Shown: positions 1 through 48,356 of the stretch, in pieces
How positions within the stretch are numbered: position 1 is the stretch's first letter
How the letters are laid out: each line of letters begins with the position of its first letter
Source of the DNA: a virus
Taxonomy: Duplodnaviria; Caudoviricetes
Virus record (IMG/VR): IMGVR_UViG_3300037722_001206
Location: 1 to 48,356 of that record
Direction: 5' to 3' (one strand)
Length of the DNA: 48,356 nucleotides
The notes under the pieces: model-generated
What the model was told of the DNA's origin: nothing
The model's database searches: none
What the model saw: the letters and a program-made list of their open reading frames with translations, nothing else
Position numbers and translations under genes: made by a program

Positions 1-51
1 GGACGCGGCGGAACCGTCGGCGATGGGAGCGGGCAGACTGCCAGAACGCTT

Positions 52-125
52 TGGAGGCCCGGGCCGGAATCGAACCGACGTACGGGGCTTTGCAGGCCCC
101 TGCATAACCACTCTGCCACCGGGCC
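52..125 (-). tRNA. tRNA-Cys(GCA), intact, CCA encoded
   Basis: Minus strand reads GGCCCGGTGGCAGAGTGGTTATGCAGGGGCCTGCAAAGCCCCGTACGTCGGTTCGATTCCGGCCCGGGCCTCCA: 74 nt, acceptor stem GGCCCGG/CCGGGCC, anticodon GCA, TTCGATTC T-loop. Confidence 0.97.
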
Positions 126-127
126 GG
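86..127. repeat. att core, left copy (42 bp)
   Basis: GGCTTTGCAGGCCCCTGCATAACCACTCTGCCACCGGGCCGG, identical to 48230-48271. Confidence 0.95.
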
Positions 128-140
128 TGACGTTTCAGTT

Positions 141-168
141 CAATAGCTTATAGACCGGATAAGTCAAG
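141..168 (-). promoter_or_regulatory. Putative phage-supplied sigma70 promoter for tRNA-Cys
   Basis: Minus strand CTTGAC-N16-CTATTG ending 15 nt upstream of the tRNA; the -35 overlaps the integrase stop codon. Confidence 0.6.
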
Positions 169-1330
169 AGTTCTGCCGTTGTTTTGCAGTCGCCCGCCGG
201 GCGTTTTGCAAAACGCCCAGGATTTTCGTTCGCTTTTCGTCCGCGACCAGCAGTTTGATGGCATCCTGGGCGAGGCGCGCCTGGCTGACACCGGCGGCAT
301 AATGATCGACCATGCGCCGGGAGTTGCCGGTGACCGCGGCGACTTGGGCCGGGCTGGCGCCGGCTTCCAGCAACCAGCACGTGGCATTCTTGCGCAGGCC
401 GTGGCCCACGTAGCGGCCGGGATCGGCGCCGCACTTTTCGAGAAGGGCGGCGATCTCGCGGCGCGACCAATTGCCCGTCCAGCGTTTGCCGCGCTTGGTC
501 ATGAGGATTGGCCGCTTGGGGTGCGCCGGCGCGGTCAGGCCCATGGCGCCGAGGGCATCGGGGATGGCATGGTCGAGAACGGCCCTTAGAGCGGGATGGG
601 CGGGTATGACAAGGCCCTTGCCGGTCTTGTCCTGGCGCACGAGGATATCGCCCGTGAGGTCACCAGGGCCGCCCGTGTAGGCCTCCCAGAGCATGGCGTG
701 GCAATCGCCGCCGCGCTGGCCGGTGCAGAGGCGCAGCATGAGATTCCAGGCCAACTCCGGGTAGGCGGCTTCAAGCGCCACGGCGATCAGCTCGTCGGGC
801 CACGGCGGCCATGACTCCGGCGCGCCATGGGGCCGCTCGCGCAGGCGCGGAAAACTGCGCGCCGGGTTGACGCGGCCGAACAGGGCCGGATCGGCGATCT
901 TGCCGAAATCCAGCAAGACCGACAGGGCGGAAAGGCGCTGATTCGATTGCCGCGGGGCGTGGGCCTTGTTGTCGCGCAATTTCTTGACGCTCTTTTCGTC
1001 CAGGGCGCGCACCGGGAGATCGCCCCAGGCCGCGCGGATCTGATCGACGTGCCGTGCGCGTCCGCGCCGGGTTTCCGGGGCCAGCTGGGCGAATTCGATG
1101 GAGGCGAGATAGCGGCCGATCAGATCGGCGAAGGTGCCGGGGAGGCTGCGCGGGGCGATGGCGGCGGACCGGGCGGCGATTTGGGCGTCGATGTCCCGGG
1201 CACGGACGGCGGCCGCCATGGGATCGTCTGGCAGGCGCTCGCGGGTTTTGCGGTGGTAGAGATAGATGCGGCGGCGGCCATCGGGGCCGCGATGGGTGAC
1301 GCGGTTAATGTTTCGCACGCGAATCCGCAC
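164..1330 (-). CDS. int: Tyrosine recombinase/integrase
   Basis: Catalytic motifs TGQR, QDKTG, HGLRK, and MVDHY; GTG start at 1330 chosen (ORF is open to 1393). Confidence 0.93.
   Translation of the reverse strand: MRIRVRNINRVTHRGPDGRRRIYLYHRKTRERLPDDPMAAAVRARDIDAQIAARSAAIAPRSLPGTFADLIGRYLASIEFAQLAPETRRGRARHVDQIRAAWGDLPVRALDEKSVKKLRDNKAHAPRQSNQRLSALSVLLDFGKIADPALFGRVNPARSFPRLRERPHGAPESWPPWPDELIAVALEAAYPELAWNLMLRLCTGQRGGDCHAMLWEAYTGGPGDLTGDILVRQDKTGKGLVIPAHPALRAVLDHAIPDALGAMGLTAPAHPKRPILMTKRGKRWTGNWSRREIAALLEKCGADPGRYVGHGLRKNATCWLLEAGASPAQVAAVTGNSRRMVDHYAAGVSQARLAQDAIKLLVADEKRTKILGVLQNARRATAKQRQNS
181..218. promoter_or_regulatory. Probable integrase arm-type sites (GCGTTTTGCA repeats)
   Basis: GTTTTGCAG at 181 and perfect palindrome GGGCGTTTTGCAAAACGCCC at 199-218; the same motif recurs at 48134 and 48178. 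Confidence 0.6.
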
Positions 1331-1586
1331 GATCAAGGCCAGCCTCGAAAGGATCGGGCCCGATAGATTGGCCGGGTGCCCTGAGGGCGTCAAGAGCGGC
1401 GTCGAGATCCTCGCGCAGCCAGACGGCGATGCCGCCGAGCTTGACCGGCGGCGGCAGACGGCCGGCGGCGACCAGGCCGTGCAACGTGGTCAGGCAGATG
1501 CCGCCGAGATAGGCGGCGGCGAGCGGCGCCCGCAGGGCGCGCGGCCAGCCGGGCAGATCGGCGGGGGCCAGGCGGCAGGCGCTCAT
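1305..1586 (-). CDS. AlpA/excisionase-like HTH protein
   Basis: PRALRAPLAAAYLG...GRLPPPVKLGG..VWLREDLD pattern; overlaps the integrase start. Confidence 0.8.
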   Translation of the reverse strand: MSACRLAPADLPGWPRALRAPLAAAYLGGICLTTLHGLVAAGRLPPPVKLGGIAVWLREDLDAALDALRAPGQSIGPDPFEAGLDRADSRAKH

Positions 1587-2095
1587 GGGGCGAAGCCCGT
1601 GGGGTTGGCGAACTCCAAAAGGGTATCCGCGTGGCACGGAGCGTCGAGGGCGCACCAGCAGGCGAGATTTCGGCCGGCGAGTTCCTGATAAATCAGATCG
1701 ATCTTTGGAGGTGCTGCAATGCGCAGCGGGTATAGGCCGTTGGCGAATGCGGCGGCCAACTCGCGCGCGTGGGTGGCGGTATCCACGCAATGGCCGTTTT
1801 CGAATTCTAAACTATCCTGGGTTTTGTGGTCGGCGAGCGGGCCGCGCGGTGCGCCGCCGGCGAGCCAGGCGCGGTGATAGGCCGCCGCCGCCGCTATGCG
1901 ACCCGATTCGTCGGCGCGGAATCCGGCGGCGACGGCCGCCCAGGTAATCCAATCGCCGCGCCAGGGAAACGGATTGCCCCAGGGACCCGGCCGCGCGACG
2001 CTCTTGGCGGGCAGGCCGTTGAGAGCGCGGGAGGTGGCCTGGAGGTCGAAGCCCTTGGCGCGAGAGAGGCGCAGGCGGACGGGGAGGATGGTCAC
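1583..2095 (-). CDS. DUF4326 family phage protein
   Basis: VARPGPWGNPF and LAGRNLACWC....CHAD motifs; GTGA coupling to upstream gene. Confidence 0.85.
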   Translation of the reverse strand: MTILPVRLRLSRAKGFDLQATSRALNGLPAKSVARPGPWGNPFPWRGDWITWAAVAAGFRADESGRIAAAAAYHRAWLAGGAPRGPLADHKTQDSLEFENGHCVDTATHARELAAAFANGLYPLRIAAPPKIDLIYQELAGRNLACWCALDAPCHADTLLEFANPTGFAP

Positions 2096-2337
2096 GGGTA
2101 GGGCACCGGGACGATGGCGATGACGCGCAGGGTTCGCGCCTTCGGCCATTTGTGCTGCGCATCCAGCTTGGCCACGTGTATGGCGGCATCGATGGTGTTG
2201 CCGGTGACGCGCAAAGAAACGTCAAACGTAAAACAGGGACTTTGCGGCACGGGCTGATCCTGCACCTCCAGCACCACGTCATAGGTTTGCAGGGGGATGG
2301 GCCGGGCTCTCGCGGCGGGGATCGCCCCGGGGATCAT
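2092..2337 (-). CDS. Hypothetical phage protein
   Basis: ORF coupled by ATGA/GTGA overlaps on both sides. Confidence 0.6.
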   Translation of the reverse strand: MIPGAIPAARARPIPLQTYDVVLEVQDQPVPQSPCFTFDVSLRVTGNTIDAAIHVAKLDAQHKWPKARTLRVIAIVPVPYP

Positions 2338-2414
2338 CGAAAGCACCGGTCGCAGATTTCCATGTAGGTGGCGGCGGCGGCGGCGATCAGCAGGATGACC
2401 AGGGCCACGTTCAC
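2334..2414 (-). CDS. 26-aa hydrophobic peptide MNVALVILLIAAAAATYMEICDRCFR
   Basis: Below the ORF-track cutoff; GTGA overlap upstream, ATGA overlap downstream; one TM-like stretch plus CxxC. Confidence 0.5.
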   Translation of the reverse strand: MNVALVILLIAAAAATYMEICDRCFR

Positions 2415-2746
2415 GATCCGCCCCGTGCCAATTGCCGCTCGCACTGTCGGCAACGCGGGCAGTTGCCGGGTTCCAACAGACCGGCTTGGCCGTTCCAAAT
2501 GCGCAGGGGCACGATGGTGGCGGGCCGGCAGAGCGTCACGCCGGAGTTGCCGCGCGGGTGGCGGCGCCAGTAGTGCGCGAGCCCACGGCCGAAGAATTTC
2601 AACGCCCAGCCCCGAGTGAAATTATCGGGGACGGGCGGACCGGACATAAAAGACGGCGCCATGGGCGTTCCACTACCAAGGCCGCGGTGGCGGGGAATCA
2701 TGCCGCCACAAGCCACGGCACCATAGAAGAAAAGCATCTCGATCAT
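2411..2746 (-). CDS. Hypothetical Cys-containing protein (start uncertain)
   Basis: First ORF after the leftward promoter; CPRCRQC motif. Confidence 0.5.
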   Translation of the reverse strand: MIEMLFFYGAVACGGMIPRHRGLGSGTPMAPSFMSGPPVPDNFTRGWALKFFGRGLAHYWRRHPRGNSGVTLCRPATIVPLRIWNGQAGLLEPGNCPRCRQCERQLARGGS

Positions 2747-2813
2747 CGCGGCGACTTCGGATATCGACGGTCGGCGGGCATGAGGATCGCCCCGTTTCGT
2801 GGGAACGGGGAAA

Positions 2814-2866
2814 ACGCTAATTCGGATTTATGTGCAGGTCAAGACGGAAGTGGGGAAAAATCCACA
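2814..2866 (-). promoter_or_regulatory. Leftward early promoter (PL-like) with operator
   Basis: Minus strand TTGACC-N17-TAGCGT; operator-like TGGGGAAAAATCCACA at 2851-2866. Confidence 0.6.
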
Positions 2867-2885
2867 CGGAACAAGGCCGCCCGCA

Positions 2886-3527
2886 TCACGCGGCCTGATA
2901 ATTTTCGGTCGGCCTGGTGTGGGCGGTAAGGCGGTACTGCGCGACAACCACGCCCTTGATGGTCACGGCGCCGTCGGCCAGGGCGCAGGGCTGTAGGCGC
3001 GGATCGATGCTGGCCGGTACCAGGAAGGGCGGCCGGTACAGGCGCAGCATGGTTTCACCGAGGCCGATCTGCCGATCGGCAATGGTGGCTATGACCACAT
3101 CGCCAAGCATCGGGACGGCCTTCGGATCGACCAGAATCCGATCGCCGGGGGCATAGCCGAGCAGCAGGACGGCGTTGTCGCGGACTTCCCAGACTTCGCA
3201 ATGGGCATGGGGGTAGAGCACGAGGGCCGCGCGCGTGTCCACGTTGGTCATTTTCGGCTCGGCGATGAAGACCGCGCCGGCCTCGGCCACGCCTTGGGGT
3301 ACCTCGGCCGGACCATCGCCGGTCATGATCCAGGTGAGGGACCAGCCGTTTTTGGCGGCCACCTTGCCGAGTCTATCGAGATTCGGACTGTTGGACTTCT
3401 TGGGGCGCTTCAACAGGCCGCGCAGATAATAGGGGCTGACGCCCTCGATGCCGGCGCACAGCTTCTCCGGGCTGAGCCCGCTGTCATTCACCAATTTATG
3501 CAGGCGTCCACGCCAATTCTCGATCAT
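2886..3527 (-). CDS. CI-like repressor (HTH plus degenerate S24 domain)
   Basis: SPNLDRLGKVA...SLTWIMTGDG HTH end; GDRILVDP...GDVVIA...IKGVVV S24-like fold; divergent from the cro-like gene. Confidence 0.85.
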   Translation of the reverse strand: MIENWRGRLHKLVNDSGLSPEKLCAGIEGVSPYYLRGLLKRPKKSNSPNLDRLGKVAAKNGWSLTWIMTGDGPAEVPQGVAEAGAVFIAEPKMTNVDTRAALVLYPHAHCEVWEVRDNAVLLLGYAPGDRILVDPKAVPMLGDVVIATIADRQIGLGETMLRLYRPPFLVPASIDPRLQPCALADGAVTIKGVVVAQYRLTAHTRPTENYQAA

Positions 3528-3528
3528 G

Positions 3529-3630
3529 CGTGGATATTTCCACAAAATAGTTAATACGTCTTTGAGGAAAAAGCCGTTGACGTGTGGAAATATCCATACT
3601 AATGGTGTTTTCGGTGCGGATAAAACCGCA
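3529..3630. promoter_or_regulatory. Three operator palindromes and rightward promoter (OR/PR-like)
   Basis: CGTGGA-TATT-TCCACA at 3529, TGTGGA-AATA-TCCATA at 3583, TGCGGA-TAAA-ACCGCA at 3615; TTGACG at 3577. Confidence 0.7.
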
Positions 3631-3652
3631 CATGTTGGGGGTGACACAACAT

Positions 3653-3880
3653 ATGGAAATTAACACGAAGGACCGGTTGATTGCCGACGTTCACAAATTC
3701 GTGAGCGAGACCGGCATATCGGAAGGCCGATTTGGCCGGTTGACCGTGAACGACGCCAAGCTGATCGCCCGGCTGCGCGCCGGCAAGGACGTGACCACCG
3801 CCAACCTGGACAAGATTTACGCCTTCATGGACGCCGAGCGGGCGCGCCGCGCCGGACCGGTTGGGGCCGCATCATCATGA
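3653..3880 (+). CDS. Cro-like small regulator
   Basis: FVSETGISEGRFGRLTVNDAKLIARLRAGKDVT...KIYAFM, typical of alphaproteobacterial phage Cro-like proteins. Confidence 0.8.
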   Translation: MEINTKDRLIADVHKFVSETGISEGRFGRLTVNDAKLIARLRAGKDVTTANLDKIYAFMDAERARRAGPVGAASS

Positions 3881-4416
3881 CCGGCGCACCCACGGCGCCT
3901 GGCGCCGATCCCCTGGACCGCATGATCGATGGCCTTCAGAGCGCGGCGGCCCGCGAGGCGACGCGCCGGGACCGGGGCAGCAAGGGGCGGGTGAATCCGG
4001 GGCGGTGGGCGATCATTCAGGGGCGGGTCGCGAAGGTTCACAACCACGGCCCGGAGACGAATCCACACGAGCCGGGCAGCGCCGCCGCGTTTTGCTGGAT
4101 GGCCGGCTACAACGGCACGGCCAAGCGCGAAGCCGAAATCAAGCGCACGTCCAAAGCGCTGATCGCGGCGCGGGCCGGAAGAAACGTCAAACGTGAAACA
4201 GGCGCCGGACAAGCCGGCCGGGGCAAGACCGGGCGGGGCCGGTCGGTCCTGGGGCCACGGCGGGACTGGAGCGATCTGGACGACGAAGTTCTCGAGCTCT
4301 GCACCGGCGGCCAGGATGCCTTGTCGGATACGGAGATCGGCACCGTGCTGATCCGCTCGGCCCAGGGCGTGCGCAACCACCGGGCGCGCCAGCGCACGGA
4401 AAAGGACAAGCCGTGA
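3877..4416 (+). CDS. Hypothetical protein with C-terminal HTH-like segment
   Basis: ATGA coupled; WSDLDDEVL...LSDTEIGTVLIRS..GVRNHR resembles a GcrA/Myb-like HTH. Confidence 0.6.
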   Translation: MTGAPTAPGADPLDRMIDGLQSAAAREATRRDRGSKGRVNPGRWAIIQGRVAKVHNHGPETNPHEPGSAAAFCWMAGYNGTAKREAEIKRTSKALIAARAGRNVKRETGAGQAGRGKTGRGRSVLGPRRDWSDLDDEVLELCTGGQDALSDTEIGTVLIRSAQGVRNHRARQRTEKDKP

Positions 4417-4823
4417 GCCGGCCCGAGGATATACCCGGTCGCGTTTCCGGTGTGGTCTGCGCCGAATGCCGGCGGTCGGAAATCGATACGGCGACCCTCG
4501 CACTGGGCTGCAAACGGCTTGGACGGTGCCCGGCGCGGGCGGCTCATCTTGGGGTGCGCCTGGTACGACCGCGCGATCTCGATTCGGGCGTCGTGCGCGG
4601 GAACAATCCGCGCAGCATCCTGTATGACGATGACCCGGCCGGGCCGCCCGATCCGTCGAACGCCGACGATCCCCGGCCCCTCGGATCATCCTCGGATCAA
4701 GTCCGAGGACCAAGGGTGTCCGAGGACCGGGTCGAGACCGAGGACGAGTACGGGCTGGACGGGCCGGGGGTTCTGAATCCACCAACCATGGCCTGCGGAT
4801 CAAGTCCGAAGGTGGTTGGATAA
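4413..4823 (+). CDS. Hypothetical protein containing REP-like palindromes
   Basis: GTGA and TAATG coupling to neighbours. Confidence 0.45.
   Translation: MSRPEDIPGRVSGVVCAECRRSEIDTATLALGCKRLGRCPARAAHLGVRLVRPRDLDSGVVRGNNPRSILYDDDPAGPPDPSNADDPRPLGSSSDQVRGPRVSEDRVETEDEYGLDGPGVLNPPTMACGSSPKVVG
4688..4813. repeat. Two REP-like palindromes (CCTCGGATCAAGTCCGAGG type)
   Basis: TCCTCGGATCAAGTCCGAGGA at 4689, CCTGCGGATCAAGTCCGAAGG at 4792; related copy at 10505. Confidence 0.55.
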
Positions 4824-5305
4824 TGGTCGGCGCGATAGTTCCGGGGGCCAACTTCCGCGTGGCGGAGTGGATCGATCCGGAAGATGACATCGTCTGCCGT
4901 CTGTATCCGGCGGGCGGCTCGAAGGCGGTGGCGAAAGCCTTGAAGGGGGTCAGCCCGGTACATCGGACGCGTCGCGCGATCACCGGCCGAGCGCATGTTC
5001 TCGGCATCCGGCGAACATGGATAAAGCCGGACGATGCGGCCCCAACCTGCAACGTGGTGCCGTTGCGCGGCGCGGGCCGTGACACATACCAGCACGGCAA
5101 GCCGAAAGCCGCGATCGCCTGGCGCCGGGATCGATGCCTGATGTGCCGAAACCCTTTCGAGTCCGAAGGGGCGCACAACCGGATCTGCGGCGACTGCAAG
5201 AAAACGCCGGTCTGGCGGGACGGCGGCGAGGGCATCGGATATCCTCTGAAACGGGCCAGCGGCGCCCGGCGGGCGCCGGCGATACGGGCGCGCGCCGATC
5301 TATGA
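4823..5305 (+). CDS. Hypothetical zinc-finger protein
   Basis: CLMCRNPFESEGAHNRICGDCK motif, common in alphaproteobacterial phages. Confidence 0.7.
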   Translation: MVGAIVPGANFRVAEWIDPEDDIVCRLYPAGGSKAVAKALKGVSPVHRTRRAITGRAHVLGIRRTWIKPDDAAPTCNVVPLRGAGRDTYQHGKPKAAIAWRRDRCLMCRNPFESEGAHNRICGDCKKTPVWRDGGEGIGYPLKRASGARRAPAIRARADL

Positions 5306-5847
5306 GCGGGGCGCGGGCGCACGACTGGCGATCCCTGAGCGTGGGCGAGATGTCGGTTTTAGCGGCCATCGCCGAGCGCGGCCGGCGGCACCCGAGCCGG
5401 TTTGTGCGGCCGCCGCGCGGACGGGGCCGGGAGGCTTATGGGCTGTATCGACGCGGCTATCTGCAGCGGATTCGCTTCAAGACTCCGGACGGCACGGCGA
5501 CCCGATACCGGATCAATCCGTTGTTGATCGATTGGGGCGCGGTGCAAGCGAAAGGAAAGGCACTGCGGCCTCTGCCGGAAGGCGGGAAAGAACCGGGACT
5601 CCATTCGTGCCAGGCGGTCGGGTGTCCGGATGAGATCAAGCCACCGGCCTTGATGTGCGGGCGGCACTGGCAATTGGTCAACGAGGGGCTGCGCCGGGAC
5701 ATCGAACAACAGACACCGGCGGATCATGCGTGGAGCGCGCCCTTGACGCCCGCCCGCGCGTTGGCCTTGCGGCCGCTGATCCGCCTGGCGGACGCGGCGA
5801 TCCTGCGCGTGGCGCAAGCCGAAGAGAAGCGGGGGCCGGTGCTGTGA
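5302..5847 (+). CDS. Hypothetical protein
   Basis: HSCQAVGC......LMCGRHW Zn motif; ATGA coupling. Confidence 0.65.
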   Translation: MSGARAHDWRSLSVGEMSVLAAIAERGRRHPSRFVRPPRGRGREAYGLYRRGYLQRIRFKTPDGTATRYRINPLLIDWGAVQAKGKALRPLPEGGKEPGLHSCQAVGCPDEIKPPALMCGRHWQLVNEGLRRDIEQQTPADHAWSAPLTPARALALRPLIRLADAAILRVAQAEEKRGPVL

Positions 5848-5889
5848 CCAAGATCGAATGGGCGGATGAGGAGAGTGGAAAGGTTGACG

Positions 5890-6525
5890 ATGGCCGATGA
5901 GGGCACGGGGGCGGATGAGGGCACGGCGGCGCCTGGCGACGTTGGGCGGCGGCTGAGCCGCGGCGAAACGCACGATCTGTCGATGATCATCAAGGATCGG
6001 ACCAAGGTGTTGAAGGCGCACGCGGACGAACAGGCGGCGGCGTGCCTGGCCGATTTCGAGAAGAACCTGGCGGCGCAGTTCGATTGGGATCAGGACGCAA
6101 TCTGGAAGGCGGCGGCCCAGGAAGCCGAGAAGGTCGCGCGCGAGAGCCAGGAAAAGATCGCCCGGCGCGCCGAGGAACTGGGCATCCCGCGCACCTTCGC
6201 GCCGCGCCTCGGCGTGACGTGGCAGGGCCGCGGTGAAAACGCCGTCGCGTCGCGCCGGGAGGAGCTGCGCCGCGTCGCCAAGAGCGCCATCGAGGCCATG
6301 CGCAAGGCGGCCGTCACCAAGATCGAGAAACAATCGCTGGACCTGCGCACGCAGGTGGTGGCCATGGGGCTGCTGTCGGCGGACGCGAAGATGTTTCTGG
6401 AAAGCCTGGCGCCGGTCGAGGAGGCGATGCGCATCCTCGATTTCGGCGAGATCGAGCGGCGGCTTGAAAAAGAACAGAAGCTGCGCCTCGCCGACCGGGA
6501 CCGGCTTTACGGCCGGGACTTCTGA
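5890..6525 (+). CDS. Conserved hypothetical coiled-coil phage protein
   Basis: 211-aa helical ORF with RBS and strong GC3 bias. Confidence 0.75.
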   Translation: MADEGTGADEGTAAPGDVGRRLSRGETHDLSMIIKDRTKVLKAHADEQAAACLADFEKNLAAQFDWDQDAIWKAAAQEAEKVARESQEKIARRAEELGIPRTFAPRLGVTWQGRGENAVASRREELRRVAKSAIEAMRKAAVTKIEKQSLDLRTQVVAMGLLSADAKMFLESLAPVEEAMRILDFGEIERRLEKEQKLRLADRDRLYGRDF

Positions 6526-6536
6526 AAGGGGCGGGC

Positions 6537-7661
6537 ATGACCAAAATCGAATGGGCGGACGAAACCTGGAATCCCATCGTCGGGTGTTCGGTGGTCTCGC
6601 CCGGCTGCACCCATTGCTATGCCATGCGCCTGGCGGCGCGGCTGGAGAAGATGGGGACCGAGCACTACGCCGGGCTGACCGCGCCCGCGAAGGCCGGGGC
6701 GGTGTGGACCGGGCGGGTGGCCCTGGCGCCCGATCACATTCTGGCCAAGCCTTTGCAATGGCGGGCGCCCAGGCGGGTGTTCGTGAATTCCATGGGCGAC
6801 CTGTTTCACGAGGACGTGCCCGACGATTGGATCGACCGGGTATTCGCGGTGATGGCGCTCTGCCCGCAGCATACTTTCCAAGTGCTGACCAAGCGCAGCG
6901 CGCGCATGCGGGCGTATCTCTCGCAAAACGACATGGCCGCGCGGGTGGCGCCGATCGGCGCCTGGATGGTTGAAGACGGCGATACTGCCTATTCCAGCCT
7001 GCTTCATGGCGAGTGGCCCCTGCCGAACGTCTGGCTGGGCGTTTCGGCCGAGGATCAGGCGCGCGCCGACGAGCGGGTGCCCGATCTGCTGGCGACCCCG
7101 GCGGCGGTGCGGTTCGTCAGCGCCGAACCGTTGTTGGGGCCGGTAAAGTTTCTAGGCCACATGCTTGGGTTTGCCGCTGGCTATCCGGCGAAATGCGCCA
7201 TCTGCGGACACGGCCATGGATTCACACGTTGCCCCAATACCGGCGGCGTGTCGAAGACCTGTCATCATCGCAACTGTGCTTGCCCCGGTTTTCGGCATTC
7301 GGTCGGGCAAGGCATCGACCAGATCATCGTTGGCGGCGAAAGCGGACCGGGCGCGCGGCCGATGCATCCGGACTGGGCGCGCGCGATCCGCGATCAGTGC
7401 CTGGCTGCGGGGGTTGCGTTCTTTTTCAAGCAATGGGGCGCGTGGCGTCCGGGGTCTGATTTTACCAACCGGTCATCCATCCCGCCGATCTGTCTCGACC
7501 GGGCCGGCCGCCAGGTGACCGCGCCCGCTCGGCGCGGCGATTTCCCCGAAGGCGCCACGAGCGCGGATGGTTGGAGCTGGATGCGCTTGGTCGGCAAGGC
7601 CGCCGCAGGGCGGATGCTGGACGGGCGGGAGTGGAACCAGTTCCCAGAGGTGCGGGTATGA
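6537..7661 (+). CDS. DUF5131 (phage Gp37/Gp68) family protein
   Basis: TKIEWADETWNPIVGCSVVSPGCTHCYA, FVNSMGDLFH, LTKR, GGESG, FFFKQWG motifs. Confidence 0.93.
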   Translation: MTKIEWADETWNPIVGCSVVSPGCTHCYAMRLAARLEKMGTEHYAGLTAPAKAGAVWTGRVALAPDHILAKPLQWRAPRRVFVNSMGDLFHEDVPDDWIDRVFAVMALCPQHTFQVLTKRSARMRAYLSQNDMAARVAPIGAWMVEDGDTAYSSLLHGEWPLPNVWLGVSAEDQARADERVPDLLATPAAVRFVSAEPLLGPVKFLGHMLGFAAGYPAKCAICGHGHGFTRCPNTGGVSKTCHHRNCACPGFRHSVGQGIDQIIVGGESGPGARPMHPDWARAIRDQCLAAGVAFFFKQWGAWRPGSDFTNRSSIPPICLDRAGRQVTAPARRGDFPEGATSADGWSWMRLVGKAAAGRMLDGREWNQFPEVRV

Positions 7662-7701
7662 CCCGGCGGCGGCCGTCGGCGATGTGGTATCGGGCGCCCT
7701 G

Positions 7702-7968
7702 ATGGGCTTTGCGCGCCGGCTTTTCTGTCGCCACCGGGATTACGACGTCATCCGCGAGGAGGCGCTGGGGGTGACGTTGTCATGGGAAGGCCAGCCGACG
7801 GTGTTGTACCGGTGGCCCTGCCGATGCCGGCGGTGCGGCAAGGCGTTCAATCGCGAGGGCATCCTACCGCCGAATGTGGAAGCGATCGGTCGTTTGGACC
7901 ACGGGCGGGATACGGACGGCTGGCCGCTGGATCGCGGCGGCACGCGGATGCGGGTGGCGCGTCTATGA
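7702..7968 (+). CDS. Hypothetical protein
   Basis: LFCRH...CRRCGK pattern; coupled overlaps. Confidence 0.6.
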   Translation: MGFARRLFCRHRDYDVIREEALGVTLSWEGQPTVLYRWPCRCRRCGKAFNREGILPPNVEAIGRLDHGRDTDGWPLDRGGTRMRVARL

Positions 7969-8117
7969 GCCGGCGCGGCGGAACCGAGTGCGTCATTGCG
8001 CCTCGCGATGCGTGGCTGGCGTGGCTCGCCGCCGGCTGGCGGTTTCCCGGCGATATCGCCCAGCCGATGCGCGGCCCGCACGGGATCTGGAGCGTGATGC
8101 TGTGGAGGCGGGTATGA
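7965..8117 (+). CDS. Small hypothetical protein
   Basis: ATGA coupled on both sides. Confidence 0.55.
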   Translation: MSRRGGTECVIAPRDAWLAWLAAGWRFPGDIAQPMRGPHGIWSVMLWRRV

Positions 8118-8734
8118 AATTGCGTTTGATCCGGAATTACCGGGGTCACAACAAGGACTTTTATCAACGCGGGCCGAATTGGGTTCAATTCACCGTTCCA
8201 CCCTCCCGCAAGACAGGGCGGTTGGCGCTGATCGTTTTCTGGGCCGCCGCCGGGCGGACGCGCACGGTGACGCACAAGGTGAAGACGGCGTTCGGATCGA
8301 TGCACGTCCATGTCGAAATGAACGAACAGGATCAACCGGTGGGCGGATCGATCAGCGACCCGGGCAAGGAGCCGGACTCGCAGATCGCGCGCCTGATCGA
8401 GGATCTATCGGCCGGGCTGGATGCGGCGCTGCGGATAGGTCCTCGCGTGACCCTCGGCCCAAATCCGAGGTTGAGGGTGAAGCGGATGCGTGAAGTTCTC
8501 GATGTCAAGCGGCCATACGCCGAGTTGGACGAGGGCAGCGATCCAATTATCCCCGGTGCGGATTTTGTCGAGCAGGACGGGGTGATTTACGCCTGGTCGG
8601 AAAGCAATGTCCGGTACGAGCGAGCATGGTGGCTGTATCCGGATGCCGATGCGTCGTCGCCCTTGGTTCGGCACCTGAGAAAAACCCGTATCGGTCCGGG
8701 TCTGCAAACCCTCGATGAGACTCAGGAGGGGTGA
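8114..8734 (+). CDS. Hypothetical protein with possible TSCPD-like segment
   Basis: THKVKTAFGSMHVHV......PV..I..PGK resembles the RNR C-terminal TSCPD domain. Confidence 0.55.
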   Translation: MKLRLIRNYRGHNKDFYQRGPNWVQFTVPPSRKTGRLALIVFWAAAGRTRTVTHKVKTAFGSMHVHVEMNEQDQPVGGSISDPGKEPDSQIARLIEDLSAGLDAALRIGPRVTLGPNPRLRVKRMREVLDVKRPYAELDEGSDPIIPGADFVEQDGVIYAWSESNVRYERAWWLYPDADASSPLVRHLRKTRIGPGLQTLDETQEG

Positions 8735-9081
8735 TGCCGATGGCTAAGCCGACGTTGGGATATCCGAGCCGCACGGCGGCGGTTCAGGCGATGCAAAGGC
8801 AGGGGATTGCCGACCGCAAGATCGCGGAGCGCATCGGGATCAACACCTCGACGGTCGCGGCATTGGCGAATTCCGGCAGGCGCGCGGACAAGCGCCAGCG
8901 CAGGCCGGCCGAGGAACACGGGCGGACGGTATTGTTTCCGGTCGACATCCTTGACGCCCTGCGCCCGGCGGCGGCGGCGCGTGGAATCACAGTGAACACA
9001 TTGGCCCGGCGCCTGGTCGAGGCGGTCATCGACGACGATCTGATCGATGCGGTGCTGGATGATGGCGGGGGCGGGGCATGA
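8731..9081 (+). CDS. HTH DNA-binding protein
   Basis: KPTLGYPSRTAAV...IAERIGI..STV; AAARGITVNTLARRLVE. Confidence 0.75.
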   Translation: MMPMAKPTLGYPSRTAAVQAMQRQGIADRKIAERIGINTSTVAALANSGRRADKRQRRPAEEHGRTVLFPVDILDALRPAAAARGITVNTLARRLVEAVIDDDLIDAVLDDGGGGA

Positions 9082-9332
9082 TTCATATTCGAATTGATGG
9101 CGAATTTGATAACAGGAAACGCAAGTTCGCCTGCGGACTCGGACCCGAACTACCCAAAGGCGATAAGTGGGTAGGTGAAGGCGAATACGGCCAGCATAAA
9201 ATGGTTGATTGCCCAGGCTGCGGCGGCGCGAAGCGACAATTGGGAACGCCGATCTCGGAACTTTCAGGCCAATCCGGTAAGCCTGGTTATGATCGCTTCG
9301 TCGCCATCGCACGTTCATGGGGATATGAATGA
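9078..9332 (+). CDS. Hypothetical protein (lower GC)
   Basis: ATGA coupled on both sides; CPGC motif. Confidence 0.6.
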   Translation: MIHIRIDGEFDNRKRKFACGLGPELPKGDKWVGEGEYGQHKMVDCPGCGGAKRQLGTPISELSGQSGKPGYDRFVAIARSWGYE

Positions 9333-10456
9333 TCGCGATGACCGGCCTTCGGGGGTTTGGGTTCGCGGCGCCGGAGAGTGGCACCGCCCTGGCGCGCTAT
9401 GACGCGGCGCGCGGCGCGCTGGCGGCGGCGCGCTCGATCGACGAGGTGAAGGAGGTGCGCGACAAGGTCGAGGCATTGCGCCTGTACGCGCGCCAGGCGC
9501 ACGACGTCGAGCTGGAGACATGGGCGGCGGAGATCAAGCTGCGGGCGCAGCGGCGCCTGGGCGAATTGAGCCGGGATCTGGAGACCAGCAAGGGCGGGCG
9601 CAATCCGGCGGCTACTCTTGCCGATGGCGGGATGAGTAAGCGCGCGGCGCTGAAGGCGGCGGGGATCTCGACGAGTGCTGCGCATCGGTGCGAGGCGGTG
9701 GCGGCGATCCCCGAGGCCGAGTTCGAGACCTTCATCGCAGGCCGTGCGGCGGCCGGGCAGCCGGTGCACGCGGGCGAGGCGGTCAAGACCCTGCGCCACG
9801 CCGCGCGGCGGGCGGCGGCGATGGCGGCGCAGGGATCGCACCGCACGGATACGACAGCGGACCTGGCGGCGCTCGCGGCCGATGTGGCGGCGGGCGCGCG
9901 GCCGCCGTTCGGCTGCATCCTTGCCGATCCGGCCTGGGAATACGAGACCTGGAGCGAGGGCGGCCAGGGGCGCTCGGCGGCGATGAAATACCGGACCATG
10001 ACCGAGGCCGAGATCGCGGCCCTGGGGGCGCACGTGCGCGTCCTGCCGGCGGACGATTGCCTGCTCATGCTGTGGGGGGTGTGGCCGCAGCTGCCGGGGG
10101 CCTTGGCGGTCATCGCGGCCTGGGGGTTCACGTACAAGACCTGCGGCCTGTTGTGGGAAAAGCTCAACCCGTCGGGCGAAGGGTTCCACGAGGGCATGGG
10201 CAAATGGACGCGGGCAAACACGGAGCCGTGCCTGCTGGCGACCCGCGGGGCCCCGTTCCGCCTGAACACGGACGTGGACCAATTGCTGGTCGCCCCGCGC
10301 GGGCGGCACAGCGAGAAGCCGGCGGAAGCGCACGCGCGCATCGAGCGCCTGGTGGGCGGGCCGTACCTGGAGCTGTTCGGGCGGGCGCGGGTGCCCGGGT
10401 GGACGGTGTGGGGGAACGAGGTGGCCGCCCCCGGCGGTGGGGCGGCGGTGGCATGA
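9329..10456 (+). CDS. MT-A70 family N6-adenine methyltransferase with N-terminal extension
   Basis: ILADPAW, AWGFTYKT..WEK, WTRANTEPCLL, HSEKP, YLELFGR, WTVWGNE. Confidence 0.92.
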   Translation: MIAMTGLRGFGFAAPESGTALARYDAARGALAAARSIDEVKEVRDKVEALRLYARQAHDVELETWAAEIKLRAQRRLGELSRDLETSKGGRNPAATLADGGMSKRAALKAAGISTSAAHRCEAVAAIPEAEFETFIAGRAAAGQPVHAGEAVKTLRHAARRAAAMAAQGSHRTDTTADLAALAADVAAGARPPFGCILADPAWEYETWSEGGQGRSAAMKYRTMTEAEIAALGAHVRVLPADDCLLMLWGVWPQLPGALAVIAAWGFTYKTCGLLWEKLNPSGEGFHEGMGKWTRANTEPCLLATRGAPFRLNTDVDQLLVAPRGRHSEKPAEAHARIERLVGGPYLELFGRARVPGWTVWGNEVAAPGGGAAVA

Positions 10457-10593
10457 ATACTCACGGGGCGGGGATGAATACTTGGGGAATACTTGCGGCG
10501 GCGGCCCTCGGGTCAAGCCCGCGGGTGGTCCACGGATCGGGCCCGAGGGCCAATGTTTCACGTTTGACGTTTCATGGCGGGGTTGGGGCATGA
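10453..10593 (+). CDS. 46-aa spacer ORF
   Basis: ATGA overlap with both flanking methylase genes; contains a REP-like palindrome and the 20-bp motif. Confidence 0.35.
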   Translation: MNTHGAGMNTWGILAAAALGSSPRVVHGSGPRANVSRLTFHGGVGA

Positions 10594-11459
10594 ATGCCCC
10601 ACGGCGGCCGGCGCTGCGCTGGCATGGCGGCAAGTGGAAGCTGGCGCCGTGGATCGTCGAGCACTTTCCGGCGCATCGGATCTATGTCGAGCCGTATGGC
10701 GGCGCGGCCTCGGTGCTGCTGCGGAAAGAGCGCGCCTACGCCGAGATCTACAACGACCTGGATGGCGCGGTCGTGACCTTGTTCCGGGTGCTGCGCGATC
10801 CCGGCTCGTCGGCCGAGCTGATACGGCGTTTGGAATTGACGCCCTTCGCGCGCGCCGAATTCGAGGATGCCTACGCGCCGGCGGACGATCCGATCGAGAC
10901 GGCGCGGCGGTTGTGCATCCGATCCTTCATGGGATTCGGCTCGGACGGGCATAACCCGGAGACCCGAACGGGCTTCCGCGCGGCCAGCAACCGCAGCGGG
11001 ACCACGCCAGCGCACGATTGGGCGAATTACCCGGAGGCGCTGGCCCGGGTCGCGGCGCGGGTCGGCGGCCTCGTGATCGAGTGCCGGCCCGCGATCGAGG
11101 TCATGCGCGCGCACGACGGCCCGGAGACGCTGCACTATGTGGACCCGCCCTATCTGCCAGCGGTGCGCTCGGCGAAAAGCCGCCGGGGCGGCGGCAAATA
11201 CCATGCCTACGCGCACGAAATGACGGCGGCGGATCATGGCGCATTGCTGGCCTACTTGCGCGATCTGCGCGGCATGGCGGTGCTGTCGGGCTATCCGAGC
11301 GCGGCCTACGACGGCGCCTTGCCCGGCTGGCGGCGGGTCGTGATCGCCGCCCTGGCCGACGGGGCGCGGGCGCGCACGGAGTGCCTGTGGCTGAATCCGG
11401 CGGCGGTGGCGCGGCGCGAACACGGGCCGCTTTGGGCGGCGGCGGGGCTGGCGTCGTGA
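10590..11459 (+). CDS. Dam-like (D12 class) DNA adenine methylase
   Basis: LRWHGGKW, YVEPYGGAASVL, EIYNDLD, YVDPPY. Confidence 0.93.
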   Translation: MNAPRRPALRWHGGKWKLAPWIVEHFPAHRIYVEPYGGAASVLLRKERAYAEIYNDLDGAVVTLFRVLRDPGSSAELIRRLELTPFARAEFEDAYAPADDPIETARRLCIRSFMGFGSDGHNPETRTGFRAASNRSGTTPAHDWANYPEALARVAARVGGLVIECRPAIEVMRAHDGPETLHYVDPPYLPAVRSAKSRRGGGKYHAYAHEMTAADHGALLAYLRDLRGMAVLSGYPSAAYDGALPGWRRVVIAALADGARARTECLWLNPAAVARREHGPLWAAAGLAS

Positions 11460-11487
11460 TGCCGACAATCCACCGGCGGGCGGCGCT

Positions 11488-12759
11488 ATGAAGCGGGCGG
11501 GAACAGCATCGCCGGTGAAAAACCTCCGCAAGGCCGGGCGGTCGCGGTGGGAATGGATGCAATGGGCCTGGTCGGCGCCGGTGCGGCCGAGCGGGCGGAA
11601 ATTCGTGCTGGTGGCCCTGTCCGGGCACGTCGATGAAACGGCTCGGGCCTGGCCGAGCCAGGCCTTGCTGTGCCGCGAGACCAGCCAATCGCGGCGCACG
11701 GTACAGCAGCACCTGGAGGCCCTGGAGGCGGACGGATGGCTGACCAGTGAGGCGCGGCGGGACAGCGAAGGGCACTTCGAGGAAAGCGCCTACACGGTGC
11801 ATTATGAGCGCGGCCGGGCCTATGTGGAGGCGGTGCAACAAGGCCGCGATCCGGACGCAGCGGAAGCCCGGCCAGCGGGTGACGAAGGGGATGCCGCAGG
11901 GGCCGACCATGCGCAGATTTCGCGCACGGACCATGCGCAGATTTCGCGCACGGACCATGCGCAGATTTCGCGCACGGACCATGCGCAGATTTCGCCGTCA
12001 CCGTGCGCAGATTCTGCAACCCCCTCTATAGAAGAAATTTCAAAAGAGGAAATAAGAGGGGGCGCGCGCGACGCCGCCGCTGTGGATAACTCTGGCGACG
12101 CGCGCGCCGAGCCTGGAGGCCCCAAATCCGAGGACGAGGCCCCCGGCCCGCCGCCGGCGTGCGCGGTGTGGCGGGAGGCCGAGGCGCGGTTGCGGGCGGT
12201 GCCGGCCTGGGCCCTGCTGTGCCGGGCGATTCCCGACGCCGACGACGGCGAGGTGCTGACCCTGGCGGTGGAGGCGCCGTGGGTGGGCTATGCCATCCTG
12301 GCCTGGGCCTGCGGCGGACCGTTCGGGGCGGAGGCGTTGGTGGGGCGGCGGATCGACTGCCGGGTTCGGCGGTGGGTGCAGGCGGCCCTGGCCGAGCGGG
12401 GCCAGTTCACGGCGGGCAAGCCCTCGCTCGCGGCGCACCGGCGCGACGGCGAGACCGTGCGCCTGGACGATCCGGCCTGGGCGGCCTGGCAGGCGGCGCG
12501 GGCGGAACATCCGGAGTGCGCCTGGCTGGACTGCGCCCTGCCCGACGACATCGAGGACGACGCCCTGGTCGTGCGGGTCGGCGACGCGCGGCACATGACG
12601 CAGCTGCTCGACGGGGCGCTCGATGGGTTGGCGGCGGCCGTGGGCCTGGCGGTGAAGCCGCGCTACGGCGGCGACATGTTCGCGGCCCTGGCGGCACAGC
12701 GGGAGCGCGACCCGCTGCGGGCGGTGGAGACGGCGGGCGATGCAACGGGAACAGGATGA
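11488..12759 (+). CDS. Phage replication initiator (N-terminal HTH_36-like)
   Basis: KFVLVAL...AWPSQALL..ET..SRRTV..HL..LE..GW; internal iterons. Confidence 0.82.
   Translation: MKRAGTASPVKNLRKAGRSRWEWMQWAWSAPVRPSGRKFVLVALSGHVDETARAWPSQALLCRETSQSRRTVQQHLEALEADGWLTSEARRDSEGHFEESAYTVHYERGRAYVEAVQQGRDPDAAEARPAGDEGDAAGADHAQISRTDHAQISRTDHAQISRTDHAQISPSPCADSATPSIEEISKEEIRGGARDAAAVDNSGDARAEPGGPKSEDEAPGPPPACAVWREAEARLRAVPAWALLCRAIPDADDGEVLTLAVEAPWVGYAILAWACGGPFGAEALVGRRIDCRVRRWVQAALAERGQFTAGKPSLAAHRRDGETVRLDDPAWAAWQAARAEHPECAWLDCALPDDIEDDALVVRVGDARHMTQLLDGALDGLAAAVGLAVKPRYGGDMFAALAAQRERDPLRAVETAGDATGTG
11905..12089. repeat. Replication origin: 24-bp iterons, A-rich tract, DnaA box
   Basis: GACCATGCGCAGATTTCGCGCACG at 11905, 11929, 11953, partial at 11977, degenerate at 12001; A-rich run about 12027-12057; TGTGGATAA at 12081. 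Confidence 0.8.
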
Positions 12760-13525
12760 CGGTACGGTGAGCAAACTCGCATTTCCGGGATCCGTTTCCT
12801 TCGCGTTCATCCCGCGGCCCGATCTGCCCGGCCAAATGGTCGAATTGCATTTGCCCGATATGGCTGGAGAGGATCGGCGCTGGCTGTTCGCCGTGATTCA
12901 GGACGAATTCGGCGTGCCGCGCCTTGAGGATGCGAATCAGATCATCGAGACCCGGGTCGAAATCTCGCGCCAGAACATCAAACAAAATCGGGACCTGCGG
13001 CGTATCTGGACGGCCGGCGCCGATCGGGTGAGCGTGCGGCGGCGGGGGAGGCGAAAAAAAATCTATCGAAAATCCGCGGGCGAACCGCTGGATCTCGATC
13101 ACTCAATCGTTCAACTGCTCGCCGGGTGGTATGAAACGGGTGGCATCAGCCTGGTGATGTTGCGTGCCGGCAATCGTTTTGCCAATGAAGTGCGTGCCAT
13201 GCACGAGCCGACGCTGAACGCTATGGATATGGCGCGGGTCCGGGTTGATAATTCGGTCAAGGAATTGCTTTGGCCCGTTGGCGGCGACAATCGCCGATCG
13301 GTGGTGGCGGTGCGCGATGCGCTCGCCGCGTGCGGCGGGACGAATAGCCGACTCGGTTCCCTGGTCGCGCACGTGTTGGGACGCGAGCTGTCGTTGCGCC
13401 GATGGTGCGAGATCGAGGGCGCCCGTTTCGGCATCGCCCGACCGGCGGCGGCTAATCTCTTGAAAGCAGCCCTTGAGGTGTTGGCGGTGCATTACGGAAC
13501 CGGACGCCAATTTGATTCTGATTGA
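12740..13525 (+). CDS. Probable late-gene regulator (DUF6456-like); start uncertain
   Basis: Position after initiator; LRAGNRF...RVRVD...LKAALEVLAVHYG pattern. Confidence 0.6.
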   Translation: MQREQDDGTVSKLAFPGSVSFAFIPRPDLPGQMVELHLPDMAGEDRRWLFAVIQDEFGVPRLEDANQIIETRVEISRQNIKQNRDLRRIWTAGADRVSVRRRGRRKKIYRKSAGEPLDLDHSIVQLLAGWYETGGISLVMLRAGNRFANEVRAMHEPTLNAMDMARVRVDNSVKELLWPVGGDNRRSVVAVRDALAACGGTNSRLGSLVAHVLGRELSLRRWCEIEGARFGIARPAAANLLKAALEVLAVHYGTGRQFDSD

Positions 13526-13636
13526 CAGGTGGCGTGCCACTGAACTAGGAATCCGGATATTGAGACAGAGGTGCGACTGCAGCACCGCCCGCAAACACTC
13601 GTGCGGGATGATTCAGCAAACATTCGCGGACGGTTC

Positions 13637-13670
13637 GAAAGGGGCGCGGCTCGAAGTCGCGCCCCTTTCA
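13637..13670 (+). terminator. Strong hairpin downstream of the putative late promoter
   Basis: GAAAGGGGCGCGGC-TCGAA-GTCGCGCCCCTTTC; TTGACA at 13522 upstream. Confidence 0.5.
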
Positions 13671-13694
13671 ATTCTGATCCCAGCGGAGGCAGCA

Positions 13695-14318
13695 TTGATC
13701 GCCATCTCCATCGTCATCATCGAATGGACCAAGCGGCAGAAACAAATCGCCAAGCAACAGGATTTCGCCATGGCTGTCGCCCTGACGCGCACGGCCAAGG
13801 ACGCGGCAAGCGATGTGATGGTCTCGTTGGATACCGCCTTCGATCGCCCGACGCCCTTCACCAAGCGGGGCATCACGATCATCCCGGCCAAGAAGGGAGA
13901 GCCGGTCGCCTATGTGCTCGCTAAGGACATCCAGGCCGATTATCTGGCGATACAGGAGGTTGGCGGCGTTCGCACGCCCAAACCCGGTGCGCCGGTGTTG
14001 GCACCCGTGCAGATCGGCGTGAATGTGTACGGAAATATCCCCAAGGGCAAGATCAGGCGGGAAATCGCCAAGCCCGCGGTGTTCGTTTCGGGCCAGGATG
14101 AATCGCGCACCCGGCATCTGCCGCCCGGCATCTATCAGCGGTTTAAGCCGACGCGCCGGCACGCGGCCAGGCCACCCAAGTTGCTCGTCGCCCTTCGTAA
14201 ACGGGCCGGATATCGTCCGCGCCTTGGCATGCACAAGACTGTGAACAAGACCGTGCTGCGGACCTTTCCAGGGCATTATATCGAGGCCCTGCGCAAAGCC
14301 CTGGAGAGCGCACGTTGA
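13695..14318 (+). CDS. Conserved phage protein (minor tail Z-like, FDRPTPFT family)
   Basis: FAMAVALTRTAK...FDRPTPFT motif; GGAGG RBS before TTG at 13695. Confidence 0.7.
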   Translation: MIAISIVIIEWTKRQKQIAKQQDFAMAVALTRTAKDAASDVMVSLDTAFDRPTPFTKRGITIIPAKKGEPVAYVLAKDIQADYLAIQEVGGVRTPKPGAPVLAPVQIGVNVYGNIPKGKIRREIAKPAVFVSGQDESRTRHLPPGIYQRFKPTRRHAARPPKLLVALRKRAGYRPRLGMHKTVNKTVLRTFPGHYIEALRKALESAR

Positions 14319-14384
14319 CGGGATTATGCTGACGCACGTTCCAACGCTCTTCCAAATCACGTTTGAAAAATGCTGGAGCGAACG

Positions 14385-14460
14385 TCGGCCCCCTTCGGGG
14401 CCCCTGGGCGTTCGAAAAGCCGAGGGTAATTCGCGAGCGTGGGCCATTTCTAGGCACAGA
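14385..14460. other. Possible cos/packaging region
   Basis: Non-coding gap just upstream of the ParB/terminase block, where lambda-gpA-type phages usually carry cos; hairpin GGCCCC-TTCG-GGGCC. Confidence 0.3.
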
Positions 14461-14557
14461 TCGAAAAAAGATCATGTCGTGTCGCAACCATCCTGTGGCG
14501 CACTCCGATCTGCAATGCCAATCCGCCGACATCGACCGAGGAAAAGGGTGGCGCGAC

Positions 14558-15163
14558 ATGGCCAAGAAACGATCTAGTCGAAAAACTAGCACCAGCCGAA
14601 ACAAATCCTCGCCGTGGCCAGCCGATCAGGTGGAGCGCCGCCCGCTGACAGATCTGATTCCCTATGCGCAGAACGCGCGCATGCATTCGCCCGAACAGGT
14701 GAAACAGATCGTGGCCTCGATCCAGGAATGGGGCTGGACCAATCCGGTCTTAATCGATGAGAACGGGCAAATCATCGCCGGCCATGGGCGAGTTCTGGCG
14801 GCGCAGAAGTTGAAAATCGCCGACGTGCCGGTGATGGTGGCGCGGGGCTGGACGGAGACGCAGAAGCGCGCCTATGTGCTGGCCGATAATCAGCTCGCCC
14901 TGAATGGCAGTTGGGACGAGGCAATTTTGCGGCTCGAATTGGATGATCTCAAGGTTGCCGGCGCCGATTTGGATCTGATTGGATTCAGCGAGAAGGACAT
15001 GCTGAGATTGCTTGGCGACGGAACGAAGGACGCCGATACGACGCCGCAAATGAATGGTCTTGAATTCCGCGTCGTCCTCGATTGTGAGGGAGAGGATCAT
15101 CAGAAAGAGTTGTTGCAACGCTTCGAGCAGGAGGGGCTTAAATGCCGAGCATTGATCTCGTAG
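14558..15163 (+). CDS. ParB/Srx N-terminal domain protein
   Basis: LIPYAQNARMHS.EQV.QI..SI.EWGWTNPVLID....IIAGHGR..AA; AYVLADNQL. Confidence 0.92.
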   Translation: MAKKRSSRKTSTSRNKSSPWPADQVERRPLTDLIPYAQNARMHSPEQVKQIVASIQEWGWTNPVLIDENGQIIAGHGRVLAAQKLKIADVPVMVARGWTETQKRAYVLADNQLALNGSWDEAILRLELDDLKVAGADLDLIGFSEKDMLRLLGDGTKDADTTPQMNGLEFRVVLDCEGEDHQKELLQRFEQEGLKCRALIS

Positions 15164-16308
15164 TCTCCAGTCCGCTCGAACGGAGCGTCCGGATTAAACA
15201 ACTTGAAGCCATGTTCGACGTGCCGCCGGCGGAGATGCTGCGGCATCATTGGCAGGGAGATCTGGCGATCGAGGACCGCCCATGGAATATCGGTCTGTTG
15301 GTGGGACCAAGCGGATCGGGCAAATCGAGCATTCTATCGAACGTCTTTGGTGACATGCCGCGCCTGAAATGGAAGGCGGCGGGCGTGATCGACGATTTCG
15401 ATGCCAAGCACAAGATGGACGACATCGCCAAGATTTGCAGCGCCGTCGGATTCAACACCATTCCATCATGGATGAAGCCTTATAAGGTTCTATCGAACGG
15501 TGAACGCTTCCGGGTAGACCTGGCCCGGCGTCTGATCGAATTGAACGATCCGATCGTGGTCGACGAATTCACATCGGTTGTCGATCGCCAGGTGGCAAAA
15601 ATCGGCGCGCACGCGGTCCAGAAATACGTGCGCAGAAACAAGAGACAATTCGTGGCGGCGACGTGCCACTACGACGTGATCGAATGGTTGCAGCCGGACT
15701 GGATGCTTGAACCGGCAACCATGACGTTCACTTGGAGGTCCCTTCAAGGACGCCCGGACATCGATTGCACAATCTGCCGGGTGCCCTTTAGCGCCTGGCA
15801 GCTCTTCGCTCCGTTTCACTATCTGACCGCTGATCTGCATCCGATGGCGCGATGTTTCGTGCTGTTTGTAGGCGCGTATCCGGCGGCCTTCGCGGGAATG
15901 TTGCATCGTCCGCATCCACGAGTACGCGATATCATGGGATGCAGCCGATTGGTGACGCTGCCCGACTATCAAGGATTGGGCTTGGCCTTCGTATTGATCG
16001 ATCGGGTTGCGGCCGCCTTCAAGACGCGTGGCAAACGGGTGCATACCTATCCCGCCCATCCGGCGTTGATCCGTGGTTTCGATAAATCATCCCATTGGGC
16101 GATGCACAAACGGCCCGGCAGATTCGGCTTGTCGCGGCGCGCCGCGCCGCTGAGTACCATGCCGGAGTCGGCGCACATCGGCGGCCGGCCCAACGCGGTG
16201 TTCGAATATGCCGGACCGCCATTGTCGGAAGAAGAAACGGCGGCCTTGATGCCGCCAAATGCGAGCGGCGAACGCGTGACGTGGTCAAAAACAAAGGCGT
16301 TGGCATAG
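15142..16308 (+). CDS. ABC ATPase fused to a GNAT acetyltransferase
   Basis: Walker A GPSGSGKS, signature LSNGE, Walker B VVDEFTSVVD, H-loop ATCH; C-terminal SRLVTLPDYQGLGL acetyl-CoA motif. Confidence 0.9.
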   Translation: MPSIDLVVSSPLERSVRIKQLEAMFDVPPAEMLRHHWQGDLAIEDRPWNIGLLVGPSGSGKSSILSNVFGDMPRLKWKAAGVIDDFDAKHKMDDIAKICSAVGFNTIPSWMKPYKVLSNGERFRVDLARRLIELNDPIVVDEFTSVVDRQVAKIGAHAVQKYVRRNKRQFVAATCHYDVIEWLQPDWMLEPATMTFTWRSLQGRPDIDCTICRVPFSAWQLFAPFHYLTADLHPMARCFVLFVGAYPAAFAGMLHRPHPRVRDIMGCSRLVTLPDYQGLGLAFVLIDRVAAAFKTRGKRVHTYPAHPALIRGFDKSSHWAMHKRPGRFGLSRRAAPLSTMPESAHIGGRPNAVFEYAGPPLSEEETAALMPPNASGERVTWSKTKALA

Positions 16309-16328
16309 TGAATCGACGGACGGATCCG

Positions 16329-16493
16329 ATGAGCAACAATCGCCATGCCGATTATTTACGGACAGCACAGGAATGGTGCGCGGCGGGCGACTTCCTGATC
16401 TGTCTCGATCAAGACGATATCGATGCGCTACTGGCGCGCGTCGGCGTGGCCCGGCCCAAAAAAAGCCCCGCGCCGGCGAGGGCGCAGGGCTGA
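16329..16493 (+). CDS. Small hypothetical protein
   Basis: Short ORF following ABC-GNAT. Confidence 0.35.
   Translation: MSNNRHADYLRTAQEWCAAGDFLICLDQDDIDALLARVGVARPKKSPAPARAQG
16458..16491 (-). terminator. Intrinsic terminator of the inverted accessory operon
   Basis: Minus strand AGCCCTGCGCC-loop-GGCGCGGGGCT followed by a T run, just past the stop at 16510. Confidence 0.75.
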
Positions 16494-16509
16494 AAATAGC
16501 GATTAACGA

Positions 16510-17040
16510 TCAGGTGTTCTCTAACTGGCGTTCTTCGACGCGGCATTCGCCGTCGCATGTCCGACAAAAATGCCCCTTATCGAATGTATCGTGAATTTCG
16601 AAGGTCTGGGTCTCGACGTTCCAACAAGCGTAAGCATCGACGAGAACGTCAACGCTTCCGCAGGCCGTGCAGACGATTTTGCATCGGGGCGATTTGCTTA
16701 TTCCCGGCGACAGGTTCGCTGACTTATCGATGATGTGATTTTGAATGAATTCGTCCAGATCGAAACAATCGATCAGATGCCATTCGGCGTCATATTCGTC
16801 CAGGAATTCCTCGATTGATTGTTCGTCGTCATTGTCGTCCAAATCACCTGATTGTTGCTCGCAACGAGACGCCGCCATTTCCAGACGGCAGAAACGCTCC
16901 GCCTGTTCGTGATCCTTGGCCTCGACAACAGTGCCGTAACTGCCGCCTTCAGGGAAATCATCCCAGGTCATGGTTACGTAGAATCGATGGAGACGCAAAA
17001 TTGTGCCGGGATTGCTGATCTCTGGTGTTGTGTTTGTCAT
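16510..17040 (-). CDS. Acidic hypothetical protein with C-terminal Zn ribbon
   Basis: AAGGGAA RBS; CTACGS.DV..DAYA.W...Q...C..C. Confidence 0.75.
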   Translation of the reverse strand: MTNTTPEISNPGTILRLHRFYVTMTWDDFPEGGSYGTVVEAKDHEQAERFCRLEMAASRCEQQSGDLDDNDDEQSIEEFLDEYDAEWHLIDCFDLDEFIQNHIIDKSANLSPGISKSPRCKIVCTACGSVDVLVDAYACWNVETQTFEIHDTFDKGHFCRTCDGECRVEERQLENT

Positions 17041-17048
17041 TGTATCAA

Positions 17049-17122
17049 TTCCCTTGGTTGGTGATCGCGGGATGATCTCCCGTCTGCATCGCGCGAAAAC
17101 GCACGGTGCAGACGTGAGAACA
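17049..17122 (-). ncRNA. Long leader hairpin related to the hammerhead repeats (catalytic core lost)
   Basis: Shares CACGTCTGCA...CGATGCA..GACG and the 17-nt ATCACCAACCAAGGGAA leader; forms a stem of about 23 bp with few mismatches. Confidence 0.5.
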
Positions 17123-17143
17123 TTGAACGATTGAGGGAACAGA

Positions 17144-17172
17144 ACGGGGCCCCGCGTGATGCGAGGCCCCGT
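17144..17172 (-). terminator. Hairpin after the ASCH gene
   Basis: ACGGGGCCTCGC-ATCAC-GCGGGGCCCCGT then TCTGTT. Confidence 0.5.
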
Positions 17173-17175
17173 GGT

Positions 17176-17445
17176 CTAATGCAAATCGATCCCGATCACG
17201 GCGAAGTCGCGACAATCGGGATATAGATCACGAGCGGCTTGTGAGGCCGTCTTTTCTCTCCGGAAGGAGCGGATCGTGCCGTTGAGGCGAGCCCCAGAAT
17301 AGCCGCAGGACAGGATGACCCTACGGCCCGGGCGGCAAACCCGCTCGTTCCATCGAGGCCCGTAACGTCGAACCTCCGATCGTTTTGCGCGGCGTTGAAA
17401 TGCCTCGAAATACTTGCGTTTGAGCGGTATGAACAGGGCCTTCAT
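17176..17445 (-). CDS. ASCH/PUA-like domain protein
   Basis: LFIPLKRKYFEAF....K..EVR.Y..RWN....GRRVILSCGY. Confidence 0.8.
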   Translation of the reverse strand: MKALFIPLKRKYFEAFQRRAKRSEVRRYGPRWNERVCRPGRRVILSCGYSGARLNGTIRSFRREKTASQAARDLYPDCRDFAVIGIDLH

Positions 17446-17557
17446 GGCCCGGATTGATCGTCAGATTGTACCATCGATTGTTCTCTTTCGTTGTTGACGC
17501 CCCGCCACCAATGGAGCTAGGATTTTACCACACATCCGAAAGGATGTTTGGTTGGTG

Positions 17558-17598
17558 AAAAGAGGGCGCGTCCGGTTCCCGCCGGGTGCGCCCGTCTT
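17558..17598 (-). terminator. Intrinsic terminator after the vWA gene
   Basis: GGGCGCACCCGG-loop-CCGGACGCGCCC followed by TCTTTT on the minus strand. Confidence 0.6.
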
Positions 17599-18747
17599 TT
17601 AGGTGCGACCCATGTGAATCGTCTCGCCCATCGGGGCGATTCTGGCCGGGTCTTTGTTCGTCGAAACCCAAAGAACGGGATAATTCTGCTCTCTGGGGAA
17701 ATCGCGGCAATCGAGATCGGTCAGATAAATCAAACAGACCGGCGTCTCCATATGTTCGTTGACCCAATCGAAGGCCGGGGTGAATCTCGTGCCGCCTGAT
17801 CCGACGGGTTGCAATCTGTCGGGCGGATCGTCGTGAGTGAAGGTCTCGACGTTGGTCACCTGGTGATGGCAATAGACGACGGAGACCTTTTCCGGTTTCA
17901 CGTTTTCGATGATACAGAAAATCTCGCTGGCGAATTGGGCCAGTTCGTCGTCTGAGATACTGCCGGAGGTGTCGACACAAACGGCGATCTCGCCGATCCC
18001 ATCAGGCACCAGTGACGGCAGATAGATGCCGCTGCCGATGAAGCGTCGATTTGGTTTTGTCCAACTGTATCGACGTTCCACACAGGACTCGACAAACGAG
18101 GCGAGAACATCGCGCCAATCAACGATGGATGCTCGGAGCTTGTCGATTTGACGCTCCAAATCTTCACCCATGACGCCGCAGGCTTTGGCGATCTGGGCGG
18201 CCTGTTCGGTTGCAATGCGCCATTCGTTTTCGAGTTGTTTCTGTTGGGCCGGACTTAGGAAATCGGCAGGTCCGCCCCCGGCGTTTGTGAATTCGCCACA
18301 GCCGCCGAAATTGTGCTTGACGGTGTCTTGCTGTGGATCGGCGAGTGACGTGTCTTTTCTCTTGCCGTGGATGCCCGCGTAAATCTGTTCCACGAATTGC
18401 CCGTGAAATTGCGGGTCGTCCAGGTGACCGGCTGGCAGTGTCAGACCCGCGGCTTTTAGAATGCCATTGATCGCGTAATCGCCGGCGATATTGAAGTCCT
18501 CGTGATCCCGCTCGCCCTTTCGGAAGATGTGTCCGAAAGCACAATGGCTGATCTCATGAGCGATCACGCCTTGAAGTTCGGCATTCGACAACGATTCGAC
18601 AAAGTCTTTGTTATAGCGATTCTGTCTGCCGTCGGTTCTCATCGTTTCGATGTTCGGATCTTCGACATATTCGAGTTGGAAGGCCAGCCTGCCCCAGAAC
18701 GGAAAGGACATGACGAGCTGGCTCTTGGCCTTGGTTATTGCATGCAT
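17599..18747 (-). CDS. DUF2201-type metallopeptidase plus vWA domain protein
   Basis: TMRTDG, HEISH (HExxH), NIAGDYAIN; MIDAS VDTSGSI, GSGGTRF, IYLTD. Confidence 0.9.
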   Translation of the reverse strand: MHAITKAKSQLVMSFPFWGRLAFQLEYVEDPNIETMRTDGRQNRYNKDFVESLSNAELQGVIAHEISHCAFGHIFRKGERDHEDFNIAGDYAINGILKAAGLTLPAGHLDDPQFHGQFVEQIYAGIHGKRKDTSLADPQQDTVKHNFGGCGEFTNAGGGPADFLSPAQQKQLENEWRIATEQAAQIAKACGVMGEDLERQIDKLRASIVDWRDVLASFVESCVERRYSWTKPNRRFIGSGIYLPSLVPDGIGEIAVCVDTSGSISDDELAQFASEIFCIIENVKPEKVSVVYCHHQVTNVETFTHDDPPDRLQPVGSGGTRFTPAFDWVNEHMETPVCLIYLTDLDCRDFPREQNYPVLWVSTNKDPARIAPMGETIHMGRT

Positions 18748-18775
18748 GATTTTGTTCCCTTGATCGGTTGGTGAT

Positions 18776-18845
18776 TGGCTTGTCTCATCAGTGCATCGGG
18801 AGCCATCCGGATGCAGAGGCGGCCTACCTGGCCACCTTTCGACAA
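18776..18845 (-). ncRNA. Type II hammerhead ribozyme (HH-A)
   Basis: UUGUC-GAAA-GGUGGCC-aggua-GGCCGCC-UC^UGCAUCcGGA-uggcu-CCCGAUGCA-CUGAUGA-GACAA-GCCA; predicted cut 3' of C18816. Confidence 0.9.
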
Positions 18846-18861
18846 ATGCGCGGGGCAATCG

Positions 18862-19743
18862 CTAGGCATTCATAAAGGGGCCCATTTGATCGGCGATGCT
18901 CTCCGCCGCCGCGGCAATCTTGTTGCGGGCATTTGCGTCGGCCCGCAGATCTTGCGGCGTGATCTTGGTCAAAGTGTTCTCGATCTTTTTCCGCATGGCT
19001 TCGAGATTCGGATCGTCGGAGACATTGAGTCGGGGCAACAGATCGCAAAGTTCCTTGATGTTGCCGACCATGCTGTCGTGGAATTTGCCTTGCACCTTGC
19101 CGGTCTTAGCGTCGACGCGATACGTGCTCAGCCGTTCGGCCATGTGTGATACGCTGTCATGCAGCCGCTTCCACAAATCGCCGACGGCGGCGTCCGTGGC
19201 GGTTTTGATCCGTTCGTCGAGTTTCGCGGCCTGTTTGGCGATTTCTTTCGCGCTCAGATCAAGCACGAAATGCGAGCCATCCGGAATCGGCTGCGCGTTG
19301 GTCTCGAATTCAAACCACGACGGCAGAGCGTTGGCATTCGGATAATCATCCTGGTCGAACATGCCATTGAGCGAGATCTTGGCATCCGTAACGAAATTCG
19401 GATAATCGCGGATGAAATTGGCGACCTCGACATCAAAGGCTTGTTTTAGATCGCGCATCTTGTCGGTCCAGGTCTGATAATTCGCGCTCGGCAGAATGCG
19501 CCAGCCGACGTTGTCCCAGGGCAGCGTGTTTTCGTAATGAAACGCGCGGGCGTTTTGAACAACGGTCCGGATATTCGCCAACGAATCCTTGGCGATGAGA
19601 GCCTTGCTCACGCTGCAGGCATCGCTCGCGGCGTGTTTCAGGGTGTTGACCTCGGCGGTGACCTTGTGATCGAGCTTGCGTGCGCGCCACAAGGAGACGT
19701 TGAGCGAGACCAACATTGCTCGATTTGAGAGTATGTGTGTCAT
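18862..19743 (-). CDS. DUF3150-like helical protein
   Basis: LVSLNVSLWRARKL...K.LI..L...A..........GWRILP...F..Y pattern; sits between MoxR and vWA as DUF3150 does in conjugative elements. Confidence 0.65.
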   Translation of the reverse strand: MTHILSNRAMLVSLNVSLWRARKLDHKVTAEVNTLKHAASDACSVSKALIAKDSLANIRTVVQNARAFHYENTLPWDNVGWRILPSANYQTWTDKMRDLKQAFDVEVANFIRDYPNFVTDAKISLNGMFDQDDYPNANALPSWFEFETNAQPIPDGSHFVLDLSAKEIAKQAAKLDERIKTATDAAVGDLWKRLHDSVSHMAERLSTYRVDAKTGKVQGKFHDSMVGNIKELCDLLPRLNVSDDPNLEAMRKKIENTLTKITPQDLRADANARNKIAAAAESIADQMGPFMNA

Positions 19744-19768
19744 GGTGTGGTTCCCTTGGTTGGTGATT

Positions 19769-19838
19769 TGGCTTGTCATCGTCAGTGCATCGGGAGCCAC
19801 CCGGATGCAGAGACGACCTACCTGGCCGTCTTTCGACA
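19769..19838 (-). ncRNA. Type II hammerhead ribozyme (HH-B), extra U after the core
   Basis: UGUC-GAAA-GACGGCC-aggua-GGUCGUC-UC^UGCAUCcGGG-uggcu-CCCGAUGCA-CUGACGA-U-GACA-AGCCA; predicted cut 3' of C19810. Confidence 0.88.
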
Positions 19839-19839
19839 T

Positions 19840-20832
19840 TTAGATCAGCACGTCGGCGTGTGCCGCGCCCCATTTGATATAGGCCGCGGTGTTGCAAACT
19901 CTCTTGTCGCGACGGACTGCATCGGTCACGCACAGCACGCCGAATTCTTTCGGCAGGCGGTTCGTGTATTGGACGATTTGCTTAAAATTGGCTTCCGAAG
20001 CCTTGTGGGCCAATCCAACGCAGACGGCATAGAGAGTGGCGATGCCGTTGGGTTGTTCGATATCGGGTACATCCGCGCCCTTCGGATCCATGAGGATGCC
20101 GTCGAGATTCGGTAAATCGCGCCAGATACGCAAGAATGACGTGAATTCGGCGGCATGACCTGGGCCAACGGCGCCGGCGTATTCGTCCATCTCGGTTTCC
20201 TCGGGCGGTGTGGTCTTGTAGATGTTGGAGACGAATTCCCAGGATCGCGGCGTTGCCGTTGCCCGCGCCTTCGGATCGAAATTCATAAGGCTGTCGGGCC
20301 GGAAACGGATGAAGGCAACGACCGGGACGGCAACGTCGGCGTTGAGTGCCCAGGATGTCCAATCGTTGTGATCGACGTCGAGATCCAAATGAACGAATCG
20401 ATTTGACAACGCACTGGCCATTTTCTTGGCAGCCGCCTTGTCTTCGATCCTGTTCCCCGCCGCGACGATGGCGCAATCGTCGGGCAGTTCGTATTCGCCA
20501 AGCCGACGATCTCGAACGAGCTGAAAACAGGCGGATTGAACGTCGAGAGCGCCGGCGTTCAATTCATCGAGGAACAGAATGGAGGGTCCGACGCCGTTCG
20601 GCAGAAACTCCGGTGGATTCCAGCGGGTGACGCCGGACTTCACCGAGGGCACGCCGCGCAGATCGACGGGGTCCAGCAAGGCCACCCGCAAATCGATTAC
20701 CTTGCGCTTGAGTGCCGCCGCTGTCTGCTGTGTCACGTCCGATTTGCCGGCCCCTGGGGGTCCCCAGATCATGACCGGCTGATTGGCGTTAATCATGCGG
20801 GCGATGGTGTTGGAAAGTTGGGTCGTTTTCAT
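19840..20832 (-). CDS. MoxR-family AAA+ ATPase
   Basis: Walker A GPPGAGKS, DLRGVP, Walker B LFLDELN, AAGN, ALSNRF, TPRSWE. Confidence 0.92.
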   Translation of the reverse strand: MKTTQLSNTIARMINANQPVMIWGPPGAGKSDVTQQTAAALKRKVIDLRVALLDPVDLRGVPSVKSGVTRWNPPEFLPNGVGPSILFLDELNAGALDVQSACFQLVRDRRLGEYELPDDCAIVAAGNRIEDKAAAKKMASALSNRFVHLDLDVDHNDWTSWALNADVAVPVVAFIRFRPDSLMNFDPKARATATPRSWEFVSNIYKTTPPEETEMDEYAGAVGPGHAAEFTSFLRIWRDLPNLDGILMDPKGADVPDIEQPNGIATLYAVCVGLAHKASEANFKQIVQYTNRLPKEFGVLCVTDAVRRDKRVCNTAAYIKWGAAHADVLI

Positions 20833-20861
20833 TGATTTGGTTCCCTTGGTTGGTTGGTGAT

Positions 20862-20930
20862 TGGCTTGTCTCGTCAGTGCATCGGGAGCCACCCGGATGC
20901 AGACGTGGCCGCTGGGGCCACGTTTCGACG
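20862..20930 (-). ncRNA. Type II hammerhead ribozyme (HH-C)
   Basis: GUC-GAAA-CGUGGCC-ccagc-GGCCACG-UC^UGCAUCcGGG-uggcu-CCCGAUGCA-CUGACGA-GAC-AAGCCA; GUC triplet, predicted cut 3' of C20902. Confidence 0.9.
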
Positions 20931-21174
20931 TTGAAAGAAACGTCTGATTAGATCGTCTTGTGCGATCTTTGCTCCCGGCACCAACCGGGGCGGCAGGCGA
21001 ACCAGATGCCCCGCACGGGACATGGGCCGATTGAACGGCGTTCGGTTCGGGTTTGGCGACCTGTGCGAAAGGGAAAATCGCGGGGTCGGTCTCGATGCGC
21101 GGGGGGTATCTGGCTCACGCTTCCATTCACGTGCAGGCCCCGTCACTCGGGAACAATCGGCATATGACGCTCGA

Positions 21175-21330
21175 TCCAAATAAATAATACATCAAATCAA
21201 AGGGATAACGAATAAAACGTGACGTTTTACTGAAAAACGAAAGAATATTGGCGATCCAGATAATATTATTAGATTAATAACCTAATATTATTGCCCGTTC
21301 TGCTTAGATTATTAGCTGGGTATTGTTTGA
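21175..21330. promoter_or_regulatory. AT-rich divergent control region
   Basis: Very AT-rich stretch with palindrome AAAACGTGACGTTTT at 21214 and TAATATTATT at 21261 and 21283. Confidence 0.55.
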
Positions 21331-21440
21331 CGCAGATCGTCGCGTGTCCATGACAACCGCTCCTGGAGAACATTCGGGCGCGTGTTCCTGTTCCTGACAA
21401 TCGGCCTCACGACACCAACGCGAAATTCTGGGATTTGCGC

Positions 21441-22118
21441 ATGGCCAAGACCGAGACCGAACACACGCGGCCGCCGGCGGAGGATCGATCCGCGGCCCAG
21501 CAGTCCGGCCAACAGGCAGATGGCATGCAATCGGTCGAAGTGATTGCAAAGCTCTTGAATCTCTCGCCTCGGCATCTGCAACGTCTGGCGGCCGACGGAG
21601 TCATCCCGAAGGCGGCGCGGGGCCGATATCAGTTCGTCCCGGTGGTCCAGGGCTACGTGAGGCATCTTCAGCAGCTGGTGGCCGCCCGCGGCAACAACGA
21701 ACTGGCGCAGGAGCAGCTCCGGATCGCCCGCGAGCGCGCCGATTCCCTGGCACGGGCCAACGCTCTGGCGCGCGGCGACATCATCCCCCGGGAACACGTG
21801 GTCGCCGGTGTTCAGGAGACGATCGCTCATTGTCGGGCGCGACTGTTGTCGATCCCCAGCAAGGCGGCGCCGGTTGTGGCGATGATCGACAAACCGCTCG
21901 ACGTTAAGGAAAAACTCACCGAGTTTATTCATGAAGCCCTCGAAGAACTCTCGCGCACGCGCGGCGTCTCGCTTCCTGAAATTGCGGGTCGGCCCGGTGA
22001 TGGCGGCGGCGATCACCGAGGCCATGGCGGTGTGGGCGCCGCCGCCCAAATTGACGGTCAGCGAATGGGCCGATCAGAATCGAATTCTAAGTCCCGAGAC
22101 CAGCGCGGAACCAGGTAA
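21441..22118 (+). CDS. Terminase small subunit (Nu1-like)
   Basis: IAKLLNLSPRHLQRL..DGVIPK..RGRY wHTH; RARLLSIPSKAAP. Confidence 0.88.
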   Translation: MAKTETEHTRPPAEDRSAAQQSGQQADGMQSVEVIAKLLNLSPRHLQRLAADGVIPKAARGRYQFVPVVQGYVRHLQQLVAARGNNELAQEQLRIARERADSLARANALARGDIIPREHVVAGVQETIAHCRARLLSIPSKAAPVVAMIDKPLDVKEKLTEFIHEALEELSRTRGVSLPEIAGRPGDGGGDHRGHGGVGAAAQIDGQRMGRSESNSKSRDQRGTR

Positions 22119-23874
22119 GTGGAACACTGCGCGCGCCGAATATCTGCGCGGTTTCATGGATGCGGCGAACGAGCCGGAGACGGAGACGGTCGTCGCCATG
22201 TTCGCCAGTCAGACCGGCAAGACATCGGCGATCGAGAACGTCATCGGTTATCATGTAGATCAGGATCCATCGCCGATTCTCATGGTTGTGCCGACGCTGG
22301 ATCTCGCGGAGGTGTTCTCCAAGGACCGGCTGGCGCCGATGATCCGCGACACCAAGGTTCTCAATGGAAAAATCGCCGACGCACGCGCCCGCGATTCCGA
22401 CAACACGCTGTTGCACAAGCGTTTTGCGGGTGGACAACTTGGCTTGGCCGGGGCCAATTCGCCGGCATCCCTGGCCTCGCGGCCGATCCGCATTCTGATC
22501 GGCGACGAGATTGATCGATATCCGCCGAGCGCCGGAACCGAGGGGGATCCGGTCAGTCTGGCGCGTAAGCGCACCACGAATTTCTGGAATCGCAAGATCT
22601 TCCTCATCTCCTCGCCGACGATCAAGACCATGTCTCGGATCGAAACGGCCTATGAGGAGAGCGATCAGCGGCGATACTGGGTGCCGTGCCCGCATTGTCA
22701 GGAGCCGCAGACGCTCAAATGGAAGCAGGTGCGTTGGCCCACGGGCAAACCCGAAACGGCGCAATATATGTGTCCCCATTGCGGGGCCCTGTGGAGCGAC
22801 AGCGAGCGTTGGCGGGCGATCGAGAAAGGGGAATGGCGAGCGGAAAGACCGTTCAATGGGACGGCGGGGTTCCATCTCAACGGCATTTATTCGCCTTGGA
22901 TCGAATTGGGCGTCGCGGCGTGCGATTTCCTGAACGCCAAGCCACATCCCGAACGGCTCAAGGTATGGGTCAATACGTTTCTCGCCGAAACCTGGGAAGA
23001 GGATGCCGAAAAGCTCGATCCCCAGGTTTTGGCTGGACGTTTGGAGAATTGGAAAAAACCGCCTGTCGAAATTATGGTGATCACCGCCGGCGTCGACTTG
23101 CAGGACGATCGGGTCGAGGTGGAATTGGTGGGCTGGGGTCCCGGCGAGGAATCCTGGTCGCTGGAGCACAAGGTCATCTATGGCGATCCGAGCGCGCCGT
23201 TTCTATGGCAGCAACTCGACGAATGTTTGCTGCAGCGCTTTCGGATCGTCGACGGCCGCGAGCTGCCGATTTCGGCGGTGTGCGTAGATACAGGCGGACA
23301 TTACACCCAGGCCGCCTATTCGTTCTGCAAGATGCGCTGGAACCGGCGCGTTTATGCGATCAAGGGCAAGGCCGGTGCCGGCCATCCGGTCTGGCCGAAG
23401 CGCGCGAGCAAGAACAACAAGGCGCGGGTGAACCTGTTCCTAATCGGCGTCGATGCCGCCAAGGACATGGTGATCGCCCGCCTCAAGGTCGCGGAACCTG
23501 GCCCCGGATATTGTCATTTTCCGGCTGACCGGGATGCTGAGTATTTCCGTCAATTGACGGCCGAGAAGGTGGTGCGGAAATACGTGAAGGGTTTCGAGAC
23601 ACGGATCTACGAGAAGGATCCAAATTCGCGCAACGAGGCCCTGGATATGCGGGTCTATGCCTATGCCGCCTTGATGGCCCTGAACGTGAGCTGGGGGCGC
23701 GTGCAGGCGGCTGCGGCCGAGGCGCAGGTGGCGCAGAAGAACCTCTTCAGCGAACGCAAGCCGCCGCCGGAATACAACGTGCCGATAGGTGTTCTGCAGC
23801 CGTCCGGCCCTGCGGCATCGGGTGCGCAGACTTCGACGCGGCCCGTGAGCCGCTCCAATTGGATGACGAGGTAA
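22000..23874 (+). CDS. Terminase large subunit (lambda gpA family)
   Basis: SEWAD..R, SQTGKT, DEIDRY, SSPT, SDQR...PCPHC, AGVDLQ, NEALD. Confidence 0.96.
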   Translation: MAAAITEAMAVWAPPPKLTVSEWADQNRILSPETSAEPGKWNTARAEYLRGFMDAANEPETETVVAMFASQTGKTSAIENVIGYHVDQDPSPILMVVPTLDLAEVFSKDRLAPMIRDTKVLNGKIADARARDSDNTLLHKRFAGGQLGLAGANSPASLASRPIRILIGDEIDRYPPSAGTEGDPVSLARKRTTNFWNRKIFLISSPTIKTMSRIETAYEESDQRRYWVPCPHCQEPQTLKWKQVRWPTGKPETAQYMCPHCGALWSDSERWRAIEKGEWRAERPFNGTAGFHLNGIYSPWIELGVAACDFLNAKPHPERLKVWVNTFLAETWEEDAEKLDPQVLAGRLENWKKPPVEIMVITAGVDLQDDRVEVELVGWGPGEESWSLEHKVIYGDPSAPFLWQQLDECLLQRFRIVDGRELPISAVCVDTGGHYTQAAYSFCKMRWNRRVYAIKGKAGAGHPVWPKRASKNNKARVNLFLIGVDAAKDMVIARLKVAEPGPGYCHFPADRDAEYFRQLTAEKVVRKYVKGFETRIYEKDPNSRNEALDMRVYAYAALMALNVSWGRVQAAAAEAQVAQKNLFSERKPPPEYNVPIGVLQPSGPAASGAQTSTRPVSRSNWMTR

Positions 23875-23876
23875 CG

Positions 23877-24080
23877 ATGGCTTGGACGCAAACGGATATC
23901 GTCGCGCTGAAAAAGGCCATCGCCACGGGTGCCACGCGGGTGCGTTACGCCGACCGCGATGTCACCTATCGATCCTTGTCAGAGATGAAGGAAATATTGG
24001 CGCTGATCGAACAGGAGGTGAACGGCTCGACCCGGATCCGGCAAATTCGAGTCAACTCGCGCAAAGGCTTCGACGTATGA
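23877..24080 (+). CDS. gpW-like head-tail joining protein
   Basis: LKKAIATGATRVRYADRDVTYRSL.EM. Confidence 0.9.
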   Translation: MAWTQTDIVALKKAIATGATRVRYADRDVTYRSLSEMKEILALIEQEVNGSTRIRQIRVNSRKGFDV

Positions 24081-25639
24081 CCGCGCGCCAGGCGGCGATG
24101 CGCTACCGCATCAAGGGCACCGGCATCTATGTGCGTCCTGTGCGCGTGGACGGCAATCTGCCCTACGAGGCGGCGGGTCAGGGCCGGCGGGCGACGACCT
24201 GGCTGGCACCCAGCATGGGTCCGAATGCCTCGCTGCGTTACAGCCAGGGAACCCTGATCAATCGGTCGCGCGATGCGGTGCGCAAGAATCCTCTGGCCGA
24301 TGCTATCGTCTCGACGGTCGAGAGCAATATCGTCGGCACCGGCATCAAGCCGCAATGGCAGACCGACGATAAGGGCCTGAACCGCGATCTGGCGGCGCTG
24401 TGGCTCGAATGGACCGACGAGTCCGATGCCGATCAGCGCCTCGATTTCTACGGCCAGCAGGCACTGGCGATGCGCGGCATCGTGGAGGCCGGTGAGGTAT
24501 TCGGGCGCCTGAGGGTGCGCCGGCCGGAAGACATGACGACCGTTCCCTTGCAGTTGCAGCTCCTGGAAAGCGAGTTCTGCCCGATTACCGAGACGCGGGC
24601 GTTGCCGGGCCGAGAGATCCGCAATGGCATCGAATTCGATCTGGTCGGCCGGCGGACGGCTTATTGGATGTACCGGCAACATCCGTTCGATTGGTCGGCT
24701 CTGGGTGGTGTGGCGGATCTGACGCCGATGGCGGTGCCGGCCAGCGAGGTGGCGCATGTCGCGATATTGCGCCGGCCCGGCCAGATTCGCGGCGAGCCGT
24801 GGTTGACTCGTGCGTTGATCAAATTGCGCGATCTCGACAAATATGACGACGCCGAATTGATGCGCAAACAGGTGGCGGCGCTGATCGCCGGTTTCATCAC
24901 TGAGCCCGGCGAGGAAACGGATGCCTTTGCCGGCGAAGTTCCGAAGTCGGATGAGAACGGGGTGGCGCTGGCGACCTGGGAGCCTGGCACGTTGCAGAAA
25001 TTGCGGCCCGGCGAGGAAGTCACCTTTTCGACGCCCACCGAGGTCGGCGCCACCTACGAGCCCTTCATGCGCGAACAGAAACGCGCGGTTGCGGTTGCCG
25101 GCGGCATTCTCTACGAACAACTGACCGGCGATTACAGCAAGGTCAACGATCGGACGTTCCGGGCGAGCGTCAACGAATTCCGCCGGCGCGCCGCCATGTG
25201 GCAACACCATGTCGCGGTCTATCAGCTTTGCCGTCCGGTGGCCTCGCGATGGATCGATCTGGCGTTGCTCGCCGGATTGATTCGACTTCCCCGTGGTATG
25301 GAGGAACGCGCGCTCAAGCGCATCAAGTGGGTGCCGCAGGGCTGGGCCTACATCCATCCGGTCCAAGAGGTCGATGCCGATCTGAAGGCGATCCGCGCCG
25401 GCCTGAAATCCCGCTCGGACGCGGTCTCTGAACGTGGCGAAAGCGCCGAGGATATCGACCGGCAAACGGCCGAGGACAACGCCCGCGCCGATGCGCTGGG
25501 CAACGCCTACGACAGCGACGGACGGCGGCCGCAATCCGGTGCCGCCAAGGCGCCGCCAGACGATGTGCCCGACGGCGGGGCAGACGCAGCTGTGGCCGAC
25601 GGGCAAGCACAATCGAACGGGAGCGACGGGAATGCTTAA
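24077..25639 (+). CDS. Lambda-family portal protein
   Basis: YEAAG.GRR, RSRD..R.NP, NIVGTGI, NGIEFD..GR, RPGQIRG.PW, YEQLTGDYS.VN. Confidence 0.95.
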   Translation: MTARQAAMRYRIKGTGIYVRPVRVDGNLPYEAAGQGRRATTWLAPSMGPNASLRYSQGTLINRSRDAVRKNPLADAIVSTVESNIVGTGIKPQWQTDDKGLNRDLAALWLEWTDESDADQRLDFYGQQALAMRGIVEAGEVFGRLRVRRPEDMTTVPLQLQLLESEFCPITETRALPGREIRNGIEFDLVGRRTAYWMYRQHPFDWSALGGVADLTPMAVPASEVAHVAILRRPGQIRGEPWLTRALIKLRDLDKYDDAELMRKQVAALIAGFITEPGEETDAFAGEVPKSDENGVALATWEPGTLQKLRPGEEVTFSTPTEVGATYEPFMREQKRAVAVAGGILYEQLTGDYSKVNDRTFRASVNEFRRRAAMWQHHVAVYQLCRPVASRWIDLALLAGLIRLPRGMEERALKRIKWVPQGWAYIHPVQEVDADLKAIRAGLKSRSDAVSERGESAEDIDRQTAEDNARADALGNAYDSDGRRPQSGAAKAPPDDVPDGGADAAVADGQAQSNGSDGNA

Positions 25640-26564
25640 TCATCGGTTGATCCTGGAACGGGTATTGAACACGCCTCTGTTGGCGCATCCGGCCAAGGCT
25701 GAGATCGTCGCCGCGGTCGTGTTGCGTCAGGCCAATATCGAGGTGAATGTCGCCGCCAACGCCGAAATCGTGAACGCGCCGAAACGCCTGGGCCCTCTGC
25801 AGGAGCAAATGCTGCGGGAACAGGATTACGACGACCGACCGTTCCTGTTCGGCCAGGGTATCGCAGTCGTCGAGGTGACCGGCTCGTTGGCGCATCGACA
25901 ATGGCATCTGCGCGAATCCTCGGGCGTCATGGGCTATGACGGCATCGGAGCGCAATTCGACGCGGCGCGCGCCGATCGCGAAGTCCGCGCCATCATGATC
26001 GATATCCACTCTCCGGGGGGCGAAGGATCAGGATGTTTCCAGCTCGCCGACCGGATCTTCGCTGCGCGCGGGGAGAAACCCTTGATCGCGGTCGCCGACG
26101 AGATGGCTTTTTCGGCGGCCTACGCCATCGCCGCCGCCTGCGATGAGGTTTATCTGGCCTCGGAGACGGCCGGCGCCGGATCGGTCGGTGCCGCCTACGT
26201 TCATATGAGCTTCGAGCGGATGATCAAGGGCGAGGGAGTCAAGGCGACGATCTTCCAATCCGGCGAGCGCAAATTAGAGGGCAATCCCCTGGAAGACCTC
26301 AGTCCCGAGACGATCGAGATAATCCAAGCCGAAGTGGATCTCTACGGTCGCATGTTCGAGGGGCGGGTGGCGAAATGGCGCCGGCTGTCTCCGGAGGCGG
26401 TGCGCGCCACCGAGGCCGCCACATTCATGGGTCAGACGGCCATCGACGTTGGTTTCGCCGATGGCATCGCGACCCCGTTTCAAGTGTTCGATGCGCTGAT
26501 CGCTGAGATCGGCGCCCCACAGACCGCTGGGCTGGTGGCGGTTCAACAGAGGAGTCCAACATGA
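25632..26564 (+). CDS. S49 prohead protease (lambda gpC-like)
   Basis: DIHSPGG, AFSAAYAIA, GSVG, K.EGNP...LS. Confidence 0.93.
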   Translation: MLNHRLILERVLNTPLLAHPAKAEIVAAVVLRQANIEVNVAANAEIVNAPKRLGPLQEQMLREQDYDDRPFLFGQGIAVVEVTGSLAHRQWHLRESSGVMGYDGIGAQFDAARADREVRAIMIDIHSPGGEGSGCFQLADRIFAARGEKPLIAVADEMAFSAAYAIAAACDEVYLASETAGAGSVGAAYVHMSFERMIKGEGVKATIFQSGERKLEGNPLEDLSPETIEIIQAEVDLYGRMFEGRVAKWRRLSPEAVRATEAATFMGQTAIDVGFADGIATPFQVFDALIAEIGAPQTAGLVAVQQRSPT

Positions 26565-27199
26565 CCGTATTGAAAAGCCGACTCGCCGCCCAGCAGGCGG
26601 CGCAGCAGAGCGTCATCGTGGCCAAGGCCAAAGCCGCCGACGACGGTGAGGACGAGAAAGTCGCGGCCGAGGATGGCGACGAGGGCGAAGACGAAGAGCA
26701 GGCCAAGGGAAAGACCAAGGCCAAGAAAAAGGCCAAGGCCAAATCGGCGCCAAAGCGGGCTGAAAGCGACGATGAGGACGATGAAGAAATGGCAGCGTCC
26801 GCGTCGGCGGCGCCGGTCGTGGTCCAGGCCGACCCCGGCGCCGTCATCGAATTGTGTGTCCAGTCGGGCGTGGCACACATGGCCAAGACGCTGGTGGACG
26901 CAAAATTGTCGATGACGGAGGTCAAGGCCCGGATCGAATCGGCTGGCGCGATTCGCGGCCTGGTCATGGCGGCCGGACGGATCAGCCGGACCATCGATCC
27001 CAAATTGGCCGAGGGCTTCATTCGCGACGGGGCCTCGATCGAACACGTCAAGGCGGAGATGTTCGACCTGCTGATCAAGGGGCAATCGGCCGAAATCCGC
27101 AACAGCCACGACGGCGACAGCAAGGCCGGGCGGTCGGCCGTTCAGCAGCACGGCTGGGATGCCGCCTTCGCCACGGCCAGCCCGCGCAAGGCGGTCTGA
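26561..27199 (+). CDS. Probable scaffold protein
   Basis: Acidic/lysine-rich low-complexity N-terminus; Nu3-like position between protease and decoration genes. Confidence 0.65.
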   Translation: MTVLKSRLAAQQAAQQSVIVAKAKAADDGEDEKVAAEDGDEGEDEEQAKGKTKAKKKAKAKSAPKRAESDDEDDEEMAASASAAPVVVQADPGAVIELCVQSGVAHMAKTLVDAKLSMTEVKARIESAGAIRGLVMAAGRISRTIDPKLAEGFIRDGASIEHVKAEMFDLLIKGQSAEIRNSHDGDSKAGRSAVQQHGWDAAFATASPRKAV

Positions 27200-27232
27200 C
27201 CGGTATTCAATCTAAGAGAGGAGCAATTGCAC

Positions 27233-27619
27233 ATGACGACCCCACTCACTGAAGGCAAGCATCGCGGCGAATTCATCGTCAGCGAGGCGGAGGCCAGCGG
27301 CTTCCGGTCGCGCAGCACTGGAACGGTTCTGTCGGGAGAGGTGCTGGTGGCAGGACAAATCGTGGAGGCCGACGGCAGCGGCAAGTTGAAGGCGCTGTCC
27401 GGACTGCTCAATACCGGGCTTGGTCTGATCACCGAGGCCGCCGGCATCATGTACGACAACGTGGATGCCAGTGCCGGCGACGCGACGGGCGCGGTCTTTA
27501 TCGCCCGCGACGCCGAGGTCAACGGCGCCGAACTCACCTATCCGACCGAATCCACCGCGGGCGGCGAAGCGGCGGCGACAAACGCCAGCCTCGCCTTGCT
27601 CGGCATCATCGTCCGCTGA
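27233..27619 (+). CDS. Head decoration protein (gpD-like)
   Basis: EFIVSEA....RSR; AAGIMYDNVDA; ARDAEVNG.EL. Confidence 0.88.
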   Translation: MTTPLTEGKHRGEFIVSEAEASGFRSRSTGTVLSGEVLVAGQIVEADGSGKLKALSGLLNTGLGLITEAAGIMYDNVDASAGDATGAVFIARDAEVNGAELTYPTESTAGGEAAATNASLALLGIIVR

Positions 27620-27682
27620 ACGATCGTTCGCTGACATTTTGAACAGCGGCTTTCTCACAGCCTCATCCAAGGAGTATCCACC

Positions 27683-28714
27683 ATGGCACACATGGACGTT
27701 TTCAACAGCGACGCCTTCACGATGGGCGAGATGACGGCCGCGCTGAACAAGCAGGACTTCCAGCCCAGCCTGTTGCGCAGTCTTGGCATCTTCACGGCCA
27801 AGCCGATCCGCACCGAATTCGCCACCATCGAGGAACGGGATGGCGTTCTGGCGCTGATTCAAACCTCGAATCGCGGGGCGCCGCTTGGCCAGCGAACCAC
27901 CGAGAAACGCAAGTTGCATCGCATCGACGTGCCGCGCATCGCCAAGGGCGATCGGATCACGGCGAGCGAAATCGCTGGCATCCGCGATTTCGGCACGGAA
28001 AGCGAATTGATGCAGGTGCAATCGGAGGTCGCCCGGCGCCTCAATGGTCCGGCGAGTCTCATGCGCGATGTCGAGTTGACCTGGGAACACATGGCACTCG
28101 GCGCCGTGCAGGGCATCGTGCTCGATGCCGATGCGACCGAGATCATCAATTGGTTCACCGTGTTCGATCTGGTCCAGGACTCCGAGATCGATTTCGATCT
28201 GGATGCCGCGTCGCCGACCTCCGGTGCCGTGCGAAAGAAATGCACGCAAGTGATACGACAAATGCAGCGGGCGGCCAAAGGCGCCTGGACGCCCATGAGC
28301 CGAATCGTTGCATTGTGCGGCGATGCTTTTTGGGACGATCTGACGGCGCATAGCGAAGTCCGTGAGACCTTTCTCGGTACCCAGGAAGCACGGCAATTGC
28401 GCGAAGGCCTGGCCTACGAGCAGTTCAACTACGGCGGCATCACCTGGATCAATTATCAAGGCACCGACGACGGCACGACGGTCGCGATCGGGTCGGACAA
28501 GGCCAAATTCTTCCCGATCAACGCGCCGGGGGTCTTCGATAAGATCGAATCGCCGGGGGAATGGTTCGACGTAGTGAATACGCCCGGCCAACCGGTCTAT
28601 TCCATGGTCATCCCGGACGAGAAGCGCAACGCCTTCGTGGATCTGGAAGTCTACAGCTATCCGTTGTTCGTCTGCACACGGCCGAAGATGCTGCAGCGGG
28701 CGAAGCGGACCTAA
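27683..28714 (+). CDS. Major capsid protein (phage_cap_E family)
   Basis: DVFNSDAF...MTAALN, IRDFGTESEL, T.EHM.LGA..G, S.PL..CTRP. Confidence 0.95.
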   Translation: MAHMDVFNSDAFTMGEMTAALNKQDFQPSLLRSLGIFTAKPIRTEFATIEERDGVLALIQTSNRGAPLGQRTTEKRKLHRIDVPRIAKGDRITASEIAGIRDFGTESELMQVQSEVARRLNGPASLMRDVELTWEHMALGAVQGIVLDADATEIINWFTVFDLVQDSEIDFDLDAASPTSGAVRKKCTQVIRQMQRAAKGAWTPMSRIVALCGDAFWDDLTAHSEVRETFLGTQEARQLREGLAYEQFNYGGITWINYQGTDDGTTVAIGSDKAKFFPINAPGVFDKIESPGEWFDVVNTPGQPVYSMVIPDEKRNAFVDLEVYSYPLFVCTRPKMLQRAKRT

Positions 28715-28742
28715 ACCAAGGCCTGAAGACACTTGCCGATGA

Positions 28743-28772
28743 ACGGGCGCGGCGATCAAAAGCCGCGCCCGT
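28743..28772 (+). terminator. Hairpin after the capsid gene
   Basis: ACGGGCGCGGC-GATCAAAA-GCCGCGCCCGT; weak U tract. Confidence 0.5.
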
Positions 28773-28822
28773 ATACCCCATAAAATGGCGCTCACCGGAG
28801 CATCGTTTCGAGGTTCGAGATC

Positions 28823-29746
28823 ATGGAACGGACTCTGTGCGTCCTGGATGAACGCGAGGTCTGGCAGGGGCCGTTGATTTCTGCCGCGCGGCAAAGGGGG
28901 TGGCACGCCCGGCGGGTTTTGGCGGGTTACGACACCGGCGCGACCGAAAAGGGTTTCGGTTTCATCCGGCCGCATGCCGATCCGGCGCGTTTGCGCATTA
29001 ATCAATCGGTCGACGATCCGGCCATGCGGGCGCGGTTGCGCATGTTCCAGGATCGCGCCCAGATCGAGGTCTACGAGAACAAGACCGAACAATGGCGGCG
29101 CTGGGGCCGATTCATGCCGGAGACCTGGTTGGTGACCAACCGGGATCAACTCGACGCAATTGATTTGCCGTTTCCTCTGGTATCCAAGGCCAACGAGGGC
29201 GCGTCGTCGGTCAACGTGCGGATCCTCGGCGACCGGGATGCGCTGCGTCGACACTCGGCACAGGTTTTCACTTCCGGCATATCGGTGAATTGCTGCGCCG
29301 GCAGCGCGAAGGTGACGCAAAAGGATTACCTGTTCCTGCAACGCTTCATCCCGCACGAGATCACTTGGCGGGTGAACATCGTTGGTCGGCAATTAGCCAT
29401 CTTCCGACGGTTTTGTTATCCAACGCGGCCCGTAGCTCAGACCGGCAATGTCGAGCCGGTGAAGATCATGGATGCGGTCACCCACGATTTATTGCAATAC
29501 GCCGGCGCGGTATTCGCGGCACTGGAAACGCGCTGGTGTGCAATCGACGTGCTGCGCGACGGCGACCGATGGCGATTGCTCGAAACGTCATTGGCCTGGC
29601 CGTGGCCGTCGCCCGGGGATTGCGACAACGGAGTGTTCTTTATCGAACAGGATGATGCTTTCGTCCCCAGTGGCCGGCGATGGATCGACATGATGGACGT
29701 GCTGCTGGATGAAGCCGAGGCTGACGTTTGGAATCGGGCCGCGTGA
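28823..29746 (+). CDS. RimK-like ATP-grasp ligase
   Basis: YENK...MPETW, FPLVSKANEGASS.NV, LQRFIP...WRVNIVG, AIDVL......LLETS. Confidence 0.82.
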   Translation: MERTLCVLDEREVWQGPLISAARQRGWHARRVLAGYDTGATEKGFGFIRPHADPARLRINQSVDDPAMRARLRMFQDRAQIEVYENKTEQWRRWGRFMPETWLVTNRDQLDAIDLPFPLVSKANEGASSVNVRILGDRDALRRHSAQVFTSGISVNCCAGSAKVTQKDYLFLQRFIPHEITWRVNIVGRQLAIFRRFCYPTRPVAQTGNVEPVKIMDAVTHDLLQYAGAVFAALETRWCAIDVLRDGDRWRLLETSLAWPWPSPGDCDNGVFFIEQDDAFVPSGRRWIDMMDVLLDEAEADVWNRAA

Positions 29747-30042
29747 TGATGGCGAGCCGGTGGTTGTTGCAACGGCTGTTCTTCCTGTGGGTTACGTTCA
29801 GCATGATCATGTGCGTGGTGATTTTCCTGCCATGGTTTCTGCCGCGCGAAACCGTCTGCGGTCTGCTGGGCCGCTGGAAGGACAGCGTTTGGCGCTGGCA
29901 GCGCGCATTGGGCACGGCCGGCTGTTGGCTGTTTGACCGGATATTGCACACCGACGAGGAAGATTGCGGAACCATCGCGCGCATGGAGGCGACGGCGCGC
30001 CAGGTGCTCTATCGGCGCGGAGAGACCGCCGGATGCGAGTAG
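29746..30042 (+). CDS. Small membrane protein
   Basis: Hydrophobic N-terminus; RETVCGLLGR motif; TGATG coupling. Confidence 0.65.
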   Translation: MMASRWLLQRLFFLWVTFSMIMCVVIFLPWFLPRETVCGLLGRWKDSVWRWQRALGTAGCWLFDRILHTDEEDCGTIARMEATARQVLYRRGETAGCE

Positions 30043-30845
30043 AGACCATCGTCACCTGGAAGTGGCGCAAGCCAGGGTATCGATCCACATTCACCGCCGA
30101 ACACGTCAACGTCGCGCGAGACATGGTGGCGCGCCATTACAAACGACCGCACCGCTTCGTGTGTGTCACCGACGATCCCGCTGGCCTGGACCCTCGCATC
30201 GAGGTCCAGTCCATAGGCGATCTCTGGGCCGATATACCGAACCCATCCTGGCCGGCCGGTCCGAGTTGCTATCGGCGCCTGGCTCTGTTCGCCAGTGACG
30301 CGGAACAACGATTCGGACGGCGTTTCGTCTCGATCGATCTGGATGTGGTGATCACCGGGGATCTGATGCCCGTGTGGGAACGCCCGGAGCCTATCGTGCT
30401 CTGGTCCGATCCTAATTTCCATCCCAAGGGCATGTATTGCGGATCGATGATTCTGCTGAGCGCCGGTGCGGCGCCGGAAATCTACGAGACCTTCGATCCG
30501 CTGATCAGCCCGCGGCAAACCCGTGCGGCCGGATGCATGGGTTCTGACCAAGGTTGGCTGTCGTATAAGCTCGGGCGCGGGCGCCCAGTATGGACCACGG
30601 CGGATGGTGTCTATTCGTTCTGGGTGCATCTGGAAAAACGGAACCGGCGATTGCCGGCGGATGCGCGCATCGTGTTTTTCCACGGGCACCGCGATTCCTG
30701 GCACGCCGACGTGCAGGCGCAACATCCATGGGTGAGGGAGCATTGGCGATGCGAATTTCTTGCCGAAAAGACGATCCCGGATATCCAGGCGCCGACAATT
30801 ATCATCAGTTGTCCGCCCGCGTTCTCGTCGCCGGCGTCGAAATGA
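30033..30845 (+). CDS. GT-A fold glycosyltransferase
   Basis: HVN....MVARH.....RFVCVTDD, IDLDVVITG (DxD), GSDQGWL, RIVFFHG. Confidence 0.85.
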   Translation: MRVETIVTWKWRKPGYRSTFTAEHVNVARDMVARHYKRPHRFVCVTDDPAGLDPRIEVQSIGDLWADIPNPSWPAGPSCYRRLALFASDAEQRFGRRFVSIDLDVVITGDLMPVWERPEPIVLWSDPNFHPKGMYCGSMILLSAGAAPEIYETFDPLISPRQTRAAGCMGSDQGWLSYKLGRGRPVWTTADGVYSFWVHLEKRNRRLPADARIVFFHGHRDSWHADVQAQHPWVREHWRCEFLAEKTIPDIQAPTIIISCPPAFSSPASK

Positions 30846-30889
30846 ATCATTGCATCACCGCCGACGAGGAAAAGGGATTCGCCAGATGA
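30749..30889 (+). pseudogene. Truncated small phage protein
   Basis: MRIS..DDPG...G.E..HCITADEEKG resembles the N-terminal half of a longer phage family; overlapped by the extended GT C-terminus. Confidence 0.4.
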
Positions 30890-31860
30890 CCTGGACGGTG
30901 CCGCGCGAATGGATGGGCGAGACGGCCTGGATCATCGGCGGCGGCGAATCTTTGCGCGGCTTCGACGCGGCGCGTCTGAAAGGCCGCGGACGGGTGATCG
31001 GTGTCAACGAGGCGGGCTTGGCCGCCGATCCGGGCGCGGCCGACGAATTGCCGCACGCGCCGTGGGCCGACGTTCTCTATTGGGCCGACAAACAATGGAT
31101 CAATTGGAATTGGCGGCGTCTAGGCGAACATACGGGGCGCTATCGGGTGGCGCGTTTTGCGCCGGTGATCAGCGAGGATAACGATGCCGGCGCCCGCATC
31201 ACGGCGCAGTACGATATCAAGGTTCTGCCGCCCACAAAGGTGGCCTTGTCGGACAGGCCGACCAGTTTGTCCGGTTTCTGCTCCGGCGGGGCGGCGATCA
31301 ACCTGGCCTATCTGTTCGGGGCGACCCGCATCGTCCTGCTTGGATTCGACATGCAGGGCGGCAATTGGCATGGACGGCATATGCGCGGCGGCGACGAGAA
31401 ACGATATCGCAGCCGATTCATGCCGGCGATCGTCGCGATGGCCGAACCGTTGCGCGGCGCCGGGATCGAGGTCATCAACGCAGTGACCGCACCGGGGGCC
31501 TCGACGTTGACGTGCTTTCCTATCAGGCCGCTCGAAGATGTGCTGGCCGGGATGCCGCCACGAACCGATTCGCCAGGCGGCGCGACGCCCGAGCGGGAAA
31601 CCGCGGAATACCAGGAATCAATCATCGGTCTGGAGATAATCACTGGCCTGGAGGTGATCTCCCCGCTCGCCGTCATGCCGATGATCCGCAAAATGGCGGC
31701 GCGTCCGAATTGTACGATCGTCATCCGTCTCGCCGGGCCGGATATCGTCACTCGCCGCTCGCCGCAATGGTGGCGGCTGCGCCTTCAATTGGCGTTCTCC
31801 GAGGTCATCATGGTGAGCAGCGATAACACACAGGTGGAATTCAAATGCCGCAATCCGTAG
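30886..31860 (+). CDS. MptE/Maf-like (DUF115, sialyltransferase-like fold) transferase
   Basis: IIGGGESL, VIGVN, ADVLYWAD..W, SGGAAINLAYLFGA.RIVLLGFDM, VINA. Confidence 0.8.
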   Translation: MTWTVPREWMGETAWIIGGGESLRGFDAARLKGRGRVIGVNEAGLAADPGAADELPHAPWADVLYWADKQWINWNWRRLGEHTGRYRVARFAPVISEDNDAGARITAQYDIKVLPPTKVALSDRPTSLSGFCSGGAAINLAYLFGATRIVLLGFDMQGGNWHGRHMRGGDEKRYRSRFMPAIVAMAEPLRGAGIEVINAVTAPGASTLTCFPIRPLEDVLAGMPPRTDSPGGATPERETAEYQESIIGLEIITGLEVISPLAVMPMIRKMAARPNCTIVIRLAGPDIVTRRSPQWWRLRLQLAFSEVIMVSSDNTQVEFKCRNP

Positions 31861-32192
31861 GTTTGCCGCTGTTCGATGCGATCAACGATGCAATTCTCGG
31901 GGTGTTTGGCGAGACGAATCCGATCACGCTGATCAAATACGATATCGATGGCGGCACGATCGCCATCGTCGAAACCGAGGGCGTTTTCGACGCCCGGCAT
32001 TTCTCTGTCGAGGTCAACGGCGAAGTCCCGATATCGGAATATCAGACGATTCTGCTGTGCCGCCGGTCGGCGGTCGATCCGTTCAGCCACGACGATCGGA
32101 TCACCGTGCGCGGCACCGATTATCTGATCAAGGATTCGCGCCCCGACAGCGAGGGCATGGTGGTGCTGGTTCTTGCATTGGCGCCCGCCTGA
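31845..32192 (+). CDS. Head-tail joining protein (FII-like)
   Basis: GVFD......DRITVRG..Y.I....PD.EGM..LVL. Confidence 0.75.
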   Translation: MPQSVGLPLFDAINDAILGVFGETNPITLIKYDIDGGTIAIVETEGVFDARHFSVEVNGEVPISEYQTILLCRRSAVDPFSHDDRITVRGTDYLIKDSRPDSEGMVVLVLALAPA

Positions 32193-32605
32193 TGCATCCG
32201 CGCAAGGCGATCCGCCATGCCGCCGTCGATCTGCTGATCGCCGGTATTTCCGCCGTCGGCGGCAGGGTATTCCGCTCTCGCGTCTATCCCATGGGGCGCG
32301 CCGATCTGCCGGGCATCTGCGTCTATACGATTCGCGAGCCGAACGAGGAAATGACCATCGCCGGCCGGCTGCAACGCGATCTGGAAATGGCGGTCGATAT
32401 CTATGTTCGCAACAGCAACACGCCCGATGACGAATTGGACGACATCGCCGAAACCGTCGAGGCCGTGATGGCCGGAAATCGCAAGCTGACCGGCACCGCC
32501 CAATGGAACAGTTTGATCGATACCACGATCGGCTTTTCCGGCGAAGGTGAGAAGGCTAACGGGCTGGCTCGGCTGCGATATCGCGTCCGCTATTTCACTC
32601 CCTGA
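32192..32605 (+). CDS. Tail terminator/completion protein
   Basis: HPRKAIRHA..L; RVF.SRVYP....LP.I.VYT; DDELDDIAE.VE. Confidence 0.8.
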   Translation: MHPRKAIRHAAVDLLIAGISAVGGRVFRSRVYPMGRADLPGICVYTIREPNEEMTIAGRLQRDLEMAVDIYVRNSNTPDDELDDIAETVEAVMAGNRKLTGTAQWNSLIDTTIGFSGEGEKANGLARLRYRVRYFTP

Positions 32606-32664
32606 AGGCAAAACCTCCAAATCATCGATTGAGAGTCGTTTCCCAACAGAAGGAATCATTGGCC

Positions 32665-33129
32665 ATGACCGTTCATACCTCCGCAGGCACGAAAATTTAC
32701 ATCGGTGGCAAGGGCCCGCTGCTTGACGAATCCGCGTTCCAATTGATCGGCGAGATCGTCAATCCGGGCGAATTTGGCCGGGTCTATGAGGAGATTCAAC
32801 ATACGTCCCTCGATAATCGCAACGTGCGCAAATTCAAGGGCTCGCGCAACGACGGCAACATGAACATGCAATTGGGCCGCGATCCCAGCGACGACGGGCA
32901 GGCCGATCTGATCGTCGCGCTTGACGACGATGACGATTACAATTTCAAGGTGGAATTGAACGACGATCCAGGCGGCACCGGGGATTCGCCGACGACGATT
33001 CTCTTCAAAGCCAAGGTCATGTCGTACACAACCAATATCGGCGATGCCAATTCGATCGTGGCGGCCACGGCCTTGCTCGGCATTCAATCCGGCACCATCG
33101 TTGAGACCGCCGCCATCGACGTTCCCTAA
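32665..33129 (+). CDS. Major tail tube protein
   Basis: TSAGTKIYI; IGEI...GEFG; VRKFKGSRNDG; D.SDDGQ. Confidence 0.85.
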   Translation: MTVHTSAGTKIYIGGKGPLLDESAFQLIGEIVNPGEFGRVYEEIQHTSLDNRNVRKFKGSRNDGNMNMQLGRDPSDDGQADLIVALDDDDDYNFKVELNDDPGGTGDSPTTILFKAKVMSYTTNIGDANSIVAATALLGIQSGTIVETAAIDVP

Positions 33130-33140
33130 AGGGCCGTCCC

Positions 33141-33524
33141 ATGACAAATGCAACCCTGGCCGAGATCGAGTTCACGATCGACGACAAAACCTATGCGATG
33201 ACGCCGCCGACGCCGCGAATCATCTTCGCCGCCGCGCGCTTCTGCGGCGGCATCTTTCCCATGCGCGAGATGGCCGACAAGGTCGACCTGGACTATTACT
33301 TCATGCTCTTGCGCACCGCCTGTCCGGAGGCGCCGCGCGAGGAGGCGGAGTTGCAGGCGTTCATCGTCGAGCATCTCGATATCCTGATTCCGGCGCTGAC
33401 CAAATATTGGGCGGCGTTGCAGAACAACGGACGGCTGCCGGAGCTTGATCGCGCCGGGGCCGACCGGACGGCAAATTCGGATGCCGAGGGAAAAGTCGAT
33501 CCGGCGCCGGTCATCGGCAGCTGA
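33141..33524 (+). CDS. Tail assembly chaperone (gpG-like)
   Basis: Between tube and tape measure; ends near the slippery sequence. Confidence 0.75.
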   Translation: MTNATLAEIEFTIDDKTYAMTPPTPRIIFAAARFCGGIFPMREMADKVDLDYYFMLLRTACPEAPREEAELQAFIVEHLDILIPALTKYWAALQNNGRLPELDRAGADRTANSDAEGKVDPAPVIGS

Positions 33525-33766
33525 CGCCGGAACAATACGCCGAGGAGTTGTTCGCCGATGCCATGGGCTGTTTGCATTGGCCGGCCGATCTGGCGCTCGA
33601 TACGCCGCTGCCGTGGATCGAATTGGCGATGAACAGCTATTGGCGAAATCTGAGGCTTTCCCTCGGACTGCCGCCCGAGCCGCCGGCGCCGGAAACGCTC
33701 GACCGGCCCGCCGTGGCGAGGAAAACGCTGCGGATGTTCCGCGCCTTGGCGAAAACAAAAGGATGA
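33488..33766 (+). CDS. -1 frameshift extension (gpGT-like)
   Basis: G GGA AAA in X XXY YYZ register at 33488-33494; -1 frame open to 33766 (AMGCLHWP....TP). Confidence 0.75.
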   Translation, partial: GKSRSGAGHRQLTPEQYAEELFADAMGCLHWPADLALDTPLPWIELAMNSYWRNLRLSLGLPPEPPAPETLDRPAVARKTLRMFRALAKTKG

Positions 33767-33772
33767 TAAATC

Positions 33773-35914
33773 GTGGCTACACGCGATGACGTGAAAGTCC
33801 GCGTCGGCGGCGACAACAAAGGGCTCGATTCCGCGCTCAAGGAATCGCAGGGCCTGATCAGTCGTTTCGCGCGCACCGGCACCGGCGCCTTGAGCGGCCT
33901 GGGCGCCGGTTTCAAACGCATGCTCGGCGGCGTGTTCTCAGTGCGCGGGGCGATCGCCACGCTGGCCGGCACCGGCGGCCTGAGCCTATTGATCAACAGC
34001 TCGATCAGCAGCGCCGATGCCATCGCCAAGATGGCCGACCGCACCGGCACCGGCGTCGAGGAACTCCAGGAACTCACCTATTCCGCCCGCCTCGCCGGCA
34101 TCGAGCAGAACAAATTCGGGCGCATCCTGGAACGGCTCACCGTCTCGATCGCCGAGACAGTGCGCAACACCGGCGAGGCCAAGGTGGGCTTCGAACTGGC
34201 CGGCGTGACGCTGCGCGACACCGAGGGACGGGTCAAATCGCATGGCCGGGTGTTGGAAGAACTGGCCGATGCGATCGCCAAGACCGAAAGCGCCACCAAG
34301 CGCGCCGATATCGTCAACCGCATCTTCGGGCAACGGATGGGCGGGCAATTGCTGCCGCTGTTCAAGAACGGCGCGGCGGGCATCAGGCAGATGCGCGAGG
34401 AAGCCCGCGAGATGGGCCTGGTCCTGGATACGGTGATGGTGCGCGAGGCGGAGAAGGCCGGCGATCAGATGGCACGGCTCGGGATTATTCTGCGCACCAA
34501 TCTGACCCGCGCCGTGCTGACGCTCACGCCGCAAATCATAGCGCTTGGCGAGGCGGCGGCCAAATGGGCGCCGCGCCTGGCGGCCTTTATAGATCGCATA
34601 TCGCCGGATGAGGTGAAGACATCGGATGCGCTGCGCCAGAGGATCCTGGAGATCGAGGCGGCGCTGCGGAAACTCTCCGGTCTATCGCTGGACAATTTGC
34701 TCAAGATCACCGATTTTTCCGGCTTCGGCGAGCAGCGCCAGGAAATCGCCCGACTGCTTGGCGAGTTGCTGCGACTCGACGATCTCTTGAAGGAACGGGT
34801 GCGCAAGGAAACCATGATCACGGGCGTGATCGAGGGCACCGGCGATGCCAACGATGTGTTGAGCGAAAAAGTCAAATCGGTCACCGAGGCGCTGCAATTC
34901 GAACGGGATCAATTGGGGCGTACCTCACGCGAGCAAGCCATCGCCAGCGCCCTGCGCCGGGCCGATACCGACGCGGCGACCGAACAAGGACGGCAGATCG
35001 CCAATTTGGCCGGCACGCTCTACGATCTGGCCCGCGCCAAGGACGCGGAGACGGAAGCCACTAAGCGTGCGACCGAGGCCGCGGTACAGCAGGAGCGCGA
35101 CCGCGAGGCGGCCGGCGAGCGGGCCCGGGCGATCATCGATGAACGCCTGGAAATGCAGCGCAGTTTCGAACAGGAACTCGATCAACGGGTGCACCTGGCC
35201 GAAATCAGTAACCTGAACGCCCGCGATCAGGAGATCGAGACCCAGTTGCTCGACGAAATCAACAAGCACCGCGCGGCCGGGATTCCGCTGATACAGGAGG
35301 AAATAGATCAGCGCCGCGAGATGATCGGACAATCGGTGGATCGGGCCAATTCGTTGCGCCAGGAAACCGGGCTGGTCCGCGATTTGGGCCTGAGCTTCTC
35401 CAGCACCTTCGAGGACGCGGTGGTCAAGGGCGGCAAACTGCGCGATCTGCTCAAGGGCCTGGAGCAGGATGCCACCCGCATCGCGGCGAGGCGGCTGATC
35501 ACCGAACCGCTGACGGACGCGTTTAGCGGCGTGATTGACAATCTCGGCGGCGGCGGCGGCGGCGGGTCCGGCGGCGCCGGTCTTTTCGCCGGCATTGGCA
35601 GTTTTTTTGCCTCGCTGTTCCACGAGGGCGGCCGGGTCGGCGGCCCGGCGCCCCGGCGCCCGGTCCCGGCCCTGACCTTCGCCGGCGCGCCGCGCCTGGC
35701 GGGTGGCACCATGCCCAGCCTGCGGCCCGACGAGATCCCGGCCATCCTGCACCGCGACGAGGAGGTCCTGACGGCCCAACAGGCGCGGATCCTTCGTAAG
35801 GGCGGCGAATCGACGCGGAACGTGACGCAAATTTTCAATATCCAGACGCCCGATCTCGACGGTTTCCGCCTGTCGGAACGGCAGATCGGCCGGCGCATGC
35901 GTCAGGCCTTGTAG
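33773..35914 (+). CDS. Tape measure protein
   Basis: 713-aa helical Ala-rich protein; ADAIAKMADRTG....LQEL; FHEGG, DEIPAILHR.EEVLT, IQTPD..GF..SERQI. Confidence 0.92.
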   Translation: MATRDDVKVRVGGDNKGLDSALKESQGLISRFARTGTGALSGLGAGFKRMLGGVFSVRGAIATLAGTGGLSLLINSSISSADAIAKMADRTGTGVEELQELTYSARLAGIEQNKFGRILERLTVSIAETVRNTGEAKVGFELAGVTLRDTEGRVKSHGRVLEELADAIAKTESATKRADIVNRIFGQRMGGQLLPLFKNGAAGIRQMREEAREMGLVLDTVMVREAEKAGDQMARLGIILRTNLTRAVLTLTPQIIALGEAAAKWAPRLAAFIDRISPDEVKTSDALRQRILEIEAALRKLSGLSLDNLLKITDFSGFGEQRQEIARLLGELLRLDDLLKERVRKETMITGVIEGTGDANDVLSEKVKSVTEALQFERDQLGRTSREQAIASALRRADTDAATEQGRQIANLAGTLYDLARAKDAETEATKRATEAAVQQERDREAAGERARAIIDERLEMQRSFEQELDQRVHLAEISNLNARDQEIETQLLDEINKHRAAGIPLIQEEIDQRREMIGQSVDRANSLRQETGLVRDLGLSFSSTFEDAVVKGGKLRDLLKGLEQDATRIAARRLITEPLTDAFSGVIDNLGGGGGGGSGGAGLFAGIGSFFASLFHEGGRVGGPAPRRPVPALTFAGAPRLAGGTMPSLRPDEIPAILHRDEEVLTAQQARILRKGGESTRNVTQIFNIQTPDLDGFRLSERQIGRRMRQAL

Positions 35915-35930
35915 GGCGGGTGGTGGGAAC

Positions 35931-36593
35931 ATGACCGACCGTTTCAAGGATCTGTATGCACCCAGCGGGCTGCCAGGCTATCCCTGCAATTCGTCGCCGC
36001 GTTTCAATACTCAGATGGTCGGCGTCGATAGCGGCGATATGCAGGTCAACCGGCGTTGGCAGCATCCGCTCTATATTTTCAGCCTGCCGGAAGCGATCCG
36101 CGAACAATCGGTATTCGAGGCGGTGCATGCACATTGGCTGATCATGGGCGGTCCGGCGCACACCTGGCCATTCCGCGATCCGTTGGATTTCGCCAGCGCC
36201 GATTTGCCGAAACCGAACACGGCGCCGGAGATCACCCTGACCGATCAGATCATCGGCGTCGGCGACGGCGTCACGCGGACGTTTCAATTGATCAAAAACT
36301 ACAACAGCGGCGCTTTCAGCTATGTCCGGACGATTTACCTGCCGCTGACGACAAGCGTTCTGATCGGCCTGGACGGCGCCGATCCGGGCACCGCCATGCC
36401 ATGGTCGGTCACACGGCCGGGCGGGCTGATCGTCTTCGATACGCCGGTCGATCCGGGGGTGCAGATCAGCGCCGGCTACCTGTTCGACAACGAAGTGCAA
36501 TACGAAAACGATCGTTCGTTCGACGGCATCGCCCGCACTTACACGGCCGCCGGCATCGCCGATCTGACCCTGATCGGCGTGCGCCGCTGTTGA
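35931..36593 (+). CDS. Distal tail protein (DUF2460)
   Basis: P.F.T......G...N.RW; FRDPLDF; GVGDG....FQL.K.Y; AGY.FD.EV. Confidence 0.88.
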   Translation: MTDRFKDLYAPSGLPGYPCNSSPRFNTQMVGVDSGDMQVNRRWQHPLYIFSLPEAIREQSVFEAVHAHWLIMGGPAHTWPFRDPLDFASADLPKPNTAPEITLTDQIIGVGDGVTRTFQLIKNYNSGAFSYVRTIYLPLTTSVLIGLDGADPGTAMPWSVTRPGGLIVFDTPVDPGVQISAGYLFDNEVQYENDRSFDGIARTYTAAGIADLTLIGVRRC

Positions 36594-36609
36594 CAAGAAA
36601 GAAAAAAAT

Positions 36610-37707
36610 ATGAGCCTGCTTTGGTGCGACGGTTTCGATCATTACGGCGTGGGCACCGCCGGACGCGACGCCATGCTGGACGGCCCCTATGCCGAGATCA
36701 GCACCGCAGGCGATATGATTCTGCCGCAGGCCGATTTCCCGCGCACGGGGGCGCGGTCCCTGAAGATGACAGCCAGCGTCAGCGATCCCCTTATCCGGCG
36801 GGTCTTCGGCGGCGACAAGTCCGTGGCCGGCGTGGGCTACGCCTTCGTGATCAACCAGTTGCCCTCGATAGCGGCGACCACGGCGCTCGCCTCTTTCCGG
36901 GACAACGGGAACGTTCAGCAGGTCACCATCGGCCTGACCACGACCGGGCAGATCGAGGCGCGAACGGGCGCGGTGAACGGCACGGTCATCGGCACCTCGG
37001 CGCCCGTCATCGTCGCCGGCGCCTATCAGCATTTCGAATGCCGGGTCGGGATCGGCACGAGCGCCGGCACGGTGGAGGTCCGGATCGACGGGGTGACGGT
37101 CCTGGATATCGCCGCCGTGAACACGCGCGGCGCCGGGGCGGCGCAGACGGCCCAGGTCGCAATCATCACCGGCGCCGATACCCCTGGCGGCAACGGCGTG
37201 GGCACCATGTGGGTGGACGATATGTTCGCCTGGGACGATCAAGGTTCGGCGGCAAACGATTTTCTCGGCGATCAGCAGGTGCATCTGCTCCTGCCGGATC
37301 AGGACACGGCGCAATCGGACTGGACGCGCAACACGGGCTCGACTGATTACGAGCAAATTGCCGAGTCCACGCCGGACGACGATACGACCCATATCGCCGC
37401 GTCGGTGGCGGGGGATATCTCGGAGTTCGGCCTCGACGATCTGCCGGCCAACGCCGCATCGATCGCCGCCGTGCAGGTGATCGGCCGCCTGCGCAAGACC
37501 GACGCGGGGACCGCCAACGTGCAAATGTCGCTGGTCTCCGACGGGGAATCGCCGACGGCGCCGGCCGAGGCGAACGGCGCCGACCGGCCGGTCACCCAGG
37601 TATACACGTACTGGCAGGATGTGTTTCACACCGATCCGGCGACCGCAGCGCCCTGGACGCCCGAGGCCTTGAATGACGCGCGGCTGAAAATAGAGCGGAC
37701 GGCTTGA
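36610..37707 (+). CDS. Beta-rich virion structural protein
   Basis: LLWCDGFDHYG start; lectin-like beta strands; within the tail-tip operon. Confidence 0.75.
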   Translation: MSLLWCDGFDHYGVGTAGRDAMLDGPYAEISTAGDMILPQADFPRTGARSLKMTASVSDPLIRRVFGGDKSVAGVGYAFVINQLPSIAATTALASFRDNGNVQQVTIGLTTTGQIEARTGAVNGTVIGTSAPVIVAGAYQHFECRVGIGTSAGTVEVRIDGVTVLDIAAVNTRGAGAAQTAQVAIITGADTPGGNGVGTMWVDDMFAWDDQGSAANDFLGDQQVHLLLPDQDTAQSDWTRNTGSTDYEQIAESTPDDDTTHIAASVAGDISEFGLDDLPANAASIAAVQVIGRLRKTDAGTANVQMSLVSDGESPTAPAEANGADRPVTQVYTYWQDVFHTDPATAAPWTPEALNDARLKIERTA

Positions 37708-37717
37708 GGATTCGCCC

Positions 37718-38776
37718 ATGGCCGATGCGCGCCTGACCCAGACAGCGGCCCTGGCCTTGGCTGGGGCGGCGGTCTCCGACGCCGCGCGTGCGACCCAGGC
37801 GGCGGTGCTGGTGCTGGCGCCGTTCGCCGCGGTAGGGGCGCGGGCGACCCAGATCGCGGCGCTGACCGTCGATGCGGGCCTGGCCGTGGCGCGCGCCTCG
37901 CAAATCGCGGTCCTGGTACTGGCGGACGGCGCCCCGTGCCTCACGCACTGGGCGCTGTGCGTCAAGATCGCCCGCCGCGACGGAACGGTGCTGGCCTTCA
38001 CCGATCACGACGAGGCGGTGCTTCACCGGGGGCTGAGCCACCAGCCCTGCCACAGCCTGTCCGGCTCGGCGGCGGAGTTGGCGGCGGTGCTGGGCGCGGT
38101 CGGCAACCAGGAATTGGCCGGCGTGCTGTCCGACGAGGCCATCACCGAGGCCGACCTGTTCGGCGGCCTTTACGACGGCGCCTTCGTCGAAGCATGGGTT
38201 GTGCCCTGGCTGAACCCCGGCCGTGAGATTCCCTGGCGCCTGGCGGCCGGGACCATCGGCAAGGTCAGCCAGGGATTGATCGGGTTCACGGCCGAGGTGC
38301 TGACGGCCGGGGCGCGGTTGCAGCAGCAACCGTTGTTGCAGACGCATTCGCCCGGCTGCCGGTTCCGTCTGGGCGATGCCCGCTGCGGCATAGATCTGGG
38401 CGCGCTGACCGAGACCGGCGCGGTGACCGGGGTGGCGATCCCCGATGCGCAACGCGCCGCCAGTCGGCGCATCTTCGCCGACACCTCGCGCGGCGAAGCC
38501 GACGGCACGTTCGAACATGGCATCCTGACCTGGACATCGGGCGCCAACGCCGGCGCCGCCAGCGAGGTGAAGAGTTTCGTGCAGGCGACCGGTGTCTTCA
38601 TTCTGTGGCAGGCGATGTTGCACCCCATCGCGCCGGGCGATGCATACGAGGTGACGCCGGGCTGCGATCTTTCAACGCAGACCTGCAAGGACAAGTTCGA
38701 CAATCTGGTCAACTTCGGCGGCTTCCCCGACGTGCCCGGCCGGGACGCGATCATCGAATCGCCGAACGCGCGATAG
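37718..38776 (+). CDS. Baseplate hub (DUF2163/BR0599) with N-terminal repeats
   Basis: RRDG.VL.FTDHD, ITEADL.GGLYDGA, CRF.LGDARC, GCD....TC..KF.N.VNF.GFP.VPG. Confidence 0.92.
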   Translation: MADARLTQTAALALAGAAVSDAARATQAAVLVLAPFAAVGARATQIAALTVDAGLAVARASQIAVLVLADGAPCLTHWALCVKIARRDGTVLAFTDHDEAVLHRGLSHQPCHSLSGSAAELAAVLGAVGNQELAGVLSDEAITEADLFGGLYDGAFVEAWVVPWLNPGREIPWRLAAGTIGKVSQGLIGFTAEVLTAGARLQQQPLLQTHSPGCRFRLGDARCGIDLGALTETGAVTGVAIPDAQRAASRRIFADTSRGEADGTFEHGILTWTSGANAGAASEVKSFVQATGVFILWQAMLHPIAPGDAYEVTPGCDLSTQTCKDKFDNLVNFGGFPDVPGRDAIIESPNAR

Positions 38777-38808
38777 TTGCCCGGAAACTGGAAGACTGGG
38801 GCCTCGAT

Positions 38809-39324
38809 ATGAGATTTCAGATCGATCCACGGCGCCGGGCGGTGATCGCGGCGGCGCGCGCCTGGGTGGGCACACCCTTCCGCCATCAGGCGCGGCTGAT
38901 GGGGGTGGGCGTGGATTGCGCCCAGCACGTGATCGCCGCCGGGGAAACGGCGGGGGTTCTCTCGATCGACCCGGCGGCATGGCGGCGGTGGGCGGCCTAT
39001 GGGCGGGCGCCGAATCCGCGGCGCATGGGTGAAGCCCTGGAGACGTTCCTGGTGCCGATCCCGCCCTCCCGGGCGCGGCTCGGCGACGTGATGTGGCTGG
39101 CCTGGGAGCGGGCAGGCGGGCAGGCGGCGCTGCCCATGCACCTGGCGATCCGCTCCGCCCACGGCGGCCGGACGACCATGATCCATGCCCTGGAAAGCCT
39201 CGGCAAGGTCTGCGAACACGGCTTTACCGCGGAATGGCCGGGACGCGTGATCTCGTGGTGGCGCTATCCGGGACTTGCCGCCGCCCCCATCGGTCCGGAT
39301 GCGGTCCAAATGGGACCAGCCTGA
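38809..39324 (+). CDS. NlpC/P60 tail-tip peptidase
   Basis: AARAWVGTPFRHQ....GVGVDC; HLAI; IHA. Confidence 0.9.
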   Translation: MRFQIDPRRRAVIAAARAWVGTPFRHQARLMGVGVDCAQHVIAAGETAGVLSIDPAAWRRWAAYGRAPNPRRMGEALETFLVPIPPSRARLGDVMWLAWERAGGQAALPMHLAIRSAHGGRTTMIHALESLGKVCEHGFTAEWPGRVISWWRYPGLAAAPIGPDAVQMGPA

Positions 39325-41720
39325 TGGCGATCCTGGCGCTCGGCTTCGTCGGGACGGCGATCGGCGGCTCCATCGGCGGCACCATCCTGGGGGTGACAGC
39401 CGCGTCGATCGGCGGCTTCATCGGCGCCACGGCGGGCGGGCTGATCGACAACATGCTCTTCGCCGGGTCGCAGAAGATCGAGGGCCCGCGCCTGGGCGAT
39501 CTGACGGTCACTGCCTCGACCTACGGCAGTCCGATCCCGCTGATCTACGGCCGGGAAAACCGCGTGGGCGGCAATATCGTCTGGTCGAGCGGCCTGATCG
39601 AGACGGCCAACTCCGAGGAAAGCGGCGGCAAGGGCGGACCTTCGGTTGAATCCACCACCTACAGCTACCGGGTCTCGCTGGCGGTCTCGCTGGGCGAGGG
39701 GCGCTCGGCGGTCTTCGGGACGTGGCCGAAGCTGACGCGCATCTGGGCCAACGGCAAACTGATCTTCAACCTGGCGATCGCGGCGCCGGCGCCGGCGGCG
39801 GCGACGGCCAATGTGGGGATGGTGGCGACCAAGGCCAACGGCACGCACGCGGTGATCGATACCGTGCGCTTCTATCAGGGAACGGCCACGCAAGCCGTCG
39901 ATCCGACCATCGAGGCGGCCAAGGGGGTTGGCGATGCCCCGGCCTACCGGCACACCATGTACGCCGTGCTGGTCGATCTGCAGCTCGCCGATTTCGGCAA
40001 CGTCCTGCCGAACCTGGAATTCGAGATCGCGGCCGACGAGGCGATCACCGATTCGGCCATCGTCAAGGACATCTGCGGGCGCGCCGGCGAGCCGCTGATC
40101 TCGTCTAGCCAACTGACGGCGCCCCGGCGGGGCTTCATCGTCAGCCGGCCCGGGTCGGCGGCGGCGGCCCTGGAACCCCTGGCCCTGGCCGGCGCCTTCG
40201 ATATCGCCGATCAGGGCGGACAAATCCGCTGCGTGCGCCGCGGCCGTACCCTGCGCGCCACCATCCCGATCGGCGACATGGGCGCCCATGACGGCAGTGG
40301 CGGCGGGGGCGGAAACGGCGGGGGCGGCGGGCCAATCCGGTTCGAGCGCCTGGACGATTTGCGGCTGCCACGGGAGGCGGCGTTGACGTTCAGCGATCCA
40401 GCGCTGGATTACCAGCCGAACACGCAGCGCGCGGTGCGCGGTCTGGGCGCATCGCAGAACAACCTGGCGCACGAGATCCCGGTCACGCTGACGGCCGGCG
40501 AGGGCCGGGCGATTGCCGACCGACTGCTCTGGGAGGCCTGGTCGGGGCGACGGGGCGCGCGTTTCGCGGTCTCCGACCGCTGGGCGCGGTTGCGCACCGG
40601 CCACGTGGTCGGGGTGGCCGTCGCCGGATCCACGCTGCCCTTCAAGATCCAGCGCGCCACGCGCGGCGCCAACGGGGTGATCGAGATGGAGGCGCGGTAC
40701 GAAGACCCGGAGATCTATGCCTCCATTGCCGCCGGCATTCCCGGCATCCTGGCGGCGAACGCCGTGCAGCTGCCCGGCGAGACGCGGCTGACGGCCATGG
40801 ATGCGCCGCTGCTGCGCCCGGGCGACGATGACGCGGGTTTCTATTGGGCCGTGACCGGCGCCAGCGACGGCTGGCGCGGCGCCCGGGTGCTGCGCTCCTC
40901 CGACGGCGGGGCCAATTACGCGCCCATGGCGCAGGCGGCGGTGCGCGCCGCCATCGGCACGGTGGCCGCGCCCCTGGCGGCCGGGCCGGCCGACTTCTGG
41001 GACCGGGGCAATATCTTGACCGTCGTGTTGGAAAACGACGCGGCGGAATTGGTCTCGGCCAGCGAACTCGCAACCCTAAGTGGCCGCAACGCGGCCTGGC
41101 TGGGCGGTGTGGACGGGCTGGCGGGCGAAATCGTCCAGTTCGCCACGGCAACGCTGATTGCACCCGGAACCTATGAGCTGACCGACCTGTTGCGTGGCCG
41201 CCTCGGCACCGAGCATGCGATCGGTGCACACGGCGGCGGCGAGATCTTCGTGCTGCTCGATCCGAACACGCTGAAACGCACCGATTTCGGCGCCGGCGAT
41301 TGGGACCGGGAGCGGCTTTACAAGCCGGTCTCGATCCTAGCCGGGGAGGCCGATACGGCGGCTCAGGCCTTCACCAATACGGGCGAGGCCAAACGGCCAT
41401 TCTCGGTCGTGCATATCCGGGGCCGGCGCGACACCTTGGCCGGCGACGTGACTATGACCTGGGTCCGGCGGTCGCGGCTGCTGGAGCCGGGCCTGGGATA
41501 TGGCCCGCTGCCCCTCGGCGAGGAAAGCGAGTCTTACGAAATCGTCATCGTCGTCGGCGGCAACGCGGTCAACACCTACGCCGCCGCGGCGCCCAGTCTG
41601 GTCTACACGGAAGCGCAACAGACGGCCGACGGCATCACGCCGGGCGATCCGGTGACGGTACGCATCTATCAGCTATCGACCAGCCGCGGCCGCGGTCGCG
41701 TGGCACAGGCCACTGTTTAG
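39324..41720 (+). CDS. Central tail/tip attachment protein (GTA-like)
   Basis: EGPRL.DL....STYG..IP..YG..RV.GN..W; RIWANGK; PAYR; LLRGRLGTE; W.RRSR. Confidence 0.9.
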   Translation: MAILALGFVGTAIGGSIGGTILGVTAASIGGFIGATAGGLIDNMLFAGSQKIEGPRLGDLTVTASTYGSPIPLIYGRENRVGGNIVWSSGLIETANSEESGGKGGPSVESTTYSYRVSLAVSLGEGRSAVFGTWPKLTRIWANGKLIFNLAIAAPAPAAATANVGMVATKANGTHAVIDTVRFYQGTATQAVDPTIEAAKGVGDAPAYRHTMYAVLVDLQLADFGNVLPNLEFEIAADEAITDSAIVKDICGRAGEPLISSSQLTAPRRGFIVSRPGSAAAALEPLALAGAFDIADQGGQIRCVRRGRTLRATIPIGDMGAHDGSGGGGGNGGGGGPIRFERLDDLRLPREAALTFSDPALDYQPNTQRAVRGLGASQNNLAHEIPVTLTAGEGRAIADRLLWEAWSGRRGARFAVSDRWARLRTGHVVGVAVAGSTLPFKIQRATRGANGVIEMEARYEDPEIYASIAAGIPGILAANAVQLPGETRLTAMDAPLLRPGDDDAGFYWAVTGASDGWRGARVLRSSDGGANYAPMAQAAVRAAIGTVAAPLAAGPADFWDRGNILTVVLENDAAELVSASELATLSGRNAAWLGGVDGLAGEIVQFATATLIAPGTYELTDLLRGRLGTEHAIGAHGGGEIFVLLDPNTLKRTDFGAGDWDRERLYKPVSILAGEADTAAQAFTNTGEAKRPFSVVHIRGRRDTLAGDVTMTWVRRSRLLEPGLGYGPLPLGEESESYEIVIVVGGNAVNTYAAAAPSLVYTEAQQTADGITPGDPVTVRIYQLSTSRGRGRVAQATV

Positions 41721-41735
41721 GGAGTCGATCGAATC

Positions 41736-42455
41736 ATGACCACCTCGCCGGATCTCGGCCTGCCCTATATCGCCAACCAGCAGAATCAGCCGGAGGTCAC
41801 GCACAACGAGGCCGTGAACCTGTTGCACATGCTGGCCAACGGCGTGCTCGACCGGGCGGTCAACGACCCACCGGGCGGCCTCACGGAAGGCGACGCCTAT
41901 ATCGTCGGCGCGGCGCCGACCGGGGCCTGGGCCGGGCGGGCCAACTGTCTCGCGGGTTGGTTCGGCACGGCCTGGATCTTCCTGCCCGGCGACGACAGCG
42001 ACGGCAGCCCGATCGCCATGGGCGCGCGACAGGAAGGCTTGAGCGTCTGGGTGCGCGACGAAAATGTCCGCTACACCTGGACCGGGGCGGCCTGGTCGGG
42101 CGGCGCCGCCGGGACTATCTACGACTTCGGCTTCGCGTTCGGCGATACGCCCGAGGCCGGCGCGACGATCCAGCGGGTGCGCATCGGCCGGGCCATCCTC
42201 ATCCCGGCCAACATGGCCGGATCGTCCGGCGGCGTGGCGACCAACCCGGACGCGGCCTGGGATGTCGATGTGCTGGACGATGGCGTTCCCATCGGCACCA
42301 TATCCGTCGCCACGGACGGCGGGGTGACCTTCGCCACGGACGGCGCGGTGAACGTGGCGGCGGGCAGCGAGATCGCGTTCGTGGCGCCGAGCGCAACGCT
42401 GCCGGAAGCCACGGTCGCCGACGGCTCGTTCGTGATCCTGGCCACGGTGCAGTGA
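41736..42455 (+). CDS. DUF2793 tail fibre-associated protein
   Basis: LGLPYI...Q.Q.EVTHNEA; PP....GDAYIV.A..TGAWAG. Confidence 0.88.
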   Translation: MTTSPDLGLPYIANQQNQPEVTHNEAVNLLHMLANGVLDRAVNDPPGGLTEGDAYIVGAAPTGAWAGRANCLAGWFGTAWIFLPGDDSDGSPIAMGARQEGLSVWVRDENVRYTWTGAAWSGGAAGTIYDFGFAFGDTPEAGATIQRVRIGRAILIPANMAGSSGGVATNPDAAWDVDVLDDGVPIGTISVATDGGVTFATDGAVNVAAGSEIAFVAPSATLPEATVADGSFVILATVQ

Positions 42456-43219
42456 TGCCGCTGCTCTATTCCTCGTTCCTGGGTGGCGTGGGCGGCGCCG
42501 GGCCGGCCGGCGATCCCCATTACGGCAATGTCATACTGCTGTCCGGGTTCGAGGGGGCGGACGCGGCGACGGCGACGGACGACGAAAGCCCCGCCGCACG
42601 CGGGGCCGCCAGCTTTTTCAGCGCCGCGAAGCTATCGACCACGACGCCTTTGGTCGGCGCCTCCTCGCTCTTGCTGGACGGCAACGTCGATCGCGTCACC
42701 TGGCCCGACAGCGCCGATTGGACCATGACGGGCGAATTTACCCTGGACGTGGTGGTGCAGTTCTCGGCCCTGGTCGGCAGCACCTTTCCCACGCTGATCT
42801 GCCAGGACGGCGGCGGCGGGAGCGGCAACCGGGCCTTCCTGCTGGGCGTCAACATCGGCACCAACCGGTTCGGACTGACGGTCTCGGCGGACGGCAGCGC
42901 CGCCTCGTTCGCGAACGTGGATGTCACCGGCGGCCTGCAGACCGGGGTTCCTTACCACGTGCGGGCGCACCGGGATGGATCGAACGTCCTGCGCGTGGCC
43001 TACAGAAAACTGAGCGATGGGGCCATGACGGGTCCCGGCGCGACCGCGATCCTGGAGGGCATGTTCGCCAGCAGCCGCGCCCTGGAGATCGGCGGCAGCG
43101 ATATATCCACCGCGACCAATCACGTGAGCGGGCGCATCGACGAGGTGCGTATCACCGCCGGGGTGGCGCGGGCGATCGACGAGGTTGTTGCGCTGCCCTT
43201 CCCGCGGCTGGCGGCCTGA
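42455..43219 (+). CDS. LamG/concanavalin-like receptor-binding protein
   Basis: DPHY.NV.LL; G.FTLD; GRIDEVRITAGVAR. Confidence 0.82.
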   Translation: MPLLYSSFLGGVGGAGPAGDPHYGNVILLSGFEGADAATATDDESPAARGAASFFSAAKLSTTTPLVGASSLLLDGNVDRVTWPDSADWTMTGEFTLDVVVQFSALVGSTFPTLICQDGGGGSGNRAFLLGVNIGTNRFGLTVSADGSAASFANVDVTGGLQTGVPYHVRAHRDGSNVLRVAYRKLSDGAMTGPGATAILEGMFASSRALEIGGSDISTATNHVSGRIDEVRITAGVARAIDEVVALPFPRLAA

Positions 43220-43221
43220 TT

Positions 43222-43551
43222 ATGTTCGGCTTCAATCCGGCTGTTCTCGCGCGCCTCGCGCTGGCCGCCATGGCGATGGCATTGACGCTGCTGTTCGGCA
43301 AGCCGGCCGGATCGGTTGAGGGGCGCCCCGTCTGCATGCCCCGCCTGGTGATGCTGCAATCGCTGCTCGCCGCCCACGGTCAAGTCATCGTCGTGCGCGC
43401 GGCGCTCGGAGAGTCCATGGCGGAATGGACGGCCAATGCCAAGACCGGCAGCTGGTCCATGGTGCTTACTGGAAAATCGCCCGACGGCACGCTGATGAGT
43501 TGCCTGATGATGAATGGGGAGCACTGGCATCCGATCGAGCCGGAAACATGA
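43222..43551 (+). CDS. Exported hypothetical protein
   Basis: Signal peptide; C..R......L....G; TGSWS; SCL...GE.W. Confidence 0.7.
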   Translation: MFGFNPAVLARLALAAMAMALTLLFGKPAGSVEGRPVCMPRLVMLQSLLAAHGQVIVVRAALGESMAEWTANAKTGSWSMVLTGKSPDGTLMSCLMMNGEHWHPIEPET

Positions 43552-43784
43552 CGCGGAGGGTGAGCGTGGCCGATCACGTGGCGAGACAAATGGCGACCGA
43601 AGCGCTGACCAGGCTCGACGGGCACGAAAAAGCATGTGGCGATCGATGGATCGAAACGCGGGAAGCGATCAAGGCGCTGACCGCCGGACACCGGTCGATC
43701 GTGCACCTGCTGCTCGGCGGGCAAGGCGCGATCATCCTGTTTCTCGCGGGGTTGATCGTGACTTTGCTCTTCACGGGGAAGTGA
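43548..43784 (+). CDS. Small membrane protein (holin-like)
   Basis: RLDGHEKAC..RW followed by a C-terminal TM helix. Confidence 0.6.
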   Translation: MTRRVSVADHVARQMATEALTRLDGHEKACGDRWIETREAIKALTAGHRSIVHLLLGGQGAIILFLAGLIVTLLFTGK

Positions 43785-44113
43785 CGGCCGTTCCGATGAC
43801 GATCATCAATCGCCAGACCATCGCCGGCGCCCTGGTCGCGGTCGGGGCGCTGGGCGGCACGGCCGGGGTGATCGGCACCGTCGAGCTTTTCCGCTTCTGG
43901 GCGCCGCGCGGGGAATTCGAGGCGGTGGCCGTGCGGGTCTATGAGATGACGGCGGACAGGGCCGATTTCCAGCACCGCCGCGCCGAAGCGGCCTTGCGGA
44001 TATGCAACGAAAAGGAGGACGCGCGGTGCTGGAGCGAGGAGCGCGACCTGCGCGATGCCGCCGAAGATCTCGCGATCGAGCGGGCCCGGTATAAACGTTA
44101 CAAGGGAGAGTGA
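43781..44113 (+). CDS. Membrane-anchored hypothetical protein
   Basis: N-terminal hydrophobic segment plus coiled coil; GTGA coupling. Confidence 0.6.
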   Translation: MTAVPMTIINRQTIAGALVAVGALGGTAGVIGTVELFRFWAPRGEFEAVAVRVYEMTADRADFQHRRAEAALRICNEKEDARCWSEERDLRDAAEDLAIERARYKRYKGE

Positions 44114-44118
44114 ACGAA

Positions 44119-44535
44119 ATGAGCGAGACGCTCGATTGGTCGCGCTGGCCGAATTTCAGCGAGGCGGAGTTCCGGTGCAAGTGCGGTGCGTGCGGCGGCT
44201 CGATCGTCATGGAGCCGGCGTTCCTGGACAAGTTGCAGGCGGTGCGCGACGCCGTCGGTTTTCCGATGCCGGTGACCAGCGGGTATCGCTGCTCGGCCCA
44301 CCCGGAGGAACGCAAGAAAAAGGGCGGGCCCGGCGCGCACCACCATGGGGTGGCCGCCGATATCGCCTGCGATGGGCGCGGCGCAATCCTGCTCGAAATG
44401 GCATTCGTAAAGGTCCAGGAAGCCGCCGGTGATAAGCGCATCGGTCTTGGCCGCTCGCAGCGCCCCGGCGTGGCGCGCTTCGTTCACCTCGATTGCCACG
44501 ACGATCCGGCGCGGCCGAACGCATGGAGCTATTGA
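44119..44535 (+). CDS. Peptidase M15 endolysin
   Basis: PNFS..EF.CKCG, VTSGYRC..H, AH..G.AADI, FVHLD. Confidence 0.9.
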   Translation: MSETLDWSRWPNFSEAEFRCKCGACGGSIVMEPAFLDKLQAVRDAVGFPMPVTSGYRCSAHPEERKKKGGPGAHHHGVAADIACDGRGAILLEMAFVKVQEAAGDKRIGLGRSQRPGVARFVHLDCHDDPARPNAWSY

Positions 44536-44536
44536 T

Positions 44537-45016
44537 ATGGAAAATTCGACGCGCATAAAGGCGGTGCTGACCGCGATCCTCGCGGCCGCGCTGGGCGGCG
44601 ACGAGGCCCTGACGGCGGCGTGGCAGTCATTCTCCGCCTGGGCGTTCGCCAATCTGCAGGGCACGGACCTGGCGGAGATCGGCGGCTTCAAAATCGCCGC
44701 CGTCGCCGCCCTCGGCCTCTACCTGTTCTGGCGGCGCCGGGATGCCCGAGTTTCGCCCGGGCCATCGAGCGGGGGGCCACTTGGCGAGCCTGGGGGCGGC
44801 GCCGATGCGGCCGCCCTCCAGCAGCTCCTGCGCGCGTTGACCGCGCGCGAAACCGCCGCGACCTCACTGGCCGAGCGCCGTGGCGGTGCATCGGCGGAGC
44901 GCCGCGAAGGCGGCGGCTACAGACCCACTGCCGTGATCGACCCGGCGGCCCCGCCCGGCAACCCGCCGAATATGGGCAGCGCCGCCATGACCCCTGGAAA
45001 GGAAACCGAGACATGA
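44537..45016 (+). CDS. Membrane protein (holin candidate)
   Basis: Two hydrophobic segments and a disordered tail; follows the endolysin. Confidence 0.55.
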   Translation: MENSTRIKAVLTAILAAALGGDEALTAAWQSFSAWAFANLQGTDLAEIGGFKIAAVAALGLYLFWRRRDARVSPGPSSGGPLGEPGGGADAAALQQLLRALTARETAATSLAERRGGASAERREGGGYRPTAVIDPAAPPGNPPNMGSAAMTPGKETET

Positions 45017-45582
45017 AACCGAGATCCTTCGCGACGATCGCCGCCGCCCTTTCGGCGGCTTTTTTATTGGCCGCGTGCAGCACGTTCTTCGGCGCCGCCG
45101 AAACGAGCGGACAGAAGGCGTTCCGCCTGGCCGGCATCTACAGCTATGTCGCCATCCCGGCGGCGGAGTACGCGGCGATTCCCACCGCGAACACGGAGAT
45201 CGTCGATCTGGTCTGCCGCGTCGACAAGGCGGCGTGGGGCGCGGTGGAGAGCGCGCGCGTCTCGCTCGAGATGGGCGGCGACACGCTGACCACGTCGCTG
45301 GCGGCGGCCAGCTCGGCGCTGGCCTCGTTCAGCCTGCAGGTGCTGGGGACGATCTCGTTCCCGTCCGTCGATCCCGCCGAGCTGGCGTCGAAGTCGATCA
45401 TCCTGGCCAGCGTCGGCGCGCGCTCGTTCGCCGAGATGCGCGTCTTCCGCAAGACCTACCTGCAGACGAAGCTGGCGGCGATGCAGGACCTGGGCCTCGA
45501 TCCGACCGCCGAGGAGATGGCCGAGATCGGCGACCAGGCGAGGCTGCGCCACGACCGGGTGCAGGCGGCCTGCGCGGCATGA
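45013..45582 (+). CDS. Lipoprotein (spanin candidate)
   Basis: Lipobox LLAAC after a signal peptide; helical. Confidence 0.7.
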   Translation: MKPRSFATIAAALSAAFLLAACSTFFGAAETSGQKAFRLAGIYSYVAIPAAEYAAIPTANTEIVDLVCRVDKAAWGAVESARVSLEMGGDTLTTSLAAASSALASFSLQVLGTISFPSVDPAELASKSIILASVGARSFAEMRVFRKTYLQTKLAAMQDLGLDPTAEEMAEIGDQARLRHDRVQAACAA

Positions 45583-46265
45583 GTCCATCCTGTCCGGCTC
45601 GGCGCCTGGCCGTTCTCTCGGCGCTGATCTACCTGGGCGATTGGAACCAGGTGGCGCACCGGGTGGCGGCCCTGGGCGGCAGCCTGATCGCCTGGCGCGA
45701 TCACGCGGACGCCCAGGCCATGTTCGTCATGGGCGGGACGGTGCAAGGCGGCGACCAGTGCGCCGCCTTCGTCTTCAGGGGCACCGAGGCGAGCCGGGCC
45801 CGGTGGCGGGACCTCACCGACAACCTGGGCACGGCGCGGCGCTGGTCCGGCGCCGGGCGGGCGCACAGCGGCTATCTGACGGGCCTGGAGCGGACCCGGG
45901 ACGCGGCGCGGGCGTGGGCGGAAAAACTGCCCTCGGCCGTGCCGCTCTACGTCACCGGCCATTCCATGGGCGGGGCGATCGCCACCCTGTTCGCCTCCTG
46001 GTACTACCGCGAGCACCCGGACGACCACCTGGCCGGGCTGGTCACCTTCGGGGCGCCCAAGGCCCTGGACGGGGAGGCGGCGGCCCGCATCGCCTGCCCG
46101 ATCCACCGCTATGCCGTGCCGCTGGACTTCGCCCAGGTGTGGCCGCCGAGTTGGCGGCTGGTGCATCCGGCGCCGGCGATTGCCCTACGCTCGGCCTTGC
46201 GGTGGCCGGGGCCGGTCTCGCGGCACTCGATCGAGAATTATGTGGCCTCGTTGAACGGGGCTTGA
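45579..46265 (+). CDS. Class 3 lipase
   Basis: VFRGTE, AHSGY, VTGHSMGGAIA nucleophile elbow, TFGAP, HSIENY. Confidence 0.9.
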   Translation: MSPSCPARRLAVLSALIYLGDWNQVAHRVAALGGSLIAWRDHADAQAMFVMGGTVQGGDQCAAFVFRGTEASRARWRDLTDNLGTARRWSGAGRAHSGYLTGLERTRDAARAWAEKLPSAVPLYVTGHSMGGAIATLFASWYYREHPDDHLAGLVTFGAPKALDGEAAARIACPIHRYAVPLDFAQVWPPSWRLVHPAPAIALRSALRWPGPVSRHSIENYVASLNGA

Positions 46266-46292
46266 ACGAAACAACGCAAAGGAGAGACGACG

Positions 46293-46655
46293 ATGGCACG
46301 GGTTTTCGGCGGCGACGATCTGCGCGATACGGCAAAAAAGATCGAAGCGGCGATGGACGCTAAGAACAAGGCGAGCGATGCCCTCAAGGCCGTGAAGAAA
46401 GCGGCGCGGGCGCGCGGCTATGACATGGAATGTCTGAATACGGCGATCAAGGAACATCGGACCACCAACGCGAGTCGGGCGGAGCAAAAACGCAAGCTGG
46501 TGGAATTGTACCGGCAGGCCCTGGGCCTGACACCGATCGAGGAAATCATGGCGGCGGGCGACGATCCGGAGGACGATGCCGGCGATGCGGAGGGCGATGG
46601 GGACGACGCGCCGGGGCGGGCGGCGGAGAACGGCGCGGGCGCGGCGCTGCAATAG
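46293..46655 (+). CDS. GapR/DUF2312-like nucleoid-associated protein
   Basis: LR....KIE.....K......K.V...A.A.GYD...L...I...R......E....ELYRQALG; acidic tail. Confidence 0.75.
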   Translation: MARVFGGDDLRDTAKKIEAAMDAKNKASDALKAVKKAARARGYDMECLNTAIKEHRTTNASRAEQKRKLVELYRQALGLTPIEEIMAAGDDPEDDAGDAEGDGDDAPGRAAENGAGAALQ

Positions 46656-46827
46656 GCCAAGCACGGTGGCCGACACGTGAAGGCGTCGAACGATTTCATC
46701 GAAACGCACACATCGCGCCGAAAGATCAAGTGAAGCGGCCGGTTGCAAACCGATATCTGACCTGCGCTTCATTTTTTCGACCACGAAGCAGGGGGCAAAA
46801 AGTGTCGTGCCCCCGGCTGCCCCCTCC

Positions 46828-46854
46828 TTGACACATATGTTCTCAATCCGTTCT
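46828..46854 (+). promoter_or_regulatory. Promoter overlapped by an alphaproteobacterial LexA box
   Basis: TTGACA at 46828; GTTC-TCAATCC-GTTC at 46839-46853. Confidence 0.75.
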
Positions 46855-46899
46855 ATGGCGGACGCGATGGCAAGGGGCCGCAACGGCCGTGGATTTTCG

Positions 46900-47145
46900 A
46901 TGGGTTGGAAGCACGATCTTCAATTGCGCGATCTGGCCGCGGACCTCACGATAGAGATCACATGCCGCCAATGCAGCTTTAGTTACAATCGTCAGGTCGC
47001 GGAACTGACCGGCCTCGATAGGTCGCTGCGCTTGGACGAAGTGGAAGCGCGCCTGCCATGCAGGCGGCGGGGGTGCCGCGGCGGGGTGCGGATCGCCCTG
47101 GTCGACGCCGAAAAAACGGAGGGGTTTGTCGGCGGCATGCCTTGA
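46900..47145 (+). CDS. Small Zn-ribbon protein, probably SOS-induced (start may be 46855)
   Basis: IEITCRQC...LPCRRRGC; directly downstream of the LexA box. Confidence 0.7.
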   Translation: MGWKHDLQLRDLAADLTIEITCRQCSFSYNRQVAELTGLDRSLRLDEVEARLPCRRRGCRGGVRIALVDAEKTEGFVGGMP

Positions 47146-47422
47146 TTGGGCAAGCGACCAATTCGGCGGCGCCACCGATATGGCCCGGTTGACGGAACCG
47201 CCCGATTTTCGGGTTTGGTTGCGACGGGCGTTTCGCAAACAAATGCGAAAGCGACGACAAATATGCAAATCCAATTCTGGCCCCGCCGTCCGGCGCGGGC
47301 GGGGGATGGGCGCGTCAACGCCCAGAGCCGCGGAGATCACATCCGCACGACCAAAGACCGACCGATCCCGGCCGTCCCGCCCACCCGCGCACGGGTGGCG
47401 GGATACTATCTGGAAATCGTGC

Positions 47423-47623
47423 ATGGAATCCTACCGCTGCGCCTGTGGGGCGCTGCTGTTCCGATTTCGCTTAGGGGCCATGATCGAGGATCTGGAGATC
47501 AAGTGCCGACGGTGTGGCACGATGCATCGCTATAGGTCGTGTCCTGATAAACGAGAGGTGGATCAGCGGCGGGACGCTAATGTCGGCATTGAAGCCAACA
47601 CCGGTCGTAAGTCTGCGCGCTAA
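47423..47623 (+). CDS. Com-family zinc-finger regulator
   Basis: RC.CGALLF.........EIKCRRCGT, upstream of a methylase. Confidence 0.8.
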   Translation: MESYRCACGALLFRFRLGAMIEDLEIKCRRCGTMHRYRSCPDKREVDQRRDANVGIEANTGRKSAR

Positions 47624-47745
47624 GGAACTCGCGTCTTTAGCCAGATTCGGACGTCATTATTTGGCGAGATCGCTGAGTTTTGGAGATGAGCGAACGTAAA
47701 ATTGGAAATATGGGTCGACAACCGTAAGAGTGTCCGCGCGCGGCG

Positions 47746-48132
47746 ATGGCCCAGATCGCGGCGGCGCACGAGCGCCTGCAACTGGTGGTAATCGAGAATC
47801 TGGGCTACGGCGAGTTCGTCGAGGCTTACGATACGCCGGAGACCCTGTTCTATCTCGACCCGCCGTATTGGGGGGGCGAGGCGGACTATGGCAAGGGGCT
47901 GTTCGCCCGCGGCGATTTCCGCAAGATCGCGACGGCGCTCGCCGGCCTGAAAGGACACTTCATACTGTCGATCAACGACCGGCCGGAGATCCGCGAAATC
48001 TTCGCCGGGCACCGGTTCGAGGAAGTGGAGACCACCTATACGGTCAACGTCGGCCAGCCCAAGCCGGCCAAGGAGCTGCTGATCACCCGCGCCGATCGGA
48101 CCAATGGGTTCGATCTGTTTTCGGCACGTTGA
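47746..48132 (+). pseudogene. C-terminal fragment of a DNA adenine methylase
   Basis: Has HERL..V.IENL, LFYLDPPY.G.E.DYG, FILSIND, ELLI; lacks the N-terminal SAM-binding GGK/EPF motifs. Confidence 0.8.
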
Positions 48133-48133
48133 T

Positions 48134-48190
48134 CCGGGCGTTTTGCAGATTGCCCGTAAGCCATTGATACGCGGCGAGGCGTTTTGCAGA
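48134..48190. promoter_or_regulatory. Probable integrase arm-type sites, right arm
   Basis: CCGGGCGTTTTGCAGA at 48134 and GGCGTTTTGCAGA at 48178; first matches 197-210. Confidence 0.6.
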
Positions 48191-48229
48191 ATCGCGACGG
48201 CAAGGGATTGTTTCCATTGATAAGGCGAT

Positions 48230-48271
48230 GGCTTTGCAGGCCCCTGCATAACCACTCTGCCACCGGGCCGG
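48230..48271 (-). repeat. att core, right copy: displaced 5' half of tRNA-Cys
   Basis: Identical to 86-127; covers the tRNA 5' end through the anticodon loop only. Confidence 0.95.
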
Positions 48272-48310
48272 GAGGCCGCCCGCGGACGCTGATGCCGACA
48301 GGCCGGCGAC

Positions 48311-48339
48311 ATATAGAGGCCGGGCCAGAACCGGTCAAG
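48311..48339 (-). promoter_or_regulatory. Native host tRNA-Cys promoter
   Basis: Minus strand CTTGAC-N17-CTATAT, the alphaproteobacterial RpoD consensus, pointing at the tRNA fragment. Confidence 0.85.
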
Positions 48340-48356
48340 CGCTGGTGCGCGGGAGT

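Follow-up and report, generated by a model that had tools for sequence, protein, structure and literature searches.

Three type II hammerheads, one ahead of each ribosome-binding site (RBS) of a prophage operon encoding MoxR, DUF3150 and peptidase/vWA proteins, probably cut the growing transcript into single-gene mRNAs. What is observed directly is the motifs, where they lie, how they covary and that related phages have them at the same slots; the steps of transcription, folding and cutting are inferred. The array is an optional, lineage-specific device that the MoxR-DUF3150-vWA operon does not require.

The prophage operon

The window (the whole stretch of DNA that was analysed, 48,356 nt) is a 48-kb integrated prophage whose minus strand carries the operon. 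That it is a single integrated element is indicated by an attachment repeat lying within a tRNA gene, and its further prophage genes are integrase, terminase, portal, repressor, capsid, tape measure and tail genes.

86..127, no strand assigned: attachment repeat of 42 nt within a tRNA gene (55-125, GCA anticodon); identical second copy at 48230-48271
21322..21350, minus: sigma-70-like site (9/12 matches), a weak candidate promoter and the sole such site upstream on this strand
20841..20847, minus: AAGGGAA, inferred RBS of MoxR, following an A/C-rich spacer
19840..20832, minus: MoxR-type AAA+ ATPase gene, 330 aa (Pfam AAA_5, E 3.6e-10; PHROG 1297 ATPase, E 1e-87)
19751..19757, minus: AAGGGAA, inferred RBS of DUF3150
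18862..19743, minus: DUF3150 family gene, 293 aa (Pfam PF11348, E 8.4e-08; 332 homologues)
18755..18761, minus: AAGGGAA, inferred RBS of the peptidase-vWA gene
17599..18747, minus: metallopeptidase and vWA gene, 382 aa (Pfam DUF2201_N, E 1.3e-48; DUF2201, E 4.6e-27; HEISH motif read from the translation)
17564..17593, minus: terminator-like hairpin directly after the vWA stop (fold z -4.1; a scan lists it on the plus strand)
17038..17130, minus: fourth A/C spacer and AAGGGAA leader, before the 176-aa gene 17040-16510 (motif scan; long bulged hairpin, fold z -5.1)

In all three operon genes, AAGGGAA lies 7-8 nt upstream of the ATG, and the presence of this RBS before each start agrees with the earlier note. 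Three sigma-70-like sites were found, versus 2.7 expected by chance. The DUF3150 protein has no NCBIfam or PHROG match, a search for a relative with a solved structure found none, and its matches in the Atlas are DUF3150 or unnamed viral clusters only; a literature search on the family returned nothing relevant beyond one unrelated preprint. In sequencing run X5, a single contig runs unbroken across all 5.1 kb, differing at 315 letters, and so speaks against mis-assembly at the repeats. No similar phage record was found for 20940-21450, and a cos site at 21055-21062 is not supported: the 8 nt shared there with the left end of lambda occur five times in the window and differ in the closest relative, L081.

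Hammerhead motifs and the predicted cuts

The three hammerheads are confirmed as genuine motifs at the positions below, and their cleavage activity is predicted from sequence.

20862..20929, minus: hammerhead A, type II (Rfam RF02276, 37.8 bits against a cut-off of 37; model R1, 64.4 bits; folds as a hammerhead, z -2.5)
20929-20927/20870-20868, minus: stem II of A (sequence and fold)
20926-20923, minus: GAAA of A (sequence)
20922-20904, minus: stem III of A (sequence and fold)
20902/20901, minus: predicted cut of A, after GUC (sequence)
20901-20878, 20877-20871 and 20866-20862, minus: stem I, core and pseudoknot tail of A
19769..19838, minus: hammerhead B, type II (model R1, 51.9 bits; folds; orthologue kept in L081)
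19810/19809, 19785-19779 and 19778, minus: predicted cut of B after CUC, its core and its extra U
18776..18845, minus: hammerhead C, type II (model R1, 55.3 bits; fold z -2.5)
18816/18815 and 18791-18785, minus: predicted cut of C after CUC, and its core

The earlier note had described three minus-strand units, one before each gene's RBS, and the units and their cut sites lie where it placed them. A motif scan finds the cores CUGACGA (A, from 20877; B, from 19785) and CUGAUGA (C, from 18791), with GAAA starting at 20926, 19834 and 18840, and the repeat family has three copies at spacings of 1092 and 994 nt. CUGANGA, GAAA and UH surround the three-way junction in every copy, B having an extra U after A9, and stems I and III are loop-closed with stem II open in all three, according to the model, the folds and the covariation in relatives. 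All 21 stem III pairs counted across A, B and C are retained, with three positions changed on both sides and two G-U wobbles, bearing out the covariation reported within one genome; likewise, each copy has a 5-bp pairing between UGGCU in loop I and AGCCA on the 3′ side of stem II, and B does begin after a 1-nt gap from the MoxR stop (the stop ends at 19840, stem II of B starts at 19838).

The match to Rfam Hammerhead_II, which the earlier note had put forward as a check, was obtained for copy A; copies B and C are absent from the RF02276 matches even at E <= 5, though a covariance model built from 19 relatives with no window sequence included (R1) finds all three at E <= 4e-12, its next best match scoring 12.8 bits (E 0.27). 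A motif descriptor recovers these three units only from both strands of the whole window, and one match from 4,425,208 bases of shuffled sequence. Across the 19 relatives, 477 cells were scored, of which 97.1% are paired, and both sides change at 19 of the 27 pairs, a level that none of 500 shuffles reached; the rows came from a descriptor that demands pairing, so this count leans towards structure. Moreover, a loop-tail pseudoknot of at least 4 bp occurs in 25 of 30 copies, versus 10.7 expected and a maximum of 18, and compensated variants of it are found in L127, L220 and L089.

Copy B has a competing fold. Its minimum-energy structure pairs the 3′ strand of stem III with the core (stem III pair probability 0.13, the pseudoknot lying outside the fold model), at about 5 kcal/mol below the hammerhead-constrained fold with the pseudoknot not counted. 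After cutting at B or at C, the product can, in silico, double back onto its own RBS.

In the proposed mechanism, a minus-strand transcript would start upstream of 20930, and each unit would fold with its loop I-tail pseudoknot and cut after position 17, a short stem II of 3-5 bp letting the cut pieces separate. With type II topology, the upstream piece would carry at its 3′ end a stop codon followed by the hairpin of stem III and a terminal 2′,3′-cyclic phosphate, and the downstream piece would open with a 5′-OH and the hairpin of stem I, giving near-identical leaders predicted at 69, 66 and 68 nt from cut to ATG. The predicted products are 1092 nt for MoxR, 994 nt for DUF3150 and about 1250 nt for vWA, the hairpin at 17564..17593 being the likely 3′ end of the last. 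A likely benefit is that such host-independent mRNA ends would resist exonucleases and free each RBS from its upstream context; protection by 5′-OH ends and hairpins depends on the nucleases of the host.

Related loci and competing readings of the array

Of 220 related loci, 30 gave a total of 41 hammerheads by the descriptor, every one of them on the coding strand and none on the other. Adding the three of the window makes 44, all of which fall outside the three core genes, and in 43 of them the predicted cut is 38-107 nt upstream of an ATG. The distinct copies comprise 6 of type I, 30 of type II and 3 of type III; for example, L033 has type I hammerheads ahead of all three genes. Further, when 12 loci were picked by hand, 5 had a twister-P5 above the Rfam cut-off between MoxR and DUF3150. 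That types I, II and III and twister-P5 fill the same slots suggests that cutting immediately upstream of the RBS has been selected for repeatedly. Self-cutting of the polycistron into single-gene mRNAs, as the earlier note had proposed, is the best reading, and both the position and strand bias in relatives and twister in the same slot support it; the idea is not new, having been proposed in 2011.

The survey of homologous MoxR-DUF3150-vWA operons shows that coding-strand hammerheads before starts recur, but a hammerhead of any kind is present in only 25 of 149 DUF3150 clusters. Homologous gene junctions are shorter than 45 nt, too short for such an element, in 110 of 179 cases, and L081 has a hammerhead before one of the three genes only, the orthologue of copy B. 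The further suggestion that cutting sets the stoichiometry of a three-protein complex is therefore unsupported, since most homologous operons have no ribozymes. Across 60 bacterial-genome loci and three annotated records there was one weak AT-rich descriptor match and no model match under E 0.1. Another 20 loci, L033 among them, had no Rfam match at gathering score, and of 17 others only one had hammerheads by Rfam. The operon and the hammerheads were both absent from the retrieved flanks of 11 terminase relatives, single-protein locus searches in viral contigs gave no match, and neither did the exact pattern of the window's hammerhead unit in metagenome contigs. A twister model (R2) run over L001-L200 returned its five training loci and one duplicate, and nothing else.

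Cutting could instead destabilise the message, with 5′-OH ends feeding a 5′ exonuclease, as for glmS in Bacillus, so that a possibly harmful module of ATPase and peptidase would be expressed less or more briefly, or a lysogen read-through transcript would be cleared. According to the available excerpt of Weinberg 2019, cellular RNases degrade the glmS message once it has been cleaved (PMC6765202), and the operon is antisense to replication genes and late genes alike. However, each product of a type II cut would begin directly with a hairpin, and in relatives without ribozymes plain hairpins are frequent at these gaps, 39 of 61 long gaps with no hammerhead folding with z <= -2; this fits protection better than decay, and destabilisation is an unlikely role.

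The units may also be mainly leader cassettes, each a hairpin and an RBS, spread by duplication or gene conversion for gene shuffling, with cleavage incidental or confined to some copies. From cut site through core (34 nt), the window copies are identical to each other at 33, 32 and 31 positions and to the L081 orthologue at 30, 29 and 28; the spacer and RBS recur without a ribozyme at three slots in L081 and before gene 17040, where the leader has no hammerhead core and no match to R1; and relatives differ in how the genes are ordered and in which ones are inserted. These observations would suit mobile leaders, but the cores stay intact while the stems vary with compensation, and the convergence of unrelated ribozyme classes and topologies on one slot is not expected from duplication alone, so that this origin is distinctly improbable as the main account.

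A broader proposal treats the position before each RBS as an interchangeable RNA-cutting slot, filled independently by three hammerhead topologies, twister-P5 and long bulged stems, with a CCUAC/GAGGG stem as a new self-cleaving RNA class. This stem is covarying and uncatalogued, with invariant strands, and is carried by the twister-carrying sister phages L021, L031, L135, L145, L159, L160 and L226/L236; it is absent from the window. A viral scan for the unit gave 56 stretches, and 5 of 56 re-scored matches have a downstream RBS, all from two phages already in the locus set. We consider the proposal very doubtful.

Least probable, and very improbable in itself, is graded or regulated cleavage, in which A, with its GUC, would cut fast, while B, with CUC, an extra U, a competing fold and a 5′ arm beneath the ribosome that finishes MoxR, would cut partially or depending on MoxR translation; this would tune the ratio of the three proteins, as the earlier note had suggested. 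The cut triplets differ between copies, B is predicted to misfold and lies 1 nt after the MoxR stop, and translation from an in-frame ATG at 19839 could continue across uncut B, but the L081 orthologue has GUC and no extra U, indicating that these features of B are not conserved. Close spacing to the stop is the rule, with GAAA 2-9 nt past an upstream stop in 26 of the 30 distinct copies of type II, and may simply save genome space.

Comparison with known systems

RiboJ-type synthetic ribozyme insulators cut upstream of the RBS and leave a fixed, hairpin-led 5′ end, as does RNase III when it cuts the T7 early transcript. The array described here is natural, repeated within one operon and predicted to need no host nuclease. 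It shares topology and core with RF02276 Hammerhead_II (clan CL00010), whose gathering score copy A passes; it differs in that B and C fall below Rfam detection and cut after CUC, their stem III starting with G-C, and in the extra U of B.

Regarding the encoded proteins, the accessible part of Iyer 2021 (PMC7824862) describes a chaperone pair of jumbo phages, in which a MoxR AAA+ ATPase adjoins a vWA protein with a metallopeptidase at its N terminus, and proposes a role in virion assembly. The window encodes both kinds of protein as well; in contrast to the pair as described there, DUF3150 lies between the two genes, and the setting is a 48-kb prophage. An anti-restriction role by likeness to IncC vcrx089 was rejected and is a weak lead: according to the excerpt at hand (PMC7498323), the vcrx089-090 module joins an AAA_5 and CbbQ_C ATPase to its partner vcrx090 in an ssb-bet-exo operon, and, compared by domain make-up, the window ATPase has AAA_5 with no CbbQ_C match and its neighbours are DUF3150 and DUF2201. 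Literature searches found no paper linking self-cleaving ribozymes with MoxR, none on twister and hammerhead in phage mRNA processing alongside RNase III, and, from 2015, none on intergenic hammerheads at early genes of phage genomes.

The Weinberg 2019 review, in the sections available, names different stabilities or translation efficiencies as a possible result of polycistron processing, and regards the role of ribozymes between phage genes as still open (PMC6765202). As in the shared contexts it describes, hammerhead and twister, which are unrelated classes, occupy the same kind of place; unlike in those contexts (PMC6765202), the swap here can be pinned to the MoxR-DUF3150 junction within a single operon family.

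The closest precedent is Perreault et al. 2011, whose available text reports hammerheads flanking single genes in prophages, proposes processing to single-gene mRNAs, and describes triple arrays from three other bacteria that cleave in vitro, one of them also in E. coli (PMC3088659). Like those arrays, the present one has several coding-strand hammerheads between consecutive prophage genes near the integrase, of type II with a loop I-3′ tail pseudoknot; it differs in its flanked genes, which are MoxR, DUF3150 and DUF2201 here, and ardA and unknown genes among those named in that text (PMC3088659). The phage layout has thus been known since 2011, and the operon is a clean new example, not a new kind of system; to a specialist, the array is neat but unsurprising, because the arrangement has been in print since then. 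Overall, the locus is a tidy test case, with three near-identical ribozymes in one operon and natural differences between copies, and the same junctions provide a comparison set, in which a close relative keeps one ribozyme and distant relatives have other ribozyme classes or plain hairpins.

A prophage operon with three hammerheads

The window is a single integrated prophage. A 42-nt repeat occurs in two copies (86-127 and 48230-48271) and overlaps a tRNA gene (55-125), while Pfam matches include an integrase, terminase and portal, and PHROGs matches include a repressor, replication initiator, capsid and tape measure. For the terminase, Roseobacter phages give the best matches (55-58%). A minus-strand operon, located between the replication and terminase genes, contains three Pfam-supported genes, each preceded by a type II hammerhead.

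20862-20930, minus: hammerhead A, predicted cut site 20902/20901
20832-19840, minus: MoxR-type AAA_5 ATPase (Pfam)
19769-19838, minus: hammerhead B, predicted cut site 19810/19809
19743-18862, minus: DUF3150 (Pfam)
18776-18845, minus: hammerhead C, predicted cut site 18816/18815
18747-17599, minus: metallopeptidase-vWA (DUF2201_N and DUF2201; Pfam)

An ATG directly 3′ of the MoxR stop (19839-19744, minus) opens the DUF3150 frame through hammerhead B, and the gene caller therefore makes DUF3150 325 aa long (P0001); the start of DUF3150 homologues corresponds to 19743. Elsewhere in the prophage, four 24-nt-spaced repeats within the replication initiator gene (11881-11995, plus) are likely origin iterons, the region 9329-11459 encodes two DNA methyltransferases, and glycosyltransferase and sialyltransferase-like genes lie between the head and tail genes (29964-31860, plus). 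Upstream of copy A, blocks without coding capacity (20960-21140) are conserved with L081 (200-380), the closest related locus, and short AT-rich repeats around 21250-21320 precede the terminase small subunit gene. The blocks have no clear fold (z -1.1) and no Rfam or phage match; blocks and repeats could be packaging or promoter sites.

The three hammerheads are where the earlier note placed them, with intact cores and the cut sites it predicted. The Rfam family RF02276 matches copy A (37.8 bits, with a cut-off of 37), and copies B and C were unlisted at E ≤ 5; for that reason, a covariance model was trained on 19 hammerheads from related loci, excluding all window sequences. Under this model, copies A, C and B reach 64.4, 55.3 and 51.9 bits, and the next window match reaches 12.8. 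Further, a motif descriptor scanned over both strands of the window matches just these three copies, and has one match in 4,425,208 bases of shuffled sequence. A contig from a separate study covers the entire stretch unbroken, with 315 differing letters, making it unlikely that the repeats are an assembly artefact. Overall, the three-hammerhead feature is real and well formed. Copy B has an additional U after A9 and an in silico minimum-energy fold that buries its core, and the leaders that cutting would leave on B and C are able, when folded in silico without the pseudoknot, to fold over their own ribosome-binding sites.

Hammerheads and other RNAs in related operons

Hammerheads recur in homologous operons. 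Across 220 viral and metagenome loci fetched via DUF3150 alignments, nearly all with MoxR and vWA genes adjoining DUF3150, the descriptor has 41 matches in 30 loci; every match lies on the coding strand, and the opposite strand has none. Together with the window's three, none of these 44 lies inside the core genes and 43 have their cut 38-107 nt upstream of an ATG; the 39 distinct copies comprise 30 type II, six type I and three type III. Over 283 loci, the covariance model has 42 matches, all on the coding strand, adding copies in L042, L062, L078 and L115/L116 beyond the descriptor's. In the 19-row alignment, 97.1% of cells pair and both sides change in 19 of 27 pairs (0 of 500 shuffles as high), a count biased towards structure because rows were chosen for pairing. 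Moreover, a loop-tail pseudoknot of at least 4 bp is present in 25 of 30 copies versus 10.7 by chance, including compensated variants.

The device is optional in this operon. Clustering at 90% DUF3150 identity, only 25 of 149 clusters have a hammerhead. Counted by slot, a hammerhead is present ahead of MoxR in 14 of 114, ahead of DUF3150 in 5 of 143 and ahead of the vWA gene in 3 of 120. Where two core genes adjoin, the junction is shorter than 45 nt in 110 of 179 cases; among the 69 longer ones, eight have a hammerhead and 39 of the remaining 61 fold at z ≤ -2. Sixty bacterial-genome loci and three annotated records yielded one weak descriptor match and no model match under E 0.1. Assemblies from Alphaproteobacteria, Binatia and Gammaproteobacteria (L282-L339) carry several copies of the MoxR-DUF3150-vWA trio per genome, without ribozymes, which suggests a multi-copy mobile element.

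Other catalytic RNAs occupy the same slots. In 5 of 12 visually selected loci, twister-P5, a different ribozyme class, exceeds its Rfam cut-off in the MoxR-DUF3150 gap, the slot of copy B.

L015:829-887, twister-P5
L135:1110-1170, twister-P5
L145:3915-3977, twister-P5
L159:3910-3971, twister-P5
L160:1308-1369, twister-P5

Further, L033 has type I hammerheads before all three genes and at four places downstream, and these seven related units, punctuating L033:2773-8760, reach no Rfam cut-off. Because unrelated catalytic RNAs occupy one junction, the comparison argues that cutting itself is under selection there.

Hairpins are also found. L081 (66% DUF3150 identity) has a hammerhead before DUF3150 only; its leaders for MoxR, the vWA gene and the gene that follows carry hairpins instead, with the window's A/C spacer and RBS. 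The one before MoxR (L081:425-480) shares loop letters with stem III of copy A, has no catalytic core, and is possibly its decayed orthologue. A fourth window leader (17038-17130, minus), before the gene at 17040, combines the same spacer and RBS with a long bulged hairpin (z -5.1), one arm of which resembles hammerhead stem I; it may be a copy that has decayed, or a site for RNase III. In the intergenic gaps of L007, L103, L150, L173, L207 and L214, long bulged hairpins like those of RNase III processing sites recur ahead of two or three operon genes.

In twister-bearing sister phages, a long bulged stem that covaries, and whose CCUAC and GAGGG strands are invariant, lies just 5′ of the RBS, filling slots where sister genes carry twister.

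L021:2795-2852 and 3869-3926
L031:2470-2527 and 3914-3971
L135:57-114
L145:2862-2920
L159:7787-7844
L160:256-313
L226/L236, three copies

Both sides change in 12 of 20 pairs, and the stem has no Rfam match. Its model has 14 strong matches among 100 sources (nine being training rows), none in the window, and in the searches made the stem occurs in one phage group only. The stem may be an RNase III site or protective hairpin; a new self-cleaving RNA is improbable.

Probable processing of the operon message

The operon message is likely cut co-transcriptionally into gene-sized mRNAs, which would have lengths of 1092, 994 and about 1250 nt. Under type II topology, the upstream piece would end in the stop codon, stem III hairpin and a cyclic phosphate, while the downstream piece would begin with a 5′-OH stem I hairpin, 66-69 nt from the ATG. 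Because GAAA lies 2-9 nt 3′ of a stop in 26 of 30 copies, the stem III hairpin would cap the upstream message immediately. Hairpin, 5′-OH and cyclic-phosphate ends resist exonucleases in a host-dependent manner, and protective processing by the hammerheads is the probable outcome. That the cuts instead lead to mRNA decay is unlikely, though glmS (PMC6765202) is a precedent for ribozyme cutting that can end in decay. Less probable still, the hammerheads are repeated leader cassettes whose cutting is incidental; consistent with this, the window copies resemble one another more closely than they do the orthologue in L081. That the cuts give graded control over protein ratios is the least probable reading, and very doubtful.

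Relation to published systems

The literature search, with subscription papers mostly outside its scope, found no publication joining ribozymes to MoxR operons. A MoxR and peptidase-vWA pair is described in jumbo phages by Iyer 2021 (PMC7824862), and Weinberg 2019 (PMC6765202) notes that hammerhead and twister share gene contexts, together with the idea of polycistron processing. Perreault 2011 (PMC3088659) defines type II hammerheads with a loop-tail pseudoknot, and describes prophage arrays flanking single genes, for which single-gene mRNAs were proposed; cleavage was shown in vitro for three triple arrays and in E. coli for one. The window hammerheads share the pseudoknot of these type II examples, and the array is a further instance of an already-known hammerhead arrangement.
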